A stretch of 64,000 nt of DNA from Octopus sinensis (GCF_006345805.1 NC_043014.1:27404001-27468000); one strand, 5' to 3'; positions 1 through 64,000 are shown, counted from the first letter of the stretch. Translations and numbers: made by a program. The notes: generated by a model not told the origin, from the letters alone.

Positions 1-215
1 ACGCAGAGTCACGCTGCGTAAAGAACAGATTCGTTTCCCTCAATACAAGCAGATAGCACTGAGTGGACATATCGACAGATGCGCAAGTAATAAATTGCCA
101 AATTTTCATATCTTCCCATGACACCAATGCAAAGATTCAATCTCAGTACAAGAAAACCTAATCAAGGAAAACCTGTTCATACAAAAGTACAGGACACATT
201 TCAATATACAAATTT
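1..215 (+). mobile_element. 3' remnant of Penelope-like element GIY-YIG endonuclease, truncated by window start
   Basis: Frame 2 reads RRVTLRKEQIRFPQYKQIALSGHIDRCASNKLPNFHIFP*HQCKDSISVQENLIKENLFIQKYR, resembling the PLE GIY-YIG C-terminus (R..H....S.H...C ... E..fI.k). Confidence 0.6.
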
Positions 216-1402
216 AACCATTTTAAAAACTATACTAAGGAGTCAGTTGTCCCCCTTACCACCTGTTGCTTCCCTCTCTAGACTCATTCTTATTTTTCAA
301 ACATCCAAAACGACAAGACCCCTCTGTCATTAGAATTGATTACTGTACAATGTCTCTTGAAAAGTTAATTTAAATAGCGAAAACCAGTTGGATTTCACGA
401 CATCCATATAATATGTATCTCTTATGATAAAAGGCAGATTTTCTCTGCCTGTTCCCAATATTCCTTTTTAATACAATTCTACAACATAGAATTTCTTCAA
501 TTAGAATTTACCTATGCTTTTTCGAAGTAGATTCGATTGGGTCATGGCATATAAAGTTTTTTTCAATTTGACCCCCAATTAAGCAAAAATTCGAGTAAAG
601 TAAATATTTTACGATTTCCCTCTCTTATTTCAAGTGGTTTACTCCTGCTATTACTTCTCCTACTTTCTCTTTGCAAGTGTGAAACTATCAAAGTGAAAGT
701 ATTATATAACAGGGATGAGCCATTAATACTGGTCATCCTTTTTGCTAGAGGAAGATCCGCTATGGTCTTATATGCTACACCACTGGTTTTCAATTCATAT
801 TAATCAAATTAATATTCAATTTTTCACCCTTATTATGTGTGTGTGTATTAGCAATTCGTATAAAATTGCATCAATGACTTGAATAAGTGGTTTCACATAA
901 ATGGGGATAAATTAAAAAGGTTTGTTGTTATTATTATTACTGTTTGACTATTGTAATCACGTTTGTTGGTTCCTCGTCAGGGAAACGTTGTTGTGTTGCA
1001 TTTGTTAAATAATTGTAAACCGTAACCCTCCCCCTTTCGGAGAAGGGGCTTTGGTTATTGTTTAAAAATTTAATTGTGTCCCTGTTTGGGGAAATTGACA
1101 ATATTTTCACCGTCTTTACGGAAGCATTTTTGTTGAAATGCCTTCGATAGAAGAAAGTCCAAAAATGAATTTCGCTGCAGCCGTACACTTCTATACAAGA
1201 GGGAGGACAAGATCCAATTGATAGAAATTGCAAGAGACGGGCTTACAATTCCAGTCTGGTATATATTTTGAGTATTGTTATCACTAGCGATATCAAGATA
1301 TAACTTTCTATTTTGTATTTTATGTGTAGATGTATATATATAGATGTACATGTAATATGTACACATATATACATGCATAATGTATCTACCCATACACACA
1401 TA

Positions 1403-1440
<38 letters not shown>

Positions 1441-1472
1441 TAGGGACAGGTGTGGCTGTGTGGTAACAAACT

Positions 1473-3845
1473 ACGTTCGAAGATACTGTACTTGATATGG
1501 GCGGTAGTGCCTTGCCGGTCTATGGCCTACCTTCAACAAACCGGGAAGGCACAAACACTCTGTCTTCACATTTGCTGCGTGAGACATGTTTTAATGTTGA
1601 CGAGCTTGCCGAATACATAGCCGACAATGAGCCAAAGCTCCCTCCAGAACAGAAGTTCGCTTACAACTCTGTTGTTAATTCAGTCCGGGCCAAAGCTGGA
1701 GGGATTTTTTTCCTGGACGCTCCTGGGGGCACTGGGAAAACTTTTGTCAACAAATTAATATTGGCTGAGATTAGGCGAACACAAGGCATTGCCCTAGCTG
1801 TGGCATCATCTGGAATTGCGGCTACTTTGTTGCCAGGCGGCAGGACAGCTCACTCCACTTTCAAGCTCCTGCTTGACTTAGCGAAGACTGAGACACCAAC
1901 TTGCAACATCAGTAACAGCTCCGATCAGGCAGAATTCTTCAGATGATGCAAGATTATCGTTTGTGATGAATGCACGATGGCCCACAGAGGTGCTCTTGAG
2001 GCACTAGATAGATCTCTCAGAGATATCAAACACTCTTCAGCTCCCATGGGAGGCATAACACTTCTTCTTTCAGGGGACTTCCGACAAACACTTCCCGTTA
2101 TTCCCAAAGGGACTACAGCTGATGCAGTAAGTGCGTGTCTTAAGTCATCCACGTTGTGGCCACTGGTGAAGACTCTCAAACTTCACACCAATATGCGTAC
2201 TCGTATGCGACGTGATATCACATCAGCAGCATTTTCTCACACCCTCCTTGCACTTGGCGAAGGCAAAATACCAGGTGATGAAAATGGTAATATTGCCATC
2301 GATTCCATTTGTACCATTGTTAAAACGCCTTCTGATCTCAGAGATGCAGTGTTCCCAGATCTACAAGCTAATTATCAGAATATGGATTGGATTGGCCAAA
2401 GGGCTATTCTGGCCCCGAGGAATAAAACTGTTCACCATATTAATGATGAAATGCTAAAACTCATTCCTGGGGATGTCTATGTATATAAGTCTATCGATAC
2501 AACTCCTGATCCAGAGGACGTCATCAACTATCCAATAGAGGTACTCAATTCCTTTGAGCCCCCCGGACTACCACCACACATTCTCAAAACTTAAAGTTGG
2601 TGCCCCTATAATGCTCATTAGAAATTTTGTTCCCCCAAAACAATGCAATGGCACACGTTTGATCGTTAAGACCTTATCTCCCAATCTGATTGAGGCCACC
2701 ATTATCACAGGGTGCGGTCCAGGCAACGTTGTGCTCATACCTAGGATGCATCTTTTCCCATCAGGAGCAGACCTACCTTTCATATTTCGGAGGTCCTGGT
2801 TTCCGGTAAGGCCATGTTTCGCAATGTCAATTAACAAAGCGCAGGGTCAAACACTGTCTGTGACGGGAATACATTTGGGAGAGCCATGTTTCTCTCATGG
2901 TCAGCTTTATGTTGCCTGCTCGCGTGTCAGCAGCAACAGTGATGCTTTCGCATTCGTTCCACAACGAAAAACAAAAAAAAATTTTGTACAAAGAGGTTTT
3001 ATAGGATTACTACGTTTCATCATTTTTTAACACGTTAGTATTTCACTTACATACGACTCTCTTTTATGATGGCATTTACATTTTTAGGCGTTTCATGACA
3101 TTAATTCACACTTAACCAACACCTGTCCTTCGCTCACCTCTATTTCTATCCATTCATCATCAAAACAACAGCCTCATCTTCTATATCCAACGTACATGAC
3201 ACATCTACCCCCTACATCTACACTCTCACTGTTAAAGTTTACATAAGCGACAACACGATCGCAACATACACTTTGGAAACTAAGCAACAGATCATTTTAT
3301 ACAACAACAAATTTAATCATAACGCCCATCAATGAAAACATCTCCACCACTGTGTTGTGATTCATCTATTCAGCACCACTACAGTCTTGCCGGTATGACA
3401 TATGGTGAGTAGATGCTATTGTTCTATATTTTATAAATTACCCATATTTACTTAGCCATGTTTCATTCCCCTCTTGCCTACATAGGGCATCCATTCTCTT
3501 TTAACACAGCATGAAGTTTTGTAACAGCACATCCGCTGCCGTTCGTGGAAAACGAAGAGACCCTATTCACCTGCGAACGTTTTACGCCGCCTTCCACGAC
3601 TATCAAATTCTTACAATTATGAGAACAATAACATCGCTCTTTTCAAGGCAACCTCGCATTCAATTCTTACACTATTCTACGAGGGGGTAGGAACCCCTTT
3701 ACACGGCTTTCTATACACTTACAAATACATTCATTCGCCGTAAACTTATATCAATATTTACCTGAATAATCATCATAATTCAGTGCAATCATTAACAGTA
3801 CTTTCAAGCAATTCAGCCCCGAGTATCGCCGGGCAATTCTGCTAG
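1473..3845 (+). mobile_element. 5'-truncated Helitron with disrupted PIF1-like helicase and intact 3' terminus
   Basis: ORFs 1497-1946, 1977-2594 and 2554-3030 carry helicase motifs DAPGGTGKT, GDFRQTLPV, FAMSINKAQGQTL, HGQLYVACSRV with a stop and a frameshift. 3' end has hairpin CCCG-AGTATCGC-CGGG then CTAG (3842-3845) followed by T. Confidence 0.95.
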
Positions 3846-4008
3846 TATATTTATAAAAAAGATATTAAGCTATATGAAACGAAGGCATTTCTCTTTCACT
3901 TTCTATATTTTTTTCACATATTTTCAACTCATAATTTTCCCAATTGGTGTATTCTGAATCTTCAGTATCTTTGCTCCTTATATATTTTTTATATTTCTAC
4001 TATATATA

Positions 4009-4071
<63 letters not shown>

Positions 4072-4075
4072 CTCT

Positions 4076-4450
4076 TTTACTCTTTTACTTGTTTCAGTCA
4101 TTTGACTGCGGCCATGCTGGAGCACCGCCTTTAATCGAGCAACTCGACCCCGGGACTTATTCTTTTGTAAGCCCAGTACTTATTCTATTGGTCTCTTTTG
4201 CCGAACCGATAAGTAACGGGGACATAAACACACCAGCATCGGTTGTCAAGCAATGCTAGGGGACAAACACAGACACACAAACACACACACGCATATATAT
4301 ATGCATACATATATACGACGGGCTTCTTTCAGTTTCCGTCTACCAAATCCACTCACAAGGCTTTGGTCGGCCCGAGGCTATAGTAGGTGCCACGCAGTGG
4401 GACTGAACCCGGAACCATGTGATTGGTAGAAAAGCTACTTACCACACGGC

Positions 4451-4455
<5 letters not shown>
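4076..4455 (-). mobile_element. tRNA-derived SINE of the abundant octopus-type family
   Basis: Reverse complement of the full copy at 43927-44305 (head GTGGCCGTGTGGTAAGTAGCT, GGTTCCGGGTTCAGTCCC B-box-like, tail GACTGAAACAAGTAAAAG). Confidence 0.85.
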
Positions 4456-4503
<48 letters not shown>

Positions 4504-4509
4504 ATATAA

Positions 4510-5170
4510 CAGAATGAGATAAAAAATCCAAGGCTATGAAAGATTTCAAAACATTTATAAAGAGGTCTAACAGCTGTTTCCGGGATATTTTATATATCCC
4601 TTCATCAGAGACGGTGCGAGAAAATGGTTAAGCAATAGTTATTCTCGAGAAGATATGAAATACAGAGTGAAGTGGAAGAATGGAAACTGACGTGAGATAC
4701 GTAAGGATATTGTATCTGCAGTTCCATTATTGAAGCAGAATGGTATACATATAAGTTTCTTGTACTTTGTGTGTGAGTTCCAGTGGCATTTATAACTGGT
4801 CATTCCAAACATAGAGTCTTGTAAACGGTATATTCGATCGAGGGATTTTTGAAGTGACTTAAAAGTTGGGAATGTGTTTGTAAGGTCAAATCAAAAACAG
4901 AAAGAGAGAAAAAAGCGGGGAGAGAGATGATAAAGAAATTAAGAGAGAAAGTGTACTGGCTAGTGGTCAGTCAGGATAAATTGATAGAAGGAAGGAGGAG
5001 GTGAGGGTGATGAGAGTGTAAAGAGATGAGAGGATAAAGAGTAAAGGAGTGTGAGGTATGTAATGATAGAGCCTAAGTGAAGGGCAGAAAGCGGAGGTAG
5101 GGGTAGTAAAATGGTGGAATAAAGAATTTGGGAATATAGGTTAGGCTGCTTAAAGGATAGGTCAGTGATT
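4510..5170 (-). mobile_element. Degenerate Penelope-like 3' fragment / pseudo-LTR
   Basis: Pyrimidine-rich PLE-type 3' region on the minus strand containing a hammerhead-like motif at 4565-4612; flanked by (TA)n. Confidence 0.55.
4565..4612 (-). ncRNA. Type I hammerhead ribozyme-like motif (PLE type)
   Basis: Minus strand GTCT-CTGATGA-A-GGGATAT(ataaa)ATATCCC-G-GAAA-C AGCT GT-T-AGAC: stem I GTCT/AGAC, 7-bp stem II, palindromic stem III ACAGCTGT. Confidence 0.6.
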
Positions 5171-5384
5171 AGTAGTAGAAGAATGTATAGCTCTGAAGAT
5201 GTATACACATGCATATATTCAGACATGTATATAGACATTTACACACGTCAATACATACATACGCATACAAAACCTATGTATGTTACATGCAATCCCGTAT
5301 ATACACGCTCATTTGTATCTAATTTTTGTATATATAAAAATGCTTGCATACGTAGAGACATGCATAGGCTTGCACATGCGTATG

Positions 5385-7760
5385 GACCATAAAGTAACCA
5401 CTGACCCTGTAGCAGGACCACCAACAAGACCAGTCTGTGGAGCGAATATCGCTAGCCACTACAGAATCTCCTACTTCCTCTCAATGATCATACGCCCTAT
5501 AATCCGGATGTCACCTGATGTTTGTGACAGCACGGAAGATCTCCTCAGCAAGATCAATGACTGTAACAACACTTGTTACATGACAGGATGTATGGTGGGT
5601 AGCATGGATGTGGTATCCCTATACCCATCGATCGACGTGGAGAAGTGCGTGGAGATGATCAACGAGAGCAAGGTGGAGTCCCGCAATGTCAACACAAAGG
5701 AACTAGGCCTCCTACTTAGACTGACATGTGACAATGAATACCTAGATAAACATAATCTTAGTAGTTTCTGCCCCAGTAGATGTTTAAGAGGAAGACCCAT
5801 ACAGAGAGATGGCGCGGATGGACCAGAGCCATACGGAGCCCCGCAAATGTCCATCAGGTAAAGAAAATGATCACACATGCACTAGGAGCTAGTATAAGAG
5901 TTACCCTAAAAAGCCACACGTTTAAGTTTAACAATAAAATATATGCCCAGGACGAGGGGGCAGCCATCGGCGTTAGTATCGCTGCTGATGTGGCCAACCT
6001 TTTCATGGTATGGTGGGACAGAAGGCTTAAAGAACGCCTAACACAGAACTCCATACTCGTAAACATGTACTCTCGCTATGTTGATGATATCAACATAGTG
6101 GTAAAGGCACCCCCACAAGAGAGTACTGTTGAAATAGTAATAGAAACTAATACTATGGAGAGCATCCAGCAAATAGCTAACTCCATCCACCAGAGTATTA
6201 AGGTCACAATAGACTACCCCACTAAACACCCCAACCATAGACTACCAGTACTAGACACAGAACTCTGGCTAGAAACTGTGAATTATAAAACCCAAATCCT
6301 TCATTCGTACTATGCCAAACCTATGGCCTCAAAATACTTGATCCACCGGAACTCAACCATTGCGGACAATGCCAAATTCAATAATTTGATGGCAGACCTC
6401 GTCAGAATAATGAGAAATGTGTCACGCATGTGCGAGCCTACAGAGTTAAAGAGACACATACAACGTTTCATTCACCGCATGCAGTTCTCAGGTTACAGCC
6501 ATAAAGAAAGGATCAGAGTATACAAAGGAGCCATGAAGAAATTTGATAATATATTATGTAATGATAGGAATGGGATTTGCCCACTCTATAGGAGCAAGTC
6601 ATGGAACACTATAGAAAGGACAAAGAAGAAAATAGGGAAGGCCAACTCTTGGTATGATAGCCATAAATACCAGAGTGTCATGTTCGTTGACACCACCCCT
6701 AGAGGTGAACTGGCGTACCACTTTAGAAGGACCCTAGACAAACTTAAGCTAAGGATTAAGGTTGTTGAAATGCCAGGCAACCCTATCAAATCCATAATCT
6801 GTAGAACCTACCCTTTTGGCAGAACCCCCTGTACGAATAGGTACTGTAGTGTGTAGATTTAGCCCACAAACAAACTGTAAAGCCAGAAATGTAGTCTATA
6901 GTATAAGATTATAGAGGGACGATGCAGTAACAAGACAACGACATACGTAGGGGAAACGGCACGAAACATAGAAGAGCGGGTAAATGAACATTGGAGAGAA
7001 CTTAAGGAAGGTAAAAGCTCATCGATTCTGTATCAACACGCCGAACAGGAACACGGGGGATCAATCAACAATATAGAAGTTAAAATCTTGTCCACACATA
7101 TAACAGATGCAACAATCAGACAAATTACAGAAGCTACACACATAATAGAAGATAAACCTAGCCTGAATAGGAAACTGGAATGGAACACTAGCACACACCA
7201 CAACATATGACGGTAGAGGATCCCCATAAACTGGTTACAATATAAACAAAACCGGAAACATAATAAATAAACTACACAGATAAATAAACAAATAGAAATA
7301 AATAACTATATAAGTTTTTTTTTTGTTTAATTTAAAAGATTAAAATTTTTTTTTATTTATTATCATTATTATTATTATTATTATTACTAGTATTGTTGCT
7401 ATACATACATACAAGCATACGTAATGATAATAATAATAATAAGTGGATGTAAACACATGAACAAAATAAGAATAAACAAAAACAACAACAAATTACACGA
7501 ACGTATATAAACAGAAGATACAAATATTACAGGCATCCCCACCACACACACACACAAACTAAACATAGACGCACATAGAGACATAAGCATGCGCAAATGA
7601 AGACATACAATAGAAATACAAAATGGCTGACAGTTAGTAAGGAGAGACACAAATAAGAAAGAAGAAAACAAAGGACCACTGATGCGGTCACAGGAGTGTG
7701 ACGAAAGAACCCTGGCCGAAATAAGATTAAGATTAATGTAAAAAATAAATAACACTGAAG
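5385..7760 (+). mobile_element. Penelope-like retroelement (Neptune-like), RT plus C-terminal GIY-YIG, frameshifted
   Basis: ORFs 5280-5861 (SMDVVSLYPSI) and 5780-6856 (GAAIGVSIAADVANLFM, YSRYVDDI); at about 6940-7190 TYVGETARNIEERVNEH...EATHIIEDKPSLNRKLEWN. Confidence 0.92.
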
Positions 7761-8606
7761 CAAAATAACACCAAATATATAGTGTGTGTGTTTTTATTGG
7801 CTAAACTGGCAAAATGATCATTCCGAAATATAACAATATCTGTTTCAACACACGACTTCACATAAAAAATCTTGCACAACAAATTTATATATAATCTGTT
7901 CTGTCTGTTTGTGCGCTTATAACTCGAGTATTGTTCATCTGATTGCGCTGAAATTTTAAACATGTTCAAAATTGTTAGTTTCAAAGTGAGAATCGCTATT
8001 TTTGTAATCTTTATGTCCTGTTTGTTCCGCTATTAAAACAACCAGTTGCTCACACAGCCGGCACGTGCCATTTCGCTAGCAACAAGGGGGGTACAGGATG
8101 ACAGTCAACCAAAACCGTCGCTATTCTGTCTCTTTTCTTTCATCTCTCAGTGGGGTTAATAATCTTAATCTTTAATTACAGTTTCTCATTCAAACTACAT
8201 AATAGGTCAATTGTCAGATTAAGACAGTCGGGTGTTTTGAGGGAGATTTGGCTGCTATTTCTACCAGGTCTAGTTACCATGTAGAGGTCTGCCTCATTGA
8301 TGTTATATATTCCCTATATTTTCCAAAACCGAGTTACAGATTTTGACGTATGGGGTATCAAAAGATTCAGTACTATTTTGGCTACAAATTAAACTTAATT
8401 TTCATTTACATATTTGTATTTCAAAAATTAAACATAATCTTTTCCATAGATCAACTATCGTAAAAATTTTATACGACGACGTCACATTTTCTATATGTGT
8501 CTGTACCTTAAAAGACGTCAATCATCACGACACACACCATCACTCACTCACTCTCTCTCTTTCTCACTCTCTTTCTCTCTCACATACACACGCGCAAGCA
8601 CGCACG

Positions 8607-8651
<45 letters not shown>

Positions 8652-8699
8652 CCATTTCATATAGACGTACATACATCTTTCACTTTCTTTCTCTGTTCT

Positions 8700-9518
8700 T
8701 TTCGCTTTATCTTCTTTCAATTCCTGTTCTCTTCGAATAAAATTTTTACGGATACAACTGCTTACAAAAATAGGAATTAATGTATAATTTCTTTCTATGT
8801 TCATAATTTTTTGCTTACAATACTGGGAATAATATGCCACCAAAGAAAAGATGTAATCTCTCCAGAAACAAATATAAAGCAAGGAAGATTGTAGAAAACC
8901 GAAGGCGAGAGTCTGAAGAGAGAAGCTAGATGAGATTTTCTCAACATCAGCAAATGCATGTTGCAGCATTTAATGCTGGATCATTAAATCAATGTTTTAA
9001 TGATTAGACAGAGGTCCAGTAGAATAGCTCTCAGAAACAGACTACGTACAAATTCGTTCTTCACAACTCCTGAAGCTATTTTCAGATATGATTCATCCCA
9101 TTTTTATAAAAATAATAACTCTGTCCAAATTAGTGTGCTAAACACAAAGTGTCTTTTCTGTAGAACTTTCAAATTTTCAAATGAAACAGGCGGTCAGGTA
9201 AGATTGACAGCACTACCAGCTCCTTCTCAACCTCTTATGGATCTTCTAGAAAGCATTTCAATAAAGTCAAAGGATTTTCTGAACAATATCAGACAATACA
9301 ACTCTGCAAATAACATCGTTTGGTGCATCTAAGAAGATAGATAAACATGAATTTATGACGACGTCAAAGTTCAAGAGCAAGTCTATCACTTTATTTACTC
9401 CACAAATGTTTTGTTGTCAGTGCTGCACTTTCTCATATCAGCTGTTTCAACATAACTGTAATATATTATATACAAACTATGCCATTTTAATCCCGAGCAA
9501 CGCCGGGTGTCTCTGCTA

Positions 9519-9519
<1 letters not shown>
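8700..9519 (+). mobile_element. Internally deleted Helitron (N-terminal Rep-upstream fragment joined to 3' terminus)
   Basis: ATG 8834 MPPKKRCNLSRNKYKARK; 9000-9332 KCLFCRTFKFSNE...LPAPSQPLMDLL...SKDFLNNIRQYNSA is typical of the Helitron N-terminus; 3' hairpin CCCG-AGCAACGC-CGGG and CTAG at 9516-9519. Confidence 0.8.
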
Positions 9520-9553
<34 letters not shown>

Positions 9554-9590
9554 CATAAATATGTGCACATATATACAAATATATATGTTT

Positions 9591-9800
9591 ATGAGGGGTG
9601 CTGAAAAGTTCCTGGCTTTAAGGGTATCGCGAAAGCCCAACCTTCCAAGTTTTTTTTTTTTTTTAACAGGAGTTAGGAAAACTGAAGGACCGCTGCAAAA
9701 AGTGTGTGATTCTGAGAGGAAAATATGTTGAATAAAATCATAACTCATCTTCCTGTATTTTCTTTAACCAAATGCCAGGAACTTTTCAACACCCCCTCAT
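9591..9800. mobile_element. Mariner-type MITE
   Basis: TIRs ATGAGGGGTGCTGAAAAGTTCCTGGC / GCCAGGAACTTTTCAACACCCCTCAT flanked by TA. Confidence 0.8.
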
Positions 9801-10065
9801 ATATATTCATATGTTTGTGTGTGTGTGCGTACTCATTCATAACAACACAAACACACAAATATATAACTTAGATAATTTAGATATGTTGCGGTCAAAGACT
9901 GGCCCAGACTATGTCTAACTTAATAGCATCACCTGATAGGATATTAAGTTACTTTTAAGTCAAGTTTTGTAGTATTATGGCTCATTCAAGTAGGGAGTTG
10001 CAATTGACTGAAGTGTATCCAGATATAGGTACACATATACGTATCATTTTAAATATATTTATATC

Positions 10066-10280
<215 letters not shown>

Positions 10281-10336
10281 GGGAAGTTGCAATGTTGGGT
10301 TTTCTCTATTCAAAATAGAGAAAGAAAGGGAGAGAA

Positions 10337-10368
<32 letters not shown>

Positions 10369-10436
10369 ACATATATATATATATTATATTATGGTATATA
10401 CTACATACACACACGCATATGTATGTATGTATAAGA

Positions 10437-10790
10437 GGAGGCGCAATGGCCCAGGGTTAGGGCAGCGAACTTGCGATCGTGGGATCGCGGTTTCGATTCC
10501 CAGACCGGGCGTTGTGAGTGTTTAGTGAGCGAAAACACCTAAAACTCCACGAGGCTGCGGCTGTACTCTTTCACTACAACTTTCTCTCAGTCTTTCTTCC
10601 TGTTTCTGTTGTACCTGTACTTCAAAGGGCCAGCCTTGTCAAACACTGCGTCACGCTGAATCTCCTCGAGAACTATGTTAAGGGTACACGTGTCTACGGA
10701 GTGCTCAGCCACTTACAGGTTAATTTCACAAGCAGGCTGTTCCGTTGATCGGATCAACTGGAAACCTCGTTGTTGTAACCGACGAGGTGC
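10437..10790 (+). mobile_element. tRNA-derived SINE, second family
   Basis: A-box-like TGGCCCAGGGTTAGG and B-box-like GGTTTCGATTCC followed by a unique body; head resembles the copy at 46330. Confidence 0.75.
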
Positions 10791-10912
10791 CACGATGTAC
10801 ATATATCGGTATGTTGATGACATTCACCCACATCATTGAATTGATTAACACTTACTGTCACGTGGATGAAGAAAATCTTATAAGACTTTACAAAGCAAAT
10901 ACTATCCACAAA

Positions 10913-10945
<33 letters not shown>

Positions 10946-11924
10946 CTGTGTATGTGTTTTTTACTTTGTAGCTCTGTATGTGTGTTCTTGCTTTTGCGCT
11001 TATGACTGTTTCAAAATAGATGCAAATCAAGACCAAGTGAGATGTTTTTTCACAAGTCCTGTTACTCGTGTGCTTAACCTCTTCTTTATTCGAAAATGTT
11101 TGTGAGATGGTGTATTTGTTGGTGAGCATCTAAATGCGTGTAATTCATGTTTTTACTGATTGTCTCCACACATATATAAATATCATAAAGTTTTTTTTTC
11201 TTTTTGGTTTATCATATTGTTCTTGGGAATGTTATATTTACTTCATATACTTCAAAATGTAGATACGTGTGTGTGTGTGTGTACACTCACTCACATATGC
11301 AACTCTTTACATTACGAGTTCACGTTACACCGTAATCAACTTTGCCTTTCATCCATCTGGAGTCGATGAAATATAGTATACTGGACATGAACTCGCAGAT
11401 TTTTACGGCCTTTACCTGTACTACAAACATTTGTTTATTTACTTATTTATATATTTTACTTGCACGAACTACTGCCGAATATTTCTCTCATCAGCTCTCG
11501 ACTGGTGATCATGACAATTTCAACACCTTCCGACAGTATTGCTTCATTCAGAGGTGCCAAGTAGCATTTACGTTAGCAGGGAATGTCTGAGTTATTTTGG
11601 TTTACACCAAATCATGAATTTGTTTCCTCTCCTTATGATGCAGTTGTCACACCAAACCGTGTCAGCTCTAATCACTCTAACCATGCAACATCTATTTCCA
11701 TTTGCTACTTGCAAAAGATCTGTTCTTTGCCATATCTAAGTTAATTGTTCTGTGTTTCCCTGTGTAGTTTGCGAATCACTGCTCTACGAATCTTCATGCC
11801 CACCGCACAAAGAGTAGGATGTTTTAAATCTAGTTACAAAACTACATTCCATACCCAAATGAAATACTGTACACTGCTATACTCTTGCCTCATGCGATTC
11901 ACTATATTTCTTACATTGTGTGTA

Positions 11925-12395
11925 CGAAAGGGTACCCAAAAGAACCGGAATTTCGCAATATTATTTTATTCAGTTAGTTTTATATGCTTACACTTTTATC
12001 GCCTTCAAAGTATTCTCCATTTGAAGCAATGCATCGATCCACACGCGTTTTCTACTGTTCGTAGTGATGCCTTTTAACGCCTTCGTCGTTTTTTTTTATT
12101 AACTTCTTCCACATCTGCAAATTCCGTAGCCCCAGTTTTCGTCACTAGTGATGACCTTCGGAAAAATGTCCGGATCAACTTCCAACTGTTTTTTTCAGTT
12201 TACGACACACATTCAGTTGTGACTGCTTTTGATCACTTCATGAATTTTCACGATGTTTTCATTCGTTCGAGAGGTCAGTGGTCGTCTTGAATGAAGTTGG
12301 TCTTCTAGCGACAAGTAACCATTCCTAAAGCGTAGAAACCACTCATAAACTTGAGTTTTGCTCATGGCAGTGTTCTTGTCAGCTGTTTGAAGCAT
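11925..12395 (-). mobile_element. Mariner transposase N-terminal (HTH) remnant
   Basis: 12213-12395 MSKTQVYEWFLRFRNGYLSLED..SRRPLTSRTNENIVKIHEVI; TIR-like CGAAAGGGTACCCAAAAAGAACCGGAATT near 11925. Confidence 0.75.
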
Positions 12396-12398
12396 ATG

Positions 12399-12461
<63 letters not shown>

Positions 12462-12469
12462 TATATATA

Positions 12470-12517
<48 letters not shown>

Positions 12518-12551
12518 GATAAGAAACTGGAGGAAAAACAACAAACAGAAG

Positions 12552-13182
12552 TGTGTCTGTTGTGCTAAAAAGGCATTATTTAATTAATTAAGCAAGGTGA
12601 GAGTAAGAGTGAGCTTACAGCTGTTTCTGCACTCCTCAAGCGCAATTATTATTCGGTTACTTTGTATTTACGCTCTTAATCGCACTCATACCAGATATAA
12701 ATTTGCGGCTTCCTCTACAAATGTACGTACTACCCACAACCTATAAGTTAGTGACACTTAGCACCTATTAACCACACCGGATATCCATAATTAGGGATAA
12801 CCCCCTCAGGTTACACCGCCGGTCAACTAGCTAAACAGGCAGACACGTGGAAGCCATGCTAATAACTAACTACGAGACCTCGGATTCAACCATCCTCTAT
12901 TCTTCAACTACCTCATAATGAATTTAATGAACTTTGAACACAACTAAAATGTAAGACTTTCGAATCATTGAACTTTTTCTTTTCTGATTTCTCCCTCTAT
13001 CTTTCGCTCTATTACCCTCTTTGTATATCTCTGCCTTCTTCGTTCTGATGACGTCTACCACTTGTAACGAGGTAAACACCTATTTACCCCAACTTTGGTA
13101 CACAGAAACAGCTGTAAACTCACTCTTACCCTCGCCTTGCTTAATTAATTAAATAATGCCTTTTTAACACAACAGACACACT
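12552..13182 (+). mobile_element. Penelope-like 3' fragment flanked by inverted pseudo-LTR segments
   Basis: About 75-bp inverted repeat (12552-12626 vs 13103-13182) enclosing a degenerate EN/3'UTR; hammerhead motif at 13042-13119. Confidence 0.7.
13042..13119 (+). ncRNA. Type I hammerhead ribozyme-like motif (PLE type)
   Basis: GTT-CTGATGA (13045-13051)-long stem II region with GGTAAA/TTTACC-GAAA (13105)-C AGCT GT-A-AAC; palindromic stem III, GUA site. Confidence 0.5.
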
Positions 13183-13350
13183 TTCTATTTGTTGCTTTTC
13201 CTCCATTTTCTTATTGTCTATATATATACATTAAAATACAGTTTACCTCTCAAATTACCTGCTGCCGTATACCTTATACCAAGGACCATACTTACTGAGG
13301 TAATTACCAGGAGTGCCTCTGGATACTTCTATCCTTTAGAGGGCTAACTT

Positions 13351-13383
<33 letters not shown>

Positions 13384-14269
13384 TCTCTTAATTCTCATAG
13401 CGATTTCAACCATCCGGTTGTGACTATGTTATGAAACGCCATGGGTTTAATCCAGTTCTACGTTAAATATTTCGATAAATAAGGGTGTTCCAAATGCTTT
13501 GCTTGCTTCCTCATGAAACAAAACAAGATACTGCAACTGTCTGGATTTCAAGTGGACATTGCTCTTCAATGTACTCCCTCCTACTTTTCGGTTTTAGAGT
13601 AGTCACGAATTTTGTAGCATATTGTTCTGTGATCAACTCTGTGGAAATGCTTTGCAAAGTCCAAGTGTTTTTTTTTTTTATTATTATTATCATTGTAGTT
13701 TAGCTGCTGCAGCATTTATATGGGGCAGCTCCTACCAGGGTGAATAACATAATGAGTATCAGCTACTCCTTTTCCTCTGAAAAAATATTCATGACATTTC
13801 TGATACGCAAACACGGAGATACAGTAATTTTTTGCGTCTCCTCAACATTTTCCCCTATAGGATTTATATTATGCCCTCATTTCAAAAAAATTTGCAGACG
13901 TAACCCTATACCTGTTATGTATTTATGATTGCTTGTGCGCGAGTGTTGTATGTGCGTGACTCGGATTGATTGAATAACAATTGACATCACAAAAAATAAC
14001 AAACAAACAATAACAGATAAATAGGTATTTATTATCTTTTACTTGTTTCAATCATTAGACAGCGGCCATGCTGAGGCACCGCCTTGAAGATTTTTAGTCG
14101 ACCGAATCGCCCTAGTACTTAATTTTTAAGCCTAGTACTTATTCTCTCGGTCTCTTTTGCTAAGTGAAGGGAACGTAAATACTAACACAGGTTGTTAAGC
14201 GGTGGTGGGAGACAAACACAGACATAGACGCACACATGCACGCACACGCATATACACGCGCGCGCGTAC

Positions 14270-14353
<84 letters not shown>

Positions 14354-14354
14354 T

Positions 14355-14600
14355 ACTATCAGAGATACCCGGCGTTGCCCAGTTACATTCAATTGAAGAA
14401 TTAGACTTTTCTGTTATATTTTCTGTAATGAACTGGAATATCTATGTTTCGAATTTCATCAAAATAGCAGATGAGGGTTATTTCCCTCTTTACACACCCT
14501 AAAAAATGTATCCCATACTACTGATTTTTATGCACATATTCCAAAATTCCAGTCTTATTGAACCTGTTAAAAAGATTTTGCTCCTAAAAATGAAGGTCAT
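14355..14600 (-). mobile_element. Non-autonomous Helitron-like 3' end fragment
   Basis: ACTATCAGAGATACCCGGCGTTGCCC resembles the reverse complement of the Helitron 3' hairpin/CTAG seen at 9491-9519 and 32612. Confidence 0.45.
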
Positions 14601-15661
14601 GAAGCTCTAAAATGTGAGAGTTAAGGCCCCTGTTGGGGGTGGGCATCTTAATGTCAACCAGAGAAGTTGAATTGTTGAGAATCTTTTTAACTTGGGTCTT
14701 ATATCTATTGTTTGAATTTCTTTGAAATAGGAAATATATGTTCACTGGGTTTGTAAAAGAGAGCAAAGCTACAGGAAACCAAAATACGAATGATCACTAT
14801 AAGCAGTCAGTTACCCTACCCTAGTCGTTACCACTCCCAATGTAGGATTCCTCACCATGCAGGTGACAGGCACAGCCGTAAGATGCATTACGAATCTATA
14901 GCAATTGGAAGGGCGTGACCCAACTGAAATAAACATTAACAACTGTGTGACGTGAGGGCTAAGGAGAAATTAAAATGTCACCTCTGGAGTTTGTAAATGA
15001 CCGCTATACTGATACGTAACTGGACAGAATAAATTTACAATCTATAAATGTCTTTGAATAATCAGTCACTCATCTGGGAAGGCCTTGAAATCAATGTTAC
15101 CATCTGGGGACTATGTGTGACCCAGTGATAATAAAAAGACTCAAAGGAGATATGCAATCAAATAACTTTACTCAACACTTTGCAATTGAATCAGTAGAGG
15201 CAAAGATGCCTCCCATTTACTTGACAATTTATGCACTACATTGCAGAAATCACAATGTAAGTGTATGTCAAAGTAAAGTGTTACACTGTTGTACCATTGA
15301 ATTAGAAATAATGCTCAACTTTTATGCTCGGGTAAACCTACAGCTTCCAAGACCACAACTGTATTCGTTTTTGCTTAGATAAAATGACAAAATTGTGGGT
15401 ATTAAGTCCCCATGGAGGGGTCTTTCTAACTTGTAAGAAGATGAAATATTTTAAATATTACTTCATTTGTGTCTAATATCTATGGTTATCATTTCATCAA
15501 CAGCAAAAATATATGAATTGTCATGGGGGTTATGACCCTTATGCATAGAATATAATTTCCAAATTTCATAAAGATCCATTCAGTACATTTGAGTTAGTTT
15601 TGGATCATAAAAGAAATTACTAAAATTTGGGAGTTAAGGCTCCCATTAGGGTGTTATATAT

Positions 15662-15703
<42 letters not shown>

Positions 15704-15753
15704 TATATAGATAGATAGATATAGATAGATAGATAATAGATAGATAGATAGAT

Positions 15754-15840
<87 letters not shown>

Positions 15841-16127
15841 CACACACACGCACACACACATAGAAAGATAAATCGATAGATACAACTGAGTGGGCAAACA
15901 AAAATATGAGACACAGCCTAGTGCTTTTTTTATGTTGATAAGCCTGGTACTTATTCTATTAGTTTGTTCTTGTGAAGCCAGTAAGTTATGTGGATGTAAA
16001 TAAATGAACAGCAATTGTGAAGCAGTGATGAGGGAGAAACACAAAGACACATACATAGACTTACATATATACATACCTATATATACGATTGATTTGTTTC
16101 AGTTCCTGTCTACGAAATCCATATATA

Positions 16128-17625
16128 TTGTTGTTGGCATCCTTTTTGTCTCGGGAGACAATGGAGTTGCGCATAAAATAATCTAGTCCGGCTTTTACAT
16201 TTCATGTCCTAATACATCTCCAGCTGTGGCTGTGTAGTGCTATCCTGGACAAACACTACCTCTGGCAGGTGCCGCAAATGTAGCGAAGACTTTGCCTGGC
16301 TGGTTTTAATGTCATAGTTTCTTGTTGACGTCTTTTCATGTCTTTCCATTTTCCTCTCTCTCTATGTCACTCCTTTGTATTTTACAGTACGTCACCAATC
16401 TCCACGGTTGCTGGCAACTACTTCCCAGTTGGTAATATTGATGTTGCAGGCATTCATGTCCCTTTTGCAAACATCCTTGTATCGTAAGAACGGTCTTCCC
16501 ACAGACCTAGAGCCCCTAGCAAGTTCTCCGTTGAGTATGTCCTTGGGGATTCTGCCATCTTCCATACGGCTAACATGTCCAAGCTATCTCATACGTCTTT
16601 GTGTGAGGAGTGCAAACATGCTTGGTATTCCTGCTTGCTTGAGGACATCTTTGTTGGGGACATGATTCTGCCATTTGATGCGAAGGATTTTCCGGAGGCA
16701 GCGCAGGTGAAAGATATTTAGGCTACGCTCTTGGCGTGTGTATGGCGTCCAATTCTCACTTCCATACAGTAGAGTGCTAAGTACACATGCCTGGTAAATT
16801 ATTTTTGTGGTCTTGGTCAGCTTATTGTTGTCCCATGCCATGCCCGTTTGGAGAGTTGGGCCATCACAGCAGCTGCCTTGCCAATGCGTATATTGAGCTC
16901 AACATCAAGGGATAGGTTGTAGGTGACGGTAGAGCCAATATAAGTAAACTTCTCCACATCCTGTAGTCTGTGGTCTCCAATATGTATGTTTGGGATGTCT
17001 GATGTAGCCTTGATGTTGGTCTTCTCGAGGCTGATAACTAAGCCAAAGTTGCTACATACTTGCTCAAAGCAGTTGATGAGCCTTTGTAGGGCTTCTTCTG
17101 TGTATGATACCAGAGCGGCATCATCAGCAAATAGCATCTCCTTGATCAGGACGCTTCTGATTTTGGTCTTGGCACGCAGACGCGAGAGATTGAACAGTTT
17201 CCCATCACTTCTACTGTGCAGAAACACTCCATCATCTGATGTCTCAAAGGCATGTGACAGCAGCAGCGAGAAGACGATGCCAAATAATGTAGGAGTAAAG
17301 ACACAACTTTGCTTTACCCCATTTTTTATTTGGCAGGCAGCTGATGTTGAAGCATTGTGCTGTATGTTGCCTTGCATATCATCATGGAAAGAGTTGATGA
17401 TCCTCAGCAGCTTTGGTGGACATCCTATTTTTTGGAGCAGGATGAAGAGGGCTTTTCTACTTACCAAAGTCAAAGGCCTTTGTCAGATCAATTAGTGAAT
17501 GATCTGTGTCACAATCCGCGCTGTAGTAACTACGGGTCAGTTGAACAGAATTCAGAAAGGATCTTCGTGTAATGATGAGATCCAGCTGATGCCAGTGGTG
17601 ATATATTGAATGTCTCCAAGATGCC
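16128..17625 (-). mobile_element. RTE/BovB-like LINE, 5'-truncated and internally deleted
   Basis: ORFs 16817-17473 (GVKQSCVFTPTLF, LFADDAAL) and 16584-16841; APE tail WHQLDLIITRRSFLNSVQLTRSYYSADCDTDHSLI fused to DLTKAF; BovB-like 3' UTR TCCATTGTCTCCCGAGAC...GGATGCC(AAC)n. Confidence 0.9.
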
Positions 17626-18651
17626 TTGTGTGTATGTATGTATGTATGTATGTATGTATGTATGTATGTATGTATGTATGTATGTATGTATGTATGTATG
17701 TATGTATGTATGTATGCATGTGAACGTATGTTTATGTAATGATATGTGTCAGTTCAAGTTGTATACATGACTGTTACCTTGTTGAAGGTTGTATATATAT
17801 ATATATAAAAACTCAAACATATATGTGTGTGTGTGTGTGTGTGCGTTTGTCTCTCTCACCACTGTCTAACGGTGAATGGATACAGCGACTTAGATACATA
17901 TATACACATATAACCTTATACATATATACAAGTACACACAATCATATAGACACTTACACATACTCACAAATATACGTATAATCATAAAGTATACACACAT
18001 ATACGCTCATCCATCTCTACATACATACATATATACATACATATATATATATAACATTATTTTCTTTGTAGTTTGATCGTAGTTGATCTACTTATAGCAT
18101 ACGGCCGACCACATAGTGGCTTGCCCTCCAAATATACACATGTATATATATATATATATATATATATAAATGTATGTGTGTATATATACAACCTTCAAGA
18201 AGGTAACAGTCATGTATACAACTTGAACTGACACATATCATTAGATAAACATACATTCACATATACATACACATGTACAAACACACAGACACGTCTACAC
18301 ACTCTCCTAAATACTCACATACGTAAGTACATAGGTACATGCGTATAGGCATGCACACATGCATGCGCACATACATGCACATACATACATACGCACATAC
18401 ATACATACATACATACCTACGCACATACATACATACATACATACATACATACATACATACATACATACATACATACATACATACATACATACATACGTAC
18501 ATATATATCATGAACTGACTGTTACTTTCTCAGTGAACAGGTCGCGGTCTCAAAGCGACGAAAATATTTTGACAAATTAAATTTAAATGTTGAAGTGAAT
18601 CTAACGGTTTTGTGTGTTTCTTAAATGGCTTATAAACACCTTCCACGCTGC

Positions 18652-18696
<45 letters not shown>

Positions 18697-19039
18697 AACA
18701 AACTTACTTAGAAATGGATGCGTGCGTTCCGTCATATAATAACAAATTAATAAATAAAACATGCGTATATACATACATATATACAGGACACCAAAAAAAC
18801 GTCGAACACAATGAGAAACGAAAACATAAACACAAAACCAAGGAAATGGACATTTTTCTTAAACAACGAAAAAATAGAGTACAGGACATACAACACAAGG
18901 AAAATTCCCCTTCTTCAGTCGCTTCTGTTTCATCCACTTTATATTTATATTTATATTTATATGTGTGTGTATACACATACACACACACACACAAAGATAA
19001 ATTGATAGATACATCTAAGTGGGATAACAAAAATATGAG

Positions 19040-19370
19040 ACACTGCCTAGTGCTTTTTTTTTATTTTGATAAGCCTGGTACTTATTCTATCAGTTTCTTC
19101 TTGTGAAACCAGTAAATAAATGATGTAAATAAATGAACACCAGTGGTGAAGCAGTGATGAGGGAGAAACACAAAGACACACACATAGACTTACATATATA
19201 CATACATACAATGGATTTCTTTCAGTTTCTGTCTGCAAAATCGACTGACAAGGCTTTGGTTGGTCTGAGGCTATAGCAGAAGGCACATACCAAGTTACCA
19301 CACAGTGGGACTGAACTGAAGACCTTGTCTTTTGGAACCATGTTTGTTACCACACAGTCACACCTGCACC
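19040..19370 (-). mobile_element. Octopus-type SINE copy (related partial copies at about 14030-14225, 15910-16120, 20030-20170, 20930-21065, 40245-40365, 43612-43735, 56701-56930, 61965-62070)
   Basis: Shared CTTTCAGTTTC..C.A..AAATCCACTCACAAGGCTTTGG...GAGGCTATAG..GAAG core. Confidence 0.8.
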
Positions 19371-19586
19371 TATGTATGTATGTGTGTGTGTGGGTGTGTG
19401 TGTATGTGTGTATGGGTGTATATATGTATGCATGTATATATGTGTGTATATATATGTGTACGTATTACATGTACATCTATCTATATATATATACATCTAG
19501 ACATACATGTATACACATACATGTATATCTATAGAAATACATCTTTACATATACAGCTATACATATACATGTATACATATACAGCT

Positions 19587-19618
<32 letters not shown>

Positions 19619-19657
19619 ATATATACACCCATATGTATACAAGTATATATATATCTA

Positions 19658-19732
<75 letters not shown>

Positions 19733-19754
19733 TATATAAATCCATATACATACA

Positions 19755-20014
19755 ATAGAGAAATGTTTTTGTTTCACTTTTAACACGTAATATTGAAATA
19801 GTGGAGAAGGTATGATATTGGTGTGGGCTCGCCCTAGGCAAGAAGTTAAATATTTGTTTTGCCCATGACACTACATGGACTCTAAATAAGGCATGTGTAA
19901 AATTTGAATAAAATTGGTTGTGTAGTTCTCAAGTTTTGGGGATTCACACAGACAGACAGACAGACACACACACACACACACACACACATACTTTCTCAGT
20001 TTTTTATATATAGA
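19755..20014 (-). mobile_element. Non-autonomous Helitron-like 5' part
   Basis: Minus strand begins A|TCTATATATAAAAAACTGAG followed by (TG)n/(TCTG)n, as in the Helitron 5' ends at 33119 and 34208. Confidence 0.5.
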
Positions 20015-20571
20015 TGACAGGCCTCATTATTTTCGTCAACCAAATCCACTCACAAGGCTTTGGTCGGCCCGAGGCTATAGTAGAAGTCCCTTGCCCAAGG
20101 TGCCACGCAATGGGACTGAAACAGGAACCATGTGGTTGGGAAACAAACGTCTCACCACACAGCCACGCCTGTAAGTAAAACATTTAAATTTTGTAGATGA
20201 GTTTTCAAATCACGGTGACGGCCAAATGTTTAAGACATAAGATTAGTTCTCATTACAGACTCAAAGCAGATCTTAAAGAGTGAGCATTGATGAGGACGCA
20301 AATAGCAACGAAACTACTCTGACAGAGAAAAGTAGCAACAGACTGATTGTTCAATGAACACATTAAACTAACCATTCTATTGTTATTTGGTAAAATAAAA
20401 AGACGGTAAAATAAAAAGTACGTGTGATTATTTTAACTGCTATAGGCATAATGACCCTCTCTAGAAACAACAGCATATTGTGTTCTCTTTTCCTTTTATT
20501 CAAACTTACAAATTTAGCCCAAACACCTGGTAGATATACATGTATACATATATTCTGTTTGAATTCCATAG

Positions 20572-20816
20572 ATCTGTGCAAATGTACAGTGTCCGGTGAT
20601 CCTCATTTCCACACATTTGATGGTCAAACCATTCATCTGATGAGTGATTGCAAACACATTCTTTCTGAATCACGGAACTTTAAAGATGGCTGCGATTTCC
20701 GAATTGAAATACAGAATGAAAAACGCGGTACAAATAAATTTGTTTCCTGGCCACGCTCATTAGATATACAAATTTATAATGTAACCGTACGCCTTAGTCG
20801 TCACAGCAAAATTTTC
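20572..20816 (+). CDS. Exon of a von Willebrand factor type D (VWD) domain protein (BMPER/kielin/IgGFc-binding-protein-like)
   Basis: LCKCTVSGDPHFHTFDG...CKHILS...FRIEIQNEKRG is the VWD N-terminal signature (C...GDPH..TFDG); acceptor CCATAG at 20571 (phase 1), donor GTAAGT at 20817 (phase 0). Confidence 0.9.
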
Positions 20817-21103
20817 GTAAGTGCAACGTTTTGTTTATATATGTGTGTGTGTGTTCGTGTGTAGTATGCGTGTATGTGTAGTGTTTGTACGTATATATAT
20901 GAATGCATACAGACACACAAGCATGTATGTCTCTTAGTCATTTGATTGCAGCCCACTGAAGCACAGTCTTCAATTGTTTTAGTCGAACGAATCGGTCAGA
21001 GTACTTATTTTTTTAAGGCTCGTACTTATTCCATCGGTTTCTATTACTTCGATACGGGAATGTAAACAAGCCGTTCGTCGGACAGTTTTTGCTAGAATTC
21101 TAT

Positions 21104-21153
21104 CAAAAACTGTCCGACGAACGGCAACGTGAAACTCAGAGTAACAGGTTTTG
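21104..21153 (+). ncRNA. Type I hammerhead ribozyme-like motif with CCGACGA core
   Basis: CAAAAACTGT-CCGACGA-ACG(GCAA)CGT-GAAA-CTC(A)GAGT-A-ACAGGTTTTG: stem I 9/10 paired, GNRA-capped stem II, near-palindromic stem III, GUA site at 21143. Confidence 0.7.
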
Positions 21154-21182
21154 TTGAGAATTTTCTGCTGCTTTAAATAAAG

Positions 21183-21213
<31 letters not shown>

Positions 21214-22739
21214 GGGAGACGCCGGTTTATGGGGTTACCTTGGATTTGTCGCTTATAAGGGGTTTAGTCTTACGGCGTATCTTCAGATCCCAAACACTGC
21301 TGGCCTAAGACCTCTTCAAAAAATGGAGGGGGAAATCCCTTGCTATAAAGGTAAACACTAGGTGATTATCTCCCTTTGCCATTGGCTATCAAGCTTCGGC
21401 CGCGCCGCCATCTTGCGGTCACCAAAGAACCACGAAGGTAAACGATTGTCTCCTTTCGCCTTTGGCTATTGGCTTCCGGCTGTAGCGTCGCCTTGCAGAT
21501 TCTAAAAAGCCAGAAGGAATCTTCTAAGAAGGAAGCATAGTCTGAAAATCTCCGTCCTGGAACTCAGGATGCTCCCTGGCATGAGCGAGTCTTTTAGAAT
21601 TCTCGTGCGTTCAGCAATGAATAACATTTCGTCCCGTTAATGTAGGGGCCTGAGTATTTTCCATGCGATCGAGTATGGTATTCTTTCGTCTCTTAGTTGC
21701 CAGATATGGCTGGCCTTTCCGGCACTTTTGTCCTCCTTTAGAGTCCTTTAGAGTAACTTTCCCAATGTGCCATCATGTGTTTGAGAAGCAAGCTTCTTAC
21801 AACACAGCCATACCTGCACCTATACATATACATAATTTTTCGGCATATCGAATCTGTTTTTAGGCATCTAATTGTAGCACCATTTTCTTTCCACCAGATA
21901 CACTGTATGTGGTCAATACAGATGAAAGAAAGGAGATTGTGTCACATTCATACCTTTCTAAAAAGTTTTAGGTACGAAAACATCGCAAAGCGTTTTAAAC
22001 CGTGCTTTAAATGTCATTATTGATTCGAATTGTCAGGATTTCTCTTTTTAAGCCTGTGCCAAGTGAATTAAAATAATGCTATCGTACACAGATATCAAAC
22101 CTTTAAATTCATATACATTAATCACTGAGAATAGATTAACTCTGTGCTCTTATCAAGTATAATAATTTCGAGAAATATATTTTGTATCACTAACAATAAT
22201 TTTAACTTTTAACATTCACTTTAATTTTGCTCAGTATGATTTGCACTTGTTAATACTTTAATCTATAACACCATAATTCTACTTTATAACACCCGTCATA
22301 ATTTTACTTTTTATTGTTCGTCATAACTATAGTATTTACGTTAATTCTTCTGTGTGTATTCACGGTGATACTACTCAATAGCACTCACTACCCAGATCTA
22401 CACAACTTGAAGGCAGAAATCTTTCTGTTGAAGAGACAAGTGTTTCTGAAGCACTTTTTCGAGTTGAATCGAGATATGCTTTTCGTTTTCACCAATCACG
22501 TCAGGATCTTTGTTTACACACTACTTTGAATTTTCACAAAATATTTTGCTTTCACTGATTTTATACCCTGGTCTGACTGTGGAGCAGTGGGCCAAAGTGT
22601 GAGAAGTGCTTTATTATCAACCTTCTCTTGCCTAAAGTATAGTTTAAATTGGGAATATAGCTGATATTATGCATTGACACTTTAATTATAGTAAAGATTT
22701 CCACCAGGAAAGTGGATGTATTTTGCCTACGATAGAAAA

Positions 22740-23130
22740 ATTGTGGAAGGAGGCCTAGAATCGTTCTATTCTAATGATCCAGAATCTTAAACATAAGACA
22801 ACCTGAAAATTATATGCATATTTAAAAAAAAATTCTTCATAACAACAAAGCAGCCAATCACAAGGAATTTGATGAAAAATACTTTGGTCATTTCATTTGC
22901 TAGAATACAAAGTGAGCATGAAAATACATTTTTTGTTCAGTCACTTGGATCAATTTCCACAGAACTTGGGAGACATCGTTGATGAATAGGGAGAAAGATT
23001 CCACCAAGATATGAAGGTAATAAAGGAAAGTTATCAAGAGGAGTATGATGTAAATATGATGGCTGATTACTGTTAGAGTATAAAAAGGAGTGGTCAATGC
23101 TAAAACATTTAAGGATATCTTAGAACAGAG
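22740..23130 (+). mobile_element. Degenerate DNA transposase fragment (Chapaev/CMC-like)
   Basis: About 22915-23090 reads MKIHFLFSHLDQFPQNLGDIVDE*GERFHQDMKVIKESYQEEYDVNMMADYC, matching the K.HFL.SH...LG..SDE.GERFHQD motif; superfamily assignment from memory. Confidence 0.55.
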
Positions 23131-23215
23131 ATGTCTTCCTTCATAATAGCATTTGATCTTTTTAGGGATATCATGTTGGTGGTTTTCCTGATTTTATATA
23201 AATATATATATTTGA

Positions 23216-23259
<44 letters not shown>

Positions 23260-24452
23260 CCAAAGCTGCAGAAACGAATGAATTAAAAGGTAACATAATC
23301 CAAGGGTAGAGTAAGAAATCCATGAATCTGGTACTCCAAAACTGCTCGACACTCGTGTAAATTTCTTTTTGAAAATACTAAATTTCAAATAATTCTCTAC
23401 ATTCCCGTTGTTTTTATTTATCTTTATTTTACTTTACTTATTATCAAGGAAGCAGGTAGCCGATGAGATATAATACTGAGAGGCTTTCTGTTCGTATATT
23501 TTTGACGGTAGCAATTATTTGAACATAAAGTGTTTCCATATGCACGCATGCATGCCTATACACATACATACGAACCACTTACATCCTACCAACACATTTC
23601 TAGCTAGCTATCGACTTATATGTTGTCACATGAGACAAAATATCATACGGCATTTAATTGCAACACTTTACATTCAGTGTCCAAATACTGTTGAGGTCAA
23701 GTTTTCCTTTCATATTTTCGAGGTCGATAAAATGAATTAAATTAAATTAATTATCGACTAAATCGTTAAAGCTTACATGTTTCAGTGGAATGTTCGCTTA
23801 TTAATTCAATGAGTAGATGGTCCAGTTGATCAATTTGTCTCGAAATTGACAGAAGAGAGCATTACACGAGCATCATATTAAGGTCTCAAAAATAAAACCT
23901 GTGGGTTCCTGTTGAATTTCAAATCAAATGTTATTTGTAACTACGCAATCATGTCCTGTGGGGGAAGAAACTGATCCCCATGTATGTAACTTGCTCGATC
24001 ACTGACGTGCCAAGGATAAACGTTCACACGAGCCCTTAGCTAACTCTATGTAACAAATCCAATATTGGACGGTGTGAGTCACCTCTTTGCATGCAATTGA
24101 TTCCGTCATATGTAACTAATTTATTGTGAAAAAAAAACAGAGAAGAATGGAGAGACTGGACCTTCTTCAGTAAGCGACTGATCCACTAATGCACAGCTGG
24201 TTTCACTCAGAGAAGAAGGAACGTAGAAAAGGAATGCGAAAAAAATGGAGGGGAGTGTGATGTGAATGTTATAATTTTAGGTAACGCACACACACATACA
24301 CACATACACACACAACTCGATGCGTCATGTGTGTATGTATGTATGTATGTATGTATGTATGTATGTATGTATGTATGTATGTATGTATGTATGTAGTATG
24401 TATGTATGTATGTATGTATGTATGTACGTACGTACGTATGTATGTATGTATG

Positions 24453-24483
<31 letters not shown>

Positions 24484-24579
24484 GCATACATGTATGTGTA
24501 TCGATTCAAGAAACATTAAATTTCCGAGACTTAAGTGGTAACAGCTAGTTTCAGGACCGTATCTCCTATACTCCTCCCC

Positions 24580-24630
<51 letters not shown>

Positions 24631-24779
24631 CTTTCTTGCTTTCTTTCTTTCTTTCTCTCTCCTCATTGACGTGTAGAAACTCGTGATCTCATTCAACTAT
24701 TCTTTGGCCTGTATTGGAACGATACCCTAACGATATCCAGTCACGTAAATGGGCCCATGTTATAGAGGTTAAAGAAAAA

Positions 24780-25430
24780 TAATGCAGACATTCCGATCCT
24801 TCGACCAGAAAATTACTCTAGATATTACCCTCAGAGTATGAGTTTCCTGGTTGTCACCCTAGACTCCCGTACTGATTCTTTTTAACCATTTGGGAAACCC
24901 AATGAGAAACCCTCAATCATTAGCGTGAGATCCACTGGTGTTTACGAATTTCTTACTTGTCAGCCATTGAAGAGATCTTTGATAGGGAGGCTCCTTACTA
25001 CAATGACAGCCTTCGAGGGTCATTTACAATGCCAGCCAGAAAGCCACTAAGATAACAACAAGTAGGAAGGTCATTTGACTTGCTCCCTCTTTCTCACTCA
25101 ATGATAGGCTTAACATAGGCAAGATAGCCAAAAACTTAATAGACAGACGCTTCTGACCTGCACAAAAATACTGGAAATTATTCAATAAGCATACGGTTAA
25201 GATTATTTACAACAGCATCCACTACACCCCCTAACAGACAATATCAGATAAATCGAGTCTAACTACTGAGGTATCGTGCACATGCAAGAATACTACGGTA
25301 TACTAGCTGTATGGATTATGTAACCCTGAGATCATTATTTATGATGCAATGGTTAAAAGTACGAATGTGAGTCAGACACCAACCTAAACTGACATATCGG
25401 ATTGATCACGGGGCCCTTCACATGAACATT
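24780..25430 (+). mobile_element. Highly degenerate Penelope-like element (Naiad-like RT C-terminal region)
   Basis: About 25110-25220 NIGKIAKNLIDRRF*PAQKYWKLFNKHTVKIIYNS resembles the NIGK.FL.LIDKHF....KIFN..TVK.SYS motif of this PLE group. Confidence 0.55.
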
Positions 25431-25863
25431 TCACAACCATACACATTCATTCAGAAACATCGTAAAACGGAATAGTACAAAGCTCGCAAGAAATGATTGT
25501 CCGTTGAAAAAGAACGGCACAACGTGTGACATCGGCCGGATTACCGCTAAAAAAAACAGAGGCATGGTAGATGCTACTACGTCATGCAAACACTGCTTTG
25601 CAAAAAAGAGTATATTTCTAAGCAACTTGCGAAGACTAGGATTGTACTTTAATACTAAAACCATGCATACACGAGAGAAAATTCATTCTTAGACAATGGC
25701 CATTCACCCCATAAGCCCATTCAATCAGGGAAAAGATTTATCTTTTCTATAAACTTTGCCTCGAAAATATTTTTTTTTAAATTTCCCAAGTTTTTCCTCT
25801 ACATATTTTCTCATAATCTTTCCGGAACTTTCGAAATTTTTCCGAAAACTTCTCCTGCTCTCT

Positions 25864-25918
<55 letters not shown>

Positions 25919-25929
25919 CCTCTCTCTTC

Positions 25930-26022
<93 letters not shown>

Positions 26023-26084
26023 TATCTCTTTCTAGCCATCTATGTATCAAGTTAGTCAGCTAGCTATCTCTATTTCTCTCTCTC

Positions 26085-26117
<33 letters not shown>

Positions 26118-26668
26118 TTCATCTCTCTTGCGCTCTATGCCTCCCTATTAATTCATGCAGTAAATGTATGAGCGCACGAGAGAGCGTATAGAAATGAGGG
26201 CGTATGCACACAGACGTGTGCGTGTGTGTGTGTGTGTGTACAGACGTGAGTGTGTGTTTGCGCGCGCGTGAGTGTATATATATGTCTGTGTGTGTGTGTG
26301 CTTGCAAAAGCACGTGTGGGTGTACCACATATTTATACAAGGCAAATTCAAAGTGAACAGAGAGATGACTAACTGCTTCACCGCGTCCATTAAGGGAAAT
26401 TATCTTTCTTCAAGAGAAGAATAAACAAATGTCGTGTGAGAACTCCAGATGAGAAGGAAAGATAACTTCAAGTATCAGGAATTCTCCGAAGTTGACATGT
26501 AATTAAGGAAAAGACAGTTTCATTATCTAGAGACAAGAAGACGTTTGTTCGCATGATTTTCTGCCTCATTAGACGTCTTCGGCAAACAGTCACCCTACCT
26601 TGAATCCAGCAGACAAGAGTAGAAAACATTCATATCCAAGATAATTTACATAATTTATGCATTGTGTG

Positions 26669-26705
<37 letters not shown>

Positions 26706-26754
26706 AGAAGTTTTATTGTAACTGCGATGTTCTATTCTTGTATTGATATTGCAG

Positions 26755-27062
26755 ATCAACAATGAAGAGAAATTTCTACCTGCCACTATACTTGGTGGTA
26801 AGCTTCGTATATTCAAAAGTTCTAATTCAATGCAAATGACCACCGGTTGCGGCATCCAAGTGAGTTTCAATGGGGACGATTTAGCCGAGGTCCAAATTCC
26901 ACAAAAGTATCAGGGACGCATGCGCGGTCTATGCGGCGATTGTAACGGCATCAAGGACGACCTTCGCACTAAAGACAGTCTTGACGTCTCACAAATGAAG
27001 GATAAGTTCTCAATAATTGGTCTAAGTTATTTGGTCATTGACACCTCAAGCAATGCAAATAG
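26755..27062 (+). CDS. Second exon of the VWD-domain protein
   Basis: INNEEKFLP...TGCGIQVSFNGDDLAEVQIPQKYQGRMRGLCGDCNGIKDDLRT (VWD C-terminal GLCG..NG..DD motif); acceptor TTGCAG at 26754 phase 0 matches the previous donor; donor GTTAGT at 27063. Confidence 0.92.
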
Positions 27063-27166
27063 GTTAGTTTTTGTTAAAGTTCATCTTTCTACAGTTGCAG
27101 TATCTTGTATTATTATTATTTTTTTATTCTTGTATCTTCGTTTAATATTTTGGGGGTTTTCTGCAG

Positions 27167-27170
27167 GTAA
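27167..27170 (+). CDS. Probable terminal coding micro-segment of the VWD gene (one coding base then TAA)
   Basis: Polypyrimidine tract and CTGCAG acceptor end at 27166; phase-2 join AG+G gives Arg then TAA. Confidence 0.45.
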
Positions 27171-27235
27171 ATGTTGAATAATTACATCGCTGAATTTGAC
27201 AGCAAATGTTATATGTTGGTGTTATTGTTGTTGAT

Positions 27236-27305
27236 GGTAGTGGCGGTGGTGGTGGCGGCGGTGGCGGTGGCGGTGGCGGTGGCGGTGGCGGTGGCAGTGG
27301 TGGTC
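27236..27305. repeat. (GGCGGT)n GC-rich simple repeat
   Basis: Direct inspection. Confidence 0.9.
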
Positions 27306-27329
27306 AACTCTGGTTGAGTTTTGCTTCTG

Positions 27330-28260
27330 GATAGTTCTTAACAGATGTCGTCTCCTCCACCATGTCGATAGCATCTTTCCTGACTGATGAACACCAGCCA
27401 CGGCCTCGCATGGGGAGAAATCTGCCAGAAGAAATGGTTGTGTTGGAGTGGTGAAGATGCACCAGCTTCAGCTTCAAACGTACTCATATACTCGGCCTCA
27501 CAAGAGAGAGAGGGTGACGATGACGATGATGTGTTTGGATGCGCTTCCAATTTGTGATAAAAATTTGTGTTCATGGGAAAAGCGACTTAGATTATTAATA
27601 TCACCAAATTCAACTCAACAACACAGAAAAAACCGTTGAAAGTACCAACTAGAGATTTCGTTACCTTCGTGCGTTCAGCTCAGCGGATCCGTTTCAAGAA
27701 GAACAAGAAACTTCCTGTGAGAGATGAAAAGTGGAACGGCTATTGGGAGGTGACTGCAGATTTACCTGGATGCCAGGGATTCTTTCCCATCCCAGTTACA
27801 AAAAACCGGACATTTTGATGCGGTGTGAAAGAAGGAAAGTTGTAAATCTAGTCGAGTTAATGGTTCCTCATGAAGATAATATGGAAGCCGCTCGGGCTCG
27901 AAAGCTTGACCGTTATGCAATGTGAAGACGTAGGCTGAAAAGCAGAGCATTTTCCAATCGAAGCTGGATGTAGAAGGTTTGTTGGACACAGTGTGAGATG
28001 ACTGTTGTTATCGCTAGGCCTAACTTATCGTAAAGTCAATACCATCATGACTGATATCCAAACTACAGTGGAGAAAGCTAGCCAGTGGATTTGGTTAAAA
28101 AGAGAAGGTCAGCGATAGCTAGAAGAATATTGAGCTTTATTTGATAACCAGTTGATCTAGCAAGCGGGGCCTCATATCAATGAGAGGGAGCCAGTGCGCA
28201 TTGATGCCGTCGAGAGGTAGGCCCTGAAACGGCGCGCATTCTCTCTTGATGATTCCATAT
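27330..28260 (+). mobile_element. 3' fragment of an RLE-type non-LTR retrotransposon (HERO-like) with structured 3' UTR
   Basis: KPDILMRCERRKVVNLVELMVPHEDNMEAARARKLDRY (PD..E RLE motif) and HFPIEAGCRRFVG; frameshifted. Confidence 0.7.
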
Positions 28261-29329
28261 ACTTGCTGGCTTTCAGCATGCGGATTTCTTGACTGGTTGC
28301 ACTTGCATGTGCAAGTTGTTTGCAAGACATCCAACAGCCATAACAAATACAACCACTGTAACAGTGATGATTGTCTTTTTATGTGGTTTTGTTGTGATTA
28401 CTTTATTATCTAATATCAATAATTGACGGCTTATAGTTTATATTTTGTTGCTTCTGGAAGGTAGATTTCCACTACCCACCAACACAATGTTTGAGGTTAT
28501 ATTTTCTTTTGAGATACTTGATACTTTCTTTTTATTATTATTGGTTTTCTTAAACTTGTTGTCAATAATAACTTTTTGCGAAATAAATAAAGAATAAATA
28601 AACACCTTTATTATTCCTAATCAAACTGCCTGAGAAAGACCTATTTTACAGCCAAAAGCCTACATTATTTCTATGAAGTGTATCGAAGATGTTCATGTAG
28701 TTGTTTTACAGCTATTTATTAAAGAATGCAGAAGCAAAGCTGGCTGCTTTGGAATTTATTTTTCTTTTATTATTATTCTTTATTTTTGCGTGTGATATTT
28801 ATAACAGCTGTTTATGAGCAATGGTTGATTCTGTAGCAATTGCCCTCTTTTACTCGATCGCGCTTTCTATCTATCTCTCACGCACTCCGGTACACCTTTC
28901 CTTTTGTGACCACTAATCCAGCAACCCCTTTCACACACATTTATGACTTTTATCTTGCTTTCGTCGCCTTCTTCTCCCTCTACCTCATTCATTTCATCTT
29001 CCGCCTTTACCTTTTTCCTTAGCGCACACTCTCGCTCCTTTTCACTTGCTCTCCTTTTTCCCCATTATTTTATTCCCCCCTCTCTCTCACTTTCTTTCTT
29101 TCACCATGTCTGTCTATCTATCTATTTCCCACTTTCTAACCTCCTATTCAGTCCTATATTTTCCTTTTATGTAATAATATTACTACCTTTTAAATAATTA
29201 CCAGTTCATATTTTTTTCAATTTATGTATATGCGTGCGTGCCCACGCGTGTATGTATGTATTTGTTTATGTATATGTATGTATTAAGAAAAAGGAGATAA
29301 TCAGGATATATATATATATATCTCCAACA

Positions 29330-30400
29330 CCACCCTCCTCACAGGCACCCATCATCGACCCTATCATATCACTGACTCCTTCACCTGCACATCTAGCAAC
29401 GTCATCTACTGCATCTCCTGCTCTCTCAGTCCTTCTCTATACATCGGTCATACGGGACGCCGCTTGGCTGACCGGTCCGCAGAACACCTCCGAGACATCC
29501 GACTCGGCAACGACATCCCGGTCTCGCGCCATTTCCGCTCTACCGGTCACTCTTTACACCTGTCTGTGCTCGGATTTTCCTTGCACAGGGGCCATCCGGG
29601 CTCCCATCTTCGCCGCGAGCAGGAATTAATCTTCTCTCTTCGCTCTTTTGCGCCACATGGGCTTAACTCTCCTCCCCTCTTCATCTAACCCTCCTCCTCT
29701 CTCCTCTCTTCCCCTCACACCTACTTCCTCTCACCCACCTCTCCTCTCTTGCTCTGGCACCTATTTCCTCTCTTCACTCCTACCTACCTTCTCCCTTCAT
29801 CGTCACCCCTCCCTCGTTACCCCACCCCCACACATTCTAACCCCACAATCCCTATACATCCCATCCCACCTCATCCCTTAGATCCCACCTTTGCTTCCCC
29901 CACTCTCGCCTCCCTCACATCCCAACACCACCACACCATCACACCAAACCACCACACCACACTACCACCACCACACCACACACCACCATATCACACCACA
30001 CCACATCACACCACCCCGCACACACTAGCACTGACCACTTCCCAGTACACACACTAGCACTGACCACCTCCCAACGCCTACACCATCATCTACACATGCA
30101 CACACGCACACGTCAATTTCACTAGCGCTCTTCCACACGCTCTGACATACACACGCACGCGCACCTTCGTTTTGGGATCACCACTACTTTGTCGCCCCTT
30201 CTTTCTAGGTCTCCTGTCCGGCATTCGGCATAATAGATCGCTAGCCACTGTATCTTTTTCTATTTTCTCTCCGTTTATTTCTGTGTTCCTTTCTGTTGAA
30301 GAGCGTAGGCTCGAAACGTAAAAGACTTTCTCATTTCCCGAGCGCTAAACTAAAACATCTGTTTGTTGTTTACGCGCCGACCTTCATCTTTGGCTTTTTT
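29330..30400 (+). mobile_element. Penelope-like 3' end: GIY-YIG remnant, low-complexity UTR and pseudo-LTR
   Basis: CTSSNVIYCISCSLSPSLYIGHTGRRLADRSAEHLRDIR...RREQELIFSLRSFAPHGLN; hammerhead-like motif at 30287-30324; related pLTR piece at 41490-41700. Confidence 0.85.
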
Positions 30401-30581
30401 TTTTAATTCTCACTATATATATATATGAAGTATATGAAATGGGTAGCCAGACTTCTACCTATACAGGTACAACATAAAAGAATTGAAGAAAAGAAGACAT
30501 ATATATTTTTTCTTATTTATATATATGCACACACAAGCACACATACACACACACACACATACATGTATATACGTGTGTGCG

Positions 30582-30632
<51 letters not shown>

Positions 30633-30820
30633 TTATGACCTTATTGGCTGCGAGATTCCTCCAGGAAAAAATCCCTTTAAGACGTCGACTGATAAAAATA
30701 CTGAATAACTCAAACCAGACGAAACGAATCAACTCGTAGGTGAACGAAAACGGTGGATATCGATATTTTGCGGTTAATCAGCTTGTCACCACCTCGAAAC
30801 GAATTCGAATCAGTAATCAG

Positions 30821-30878
<58 letters not shown>

Positions 30879-31614
30879 TTCATGTACATGTTGCTAAACT
30901 GGCAATGAAATGTAGATGGCTGGCCGGATGGATTCTTAGAACCTTTAGAACAAGAGAACAAGAAACCATGATGGTCCTCTGGAGGACACTTGTCCTAAGC
31001 CACTTTGACTATTGCTCTCAGCTATGGTCACCATCCAGTGTCAAGTTGATCACAGAACTTGAGGCGATCCAACGTAGCTACACGAAGAAGATAGCCTCTG
31101 TGCAGAATATAAGCTACTGGGAAAGACTCAAGAGATTAAAACTCTATTCCTTGGAGCGTAGGCGAGAAAGATATGCCATAATATACATCTGGAAGATCCT
31201 AGAGGGAGTTGGCCCAAACTTTGGCATCGAGAGTTACACAAATGCCAGAACTGGGCGCCACTGCGTGGTGCCTAGGACTCCAAATTTGCCATCAAGATGT
31301 AGGACAAGATACTGTGATAGCCTGGGCTTCCGAGGCCCACAGCTCTTCAATATCCTCCCGAAGAACCTAAGAGACCTGCGTGGGGTGGATGCAGATGTCT
31401 TTAAAATGAAACTGGATCTCTTCTTGTCAGGTATCCCAGATGAACCAACTTCACGGCAGGAGGTGCAGATGAGGGCAGCTGCATCGAACTCTCTCATGCA
31501 CCAAATGGCAGTTGCTAAAAAACATTCGTGAAGTAAAACCATGTAGCAACACCAAATGGCGGTGCCCCAGCATGGCCACAGCTCGTGAGCTGAAACTAGA
31601 ATCAATCAATCAAT
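30879..31614 (+). mobile_element. CR1-like LINE 3' fragment
   Basis: DYCSQLWSP...LEAIQRSYTKKI...YWERL..LKLYSLERRRERY; ends in (AATC)n at 31600-31614; homologous to 36375-37000. Confidence 0.9.
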
Positions 31615-32227
31615 ATATATATATAACGTAAAATCTATCTGCTGATGTACAACAGCACCGCACAAGTGAAACAAAAATCAAAGCAGCTCTAATATTGTAA
31701 ACCTTCTTAGCTCTGAATTCTTCCAGCATTGCAAGGAGCACCAAAATCGTCAAATGAAAAGAGAAAAGTCTAGCCTTCATCTGGTGCAGAGAATGTTATC
31801 GAATGCTTTAATTAAATCTGGATCTCCAGTCACCTGGCCGCCCATATTTGAGGAAGACGAAATGTAAACAACTAAAGTATACGAAACAACTTCTCGGATC
31901 GGGAAAGCCCACGATGACAAGGATACATTATATATGTACATAGTGTGTGTGTATGCATATGTGTATACGTGTATGTATGGGTGTCCTTCTCGATTCATAG
32001 GATCATAAGGCCGGTTTCCCAGATTCTGTAGGGTATATATATACCTCTCCGTTCCGTCACAGGATTACTCAATTTAGCTACTTTACAGGACTGGAGAAAC
32101 GTGAAATGAAGTGTTTTGCTCAAGAACACAATGCATCGTCTGGTCCAGAAAGCGAAGCCATAATCTACAATCATGAGTGCAACAGCCAAACCGCAAAGCC
32201 ACGCGACTCCACATATATGTACATATG

Positions 32228-32289
<62 letters not shown>

Positions 32290-32611
32290 TATATATATAT
32301 ATATATATTATATATTGCGTTAACATGATTTACTAACTCGTCATTCTACGATATTTGTCATATATATATATATATGACAAATATCGTAGAATGATGAGTT
32401 AGTAAATCATGTTAATGCTTTATTTACAATCGCTTCATGAGTATTCAATATAATTTAATCTTGCCTAATATTATGACGAATAATTGCTGGAATGGTTAAA
32501 ATGTTACGTAAGATTGATTATATTGACTAATGAAGAAACGATTGTAGATGAAATATTAGAATGATTTACTAACTTAACTCTTTGGTATTAGGCATTATAT
32601 ATTATATATTA

Positions 32612-33119
32612 CTAGCAGTATCGCCTGGCGTTGCTCGGGTTTGTAAGGGAAATAACTATATAAGCATTTTTAGAGAGTTACTTCCCTTGTAGATGCCAAT
32701 TCGGGCTTTCTTAGCCATTTCTGTTTTGGTGTCTTCAAGTCATGAAGTCGTTGTTCTAAAAGAACGCTGGTCTCCTTGACAACGCTTACGACGTTCCCTT
32801 ACACTCCCTTCCCCACAGCTTCACGAGGGAGGGAAGAAGGAGGAGAAGCAAACAGGTGCAGGTGTGACCATGGACGCCAACTTCGCCGCCATCGACACAC
32901 GAAAAATTATGCATTAAAATGGAATAAAAAATGATGTTAAATTAGTTTTAAAATCGTAGACTCATCGTAGACGCGCGGTAATACTCAGACGGGCTCGATA
33001 TGAATCACGACTATAAGATACCCGAATTTGGTTAAACTGCACCGCAAAATGTGGGAGTAGTTAGGAATCTAAATCGAAGGGGACAGACACTCACACAACT
33101 ACAGTTTTATATATATAGA
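32612..33119 (-). mobile_element. Non-autonomous Helitron
   Basis: A|TC 5' end at 33119, hairpin plus CTAG|T 3' end at 32612. Confidence 0.85.
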
Positions 33120-33361
33120 TATATGTATATATATGTGTGTATATATGTATATATATATATATATATGTGTGTGTGTCTATGTATATATATGTGTATATGT
33201 ATATATATATATATGTGTGTGTATGTGTGTATATATGTGTATATATATATATGTGTGTGTGTGTATATATATATATGTGAGTATATATATACATATATAT
33301 ATCTATATACACACATATATACATGCATATATATACACACACACACATATATATATATATA

Positions 33362-34208
33362 CTAGCAGAATTGCCCGGCGTTGCTCGGGGCTGAATTGCT
33401 TGAAAGTACTGTTAATGATTGCACTGAATTATGATGATTATTCAGGCAAATATTGATATAAGTTTACACTGGGAGATAAGGACTTAACGATCAAACGTGT
33501 GCCATTGCATTGTTTTGGGGGAACCAAATTTCTGATGAGCATTATAGGGGCACCAACTTTAAGTTTGAGAAAGTGTGGTGGTAGTCCGGGGTGCTCAAAG
33601 GAATTGAGTACTTCTATTGGATAGTTGATGACGTCCTCTGGGTCAGGAGTTGTATCGATAGACTGATATACATAGACTTCCCAAGGAATGAGTTTTAGCA
33701 TTTCATCATTAATATGGTGAACAGTTTTATTCCCCGGGGCCAGTATAGCTTTTTTGCCAATCCAATCCATATTCTGATAATTAGCTTGTAGATCTGGGAA
33801 CACTGCATCTCTGAGATCAGAAGGCGTCTTAACAATGGTACAAATGGAATCGATGGCAATATTACCATTTTCATCCACTGGTATTTTGCCTTCGCCAAGT
33901 GCATGGAGGGTGTGAGGAAATGCTGCTGATGTGATATTACGTCGCATATGAGCACGCATATTGGTGTGAAGTTTGAGAGTTACTTCCCTTTATTTAAAAA
34001 AATATGCATTAAAATGGGAAAAAATGATAGTAAATTATTTGTAAAATCGTAGACTCATCGTAGACGCGCGCTAATACCCAGAAGGAGTCGATATGAATCA
34101 CGACTATAAGATACCCGGTTTTGGTTAAACTGCATCGCAAAATGTGGGAGTAGTTAGGAATCTAAATCGGAGTAGACAGACACACAACCTTTCTTTTATA
34201 TATAAAGA
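33362..34208 (-). mobile_element. Chimeric deleted Helitron carrying a helicase fragment
   Basis: A|TC at 34208, CTAG|T at 33362; 33470-33980 nearly identical to helicase region 2170-2680; 33362-33465 matches 3' end 3740-3845; 33995-34208 matches the 5' part of the 32612-33119 element. Confidence 0.92.
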
Positions 34209-34895
34209 TTTTCGTCCTAAAAAACTTTGTATGGATTGAATGGTTACCTCTATGGAAATATATACACGCACATTATACATACATGTGTGTATAGATGAAT
34301 ATATAAATACATTTAAATATCTATATACACTTTTGGGCGATCTTTCTGTTTCTTAGAGATAACTTTAGATCTTATTTTCGTCCTAAAAAACTTTGTATGG
34401 AGTGAATGGTTACCTCTATGGAAATATATACACACACGTTATACATACATGTGTGCATAGATGAGTATATAAATACATTTATATATCTATATACACTTTT
34501 GGGCGATCTTTCTGCTACTTAGAGATAACTTTAGATCTTATTTTCGTCCTAAAAAACTTTGTGCGGAATGAATGGTTACGTCTATGGAAATATATACACA
34601 CACATTATACATACATCCGTGTATAGATGAATATATAAATACCTTTAAATATCTATATACACTTTTGGGCGATCTTTCTGCTACTTGGATATACTTTAGA
34701 TCTTATATTCGTCCTAAATAACTTTGTATGGAGTGAATGGTTACCTGTATGGAAATATATACACACACATTATACATACATCTGTGTATAGATGAATATA
34801 TAAATACATTTAAATATCTATATACACTTTTGGGCGATCTTTCTGCTACTTGGATATACTTTAGATCTTATATTCGTCCTAAAAAACTTTGTATG
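34209..34895. repeat. Tandem repeat, about 4.2 copies of a 165-166 bp unit
   Basis: TTCGTCCTAA recurs at 34211, 34377, 34543, 34708 and 34873. Confidence 0.95.
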
Positions 34896-35948
34896 AATTG
34901 AAAAAGAAAATGAATTGAAATTTTTAAGAAAGGAATTTGTTTACATACATGTGTGAAATGGCAAATGTTTGTGCAGTTGTCCGAAATGGAACCAGGGTAA
35001 ATGTGTGGAACTGATGTATTATAATGAATAGTCCTTCTTGTTGTGAATATTAATTTGATTAATATGAACTGAAAACCAGTGGTGTAGCATATAAGACCAT
35101 AGGTGATCTTCTAGCAAAAAGGATGACCAGTCTGACTGGCTCATCCCTGTCACACACTCACACACACGCACACACACACACACACGCACCCTCACACACA
35201 CACACACGCACACACACACACACACACACACTCACACACGCACACACACACACACACGTTAGCTTACAATTTTATTTATATATTTGCGTGTCTATGTGTG
35301 TAAAGAGGAAGTGGGAGTAATATGCAGAGTGAAAGAGTGAAATGGTAAAATATTTAGTTTTCTCGAATTTTTTCTGAAATGGGGGTGAAATTGAAAGAAA
35401 TTTTGTATGCCATGACCGAATGGAAGTACTTTGAAAAATCATAGGTAAACTCTAATTGAAGAAATTGTGTGAGGAGTAAATCGTTATGTATTTATTTGTT
35501 TCTGTTTGCTGTGTTTTTTTTTTTGAGTAGTGGTTTAAGGTACACTTGCAAGAGAAAGTATGAGAAATTATGTTGATAGCATGAGTGAAGCAGTTCATCC
35601 GTTTTATATAAATACTTTCACTTTAATCGTTGCACACTTGCAAAGAGAAAGGAGGAGAAATTAGGATGATAGCATGAGTGAAGCAGTTCGCTCCGTTTGT
35701 GTGTGTGTGTGTGTGTGTGCTGTAGCCCACACTAAGAAAAGCACTTCACTTACACACCACAATGTGAGTTTTCTCGAAATTTTGCTTAATTGGGGGTGAA
35801 ATTTGAAAAACTGTACCTGGCACGACCCGATGTATTCTACTCTTAAAAATGCTAGGTAAATTGTAATTGAAGAAATCCTATATTGTAGATTTCTATAAGA
35901 GACAAAGGGAGGCAGATAAAATCTGCCTTTTATAATAAGAGATATGTT

Positions 35949-35991
<43 letters not shown>

Positions 35992-36084
35992 GTGTGTGCA
36001 TTTATATATGTGTATATATATATGTGTGGATGTGTATATATATATATATATGTGTGTGTATATATGTATATATATATATATATA

Positions 36085-36135
<51 letters not shown>

Positions 36136-36374
36136 ATGTGTGAATATATATATATGTGTGTGTGTATATATATATATATATTTATGTGTGTGTGCATATA
36201 TATTTATGTGTGTGTGTATATATAAATGTGTGTGTATATATATATATGTGTATGTGTATGTGTATATATATGTGTGTATATGTATATATGTGTGTATGTG
36301 TGTGTATATATATATATATGTATATATATATGTGTGTGTGTGTATCCTTTAAAAATCCTTTAAAATGTTTAAAA

Positions 36375-38605
36375 TGATTCAGCCCGAAGGCTGCGCCCAT
36401 GCTGGGGCACCACCATTGAATGAGCTACACTAGTATGTGGCACTTGATCAACAAGGGAGTTCGATGCCGCTGCCCGCATCTGTGTTTCCTGCCGAGAGGT
36501 AGGTTCATCTGGGACCCCCGACAAGAAGAGATCCAGTTTAGTTTTAAAGAAACTCACATCCACACCATGCAGGTCTCTCAGGCATTTAGGGAGGATGTTG
36601 AAGAGATGTGGTCCTCTGAAACCCAAGCTGTTGCAGTATCTGGTCCCGTATTGTGATGGTGATGTTGGAATCTTTGACACCATGCAGTGGCGCCCCGTTC
36701 TGCAGTTGGGGTAACTTTGAATGCCAAAGTTTGGAATAAGACCCTCCAGGATTTTCCAGATGTATATCACTGCATATCTCTTTCGCCTTCGCTCCAGGGA
36801 GAAGAGTTTTAATACTTTCAGTCTTTCCCAGTAGCTGATATGTTGTATTGAGACGATCTTCTTAGTGTAACTTCGTTGAATTGCTTCGAGTTCTGCTGTT
36901 AGCTTTATATTGTGTGGTGACCATAGTTGGGAGCAGTAGTCCAAGCGGCTGAGAACGAATGTTTTTCAAAGGACCATCAGTGTCTCCTTCTCTCTTGTTC
37001 TGAAAGTTCGGAGAATCCATCCAGCTATCCGTCTGCATTTTATCACCAAATTAGTAATATGCTCTTGGAAAGATGCATCATTACTCATGTCAATGCCCAG
37101 GTTACGCACTGATTTTGACTCGGGGATTGCGATTCTTCCCGGGCCAGTGTATCCAGTTTGCATGTCGTTTACCTTTGTGTGCCGGTAGCGCAGAGCCTGG
37201 AACTTCCCTGCATTAAACTGCATGTTGTTGTCCTCAACCCACCTGTATATTGTATCCAACTCCCGTTGCAGATGTCCAATATTTCCAGGGTTTTGTATTT
37301 TGTGGGAGACTTTTGTGTCATCTGCATAGCTAGCAAGGGTGGCTATCTTAGCAACAGGGGGCATGTCTGAAAGGGTCACTATGAGCAGCAGTGGCCCCAA
37401 GACAGTGCCCTGTGGAACACCGCTTGTTATTTGTGTTTCCTTGGAGGTGGCTCCATTGGCCATAACTGCCTGCCTTCTATCTTTTAGGAAGTTGTGCATC
37501 CACTCTCCAAGTTTTCCGCCTATGCCGAGACCACGCAGTTTGTGACAAATCATACCGTGGTCGACTTTATCAAAGGCTTTTGCAAAGTCGAGATATATCA
37601 CATCCACATTTGAGCCATTTAGTAGCTGTTTTAACACTCAGTCATAGTGTTTCAGGAGCTGTGTCAGGCAGCTTCTACCTAGTCAAAATCCATGCTGGGT
37701 GTCAGTTAGCAAGTCATTTTCTTCATGATTAGTTTTTTGCGGACTATTCGTTCCATGACTTGGCTGATGTGTGAGGTCAGAGAGATAGGTCTATAATTTT
37801 TAGCATCTGCTCTGCTTCCTCCCTTATGGATAGGGCATATTACCCCCTCTTTCAATTTGACTGGGAGCTTACCACTTGCAAGAAAGCTCTGAAAAAGAAG
37901 CTGCAGCAGTTTTGCAAGGGCTCGTTTACACGATTTGAGAAGGATTGCTGGAAATCCAGCAGGTCCAGCAGCTGAGTTTGTGTCAATCTCATCTATGGCC
38001 AGTGAGATATCATCTTCAATGTTGATACACTCAATTTTTGCCTCTTTGGTCACAGGTAAAGTGGCAAAGAATTCTTCTGGGTTGTTTACTTGCCAGTGTC
38101 CTAGAGGTGTAGTGAACACACTTTGAAACTGTTCGTTCAGTATTTCACTTATCCTCGTGGGATTTCCTGTGAGGGAGCCATCTTTTTGGAAGAGAGGTCC
38201 TATTCTCTGGCGCACTGTGGCTGTCTCTTTGGCAAACTTAAAGAAAGCTTTAGGGTTTGACTTGATATTTTCTATTACCCAAGCTTCTTTATCTGCTCTC
38301 TCCTTTTCATGAGACTGATGCAGACTTTTCTCAATTTCCATTAGCATTCTCTCGAGCCGAGACTTCTCACCACTTTTGGTATGCTTGCTCAGGCGGTTCG
38401 CAATCATTGTCCGTCGTCTCATAAGAATCTTCCTTTCTCTCGGGATCCTGTTTTTGTGTGTGCTAGCCCTGCACACTGGGACATATTTGTCACATATGGC
38501 TTGTATTATGGACATGAAACGTTTATGTTTCATGTCAATGTCTGGTGTGGAGAGACATTTGGGCCAATCCTGTTTGAGGATCTCTTTCTCAATCAACTTC
38601 CAATT
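36375..38605 (-). mobile_element. CR1-like LINE ORF2 (RT region), 5'-truncated, disrupted
   Basis: ORFs 37706-38596 (NYRPISLTSH), 36966-37637 (YLDFAKAFDKVDH, GVPQGTVLGP, YADDTK) and 36369-36944. Confidence 0.93.
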
Positions 38606-38765
38606 TGCAAATAATGAGGGAGATAAATTAATATTAATTTAGTTAACATCAATTTAAAACCAGTAGCCTAGCATACAAAAATCTGAGAAAATTCTAATAC
38701 ATGCGTATATTCAAAGGGCAAGACCACTAGGTAGTCGGCCGTATGCTAGAAATAGATCACCAACG

Positions 38766-38816
<51 letters not shown>

Positions 38817-39745
38817 GATATATGTGTGTATATATATATGTATATATATGTGTGTGTGTGTGTGTGTGTGAAGTTTCCCCTATACAGAAGTGCTACACAA
38901 TAACATTAAGTTCAACGTTTAATTTCAGGCAAATATGGGAGACAACTCTGAATATGTCTCTATTCGTAGACCTTCGCAGCGGAGCACAAGTATCGTTTCT
39001 GTTGGATAGAATACCTTACATGAATGAATGATAAAAGGATTCTGAAACAGACGCTGTATAGTGAGCAGCTTTATGCAGAAAACATACTTAGCACAAGTCA
39101 AGGTTGTGGTTTAAGGACTGCGTAAAATCCACCTGAAAAGCATATGTAATAATGAAGTTCAAATGGAAAAGAATTGCCTTTGACCGTCAGTAATGGAGAA
39201 AATATGTAAAGGATAGTGCGGATATTTTTGAAAACGTTCGTATTTCCCATGCAGACATTCAGTGAGCTAACGAACAAATTGTGAGGCGGTTCGGTATGCA
39301 ACGTATAAAGACGAGTACGTTTGGGTTTTTATATCTTATTTTATCAAGGCTTGCCTCATTAGACACAAACGAATTCATCGGGTCAGGCAAGACGTTGACA
39401 ATAGTGCATTCATGAGAAAAAAATGCGTAATATGCTAAACAATTATGCGTCGGAAGGTTTGCAAGTCTACTGGTGCGTTAAAAATCACAGTGCTACACAT
39501 CGAAATGCATTCTGATAGGTGTATACACATTTTTGTTTGTAGGGTCTGCCAAACGAAATACGAGGGCTTAGTGGATATAAAGAACCACTATCAAAAGAAT
39601 GAGTCTTCTTTTTATAGTTAGTGACGGTCTTCTTTGGACATATTATGCATGTACATATTTACATGTGTGCATATATACACATATATGTGTGTATGTATGC
39701 ATACATAAATGTGTGTGTGTATACGTATGCATGTATTTATGTACG

Positions 39746-40225
39746 TACGAGGTTTGTCCCCAAAATACTGCACAAAAGGGCATAACTTCTTTACTAACAG
39801 ATACAGTCCGTTAAACTGTACATGTTGGTAGAATAACATTTTCTCTATGGCAGCTCTTCTTCATTGTGGAACATAATGGGCTTCAAGCAGAAGCAACATG
39901 CAGCACGAATCTCCATGAGTGAACGAATTAATTCGCTCTGAGAGACGAATCACAATCCGTGAGGTTGCTGCACAACTGGAACTGTTGTCTCAATGCATTA
40001 CAGATGGTGGAAGATTTTGGGTATCGGAAAGTGTGTACAAATTTGATACCCCGGTAGTTGACCCTCAATCTGAAGGAGAGAAACGTAAAAATCTCTTCTG
40101 ATCTTTTGAAAGCGTTTGTAGCCAACGAAGGCAAATTTTTTTTTTCCATCTTTTTGATTTGATAACTGATAATAAAACGGATGTGTACACGTCCGGATTT
40201 GGCGCCTTCCGATTTCTAACAGTTC
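39746..40225 (+). mobile_element. Internally deleted mariner-like remnant
   Basis: Starts TACGAGG..; NELIRSERRITIREVA HTH; PDLAPSDF motif at about 40190-40220. Confidence 0.65.
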
Positions 40226-40506
40226 GAACCAATGAACAAACGTGGCTGTGTGGTGAGAAGTTTGTTTCCTAACCACATGGTTCCTGGTTCAGTTTCATTG
40301 CGTTGGTAAGTTACTTCTACTATAGCCTCGGGCCGACCAAAGCCTTGCGAGTGAATTTGGCAGAGAATTATAGGGGAAGAGTTAATCTACTTCATACACA
40401 ATTTTGAATAGCCTATGTCCTTTCGGGACAAACCTTGTGTGTATGTGCGCGCATGTGTATACGTATATATATGTATATATGTGTGTGTGTATACATACAT
40501 GCATAT

Positions 40507-40562
<56 letters not shown>

Positions 40563-40727
40563 GTTGTATACTGTCAATCAAACAAGAACGTGACAGTAGG
40601 GGGTACACCACCGCTGTATAGCCCTAGGAAGCATCGAACGCCTCCTGATAGCTTTGACACATTTTTCCCTGTGTCCTTATATAGATATACGAAGGGGAGA
40701 CAAACACCCCCGGCTGCCGGAACTGCA

Positions 40728-40773
40728 TCTAGGGACACCGTGTTTCAGGATCTTTGTCCTTCATCGGCCTAGA
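40728..40773 (-). ncRNA. Type I hammerhead ribozyme fold (CCGAUGA core)
   Basis: TCTAGG-CCGATGA-AGG(acaaagat)CCT-GAAA-CAC(G)GTGT-C-CCTAGA on the minus strand. Confidence 0.75.
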
Positions 40774-40820
40774 GTAGCAGACACCGGTCAGCTGGTGATA
40801 TTTGCCTCGGTGTCTGCTAC

Positions 40821-40866
40821 TCTAGGCCGATGAAGGACAACGATCCTGAAACACAGTGTCCCTAGA
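40821..40866 (+). ncRNA. Type I hammerhead ribozyme fold (CCGAUGA core)
   Basis: Stem I TCTAGG/CCTAGA, stem II AGG/CCT, GAAA, stem III ACAC(A)GTGT, GUC triplet ending 40860. Confidence 0.78.
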
Positions 40867-41186
40867 TGCAGTTCCGGCAGCCGGGGGTGTTTGTCTCCCC
40901 TTCGTATATCTATATAAGGACACAGGGAAAAAATGTGTCAAAGCTATCAGGAGGCGTTCGATGCTTCCTAGGGCTATACAGCGGTGGTGTACCCCCTACT
41001 GTCACGTTCTTGTTAGATTGACAGTATACAACCATTCTATCGCCCCCACCACCGCACATGTCTCTACGAGAGATTTAGAAATTCAATATTTCTTATTTTG
41101 ATAATCAGTGAATAAACTTCACTGAATATAGATATATAGAATTACGAAGCCGAGGCAAATATCACCAGCTGACCGGTGTCTGCTAC

Positions 41187-41232
41187 TCTAGGCCGATGAA
41201 GAACAACGATCCTGAAACACGGTGTCCCTAGA
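41187..41232 (+). ncRNA. Type I hammerhead ribozyme fold (CCGAUGA core), stem II mismatch
   Basis: Same fold; stem II AGA/CCT; GUC ending 41226. Confidence 0.7.
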
Positions 41233-41696
41233 TGCAGTTCCGGCAGCCGGGGGTGTTTGTCCCCCCTTCGTATATCTATATAAGGACACAGGGGGAAAAT
41301 GTGTCAAAGCTATCAGGAGGCGTTCGATGCTTCCTAGGGCTATACAGCGGTGGTGTACCCCCTACTGTCACGTTCTTTGTAGATTGACAGTATACAACCA
41401 TTCTATCGCACCACCACCGTACATGTCTCTACGAGAGATTTAGAAATTCAATATTTCTTATATATATATATATATATATATATAGTCGGCATGATATTTC
41501 GTTAGCCACTACACACATTTTTCTCTCCTGTTTGTCTCTCCTTGTTTCTCTCCTTGTTTTTTCTGTGTCCCTTTCTGTAGAAGAGCGTCGGCTTGAAACG
41601 TAAAATACTTTTTCTATTCATGAGCGTTATACTAATACATTTGTTTGTTTTGTACACCACCTGTCTTCGTGTTTTGTTTTTTTCGTAAACTCTCCC

Positions 41697-41764
<68 letters not shown>

Positions 41765-41802
41765 TAAGGAAATAGACAAAGAACATGCTGCCTTCACTTC
41801 AG

Positions 41803-41848
<46 letters not shown>

Positions 41849-42001
41849 CTGAAGTGAAGGCAGCATGTTCTTTGTCTATTTCCTTACTTTCTTGGAGATT
41901 TTAGGTAAAATTGATGTAATGATTGCATTGTTCAATTAAATGGAGTTGCGTGAAACCATCCTATGGCTTTACCTCGGATTATTCTTGTTGCTTATTTTGA
42001 T

Positions 42002-42059
<58 letters not shown>

Positions 42060-42082
42060 ATATGTATATACATATATTATAT

Positions 42083-42151
<69 letters not shown>

Positions 42152-42205
42152 TTGGTGAATTGAAGAAATGGAGCTGAACGCAGATTGAACAGAAATCGTT
42201 TTTTA

Positions 42206-42295
42206 TTTCATTCTACACGTGTTTCGAAAGGCACAAATTACCAAAATCCGATTGAATAATGGGACCATATTGTGTCTTTCTCTTCAGGAAGAAAA
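42206..42295 (-). ncRNA. Type I hammerhead ribozyme-like motif with extended stem II
   Basis: Minus strand CTTC-CTGAAGA-GAAAGACAC...GTGCCTTTC-GAAA-CACGTGT-A-GAAT; canonical core, palindromic stem III ACACGTGT. Confidence 0.65.
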
Positions 42296-42688
42296 AAGGA
42301 AATCCGTTGGAAAAACAAAAACAGAACAGAGGCGGAGCAAAAAACAAATCGAACTGTGCTCCTAAGAGCCCATGGCGAAACTGTTTATCATTGTATGTTG
42401 AGAACCGGTGGCTGAAGAATTCAACGGGTCAGGCATCGGTCAATCATGTGGGTGAGGGTGTATAGATGTTCTTTGTGACCGAGAATAAAGTTCTGACTAT
42501 TTAAGGAATATTGGATGTTTTATGAGGGGCGAGAAAAAATCTACTTAGAGACGTGTGTGTGTGTATACTGTTCTATATATGTGTGTGTTGGCGTAGGGGT
42601 AGAAAACATTTTTTGTGTACGTGTGTGCGTTTGATCGTTCGGCTGTCAGTGGCTACTGCCGTGATAACCGTTGGGTGGCACCGGTTTA

Positions 42689-43447
42689 ATGCTCAGTAGG
42701 AATAATTATAGTAGTAATAATGATATGAGAGCCAGTACAGTGACACATAATCTCAGCTCCAGCCAGGGAGTACCCACTAGGGGTATAGTTATAAATAGGG
42801 GTGTTGTGGTTGACGGTAACAATGGGAGTAGGGTAGAGAGCCCCATTAGCATCCCCAGCATCATTTCCCGCAATAGCAGTACCACGGGCAGTAGTAATGA
42901 CAGCACTCTGATAGATAGTGGAGAATCAGGGGTTATTCCTATAGTTAATAGTGACGTAGTGGAAAATAGAGTAGTAAGCGGCTGCAGGTCTCGGAACGAA
43001 TATAGTGACAGGAACGCAGTTCTAATTTCAGAAACTAATCCTAGCAGATTAAGATTCACGTCGGCGAACTCCAAGATCAAAAACGCCGTCTACCAATGCA
43101 AGGTTTACACGGACTCAGATGCCTTCACTTATGTAGGGGCATCATCCTCAAGATTGTCTTTGCGTGTCTCCAACCATTACGCAACTTTTCGGGACGTGAA
43201 CAAGCGCCAGACCACGGGACTCAGTAAGCTAATATGGCGACTGAAGGATGCGAACTTAAGCTATAGGCTGGAATGGTCAATTTTGTCGGTGGCCCTCCCA
43301 TTTGATAGGGGCAGAAGACAGTGCAACCTTTGTGTCTCCGAACTCTTCCATATTTTGTTTGCCAGAGGCCGGATGGTGAACGGGCTCTTACAGTCGGCTT
43401 TTCGATGCCCCCATTGGCGGCGTTACACTTATCTGGCCTTTAAATAG
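42689..43447 (+). CDS. Uninterrupted ORF: Ser/Asn-rich N-terminus plus PLE-type (Naiad-like) GIY-YIG endonuclease, no RT
   Basis: NAVYQCKV...TYVGASSSRLSLRVSNHYATF...TGLSKLIWRLKD...LEWSIL...CNLCVSE...CPH; first ATG at 42689. Confidence 0.75.
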   Translation: MLSRNNYSSNNDMRASTVTHNLSSSQGVPTRGIVINRGVVVDGNNGSRVESPISIPSIISRNSSTTGSSNDSTLIDSGESGVIPIVNSDVVENRVVSGCRSRNEYSDRNAVLISETNPSRLRFTSANSKIKNAVYQCKVYTDSDAFTYVGASSSRLSLRVSNHYATFRDVNKRQTTGLSKLIWRLKDANLSYRLEWSILSVALPFDRGRRQCNLCVSELFHILFARGRMVNGLLQSAFRCPHWRRYTYLAFK

Positions 43448-43534
43448 CGTTTATAAATAATACCGGCACCCATAGCCCTTGGTAACAAATTCTGAAATAG
43501 CCTTTAAGATATCTACGATTAACCACTGCAAGGG

Positions 43535-43610
<76 letters not shown>

Positions 43611-43788
43611 GACGAGCTTCTTTCAGTTTCCGTCTACCAAATCCACTCCCAAGCTTAGTCGGCCCCAGGTTATTAATAGAAGACGCCCAGAACTATGTAA
43701 TTAGGAAGCAAGCTTTTTACCACACAGCCACGTCTGAAACTATGTATATATATATATATATATATAATATATATATACATATACGTAT

Positions 43789-43864
<76 letters not shown>

Positions 43865-43890
43865 GATAGATAGATAGATAATAGATAGAT

Positions 43891-43926
<36 letters not shown>

Positions 43927-43929
<3 letters not shown>

Positions 43930-44305
43930 CGCAGGAGTCGCTGTGTGGTAAGTAGCTTGCTAACCAACCACATGGTTCCGGGTTCAGTCCACTGCGTGGC
44001 ACCTTGGGCAAGTGATTTCTACTATAGCCCCGGGCCGACCAATGCCTTGTGAGTGGATTTGGTAGACGGAAACTGAAAGAAGCCTGTCGTATATATGTAT
44101 GTGTTTGTGTGACTGTGTTTGTCCCCCTAACATTGCTTGACAACCGATGCTGGTGTGTTTACGTCCCCCGTCACTTAGCGGTTCGGCAAAAGAGACCGAT
44201 AGAATAAGTACTGGGCTTACAAAGAATAAGTCCCGGGGTCGATTTGCTCGACTAAATGAGGTGCTCCAGCATGGCCGCAGTCAAATGACTGAAACAAGTA
44301 AAAGA
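43927..44305 (+). mobile_element. Full-length octopus-type tRNA-derived SINE
   Basis: Head GGCGCAGGAGTCGCTGTGTGGTAAGTAGC..., B-box-like GGTTCCGGGTTCAGTCC, conserved body, tail GACTGAAACAAGTAAAAG. Confidence 0.9.
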
Positions 44306-44414
44306 AAAAAAAATATATATATATATAACTAATGAAGGATAAATTTTTTTTCGGGAAAAAAAATTTTATCAATGGCCAGCATATCAAAAAACACCTTTAA
44401 AGGTTAAATTTATA

Positions 44415-44450
<36 letters not shown>

Positions 44451-44557
44451 TTCTTCCCTTCTTTCCTGAGCGTCCAATAATACTTTATTTGTTCCACGTC
44501 CTTGCGTTGTAGTTTTTTTGTTTTTGTTTTCTTGTTTAGATTAACTATATATATATA

Positions 44558-45122
44558 TAAGAAATATTGAATTTCTAAATCACTCGTAGAGACATGTGCG
44601 GTGGTGGGGCGATAGAATGGTTGTATACTGTCAATCTAACGAGAACGTGACAGTAGGGGGTACGACTTCGTATTTGTATATATCTATATTCAGAGAAGTC
44701 TATTCACTGATTATCAAAATAAGAAATATTGAATTTCTAAATCTCTCGTAGAGACATGTGCGGTGGTGGGGCGATAGAATGGTTGTATACTGTCAATCTA
44801 ACAAGAACGTGACAGTAGGGGGTACACCACCGCTGTATAGCCCTAGGAAGCATCGAACGCCTCCTGATAGCTTTGACACATTTTTCCCTGTGTCCTTATG
44901 TCTGCTACTCTAGGCCGATGAAGATAAACGATCCTGAAACACGTGTCCCTAGATGCAGTTTCGGCAGCCGGGGGTGTTTGTCTCCCCTTCGTAAATGTAT
45001 ATAAGGACACAGGGAAAAATGTGTCAGCCATCAGGAGGCGTTCGATGCTTCCTAGGGCTATATAGCGGTGGTGTACCCCCTTACTGTCACGTTCTTGTTA
45101 GATTGACAGTATACAACCATTC

Positions 45123-45125
<3 letters not shown>
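44558..45125. mobile_element. Second rearranged cluster of the retrozyme-like repeat
   Basis: 44558-44899 are minus-strand pieces of the 366-nt monomer; 44900-45125 is a plus-strand piece with the hammerhead; (TA)n flanks. Confidence 0.8.
44909..44953 (+). ncRNA. Type I hammerhead ribozyme fold (CCGAUGA core)
   Basis: TCTAGG-CCGATGA-AGA(taaacgat)CCT-GAAA-CACGTGT-C-CCTAGA; perfectly palindromic stem III. Confidence 0.7.
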
Positions 45126-45153
<28 letters not shown>

Positions 45154-45180
45154 GTATATATATATATGTATATATGTATG

Positions 45181-45258
<78 letters not shown>

Positions 45259-46329
45259 GTATGTATGTATGTATGTATACAAAGTCCGCTGAAAAAATGT
45301 ATATACACTTAAGGATAGGACCAATCTGTATAAATATTTTAATTCAGTGTTATCCGAATTTGATAAAACATCGAAAGAGTATTTATATTTATATCGACAC
45401 TAAAACCGATAAACCTGTGCTTTGAAACAAAAGCACCCTGTGCTATCTGTTTCAGAGCCAACTTAACAAAACAATGCCCTTGATTCCTGCTAACACAATA
45501 ACAGCATACATAGATTAACATTGGACTCCTTTGACCTTTAGGGACCCCCGAGTGACTACCTAAAGCACTCATTTTTTAAGATACCACTGACCTACTTCAC
45601 TCGAATACAGTAAAACCCATTGCAAACCCATAAACAATAGCACTAATGTTCACGAAATATCATAAGATAATGTTTTAAAAAAATAAATAAACATGAGACT
45701 GATTGCGTGATCGCACGAATAGTATTTTGCTATTGTTCTCACCCAAACACGTGAAGATAGTTAAACATAACTTTCTCAAAAACTCGGTCTCCTGTAATGA
45801 AACGACATTGAATTAATGAAGTGTCAAATTTTTTGTGCAAGAAAACGTGCCGCTATATTTTAGAATTGTCAATAGAAAATGACATGTGCAACAAGGAACT
45901 TTAGATGTGGTCTCTGGACCAACTAGAAATAGAAACCTAATCTCCCTCCATTCATATTCTGCCGTAAAAAAAATTAAAAAAGAAGGCGGGGATTCCTTGA
46001 TCATTTACATAAGGAACGATGATCACATTTAAGGTGCCTATGACTATGGGTCTTTGATCAATGCATACACAAACACACACACACACACACACACAAACAA
46101 ACTACTGGAACCAATAGGAATATTTCATGTTCTGCTAGAAATAGAAGCCAAATCTCTTACATATAACATTCAACTGTCGATTCAAAAGTGACAAGGTATT
46201 GATTGTAGATATTAAATTAAATTTTTTTACATTTTTCAAACGTTTACACCTTCATATAACGGTCTACCTCCCTTCTAAATGATTACATATTCATATTTCA
46301 ATTTATGTATATGTATGTATTTATATGTA

Positions 46330-46605
46330 GAGGCACATGGCCAAGTGGATTGTGCAGCGGTCGAAGGATCGCGGGTTCGAATCTCAGACCGGGCGATGTG
46401 TGTGTTTATGCGCGAAACACCTAAGCTCCACGCGGCGAACTTCTGCTGACTCTTTCGCCACAACTTTTTCTCACTTTTTCCTCCTGCATCTTGCAGCTCA
46501 CCTGTGACGGACCGGCGTCCCGTCCAGCTGGGGAACCTATACGCCAAGGAAAGCAGGAAACCGGCCTTATGAGCCAGGCGTGGCTCGAGAAGGAATAAAC
46601 AACAA
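46330..46605 (+). mobile_element. tRNA-derived SINE
   Basis: A-box-like TGGCCAAGTGG, B-box GGTTCGAATC, tail GAAGGAATAAACAACAA. Confidence 0.75.
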
Positions 46606-46707
46606 TGTATTTATATATGTATTTACAAATGCGTGTGCGTGCGCCCCCATGCGTGTATGTTGTCTGTTAGAGGATGGTAGGGCTTCGTTCCCCCTGCTAG
46701 CAATATA

Positions 46708-46886
46708 TCAGATTGCGTAAAAAGTAAGCAACGTTTTAAACCATAAAAAATTTGTACCGGATTTTTTGCAGAGTTTTGAATTTTTTTTAAACATTCTTTT
46801 GCAATTGTCTGATAAAACAGACATAGACTTGCTCAAATGCATCTATAAATTAACACTGATATTTTTTCACTGTTGTTCCAATCATC
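46708..46886 (+). mobile_element. Mariner 5' TIR and 5' UTR, separated from its transposase by 7.3 kb of inserted retroelements
   Basis: TA then TCAGATTGCGTAAAAAGTAAGCAACG (mariner-TIR-like); ends in TGTTCCAATCATC, which joins to TGAAATG of the transposase at 54211. Confidence 0.65.
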
Positions 46887-48749
46887 TTTTTTGAAGCTGA
46901 GTTGTTGAAGTTGAGTTATTGAAGTCGAGTTATAATTGTGAGTAGAACGTGAATTTATTGTTCATTATTGTTGTTGTTAATACCGTTGTTAATATCGCTA
47001 AAATTTTGTGGAGTTGATTTTTTTCCATTGAGGAAAATGGAGAAGGCGCCAGCGGGCGGCCACAGCTATGCAGCCACAACTAGAAGAGGAGCAGAGAAAG
47101 AAGCATTGGAAACTTTTGAAATAAAGGTCGAGCCCAGGAAGATGAAGGCTAGCAAGAAGCTACTGAAAAAGGAAGGCGACAAGATAAAGTTGACGCTACC
47201 CAAGGAACTAATGAACAGCGTTATGAAGAAGACAGTGACATACAAGACCATGAAGGTTGCTACAGGAAATATCGAGATAGCAGCTGTGGAGGAGATTGAG
47301 AAGGTGTTGGAAAGTATGAAAAACGCGATCACCTTCAGAGCAAGAGGCAGAAAATATGCCACTGTGGACATGCGTTTCACATCAGAAGAGGAAGCGATAA
47401 GGCATGCGACGGAGGCAATCCGCTCAGAAGAATGGATTCTTCTGCCATCCTATTGCGGCAAACGTATGGCGAGAGTTCGGGTAGGCCAGGTGCCCCGGAG
47501 CTGGAGGAGGCATGGCTAATGACGGCCATTATGTATAACATGGAAGAAGAGGCCAGAATACTGGAGGCCACCAGAACAAATAAATTGGACTACTGAGGCT
47601 ATGGGTTGGAGTTAACAATCCAGGCAACAGTGGAAGACCTGAACAGAATAACAGAGGAGATAGTGTTACCTGAAGGTTGAGGGAAGACCACCTGTGTGTT
47701 ACGAATGTGGCGAAAAGGGACCCATGAAGGCGAGATGCCCACAAAAAGAACAGAGAGAGACTAAAGAAAATATCGAACATGCAGTGACAGTCGAGAATAA
47801 TGAGAGAGCAGCGGAAGAAGAATTCACGCTAGTGGAAAGAAAAAGAAGGAGGAGCGGTAGGGTAATCCCGCCACCGACTAATCAAAAAAAGAAGAAAGAA
47901 GAGGTGGAAAAGAAAGAGGTAACGAGAAAGAAAGATGATAAAAGTGAGACGGAAAAGGAAAGTGAACAAATAATTAAGGTGTGTGACAAGGAGGCAGAGG
48001 AGGAAGCAAGTATGAAGATGACAGATGAATTGACGGAAGACTTAGGAACTCAACTACAAGAGGATGAGATAGAGAAGCTGTTTACAGTGGAGACGGAGAA
48101 AGAGAAGGTACCAGACTCAGAGAAGAGTATAGAGGAATCTATAATAGGAAGGGTAGTGGAGGAATAAAGGAGAAAGCCGAGAGGAGGGAGGAACAAAAGG
48201 AATTTTGTGACCTATTCTAAGAACAAAGAGGTGGAGAAAAAAATCGCAAAGTTCAAGCACATCATAAGGGTAAAGTTACCTAACGACGTGTACCCAGAGA
48301 GTGTGAAGGCCATTGTGGTCGATAGGGAAACCTATAAGAAACTTAGAGACATGTACGGGAGTAGAATTGACCCAGCTGGAGCGTTGGTGGAGTTCAATGA
48401 GCTGCCACCAGTAATCGATTTGTTAGAACTGGAGCCGTATATGAGACGTTAAAAGGGAGAAAAAAAAGGGAAAAAAAGGAAAATTACTTTGTTTTTGAAG
48501 AAAAGGAAAAGGTTTTTAGAAAACAACGATAATTAAGGAAAGAAAAAAAACAACAGATAGTGACAAGACTGTGTACAAACGTTCAAATGGTACTGCATGA
48601 GGAGTGGGGCCCATGCGGCCATTTCATCTTTCATTATTATATAATATTCATACTCATTCGTTTTATGTTTTTTGCCCCCACTGTGGTGTTGTGTCTGTCC
48701 TTGTAATGTCCCATCTGTGTTAGTAGCCTGAGTGCCAAAATAAAGAAAA
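46887..48749 (+). mobile_element. Tx1/L1-like ORF1-only element A (HAL1-like)
   Basis: ORF1 from ATG 47037 (RGRKYATVDMRF..EEEA...LLPSYCGKR), zinc knuckle CYECGEKGPMKARC, Glu/Lys-rich linker, small C-terminal ORF 48207-48452, AATAAA; no APE or RT sequence. Confidence 0.8.
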
Positions 48750-48762
48750 TGTCCCAATCATC

Positions 48763-50545
48763 TTTTCGAAGAGATTGTATGGTTCAGAGTTGATTTTGTA
48801 TCGTTGCGGATAGGTTGTCCCTAGTTGAAAGTACTCCTTAGCGGGGTTATCTGTTGTTGGTAATAGTTTAACTTGTATCGTTTGCTTTTGTGGTGTAAAC
48901 ATTTTTCAAATGTTTACACCTTCATATAACGGTCTACCCTCCTTCTAAATGATTACATATTTATATTACAATTTATGTATATGTATGCAAGCGCGTGCCG
49001 GGAGCTACGCTTCAGTAGCAGGCAGAGATAATACTGCAGCGACTGTGAGACAGCTGGAAATCAGGGAAGTGCCAGTCGACTTCGAAATAGTGAGAAACAG
49101 CAAAAAATTGATACAAAGAGAAGGGTTAAGATTAAAATTGACGCCGCCGGAAGAGATATCAAGAAGCAAAAACGAAAAGCAGTAGTCTACAAAACCCTTT
49201 CACTGGCAAGTAAGAAAATAGAAATGGCGAACGAAGAAGATTTGGAAGAATGCTTGAAAGAGATAAGTAACATTGAATTCTACTGTAGAGGAAGGAAATT
49301 TGGTACAATGGAGGTGCGCTTCCCGACTGTGGAAGCACTCCACTGTAACCTTGAAAACGGAAAAATGGGTAGCGGGAATGAGGATTGGCAGGGTGCTCAA
49401 GAGATCAACGAGTTGTGACTCTTTGCAGCCATCCTAATAGACACAAAGGACGACCCTCAAATGCTGAGATGAGCCGTACTAAACAGCTGAACTGATGGGG
49501 ATATGGCCTAGAAGGCATAATCTAGGCCACCACACTAGACCTACAAGAAATAACAGAAGAAATAGAGTTATCAGAAGAGATGAAGCTGCGTGTGGTAGTG
49601 GAAGGAAAACCTCCCACATGCTACCACTGCAGAGAGAAGGGCCATATTAAGGCAAATTGCCCCCTTCTTAACCAAACATCAATGGAGGTGAGACAAGAGG
49701 AAAGTAGCAGGGACGATAATCTGAATGAAGGTAGATACCGAGAACAGAGATGAAGTCCAAGAAATACAGAGCAGGAAGAGGAAAGACATTAAAATCTCCC
49801 CACCCCCAAAGAACTCTAAAAAAAAAGATAAAAGAAAGAACTAAGTGACACACAAACGCCCACACAGCATTACACATTACAACAAACACACAAGAATATC
49901 GCAGACAGCCCAGAATCCCCAACTAAATATACACAACCACGAACATACAGCCCAGTAACTCCAGTAAAATATTCACAAGCACTCACAGACGATCCAGAAA
50001 CACAGGCAGTACAGATTCTCCAGTTGAATACACACAAGCAGACACACAAGAAACACAGAACAATTACAAATATAGGGCGTATTTAACACACTATTGGACG
50101 AATTCATCTATCGAGGAAAAATCGGAAAGATGAAGTCAGTGATAAGAGTTACAGAGGAGGACAACATACGAGTTCCAGGTATGGAATGTATATTGATAGA
50201 CATTAAAAACTATAAAAAGTTAAAGGCAAGCTTTGGTGACGACGTAAACCCATTAGGGTTGGAGGTAAGGTATGACTATCTGCCACTAGCGGTGGAATTT
50301 GAAAAGTTGAAAGCACATTTTATTTACTAAAATAATTAATTTGATAAACGTAGGCTTTAAAAAATAGAGGAAAAATATAGTTAAAATGGTACTACTCGGA
50401 AGTGGGTCGAGTAGCCATTACATCTTCATATTTATATAAATTCATTTCATCCATCCGTTTATGTTCTTTGTCCCCACTTGTGCTGTCTTGTCTGTCTTTG
50501 TTCGTCCCTTCTGTGTAAGGCCATATTGGCCAATAAAATTAAATA
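48763..50545 (+). mobile_element. Tx1/L1-like ORF1-only element B (HAL1-like), degenerate
   Basis: RGRKFGTMEVRFPTVE, zinc knuckle CYHCREKGHIKANC at about 49618-49660, C-terminal ORF 50094-50330 homologous to that of A, AATAAA; no APE or RT. Confidence 0.78.
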
Positions 50546-50558
50546 TGTTCCGATCATT

Positions 50559-53500
50559 TGGACCGACTTGTTCGTGAATGTTGTTTGTGGCGTTCGAAAA
50601 GTTTGGCGTAAGTTGTAATATTCGTGTTTAATTGTTGAATTTGCACTGTTGAATTACTACGTTGTTGAACTTTTGTTGAGTGTTTTATAAACACCTATTT
50701 TTCTGCTTGTGGCAGTCCTTTGTCAACGTTTACCCCTTGTGTGAAGGGAGAAAATATTGTTATATTTTTCAAAAAAAAATGGAAAAATCACCTATCAAAG
50801 CCAGGACCAGTAGTGAACCTGGTACAAGTGAATGGAAAGGTATCAGAAGCAGAGAAGGCAGCACAGTTTTAAATAGCATGCCGACAGAAGAGTTTATTCA
50901 AGAAAGAAAAGCTAGCAATTTTACAACAGCGACCGGTGTTTCAAAAAAGACAACAAAATGTGGAAGCGATGAACTCGGAAAATCCAAAGGTATTATGAAA
51001 AGGGAGGGGAGCGAAACAGTGATTACTCCTCCCACGCATAAGGCACTGCGGCACACCGTGATATACAAATCATTTGTGACCAAAGCAAAAAATAAACTGG
51101 ATAATGCAAGTAAAGAGACGGTGGAACTGTGCCTCTGTTCAGTTTGGAACTACGTAGCATACGTCACAAGAGGAGTGAAATATACCACAATAGAAGTCCG
51201 TTTCAAAACCGAGGAAAAGGCAAAACAAGCGTCGACTACACCGTTAAAAACGGTGGAAGTGGTGCTCCTACCTGCTTATCTTGGAAAAGAGACTTCCAAG
51301 ATTAAGGTAGGAGACATCATCCTATCCGAAATAGCCCCCGCTTGGCTGGTGACAGCCATAATAAACGGCTTGGAGGATAAGATCATAATTCTTCAAGCTT
51401 CAGCGCTGGAAATGCAGAATTGGCAGCGGCAAGGCCACTTATACAAGTGGGGAAGACTAAGCTGCAACTCACGGTGGAGGGGAGGAAGCCTCGTTGCTAC
51501 AAGTGTGGTCAAAAAGGCCACATTAGGGCCGAGTGCCAACCTTCCCCCGAAAAACAAACAGAAGCTGCAGGTGAAACCCATGAAGAAACTTCTGAAAATG
51601 AAACAGCGGAAGAGGAGATGGGGGGAAGCCCAAGAAGAAAAGTGAGAGATTTTCTCCAGGTAAAAAAGAAGACCCTCCCCCTCCAACCCCACTAGCCCTA
51701 CAACAAAACAAAAAACAACAAACAGAACACACAACTACAAAAAAATCCCCTTCCCAAAATGTTCTCCACCCATCTAGACATGGATTATACTGCGGTAGTG
51801 ACGACTAGCAAGTCACTACTGCAGCAATTAAAAGACAAGCTCAATGCGGCCAACATAACCAAAGACTACAAGGGGAAAAGCATCCCCCAAAACATTGCAA
51901 TTTATAAGATAGACAGAGCTTGTTGGCAAATCGAATTAAAAATGAAATAGGCCCTCTGGGGAAAAACTAATGTTTGAGGGTCTAGTCAACGACACCTCGC
52001 AAGACCTGGACGATAAACAAAAGGAATGAAATGGACGTGCCACCCTATCTCAAACTGTAAGTATAACCATTGTGGATATTCTTAATGTAGGGTGTTTGAA
52101 TGTACGAGGCCTGGAGCCAGAATGGAAACAAGGTCGTTTCCTTAATGACCTCAGGTCGCATAGAATGGACATTATAGTTGCCACAGAGTCCAGATTGAGT
52201 AGTCAAAGAGACATTCCCCCTCCTAAATAGCTACGACAAAATTATTTCTCCATGCCTACCTGGAGGAGGGAGAGGCGTCGCTGTGCTGCTCAGGGAAAAC
52301 CTGGATTTAGAGACAAGAACTATCTTCATCGACCCGGAAGGCAGTTTGGTCATTCTTGGCGTGACACTAAGCAGCGGTAAGGTATTCAGGCTTGTAGCTG
52401 TCTGCGCTCCCTCGGGAACTGGACAATCTGATATCTTTCGAGGTCTGGAGAAGTTTCTTGGGACATCTCACACTATAGTAATGTTAGGTGACTTTAACTA
52501 ATCTGCGATGCACGCGTAGATTCGTTAGCTCGTCTACTGACAGGAGGGGGAACCCGTGCTTCAATAAGTTGCTCAGTCGATTTCAGCTGGCAGATAGGTA
52601 CAGATTAGATGTCCCAGACGCTCCATTGTGGACTTGGATTTATAGTGATGGTCATCTACATATTTAAACAGGATTCTAATTAGGGAAATAGACAAAAACC
52701 TAGTTAGTCGTCCACAATTTCACTATGTCAGCTACAGTGATCACAAATTTGTGACTTGTACGCTGGACTTAGATAAGTCATGGCACTATAAGGTTTTTGA
52801 TGAATAATCAAGGGAACTTGGTAAACGAACCCGAGGAGCTATGTAAGGTCTTTCAGGTGTTAGCAAAAAGGTTGGCTTGTGTCGTGGGTGGAATCGTCGG
52901 AGAGGCACACATTTATGCGGTTAAAATGCTAAGGGTTTGGTTTGGTCTAGATCTCCAGATAGAGAAGAATTGGAACGAGGTGACGAGCAGGGTGACCCAC
53001 CTAACTCAGACCTGGTCTGAGCGGCGGCTATTCCTGAAAGGAAGGGCGGAGGTCGGAGGAGTGTTTATCACTTCTGTGATTACCTACCGCCTAACCGTCG
53101 TGCTTTGCCTCCGTTCGTTGCTGATCAATTTGGAGCGGCTGCTCTTCCGTTTTTTGTGGAGGGGTAGAAGTCCTTTTGTAAAGCGCTCTGTCTGCCTTGA
53201 CTGTTGATGCGCAGACATGCTCTGAGGCTGAGGCATCTGTGGCTCTACCTAGATGATGAACAGGTGTGGTCTCCGTTCGTTCGGTCGTTACTTCCTGAGT
53301 TTACTAGTTTGAGTGAACTAGGACCTTGAATCAAGTGAAGACCAAAGTTGGGTGCTTGGCAAGCGGAGTGTCGTGAAGCACTCAAGCTTCTCTGTAACAC
53401 GAGCAACGCCAACGGCGAGGGTTCCACCTCGACTTTCCATAGAGGGTTGGTAGAGGCTCAGTGTAACTTCCAAGGATCCCTGGCTTGGTAGTGTTACCGA

Positions 53501-54197
53501 GGAGTCTTACCAGTTCACAATAAATTCGCAGGGCATGGTGCCCGTTGCGCACCCACGTGGCCAAGATGCGAGCAGGACAGGGAAACCGTTCTGCACGCGA
53601 TTGTGCAATGCCCCAAAATTTCCGAAATGTGGTTCTACATTGAACACCTGCTATCACGACTGGGAAGAGTACAACTGTTTTCTGAGTCGATTATAAAGAT
53701 TGTTCCTCCTTCCTCTTTTAACAAAGAAGGCAAGGCTTGTTTTCTTGCTGTGGTCGCTTGTAGCGAAAGAAGGGGTTTGAAAGACCTGTGTGAAATGTAT
53801 CATGACAGACATCTTCATTTCCAACCTTGAACTGGTTAATTTCCTCATTTACCACCTTCAGAGGAAAATAAGGGTGGAGAGAAAATACCTGTCATCTGAT
53901 GTATATGGGAAAAGAGGGAAGGCTGTAACGTGTTTGTTGAGAATGAATGAACCCGCATAGTATACCCATGAGGTTATACAAAAGATTACAGTGGTGGAAC
54001 GGGGCTTGCGGGGTCGAAGCGAAACCCCTCCTCCACTTAATAGTATGTGTTATTGTTTGTCATCATCCGATTTATATAAATTCTTAACTTGAATTTCTAA
54101 CTATTCATCTTTTGTAAAATCATTCGTTTATCGACCCCTCCCTCATTTGTATCGTCACCACTATGTTTGGCCCCCTTGTGAGCAATAAAGAAGTAGC
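50559..54197 (+). mobile_element. Tx1/L1-like LINE C: ORF1 plus multiply deleted ORF2
   Basis: ORF1 from ATG 50779 (RGVKYTTIEVRFKTEE...LLPAYLGK; CYKCGQKGHIRAEC); APE start ILNVGCLNVRGL at about 52075 and GDFN; RT largely deleted; C-terminal CARCEQDRETVLHAIVQC; AATAAA at 54184. Confidence 0.88.
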
Positions 54198-54210
54198 TGT
54201 TTCGATCATC

Positions 54211-55215
54211 TGAAATGAAACTGTCAAAGCGCGATATTTGAGCAATTTTGCTATTCAACTTCAAAAAAGGACGTAAAGCAGCTGAAACTGCTCGCGATAT
54301 CAACGAAAAGTTTGGTGAGGAAATGACCAGTGAGTGGTCAACTCGAAAAATGGCTTAAACGATTTCGCAGTGGAGACCTGAGCCTTGAAGATCGGGAGCA
54401 TAGTGGACGCCCATTTATCATTGAATACAGTCAATTGAAGGCCGTAATTGAGAAAGATCCACGTAAAACCACTCGAGAACTAGCAAAAAGAACTTCAAGT
54501 TAGCCAGAAAACTGCCTGTAATCAGTTGCATACGATCGGAAAATAAAAGAAGCTCGGCAAATGAGTACCACATGATTTGAATGAAAATCAGAAAATGCGC
54601 AGATATGAAATTTGCTCGTCGTTTCTTCTCCGTAACCAGACCGATCCATTTCTCGATCATATTGTAACTTGCAATGAAAAGTGGATTCTTCACAGTGAGT
54701 GGAACAAGATGAGACACCGAAAACCCTCCCTAAACCTGAGCCCTTCATAAAAAAAAAGGTAATGGTGACTGTTTGGTGGTGTACTGCAAGACTCATCCAC
54801 TATAACCTCTTAAAACCTGAAAAAAAAATCATTACTGTAGAAACATTGCCATGAAATTGCCAAAATGAATGAAAAATTGCTACTTGTCTGTCCCAGACTG
54901 GTCAACAGAAGAGGGCCAATCATTCTTCATGACAATGCTCGACTACACGTTTCACTAATGATGCTCCAGAAGTTGAGGGAACTTGGCTACGAAGTTCTTC
55001 CCCGCCCAGCTTACTCCCCAGACCTTTCTCCTGCCGATTACCACTTTTTCAAGCACCTTGATGGTTTCCTGCGAGAAAAGGAGTTCAAAATTCAAACCAA
55101 TGCTGAAAAGAGTTCATCAGCTCCAGAACTCCAGATTTTTATGCTACCGGAATAAACAAACTTGTAACAACAAAAATGTGTTGATTCTAATGATACTTAC
55201 TTTGATGTATAAAAC
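54211..55215 (+). mobile_element. Mariner (Hsmar1/SETMAR-like) transposase pseudogene
   Basis: ATG 54215 MKLSKRDI*AILLFNFKKGRKAAETARDIN; IVTCNEKW, LHDNARLH, YSPDLSPADYHFF; 3' TIR not found. Confidence 0.93.
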
Positions 55216-55234
55216 TTCCGCATTGAGATGCGCC

Positions 55235-55672
55235 GACGTAATGGTTTCCCTTCATGACAGAATTAATAATCAAGACTATTTAAGCATTTTATCTGATCAA
55301 ATTCATCCTAAGGTTACGGAACTGTTTCCGGAGGGAAACGCAATCTTTCCGGATGATAATGTACCAATTCCCACAGCTAAAGTTGTTACTGAATGGCACG
55401 AAGAACATTCTAGTGAAATTGAACATTTTATCTAGCCACGACAGTCCCCAGAGCTCAATATTATTGAACATTTATGATGCATTTTAGAAAAACAAGTAAG
55501 GAGTCGATATCCTCCACCATCATCATTAAAAGAACTAGCGACTGTTTTAGCTGAAAAATGGACAAAAATTCCTTTGGAAACAATTCAAACTCAGGCTGTA
55601 ACTACTGCCAAAGGCGGTCATAAATTTGTCGGAAATTTTCAGGTGTTTCCATTATTTTGTCCAGCTCCTGTA
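55235..55672 (+). mobile_element. Tc1-like transposase 3' fragment
   Basis: DQIHPKVTELFPEGNAIFPDDNVPIPT...SPELNIIEHL; ends in TIR-like CCATTATTTTGTCCAGCTCCTG|TA. Confidence 0.85.
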
Positions 55673-55681
55673 TATATATAC

Positions 55682-55725
<44 letters not shown>

Positions 55726-55729
55726 TCTT

Positions 55730-56220
<491 letters not shown>

Positions 56221-56236
56221 CCTATTTATATATATA

Positions 56237-56610
56237 CTAGCAGTATCGCCCGGCGTTGCTCGGGTTTGTAAGGGAAATAACTATAAAGCATTTTTAGAGA
56301 GTTATAGCCAAAAAATAGCAAAAAAATGGGAAAAAAAATTATGGCAAATTTTTTTTGATAGTTAAAAAGGTCGAGTTGCGTCCCCTAGACCATCTGTGGT
56401 TTGTGTTTCTGATTGTCGACCCCATGTCGAATTTATCGATCTTTTTCAGAACTGGGGGAACTTTTCAAAATTTTCGCTGCGTTTGCGTTTTGGATTATGA
56501 CTGGGCTATGTGTGTGTCAAGTTTCATCAGAATCGGTTGAAAGCCGTGGTCAGAGTGAGGGTACAACCAAACAGACACACAGAAACACACACAGATAAAC
56601 TGCCGTTCAT
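56237..56610 (-). mobile_element. Non-autonomous Helitron
   Basis: CTAG|T plus hairpin at 56237; last about 70 bp near-identical to 32612-32680; different body. Confidence 0.8.
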
Positions 56611-56611
56611 A

Positions 56612-56700
<89 letters not shown>

Positions 56701-56960
56701 CCTTTACTTTTTTATTCTTTTTACTTATTTCAGTCATTTGACTGCGGCCATACTAGACCACCACCTTGAAGGTTTTAAGTCGTGCAAATCGACCCTAAGA
56801 CTTATGTTTAAATCCTAGTGCTTATTCTATCGGTCTCTTTTGCTGAACCGCTATATTACGGGGGTGTAAACACACCAACACCGGTTGTCAAACGATGATG
56901 CGGGGGGACAAATAGAGACACACAGATACCCATAGATATATATACATATACCAAATAACC

Positions 56961-56997
<37 letters not shown>

Positions 56998-57000
<3 letters not shown>

Positions 57001-57381
57001 TACCCGTCAGAAATTAATTAGCACCCTTTGATTTGCTCTTCACTCAAGGTATGTGCTGTCACCTAGTGGCCATATCTCGAACTATTGCTTTGTTGCGAGT
57101 TCACTGTTGCGCAGAAAGATGACGTAACTTGTTTGCAGAGCAGAGCAGTTTGAGAGTCTACAGCCTTATGATGTTGGCATAGCAGTGCAACAACAACTTG
57201 GGGCGGATGCAGACAAATCTTCCTTTGTTTAATAGATATAGGTAGCGCCTCGCAAGGACCGAAATCACACCATACTAAGTTTTCTCATCGCGTAAGACGT
57301 TTTGAACAGCTCATAGGTTAATTGATTTAACCTATTTAATGTAGAAATTTGAGAAGTGCTAATTAATTTCTGACGCAAGTG
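56998..57381. mobile_element. Tc1-type MITE
   Basis: TIRs CACTACCCGTCAGAAATTAATTAGCAC / GTGCTAATTAATTTCTGACGCAAGTG with TA flanks. Confidence 0.85.
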
Positions 57382-57799
57382 TATATATTAAGAAAAGGGG
57401 AGATAGTCAAGATTTGCATTAAAAATATTTAGCTAGGCGCAGGAGTGGCTGTGTGGTAAGTAGCTCGCTTACCAAGTAGCTTGCATACTTCCCATGAGTC
57501 TTTGAGACTTCCCAAGAGTCTTTGTTGTTAGTGTGCGCATGTGTCAGTGTGTCGTGCACTGAAGAAGATAGCCGGCAGTGTTTAGCCTGCCAAAAGAAGC
57601 TACTGCAAGGTAAGACTTTTCTCTTGGACCCAGTGAGGGTCGTTGTCTGTGCTTATATGTTTTACAAGCAGGGAATCCTCACTGGACTCAGGATGTTGGT
57701 CTACTTGCGATTCAGCAACATGGTCCATAGTAAATGAAAATTTTCTCTCATTGTCTGGTGGGCGTTTCTTTCAAACCCAAAATTGTTCATTTTTTAACA

Positions 57800-59150
57800 G
57801 TGTATGTTTTTACAACATTTACCATTATTGGAAAACTGTATTCCAAGTGAAAATTTGTTCTCATTGTGAGAAATATAGTTTAGTGACTATCCTGCCACCA
57901 AAAGTCGTTCGCAGTTTGTAAATAGTGTGTATTTTACAACTACGTTGAAAAGCTGTATTCAAGTGGTGCAGTCCAAGTTCTAATTGGAGTACCATAAGGG
58001 CTTGGAGTACATGAATGCCCAGAAGATTTTTTTGCTGTGTTTTTTTTAACTATTGTTTTCTTCTTCTATTGTGACTTTTTTATTGAACTGTTTTTTTCTT
58101 TCTTCTTCCCTTTTGTTTTCTTTTGAATTCTCTCCTTTTTTATGAACTATTGTTTTGGACATGACAAAAAAAGATAAGATTGTAGAGTGGAAGATTGTCC
58201 CACCTAAGGAGTGGCTCAGACAGCAAGAGGAGAGAACGGTGGTGATGAGAACGTATTCGAAGGTTCCCGACACCATTACCGTCTTCTCCAAGCAGATGAT
58301 TGAGCAGGAGTTGGCAGAATATCTGCCAACCATTAAGTATATCTCTAGGGGAGTCAAACATGCAACGGTGTGGTTGCTGTTTGACACCCCAGAGGAGGCT
58401 CGCAGTTTTGCGTGCCAGCCCGTTGAGGGTAAAGAAATTTTGTTTCCTCCCACTTATTGTGGGAAAAATTGACGAGAGCCTGGGTCTGTGGTTTGCCACC
58501 CGGAATTGAACCCCAGTGGATAGAGGATACACTCAGTCGGGGTCTGGGTGGCAGTGGAGCCAGGCTCCTCAATGTGAAAATTCTTCCTGTGGCTGATCGG
58601 GTTGGGTCAAAAGCTTTTTTGACCCTGTGGACCCAATCAGCCATGAATCTGGTTGTGCCAGATTTTTTGAAAATGGCCAGGTTCAGGTACCCGCTGATTC
58701 TTGAGGGTCTCCTCCCCCCACCACTACTACCAAGTGTCATCGGTGCCTGGAGCCTGGCCATATAAGGAAGAACTGTTCTCGGGAGCAAGGCGGAGTCCTG
58801 GAGCAGTCAATTGAGACCTCTGTAAAAGAGGGAACGAATGCGGCTGAAGAGACAGAGGACTCCTCAGGAAAGGGCCGCAAGAGGAAGAAGGTGAGCAACA
58901 ATGGGTGTTCACCAAAAGATCCTGGGAATGAAGAAAGGGAGGTGAATCTTCCGGTCACGGAGGAAATGCACCCTCCCTCAGTTGAGAGGGAAAAGGAGGA
59001 GAAACTGGACATTGCCGGCAGTCGGTGACATAGCACCGGAATGTCCCGGAACCTTGCCGATAGGGGTTGTGCCACCGACAGGGGAAGAGACACCGTTTGG
59101 GGGACTGTGTTGCCAACGGTTAAATTGACTACCTCGAACCCGGAGGAAGA
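57800..59150 (+). mobile_element. Tx1/L1-like ORF1 fragment D, cut by assembly gap
   Basis: 58155-58472 RGVKHATVWLLFDTPEEA...LFPPTYCGK; zinc knuckle CHRCLEPGHIRKNC at about 58735-58780. Confidence 0.8.
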
Positions 59151-59250
59151 NNNNNNNNNNNNNNNNNNNNNNNNNNNNNNNNNNNNNNNNNNNNNNNNNN
59201 NNNNNNNNNNNNNNNNNNNNNNNNNNNNNNNNNNNNNNNNNNNNNNNNNN
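59151..59250. other. Assembly gap (100 N)
   Basis: Run of N. Confidence 1.
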
Positions 59251-59559
59251 TTTAAACCCACAGTCAAGGGAGTAACTGTGCCTACAGAGGCCACCCTTAA
59301 ACTGGAAGCAGTCGATTAAGAGTAAGGTAGGTGGAGTACATGTGCACTAAGAGGGCACAGAAAAAAGGAACATGGTAAAACAGTTGTTGAAAAAATACAA
59401 TGCATGTATGCATAAGGAAAAACATTCAGCAAAGAAAGGTGTCCAGTCAAATAGAACAAAGTATATATATACAATGATACAGAAAGAGAGAAAATATGAA
59501 TGCAGTGTCTATAACAACATAAGTCTATTCTCCGGAACAGTCACTGGCAAATCAAAGTT

Positions 59560-61930
59560 AAGAAATGTAAATAGACTGAGACAATTTCTTCAGCCAGTGA
59601 ACCAATCCACCAGAACATGTCCTGTGAGGTGAAGAATGTGTTTGTGTAGTTGTTTTTTTAGTGAGTGGAGGGGGTGCTTGTGGGGTGCTTGTGGGGGTGG
59701 GGTGGCAGTATTTGTGAAATGATGGGTGTGTCAGCAAGTGGCATAAATGTTTTGGAAAAGATTTTTTTGACTTTGTCAATAGAGACAGTCTCCTTTTTTC
59801 TGTGAATATCCACAGTGAACAGTTTTGGTGTGCTTCTAAGAACTCAATAGAGTCCTGTGTAGGGAGGTGTGAGCGGTCCCTTGACGGCATCATTTCTTAC
59901 AAATACGTGAGTCCAAGTAGAAATATCTGGAGGTACTGTACAAGAAATAGACTGGTCGCAAGGAAGCATCGGTAGTAGGTCAGCAAAGAATGACCTGAGT
60001 CGCATGATGTAAGATGTGAGCTTTGCATTCAGTAAGTCAATGGGCACCAACATTTGTCAAAGAAGTGCTAAGGTGGTGCCATATAGGAGCTCAGCGGAGG
60101 AGTAGCCTAAATCCTCATTGACAGCTGAGCGGCACCCCATCAAATCAATGAGGAGAAACTCGGATCAACAATGAGGATCAGAAGCCACACGAATAGCGGC
60201 TTTAGCTGGCAGGGGAATCATTCCACCATTCTGTTTGCAGCAGGATGGTAACTTGTGGTGTGGATGCGCTGAATTCTGAGCAATCTCGAAAGCTCATGGA
60301 ACAGACAAGCTTCAAATTGGCATCCATGATCTGTAGTAATTCTAGAGGGTACTCTAAAGTGAGATATCCACCTGGAGATGACTGCTCTGGCAACTGTTTC
60401 TACAGAAATGTCCACAAGAGGGATGGCTTCAGGTTATCTGGAGAAATGATCAATGCAGGTCAATATATGAGTAAATCCACAACTGACCAGCCAAGGACCA
60501 ATCAGGTTGATATGTATGTGATGGAACCTGATGTTTAGTGGCTGAAAGTGCCCAAGAAGTGCTTGCACATGACATTGCACCTTGGAATGCTGAGATGATA
60601 GACAGGCACGTGACCAAGCAGTAATAGACCGACACATATTCAGCCAGAAAAAGTGGGCCGAGATAAGCTTTACTGTAGTCGCAATGCTGAGGTGTAACAG
60701 TGAATGCAGTGCTTCAAAAACAGCATGACAATGAGGTTCAGGAGCAATTAATTAAACCAATAAAATTTCTGAGTTGTTTTAAGGAAACAGGAGGAGACAA
60801 GCATTTGATGGCTTCCACTTTAGAGGAAAGTGGATAAATACCATCAGCGTCAATGAGATGCCCCAAGAATTCCAAACTGGCAGAACCAAATACACACTTA
60901 GCCGGATTGATCTTCACATCATAGGAACGTAGGCACTTGAAGAGTTAGGTTAAGTGTTGGAGGTACTGGTCTGGAGTACCACTGATGATTAGAAAGTCAT
61001 CAACGTATGCAAAGACAAAATCTAACAAAATCTAATCAAACAACCTCATCAATGAACCTTTTGAACGTGCTGGCCACATTGCGAGGACCAAACAGCATAG
61101 ACAAGAATTCAGACACTCTAAATGGTATGGTGACAGCTGTCTTTGGAATGTCGATTTTAGAAAAAAATCTTACAGCCATGCAGGGCAGATGAAAAATCCT
61201 GCACATTGGGTAGGGGATTGGAATCCATGATAGTAACAGTGTTAAGACGTCTAAAATCTCCAACTGGTCGAAAATCAGTGTCATTCTTCCTGGCCATGTG
61301 TAAAGGTGCTGCCCATGGGCTCGTGGAGGGACAAATAAGGCCCAGTTGGAACATGTGCTCGAATTCAGCCTGAGCAATCTGGAGTTTCTCTGCAGACAAA
61401 CAGCACAGTCAGGAAAAAATTGAAGGTCTCTTAGTCGTGATGAAATGTCTTGTGGAATGGGCTAGATTTGATGGATGAAATAACAAATCAGTCACCTCTG
61501 GAAACAAAGCGAGTAACTGGTGGTGAGAGTCGCCTGAAGCAGCCACAAAGAAAGAAGGACTCACAACAGGAACAGAAGAATCCTTTCCAGAGACAGCGAG
61601 TGAGGTAGTGTCATCAATAAGATGGCATCCTCTAACGTCCACAAGGAGAGAATAGAGATGTAAGAAGTCAGCACCAAGGATGGGATAGGGCAGGTCCGCA
61701 ATGACAAAAATCCACTCGAAATCCCTATGGAGGGATAAATCCAGGGTAAGAAAGATTTGTCCGTAGGTTTTAAAGGTGGAGTGATTCACTGCATAGAGAA
61801 ATATGTTGGAAAGACCAGAATTGGTGGAAATCTTCGAGGCCAAATACTTAAGCAGGCACCCATGTCCACCATAAAGGACTTTGAAGAAATAGCATCTTGG
61901 ATAAAAATGCACAGTAAGGTGAATCTAATG
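59560..61930 (-). mobile_element. Ty3/Gypsy LTR retrotransposon pol pseudogene (protease-RT-integrase)
   Basis: ILGADFL; SPWAAPLHMARK...FRPVGDFRRLN; LFGPRNVASTFKRFIDEV; AYVDDFLI; integrase ITTDHGCQFE...TTSYHPAANRMVE; many frameshifts. Confidence 0.93.
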
Positions 61931-62589
61931 CCAAGGAAAAAGAAACAGTAACACACACATGATGAGCTTCTTTCAGTTTCCAATTACCAAAACCACTCAC
62001 AAGACTTTGGTTAGCCAAGGGATATAGTAGAAGACACTTGCCCAAGGTGCCATGCAATGGGACTGCACTCTTTTATTCCCTCAATGGTTTCAATTAGAGT
62101 CTGTGTCTAAGCTGAGGCACTACCATATGTGTTAATGCTTGATTATTTCAGACATATTTCCAGCTATCTCACTGGAACTATGAAAAAGCGAGTTAGAAAG
62201 AACTGCCCAGCTTTCTATTTCTTGCCAGTATATGGGTTTACCTGGAATCTCAGATAAAAATTTGTTTACATTTCCATTGAATACATGCGTTTCTACTAAA
62301 AATAGATCTTTGAGGCCTTTAGGCAAAATTTTGAAAAGTTGTGAGCATTTGTACTATTACTGTATTGGTTCCTTACTTTGAATGGAGAGTATAGGATCTT
62401 TGGTACTATGCAGTGGGGTTCAGCTCAGTGATTAGTATAGCTTTCAATCAAAAAGTCAGACACTGCCTTCCAGGATCTATCATATGTATGTCTCTTCTAT
62501 TTTTTAATTATTATAAATCTTTCACTGAGTAGGAAGCCAGTTTCCAACAAAAATCCAAGGCTCCAACTTTGGGATGTAGTTAAAACAGA

Positions 62590-63760
62590 CAAGTTCACAT
62601 TTGGAACTTGAGAAAAGTCTTGCATATTTTTACTGTTCCACTCACAGATTGAACTTGTAATGTATGAATCAGTTTATCCAGATTTTCCTTTAAGCATTTA
62701 CTAACAAAGCCTAGTGCTCCAATTATCATTGGTATGAATATGAATTCATAGTCTGGATATAGAAGCTGGAGGTTGCGAAGCAGTTGTCCATAAATATCCT
62801 CTTTTTCTTTGATTTTCAAAGAGATATTTATATGTGCAGGGTAGCTAAGCTCTATGATGGTACATACCTTTGTGCCTCTGTCCCAAACAATAATATCCAG
62901 CCTGTTATGTTTACATTTGACAGAAGTTTTGATGGGAATATTCTACCAGTATTCTTTGTATTGGTGTTTATGAAAGTATTCCATAACAAAGAGATTTTCT
63001 AAGTTTATTTCAGGACAGTTTTTTTTTTTTGCAGATGACATTTTAGGACATCTGCTAATCACATGTGTAATTAGCATGTGTCAGAAACATGACATAGCCT
63101 ACACATGAAGTTGCACCTTGGGATAACAAGAGTGTCACTGTCTCTCTTGTTTATCAGGTACTTTGTGACAATCTCCTGATCCTGGATTGCAAATGCATAA
63201 CCTTCAAAGTGTGATGTGATGTAGTGCTTGTGTCTAAGAGAGGCTGCGCTTTGTGTCAGTTCTACTATCTTCTTCAAGCTTTCAGGCATCATACCCATGC
63301 ATGGTCTTTTTTTTTTTGTATGCTGAATGCTTTCCATCCAGGTCTTCTCTCAAGTAAGAGAGCCCAGCTGTTTTGAGATTGTACAGGAGATCATTCAGGA
63401 AGAAAATGTTTCTTGAGAAGTTCACTGCCAACTCGTACACTGTTACTCACTTCACTTTTCAGGACTGTATTAATATATTTATTTTTGCTACAATTGTTTA
63501 GCAGGTGTTACCATATGGCATTTGAAGGATGTCTGCACTGATCTCAGGCCTCTACCACCTTCATTTCTTCTTAAGTAGAGCCTGTCAATATGACTGTTCC
63601 TGTAAAAGTCCCCAGTTGTCAGGATTTTGCAGGTTTTGATATCTACAGAGTAGATTTTCTTTACAGTGCAACTAAGTATCCCAAATGTTGGGATCAGCAC
63701 TGGTACTGCAAATGCATTGTGGGATATTGTTTTGTAAGAGGAGAGTTCCAGCTGCCATAT
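62590..63760 (-). mobile_element. R4/Dong-like RLE non-LTR retrotransposon 3' fragment
   Basis: SHIDRLYLRRNEGGRGL; FAIQDQEIVTKY...CRLC; KEKEDIYGQL...FIPMIIGALG. Confidence 0.8.
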
Positions 63761-63787
63761 GTATGTATGTATGCATGTATGTATATG

Positions 63788-63831
<44 letters not shown>

Positions 63832-64000
63832 ATAAATCCTCAAGTATAGTCCACCCTTGAGTATAATATGCAGGGGATTTTTAGGGGGCTGTACCTCTGA
63901 AAAACCTAAACCTTGTGTATAATACGCACCCCTTCTCTAAGTTGAGTCGTGCGTAATTAAACCACCAGCACCTAGTCAAACAAACACTTCCGTGCATGTG

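What the first reader, a model, noticed from the sequence alone, without database searches (positions are those of the whole stretch)
46874..54217. Three different Tx1-like retroelements stacked at one site in a mariner 5' UTR: apparent transposon-targeting retrotransposon system
Seen in sequence: a mariner is split between its TIR/5' UTR (46708-46886) and its transposase ATG (54215). The 7.3-kb interruption is three divergent, same-orientation Tx1/L1-like elements (A 46887-48749, B 48763-50545, C 50559-54197). All four junctions carry one 13-bp motif: TGTTCCAATCATC (46874), TGTCCCAATCATC (48750), TGTTCCGATCATT (50546), TGTTTCGATCATC (54198). Each downstream copy follows an AATAAA and short A-rich tail. 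Removing the array leaves ...ATCATC|TGAAATG, 4 bp before the start codon. Established: Tx1-clade LINEs include sequence-specific families, and Xenopus Tx1L/Tx2L insert into DNA transposons. Inference: the motif is a target-site duplication regenerated at each insertion, so autonomous and ORF1-only relatives share an endonuclease targeting this mariner site and separate the transposase from its promoter. I do not know whether this family is described.
Basis: partly seen in the sequence, partly recalled or inferred. Interest (0 to 1): 0.9.

Follow-up and report, generated by a model that had tools for sequence, protein, structure and literature searches.

The report
Retrotransposon stack inside an octopus mariner
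Three unrelated-looking copies of L1/Tx1-type retrotransposons have each landed at exactly the same 13-base site just upstream of a mariner transposon's start codon in what is probably an octopus genome. This is a new example of a known habit: site-specific retrotransposons that target other transposons.

Summary
A decayed mariner is split between its 5' end (46708-46886) and its transposase ATG (54215) by three same-strand L1/Tx1-type elements. The junctions carry four copies of one 13-mer, consensus TGTTCCGATCATC.

A and B encode only ORF1. C has ORF1, an AP-endonuclease and the ORF2 C-terminus but has lost its reverse-transcriptase core, so none is autonomous.

A-like copies from Octopus bimaculoides and O. 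sinensis end at the same nucleotide (…GCCAAATAAAGAAA) and are followed by other sequences. The 13-mer is therefore target DNA, not an element terminus.

One of those loci holds a second stack of at least four elements in the same A-A-B-C order. It has a different 13-mer (GTTGAGCAGCAGT) and sits inside a TTAA-flanked TIR transposon. Both stacks begin 30-33 nt downstream of a TATAAA box.

The window's 13-mer matches the published crocodilian Tx1-Mar duplication in Mariner-N4_AMi at 10 of 13 positions, and the Keno U2 target at 9 of 13.

The best reading is sequence-specific insertion of Tx1-type LINEs and their ORF1-only dependants into DNA transposons. The kind is known (Tx1L/Tx1D, Tx1-Mar); an octopus case was not found in the searchable literature. 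No second copy of this mariner could be examined, and Tx1-clade placement was not tested by phylogeny.

The parts
46706..46707 (.). TA dinucleotide flanking the mariner 5' end (mariner-type target duplication, 5' copy only)
   Evidence: Read directly. It precedes the TIR that aligns with L004/L006.
46708..46873 (+). Mariner 5' terminal inverted repeat and 5' UTR, up to the insertion site
   Evidence: TCAGATTGCGTAAAAAGTAAGCAACGTTTT aligns terminally with the TIRs of the complete 1284-1285-bp mariners L004/L006. The UTR length fits: ATG at element position 183 here against 189 there.
46844..46850 (+). TATAAAT box in the mariner 5' UTR, 30 nt upstream of the first 13-mer
   Evidence: Read directly. 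Only 0.6% of random window positions have TATAAA at this spacing. The L013 stack has TATAAA 33 nt upstream of its first 13-mer.
46874..46886 (+). 13-mer copy 1, TGTTCCAATCATC (target site or duplication)
46887..48749 (+). Element A: an ORF1-only Tx1-type retroelement. 5' UTR with 14-bp tandem repeats at 46891-46933; decayed ORF1 at 47037-48452; 3' UTR with a stem-loop at about 48585-48624; AATAAA and a short tail.
   Evidence: About 70% nt identity to ORF1-only copies in O. bimaculoides and O. sinensis.
48750..48762 (+). 13-mer copy 2, TGTCCCAATCATC
48763..50545 (+). Element B: a second, heavily decayed ORF1-only element. ORF1 lies at about 48995-50330, with a foreign 89-bp repeat at 48899-48987. 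The 3' UTR stem-loop is at about 50384-50420.
   Evidence: About 66% nt identity to the third element of the L013 stack.
50546..50558 (+). 13-mer copy 3, TGTTCCGATCATT
50559..54197 (+). Element C: ORF1 (50779-51950, CCHC), AP-endonuclease (52060-52804), RT remnant with the core deleted (about 52880-52920), ORF2 C-terminal domain (to about 53960) and 3' UTR. Many frameshifts and stops.
   Evidence: Pfam zf-CCHC 3e-5, Exo_endo_phos 3.5e-10, zf-RVT 4.5e-4. Alignment to P0121-P0126 shows the RT deletion. tblastn with P0123 finds only residues 513-904.
54198..54210 (+). 13-mer copy 4, TGTTTCGATCATC, contiguous with the mariner start region
54211..55213 (+). Remainder of the mariner: TGAA, then the decayed transposase ORF from the ATG at 54215. 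No 3' TIR is found; the element abuts a Tc1-like fragment.
   Evidence: HTH_48 1.3e-14, Transposase_1 3.6e-6. About 50% aa identity to Hsmar1/SETMAR-type mariners.

Best explanation
The stack records at least three separate target-primed reverse-transcription events by sequence-specific L1/Tx1-type retrotransposons at one site in the 5' UTR of a mariner, probably in an Octopus genome.

Proposed mechanism (inferred): an AP-type endonuclease of the C lineage nicks the bottom strand immediately 5' of TGTTCCGATCATC and the top strand 13 nt downstream. Each insertion therefore regenerates the 13-mer on both sides and leaves the site reusable. A and B are HAL1-like derivatives that encode only ORF1. 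They keep a conserved 3' UTR stem-loop and end, and are presumably mobilised in trans by an ORF2-bearing partner. C is itself an RT-deleted derivative of such a partner.

All elements point the same way as the mariner. They start about 30 nt downstream of its TATAAAT box, roughly at the expected transcription start. They are thus placed to be transcribed from the mariner promoter while cutting the transposase ORF off from it.

What is shown: the anatomy, the target-derived nature of the 13-mer, the independent origin of A, B and C, and a second, analogous stack in another DNA transposon.

What is inferred: the nick positions, trans-mobilisation, use of the promoter, and a family-wide preference for this mariner.
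For: - The four 13-mers sit exactly at the four junctions, n+1 copies for n elements.
- A, B and C are too divergent to be duplicates of one another: no blastn similarity and 27-34% ORF1 identity.
- The 3' UTRs of A, B and A-like copies from O. sinensis (L012) and O. bimaculoides (L013, two copies) align at 76% mean column identity up to ...GCCAAATAAAGAAA. After that each locus differs: TGTYCCRATCAT, CGAGTTGTGTAG, GTTGAGCAGCAGT. The 13-mer is therefore flank.
- L013 holds a second same-strand stack of at least four elements. Its own 13-mer occurs 5 times against 0.14 expected. The stack lies between 261-nt inverted arms of a TTAA-flanked element.
- The stacks start 30 and 33 nt downstream of TATAAA; the background rate for that spacing is 0.6%.
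- The window 13-mer matches the crocodilian Tx1-Mar/SINEU duplication AGGTTCCCATCAGCAT at 10/13 positions and Keno's U2 3' target TCTGTTCTTATCAGTTTAAT at 9/13, with the 3' junction within 1-2 nt of the same register. Random window 13-mers reach both scores at a frequency of 1.1e-4 (PMC4494074, PMC6136364).
- The ORF1-only structure is a family property, seen in L011, L012 and L013.
- The 3' UTR stem-loop has 3 compensatory pairs.
- The endonuclease and a relative's RT are nearest to L1 proteins in the PDB.
- Tandem insertions sandwiching a duplication are described for Tx1-Mar/SINEU.
Against: - Only one copy of this mariner family was available. There is no other copy in the window, in three other octopus loci or in metagenome scans. 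I could not count filled against empty sites.
- The five A-like relatives I could examine lie elsewhere. They are only about 70% identical to A, so they are not the same family.
- No intact autonomous member was found. The nearest ORF2 relatives are 43-49% identical and come from unidentified hosts. Two of them, L001 and L009, have 3' flanks starting ATCAT... but not the full 13-mer.
- The L013 target bears no resemblance to the Keno or Tx1-Mar motif. The motif similarity therefore applies to one lineage only, and I noticed it after the fact.
- There is no phylogeny with named Tx1 references.
Confidence: 0.7

Rival explanations
1. Element-directed stacking. The first insertion was essentially untargeted. 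Later elements were drawn to the resident element's junction, for example by recognising element ends or through read-through RNA pairing with the old duplication. On this view the mariner is incidental.
For: A-like relatives occur at several unrelated sites. Stacks with different 13-mers exist, so one stacking rule would cover both. The polyadenylation signal sits 5-10 nt before each element end, so transcripts probably run into the downstream 13-mer and could guide re-insertion (inference).
Against: The 5' ends of A/B (TTTTYGAAG) and C (TGGACCGAC) differ, as does the mariner sequence after copy 4, so no shared element-derived context surrounds the four sites. Both stacks lie in DNA transposons, 30-33 nt after a TATAAA box, which is unlikely for two random first hits. 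The 13-mer resembles published Tx1-Mar and Keno targets.
Confidence: 0.13
2. The A-B-C array is a composite unit that arose once and spread as a block, by read-through retrotransposition or by segmental or unequal-crossover duplication, rather than by three hits at this locus.
For: Both stacks have the same order of element types, A-(A)-B-C. Unequal exchange between 13-mers could add or remove units.
Against: All internal junctions in each stack carry that stack's own 13-mer, identical to its outer flanks. A block moved to a new kind of site would keep the old internal 13-mers. The two stacks' counterparts are only 66-72% identical. Matching order has a chance probability of about 1/12, which is not compelling.
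Confidence: 0.08
3. The 13-mer is part of the elements' own conserved termini, or the arrangement is an assembly artefact.
For: The related contigs L001 and L009 have ATCAT directly after their 3' ends, so part of the motif could be element-borne. There is an assembly gap elsewhere in the window at 59151-59251.
Against: There are n+1 copies, with the first contiguous with the mariner UTR and the last with the mariner ATG. A-like copies end at the same base with other flanks. There are no Ns and no repeat collapse within 46700-55300. The three elements are unlike each other, so mis-joining of repeats is unlikely.
Confidence: 0.04

Closest known systems
Tx1-Mar families and SINEU in crocodilians, targeting Mariner-N4_AMi (Kojima 2015, PMC4494074)
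   Same: Tx1-type LINEs and non-autonomous dependants insert preferentially at a fixed site in a mariner. Tandem insertions sandwich a duplication. The duplication AGGTTCCCATCAGCAT shares 10 of 13 positions with the 13-mer here, in nearly the same register.
   Different: The host is a probable cephalopod, not a reptile. The dependants are ORF1-only LINE derivatives, not snRNA-headed SINEs, and Rfam finds no snRNA in the window. The site is 4 nt before the transposase ATG of a coding mariner, in the same orientation; the main crocodilian site is in the opposite orientation in a non-autonomous mariner. Phylogenetic relatedness was not tested.
Tx1L/Tx1D and Tx2L/Tx2D of Xenopus laevis
   Same: A sequence-specific Tx1-clade LINE sits at one site inside a DNA transposon. 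Tx1D is described as a non-autonomous piggyBac-type element (PMC4494074), and the endonuclease is site-specific in vitro (PMC1950540). The second octopus stack (L013) lies in a TTAA-flanked TIR element, a close parallel.
   Different: The target sequence and host transposon family differ from the window's case. Here several divergent families pile up at one site. The Xenopus papers themselves could not be read.
Keno (U2 snRNA gene-specific Tx1 lineage)
   Same: AP-endonuclease Tx1-type elements with a precise 3' junction. Keno's 3' target TCTGTTCTTATCAGTTTAAT (PMC6136364) shares the core GTTC-NN-ATCA with the 13-mer here. Tx1-Mar co-clusters with Keno in the published RT tree (PMC4494074).
   Different: The target here is a mariner UTR, not U2. 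No U2 sequence was detected in the window.
HAL1 (half-L1) of mammals
   Same: Non-autonomous LINE derivatives that keep only ORF1 plus the UTRs, and that arose repeatedly (PMC5753468). A and B, and their relatives in L011-L013, have exactly this structure.
   Different: They derive from Tx1-type rather than mammalian L1 elements, their ORF1 has a CCHC knuckle, and they share a partner's site-specific insertion.

Membership tests
L1 superfamily / Tx1 clade of non-LTR retrotransposons | N-terminal AP-type endonuclease in ORF2 | tested here: met
   C 52060-52804: Pfam Exo_endo_phos 3.5e-10 over the full profile. The nearest solved structures are human L1 endonuclease chains, E about 2e-5.
L1 superfamily / Tx1 clade of non-LTR retrotransposons | L1-type reverse transcriptase followed by a cysteine-rich C-terminal domain | tested here: inconclusive
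   The RT core is deleted in C. The zf-RVT hit is 4.5e-4, below Pfam's cutoff. The relative P0123, 47% identical to C's C-terminal half, has RVT_1 plus zf-RVT and matches L1 ORF2p at 3e-50 against R2 at 1e-24.
L1 superfamily / Tx1 clade of non-LTR retrotransposons | ORF1 with an RRM-like domain and a CCHC knuckle | tested here: met
   zf-CCHC 3e-5 in C. CxxCxxxGHxxxxC and the RG.KY.T.E.RF block align in A, B, C and D. The RRM fold itself was not tested.
L1 superfamily / Tx1 clade of non-LTR retrotransposons | RT or APE phylogeny groups it with Tx1L rather than L1 proper | not tested
   No named Tx1 reference sequences were reachable with these tools. Octopus repeat annotations list 'L1-Tx1' families (PMC13282606, PMC8967140), but that does not classify these copies.
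Tx1-Mar / Keno lineage | Preferential insertion at a fixed site of a mariner family | tested here: inconclusive
   Three independent elements lie at one site of one mariner copy. No other copy of the mariner was available for a census.
Tx1-Mar / Keno lineage | Target motif related to AGGTTCCCATCAGCAT or the U2 sequence TGTTCTTATCAGT | tested here: met
   10/13 and 9/13 matches. The joint frequency among random window 13-mers is 1.1e-4. This was a post hoc comparison.
Tx1-Mar / Keno lineage | RT clusters with Keno and Tx1-Mar | not testable with these tools
HAL1-like ORF1-only non-autonomous LINE | Encodes ORF1 only, followed directly by the LINE 3' UTR, as a multi-copy family | tested here: met
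   In A and B, 215-300 nt separate the ORF1 stop from the element end. The same contiguous ORF1-3'UTR structure is seen in L011, L012 and two L013 copies from two Octopus species.
mariner (Tc1/mariner superfamily, Hsmar1/cecropia-like) | Mos1-type HTH plus DDE transposase, about 30-bp TIRs, TA duplication | tested here: met
   HTH_48 1.3e-14 and Transposase_1. About 50% aa identity to SETMAR-type mariners. The 5' TIR aligns with L004/L006 and is preceded by TA. The 3' TIR is missing because the element is truncated near 55213, and the catalytic triad was not checked.

The most novel reading that the evidence does not exclude
Octopus genomes may carry paralogous three-part 'systems'. Each would consist of one ORF2-bearing Tx1-type element and two ORF1-only dependants (types A and B) that have co-diverged. 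Each system would be aimed at the transcription start, about +1 after a TATA box, of a different DNA transposon family: a mariner here and a TTAA-type element in L013. Landing there would hijack the host transposon's promoter while disabling it. The mariner-aimed system would also retain an ancient endonuclease specificity (GTTC-NN-ATCA) shared with vertebrate Keno (U2) and crocodilian Tx1-Mar. That would imply a recognition code conserved across bilaterians that repeatedly switches between U2 genes and mariners.
Probability: 0.22. Interest if true: 0.7.

Novelty: new member of a known kind. Interest (0 to 1): 0.5.

Why it matters
Site-specific LINEs are natural examples of RNA-templated insertion at a defined DNA sequence, and few distinct target specificities are known within the AP-endonuclease group.

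This locus adds a candidate 13-bp target, and a second one from L013. The two associated endonucleases are about 53% identical over the aligned part of the domain, which offers a natural pair for mapping specificity determinants.

It also extends transposon-on-transposon parasitism by Tx1-type elements from frogs and crocodilians to a cephalopod. It shows ORF1-only dependants sharing the site. Finally, it suggests the insertion point is chosen at the host transposon's transcription start.

For genome annotation, it explains a class of nested, same-strand LINE arrays in octopus repeats that could be mistaken for single long elements.

Tried and rejected
- **Window self-comparison.** blastn and tblastn of the mariner halves and of A, B and C against the window found no second mariner copy. 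They found one extra Tx1-like ORF1 (D, 58161-59150), which is not in a mariner.
- **ORF2 homologue search.** It gave six relatives at 43-49% identity on short contigs of unknown hosts. Their 3' flanks (ATCATCTTTT in L001; ATCATT(ATT)n in L009) are suggestive but cannot be interpreted. P0125 and P0127 were not on record.
- **Metagenome scans.** The scan with the ORF2 alignment and the scan with the empty-site 20-mer both found nothing.
- **Prokaryotic genome scan.** It found one contaminant contig (L010) carrying a 6549-bp tandem array of a distant relative. Its unit boundaries could not be defined.
- **Mariner search.** It returned only about 50%-identical mariners. Their UTR interiors do not align with the window's, so continuity across the join rests on the TIR, the TA and the UTR length, not on a family consensus.
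- **Rfam.** There were no hits in the window, so there are no snRNA-derived heads of the kind seen in crocodilian Tx1-Mar.
- **Order of insertion.** I tried to infer it from decay. A and C's ORF1 are similarly damaged and B is worse, so no order can be claimed.
- **Insertion aimed at promoters in general.** I considered and set this aside: the L011 copy has no TATA box at the corresponding spacing.
- **Xenopus Tx1L papers.** Not held in the library.

Full report
**1. The observation**

Reading 46400-56000 and pattern searches confirm four + strand copies of one 13-mer:
- 46874 TGTTCCAATCATC
- 48750 TGTCCCAATCATC
- 50546 TGTTCCGATCATT
- 54198 TGTTTCGATCATC

The consensus is TGTTCCGATCATC. Two of the five departures from it are the G-to-A change expected from CpG decay. 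The window contains only two other matches with up to 2 mismatches, neither at an element boundary; about 2.7 are expected by chance. The signal is therefore the placement, not the count. Each copy sits exactly between the end of one unit and the start of the next. The first is contiguous with upstream sequence, and the last with TGAAATG.

**2. The pieces**

Six-frame translation and Pfam show three retroelements on the + strand.

- **A (46887-48749) and B (48763-50545).** Each has a GT-rich 5' UTR, then one decayed ORF with an RRM-like block and a CCHC knuckle plus a shared C-terminal domain. About 215-300 nt of 3' UTR follow, ending in AATAAA and a few bases. Neither has any ORF2.
- **C (50559-54197).** It has ORF1 (zf-CCHC 3e-5), an AP-type endonuclease (Exo_endo_phos 3.5e-10) and the ORF2 C-terminal region (zf-RVT 4.5e-4, below Pfam's cutoff). 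Alignment with the relatives P0121-P0126 and tblastn with P0123 show that about 200 residues of the RT core are missing. C is a deletion derivative, not an autonomous element.

All three are riddled with stops and frameshifts. They share no blastn similarity at E<1e-3, and their ORF1s are 27-34% identical. They are different families, not duplicates.

The endonuclease is nearest to human L1 endonuclease among solved structures (E about 2e-5). The RT of relative P0123 matches L1 ORF2p at 3e-50, against R2 at 1e-24. This places them in the L1 superfamily. I could not test Tx1 against L1 proper with a tree.

**3. The host element**

From 54215 runs a decayed mariner transposase (HTH_48 1.3e-14, Transposase_1). 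It is about 50% identical to Hsmar1/SETMAR-type mariners.

The sequence from 46708 (TCAGATTGCGTAAAAAGTAAGCAACGTTTT) aligns end-to-end with the TIRs of complete 1284-1285-bp mariners fetched for comparison, and it is preceded by TA. Those elements have their ATG at position 189. Here it would be at 183 once 46887-54210 is removed.

The UTR interiors of these distant mariners do not align. Continuity across the join therefore rests on the TIR, the TA and the length, not on a family consensus. The mariner has no 3' TIR. It breaks off near 55213 against a Tc1-like transposase fragment.

**4. Target or element terminus?**

A profile of the four ORF1s in the window retrieved gene models from Octopus bimaculoides and O. 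sinensis, 48-63% identical to A's ORF1. The window is thus probably from an Octopus genome. Three loci could be fetched: L011, L012 and L013. They hold five A-like copies, about 70% nt identity to A, with the same ORF1-only structure. ORF1-only is therefore a family trait, as in mammalian HAL1 (PMC5753468).

The 3' UTRs of A, B and these copies align at 76% mean column identity up to ...GCCAAATAAAGAAA. After that point every locus differs:
- the mariner 13-mer in the window
- CGAGTTGTGTAG in L012
- GTTGAGCAGCAGT in L013

The 5' ends likewise begin TTTTTTGRA after different flanks. The 13-mer is therefore not part of the element.

**5. A second stack**

L013 (O. bimaculoides, CM046610.1) contains at least four same-strand elements: two A-like copies (90.7% identical to each other), one B-like (66% to B) and one C-like with endonuclease and C-terminus. 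Every junction carries GTTGAGCAGCAGT or a close variant. There are 5 matches against 0.14 expected, and none of 100 shuffles reached 5.

The stack lies between 261-nt inverted arms that are 90% complementary. Their termini read TTAA|GGGCATTAC.... This is a non-autonomous TIR transposon with a piggyBac-style TTAA flank. No mariner transposase was found anywhere in L013 by tblastn.

Both stacks therefore lie in DNA transposons. Both have 13-bp junction repeats and the same order of element types. Both begin 30 nt (window, TATAAAT at 46844) or 33 nt (L013, TATAAATA at 9296) after a TATA box. Only 0.6% of random window positions show that spacing.

**6. Comparison with published targets**

Kojima (2015, PMC4494074) described crocodilian Tx1-Mar families and SINEU elements. 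They insert preferentially into Mariner-N4_AMi, often in tandem 'sandwiching a TSD', with the duplication AGGTTCCCATCAGCAT. He found that Tx1-Mar clusters with Keno, the U2-specific Tx1 lineage. Keno's 3' target is quoted as TCTGTTCTTATCAGTTTAAT (PMC6136364).

The 13-mer here matches the crocodilian duplication at 10 of 13 positions and the Keno flank at 9 of 13. The 3' junction falls within 1-2 nt of the same register. Among 200,000 random 13-mers from the window, 6.6e-4 reach the first score, 1.5e-2 the second and 1.1e-4 both.

I made this comparison after the fact, and the L013 target shows no such resemblance. I treat it as a good lead that the C lineage shares the Keno/Tx1-Mar recognition core GTTC-NN-ATCA, not as proof.

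**7. Mechanism**

The most economical account is repeated target-primed reverse transcription at a sequence-specific staggered cut. The bottom strand is cut just 5' of the 13-mer and the top strand 13 nt downstream. This duplicates the 13-mer and keeps the site available.

A and B lack ORF2 and must borrow it. They share a 3' UTR stem-loop with three compensatory pairs between A-type and B-type sequences, and they share a 3' end. This is the sort of signal a stringent LINE RT recognises. C's 3' UTR is less similar, so C's own lineage need not be their partner.

The AATAAA lies 5-10 nt before each element end. Transcripts therefore probably extend into the downstream 13-mer and could pair with the nicked target. 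This behaviour is known from my own knowledge of R1-type elements and was not tested here.

Orientation, and position at roughly +1 of a TATA promoter, suggest transcription from the host transposon's promoter. The physical consequence is that 7.3 kb now separates the mariner promoter from its ATG. These last points are inference.

**8. Limits**

I could examine only one copy of this mariner family. Metagenome scans with the ORF2 profile and with the empty-site 20-mer returned nothing. The closest ORF2 relatives (43-49% identity) sit on short contigs from unidentified hosts.

The A-like copies elsewhere are not in this mariner. They are a different subfamily, so they do not refute specificity. 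They do show that 'the A family' has no single target.

The rival that stacking is directed by resident elements rather than by the mariner sequence remains open at about 0.13. A block-transfer origin is disfavoured, because the internal junctions of each stack match that stack's own outer flanks.

**9. Verdict**

- C is not autonomous.
- Specificity belongs to sublineages.
- The phenomenon is already described in crocodilians and Xenopus.

An octopus or mollusc case, ORF1-only dependants sharing the site, and the promoter-proximal placement were not found in the searchable literature. I rate it a new member of a known kind, of moderate interest.

Noticed in passing
L013:8900-18426 (O. bimaculoides CM046610.1:51452671-51473339): A second same-strand stack of at least four Tx1-type elements (A-like, A-like, B-like, C-like). 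It has its own 13-bp junction repeat, GTTGAGCAGCAGT. It lies inside a TIR element with 261-nt arms and TTAA|GGGCATTAC termini, and starts 33 nt after a TATAAATA box.
   Followed up: yes
window 58161-59150 (+), N gap 59151-59251: A fourth Tx1-like ORF1 (element D, 26-33% aa identity to A and C, with a CCHC knuckle). It is not next to a mariner and runs into an assembly gap, so its ORF2 and 3' junction are unseen.
   Followed up: partly
window 48899-48987 and 46229-46317: An 89-bp segment inside B's 5' UTR is 94% identical to a sequence about 400 bp upstream of the mariner. It is probably a short interspersed repeat that inserted into B and removed its start codon region.
   Followed up: no
window 55220-55680 (+): A Tc1-like transposase C-terminal fragment (DDE_3, 1e-7) directly abuts the truncated 3' end of the mariner. 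The mariner's 3' TIR is absent.
   Followed up: partly
L012:11300-11360 and window 19917-19974: The 3' flank of the O. sinensis A-like copy (GAGTTGTGTAGTTCTCGAGTTTTAGGG..., then (CA)n) is 91% identical to a window segment. That segment is also preceded by an AATAAA-type end of different sequence. Either this is a repeat with a fixed 5' end or it is another recurrent insertion site. The motif resembles the L013 target (GTTG.G.AG).
   Followed up: partly
L010:1-12953 (contig in a MAG labelled uncultured Arenicella sp.): A eukaryotic contaminant contig carries a head-to-tail array, period 6549 bp, of a distant Tx1-type relative (31-38% aa). The units are about 99.8% identical. Unit boundaries and target were not resolved.
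   Followed up: partly
L009:2014-2105 and L001:1766-1781: The nearest ORF2 relatives (about 47% aa) end ...GGCCAATAAAAGAA|ATCATT(ATT)n and ...GGCCAATCAACACACAC|ATCATCTTTT. Both flanks start with ATCAT, the 3' half of the window's 13-mer. L001's last 10 nt equal the window's 13-mer-to-A junction (ATCATC|TTTT).
   Followed up: no
window 46891-46933: A's 5' UTR opens with 3.1 copies of a 14-bp tandem repeat (TTGAAGCTGAGTTA). The 5' UTRs of all these elements are rich in GTTGAG-like motifs that resemble the L013 target sequence.
   Followed up: no
window 37278-38014 (-): A weak reverse-transcriptase match (24-31% aa to P0123) on the minus strand, probably a LINE of another clade.
   Followed up: no
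window 46328-46470 (+): A tRNA-like sequence (…ggttcgaatctc…), typical of a tRNA-derived SINE head, lies just upstream of the mariner. Rfam gave no hit at gathering thresholds.
   Followed up: no
window stack and L013 stack: Both ORF2-bearing elements (C, and the last L013 element) lack the RT core, with different deletion boundaries. Both stacks are ordered A-type, B-type, C-type from 5' to 3'. This is unexplained; the chance of a matching order is about 1/12.
   Followed up: partly
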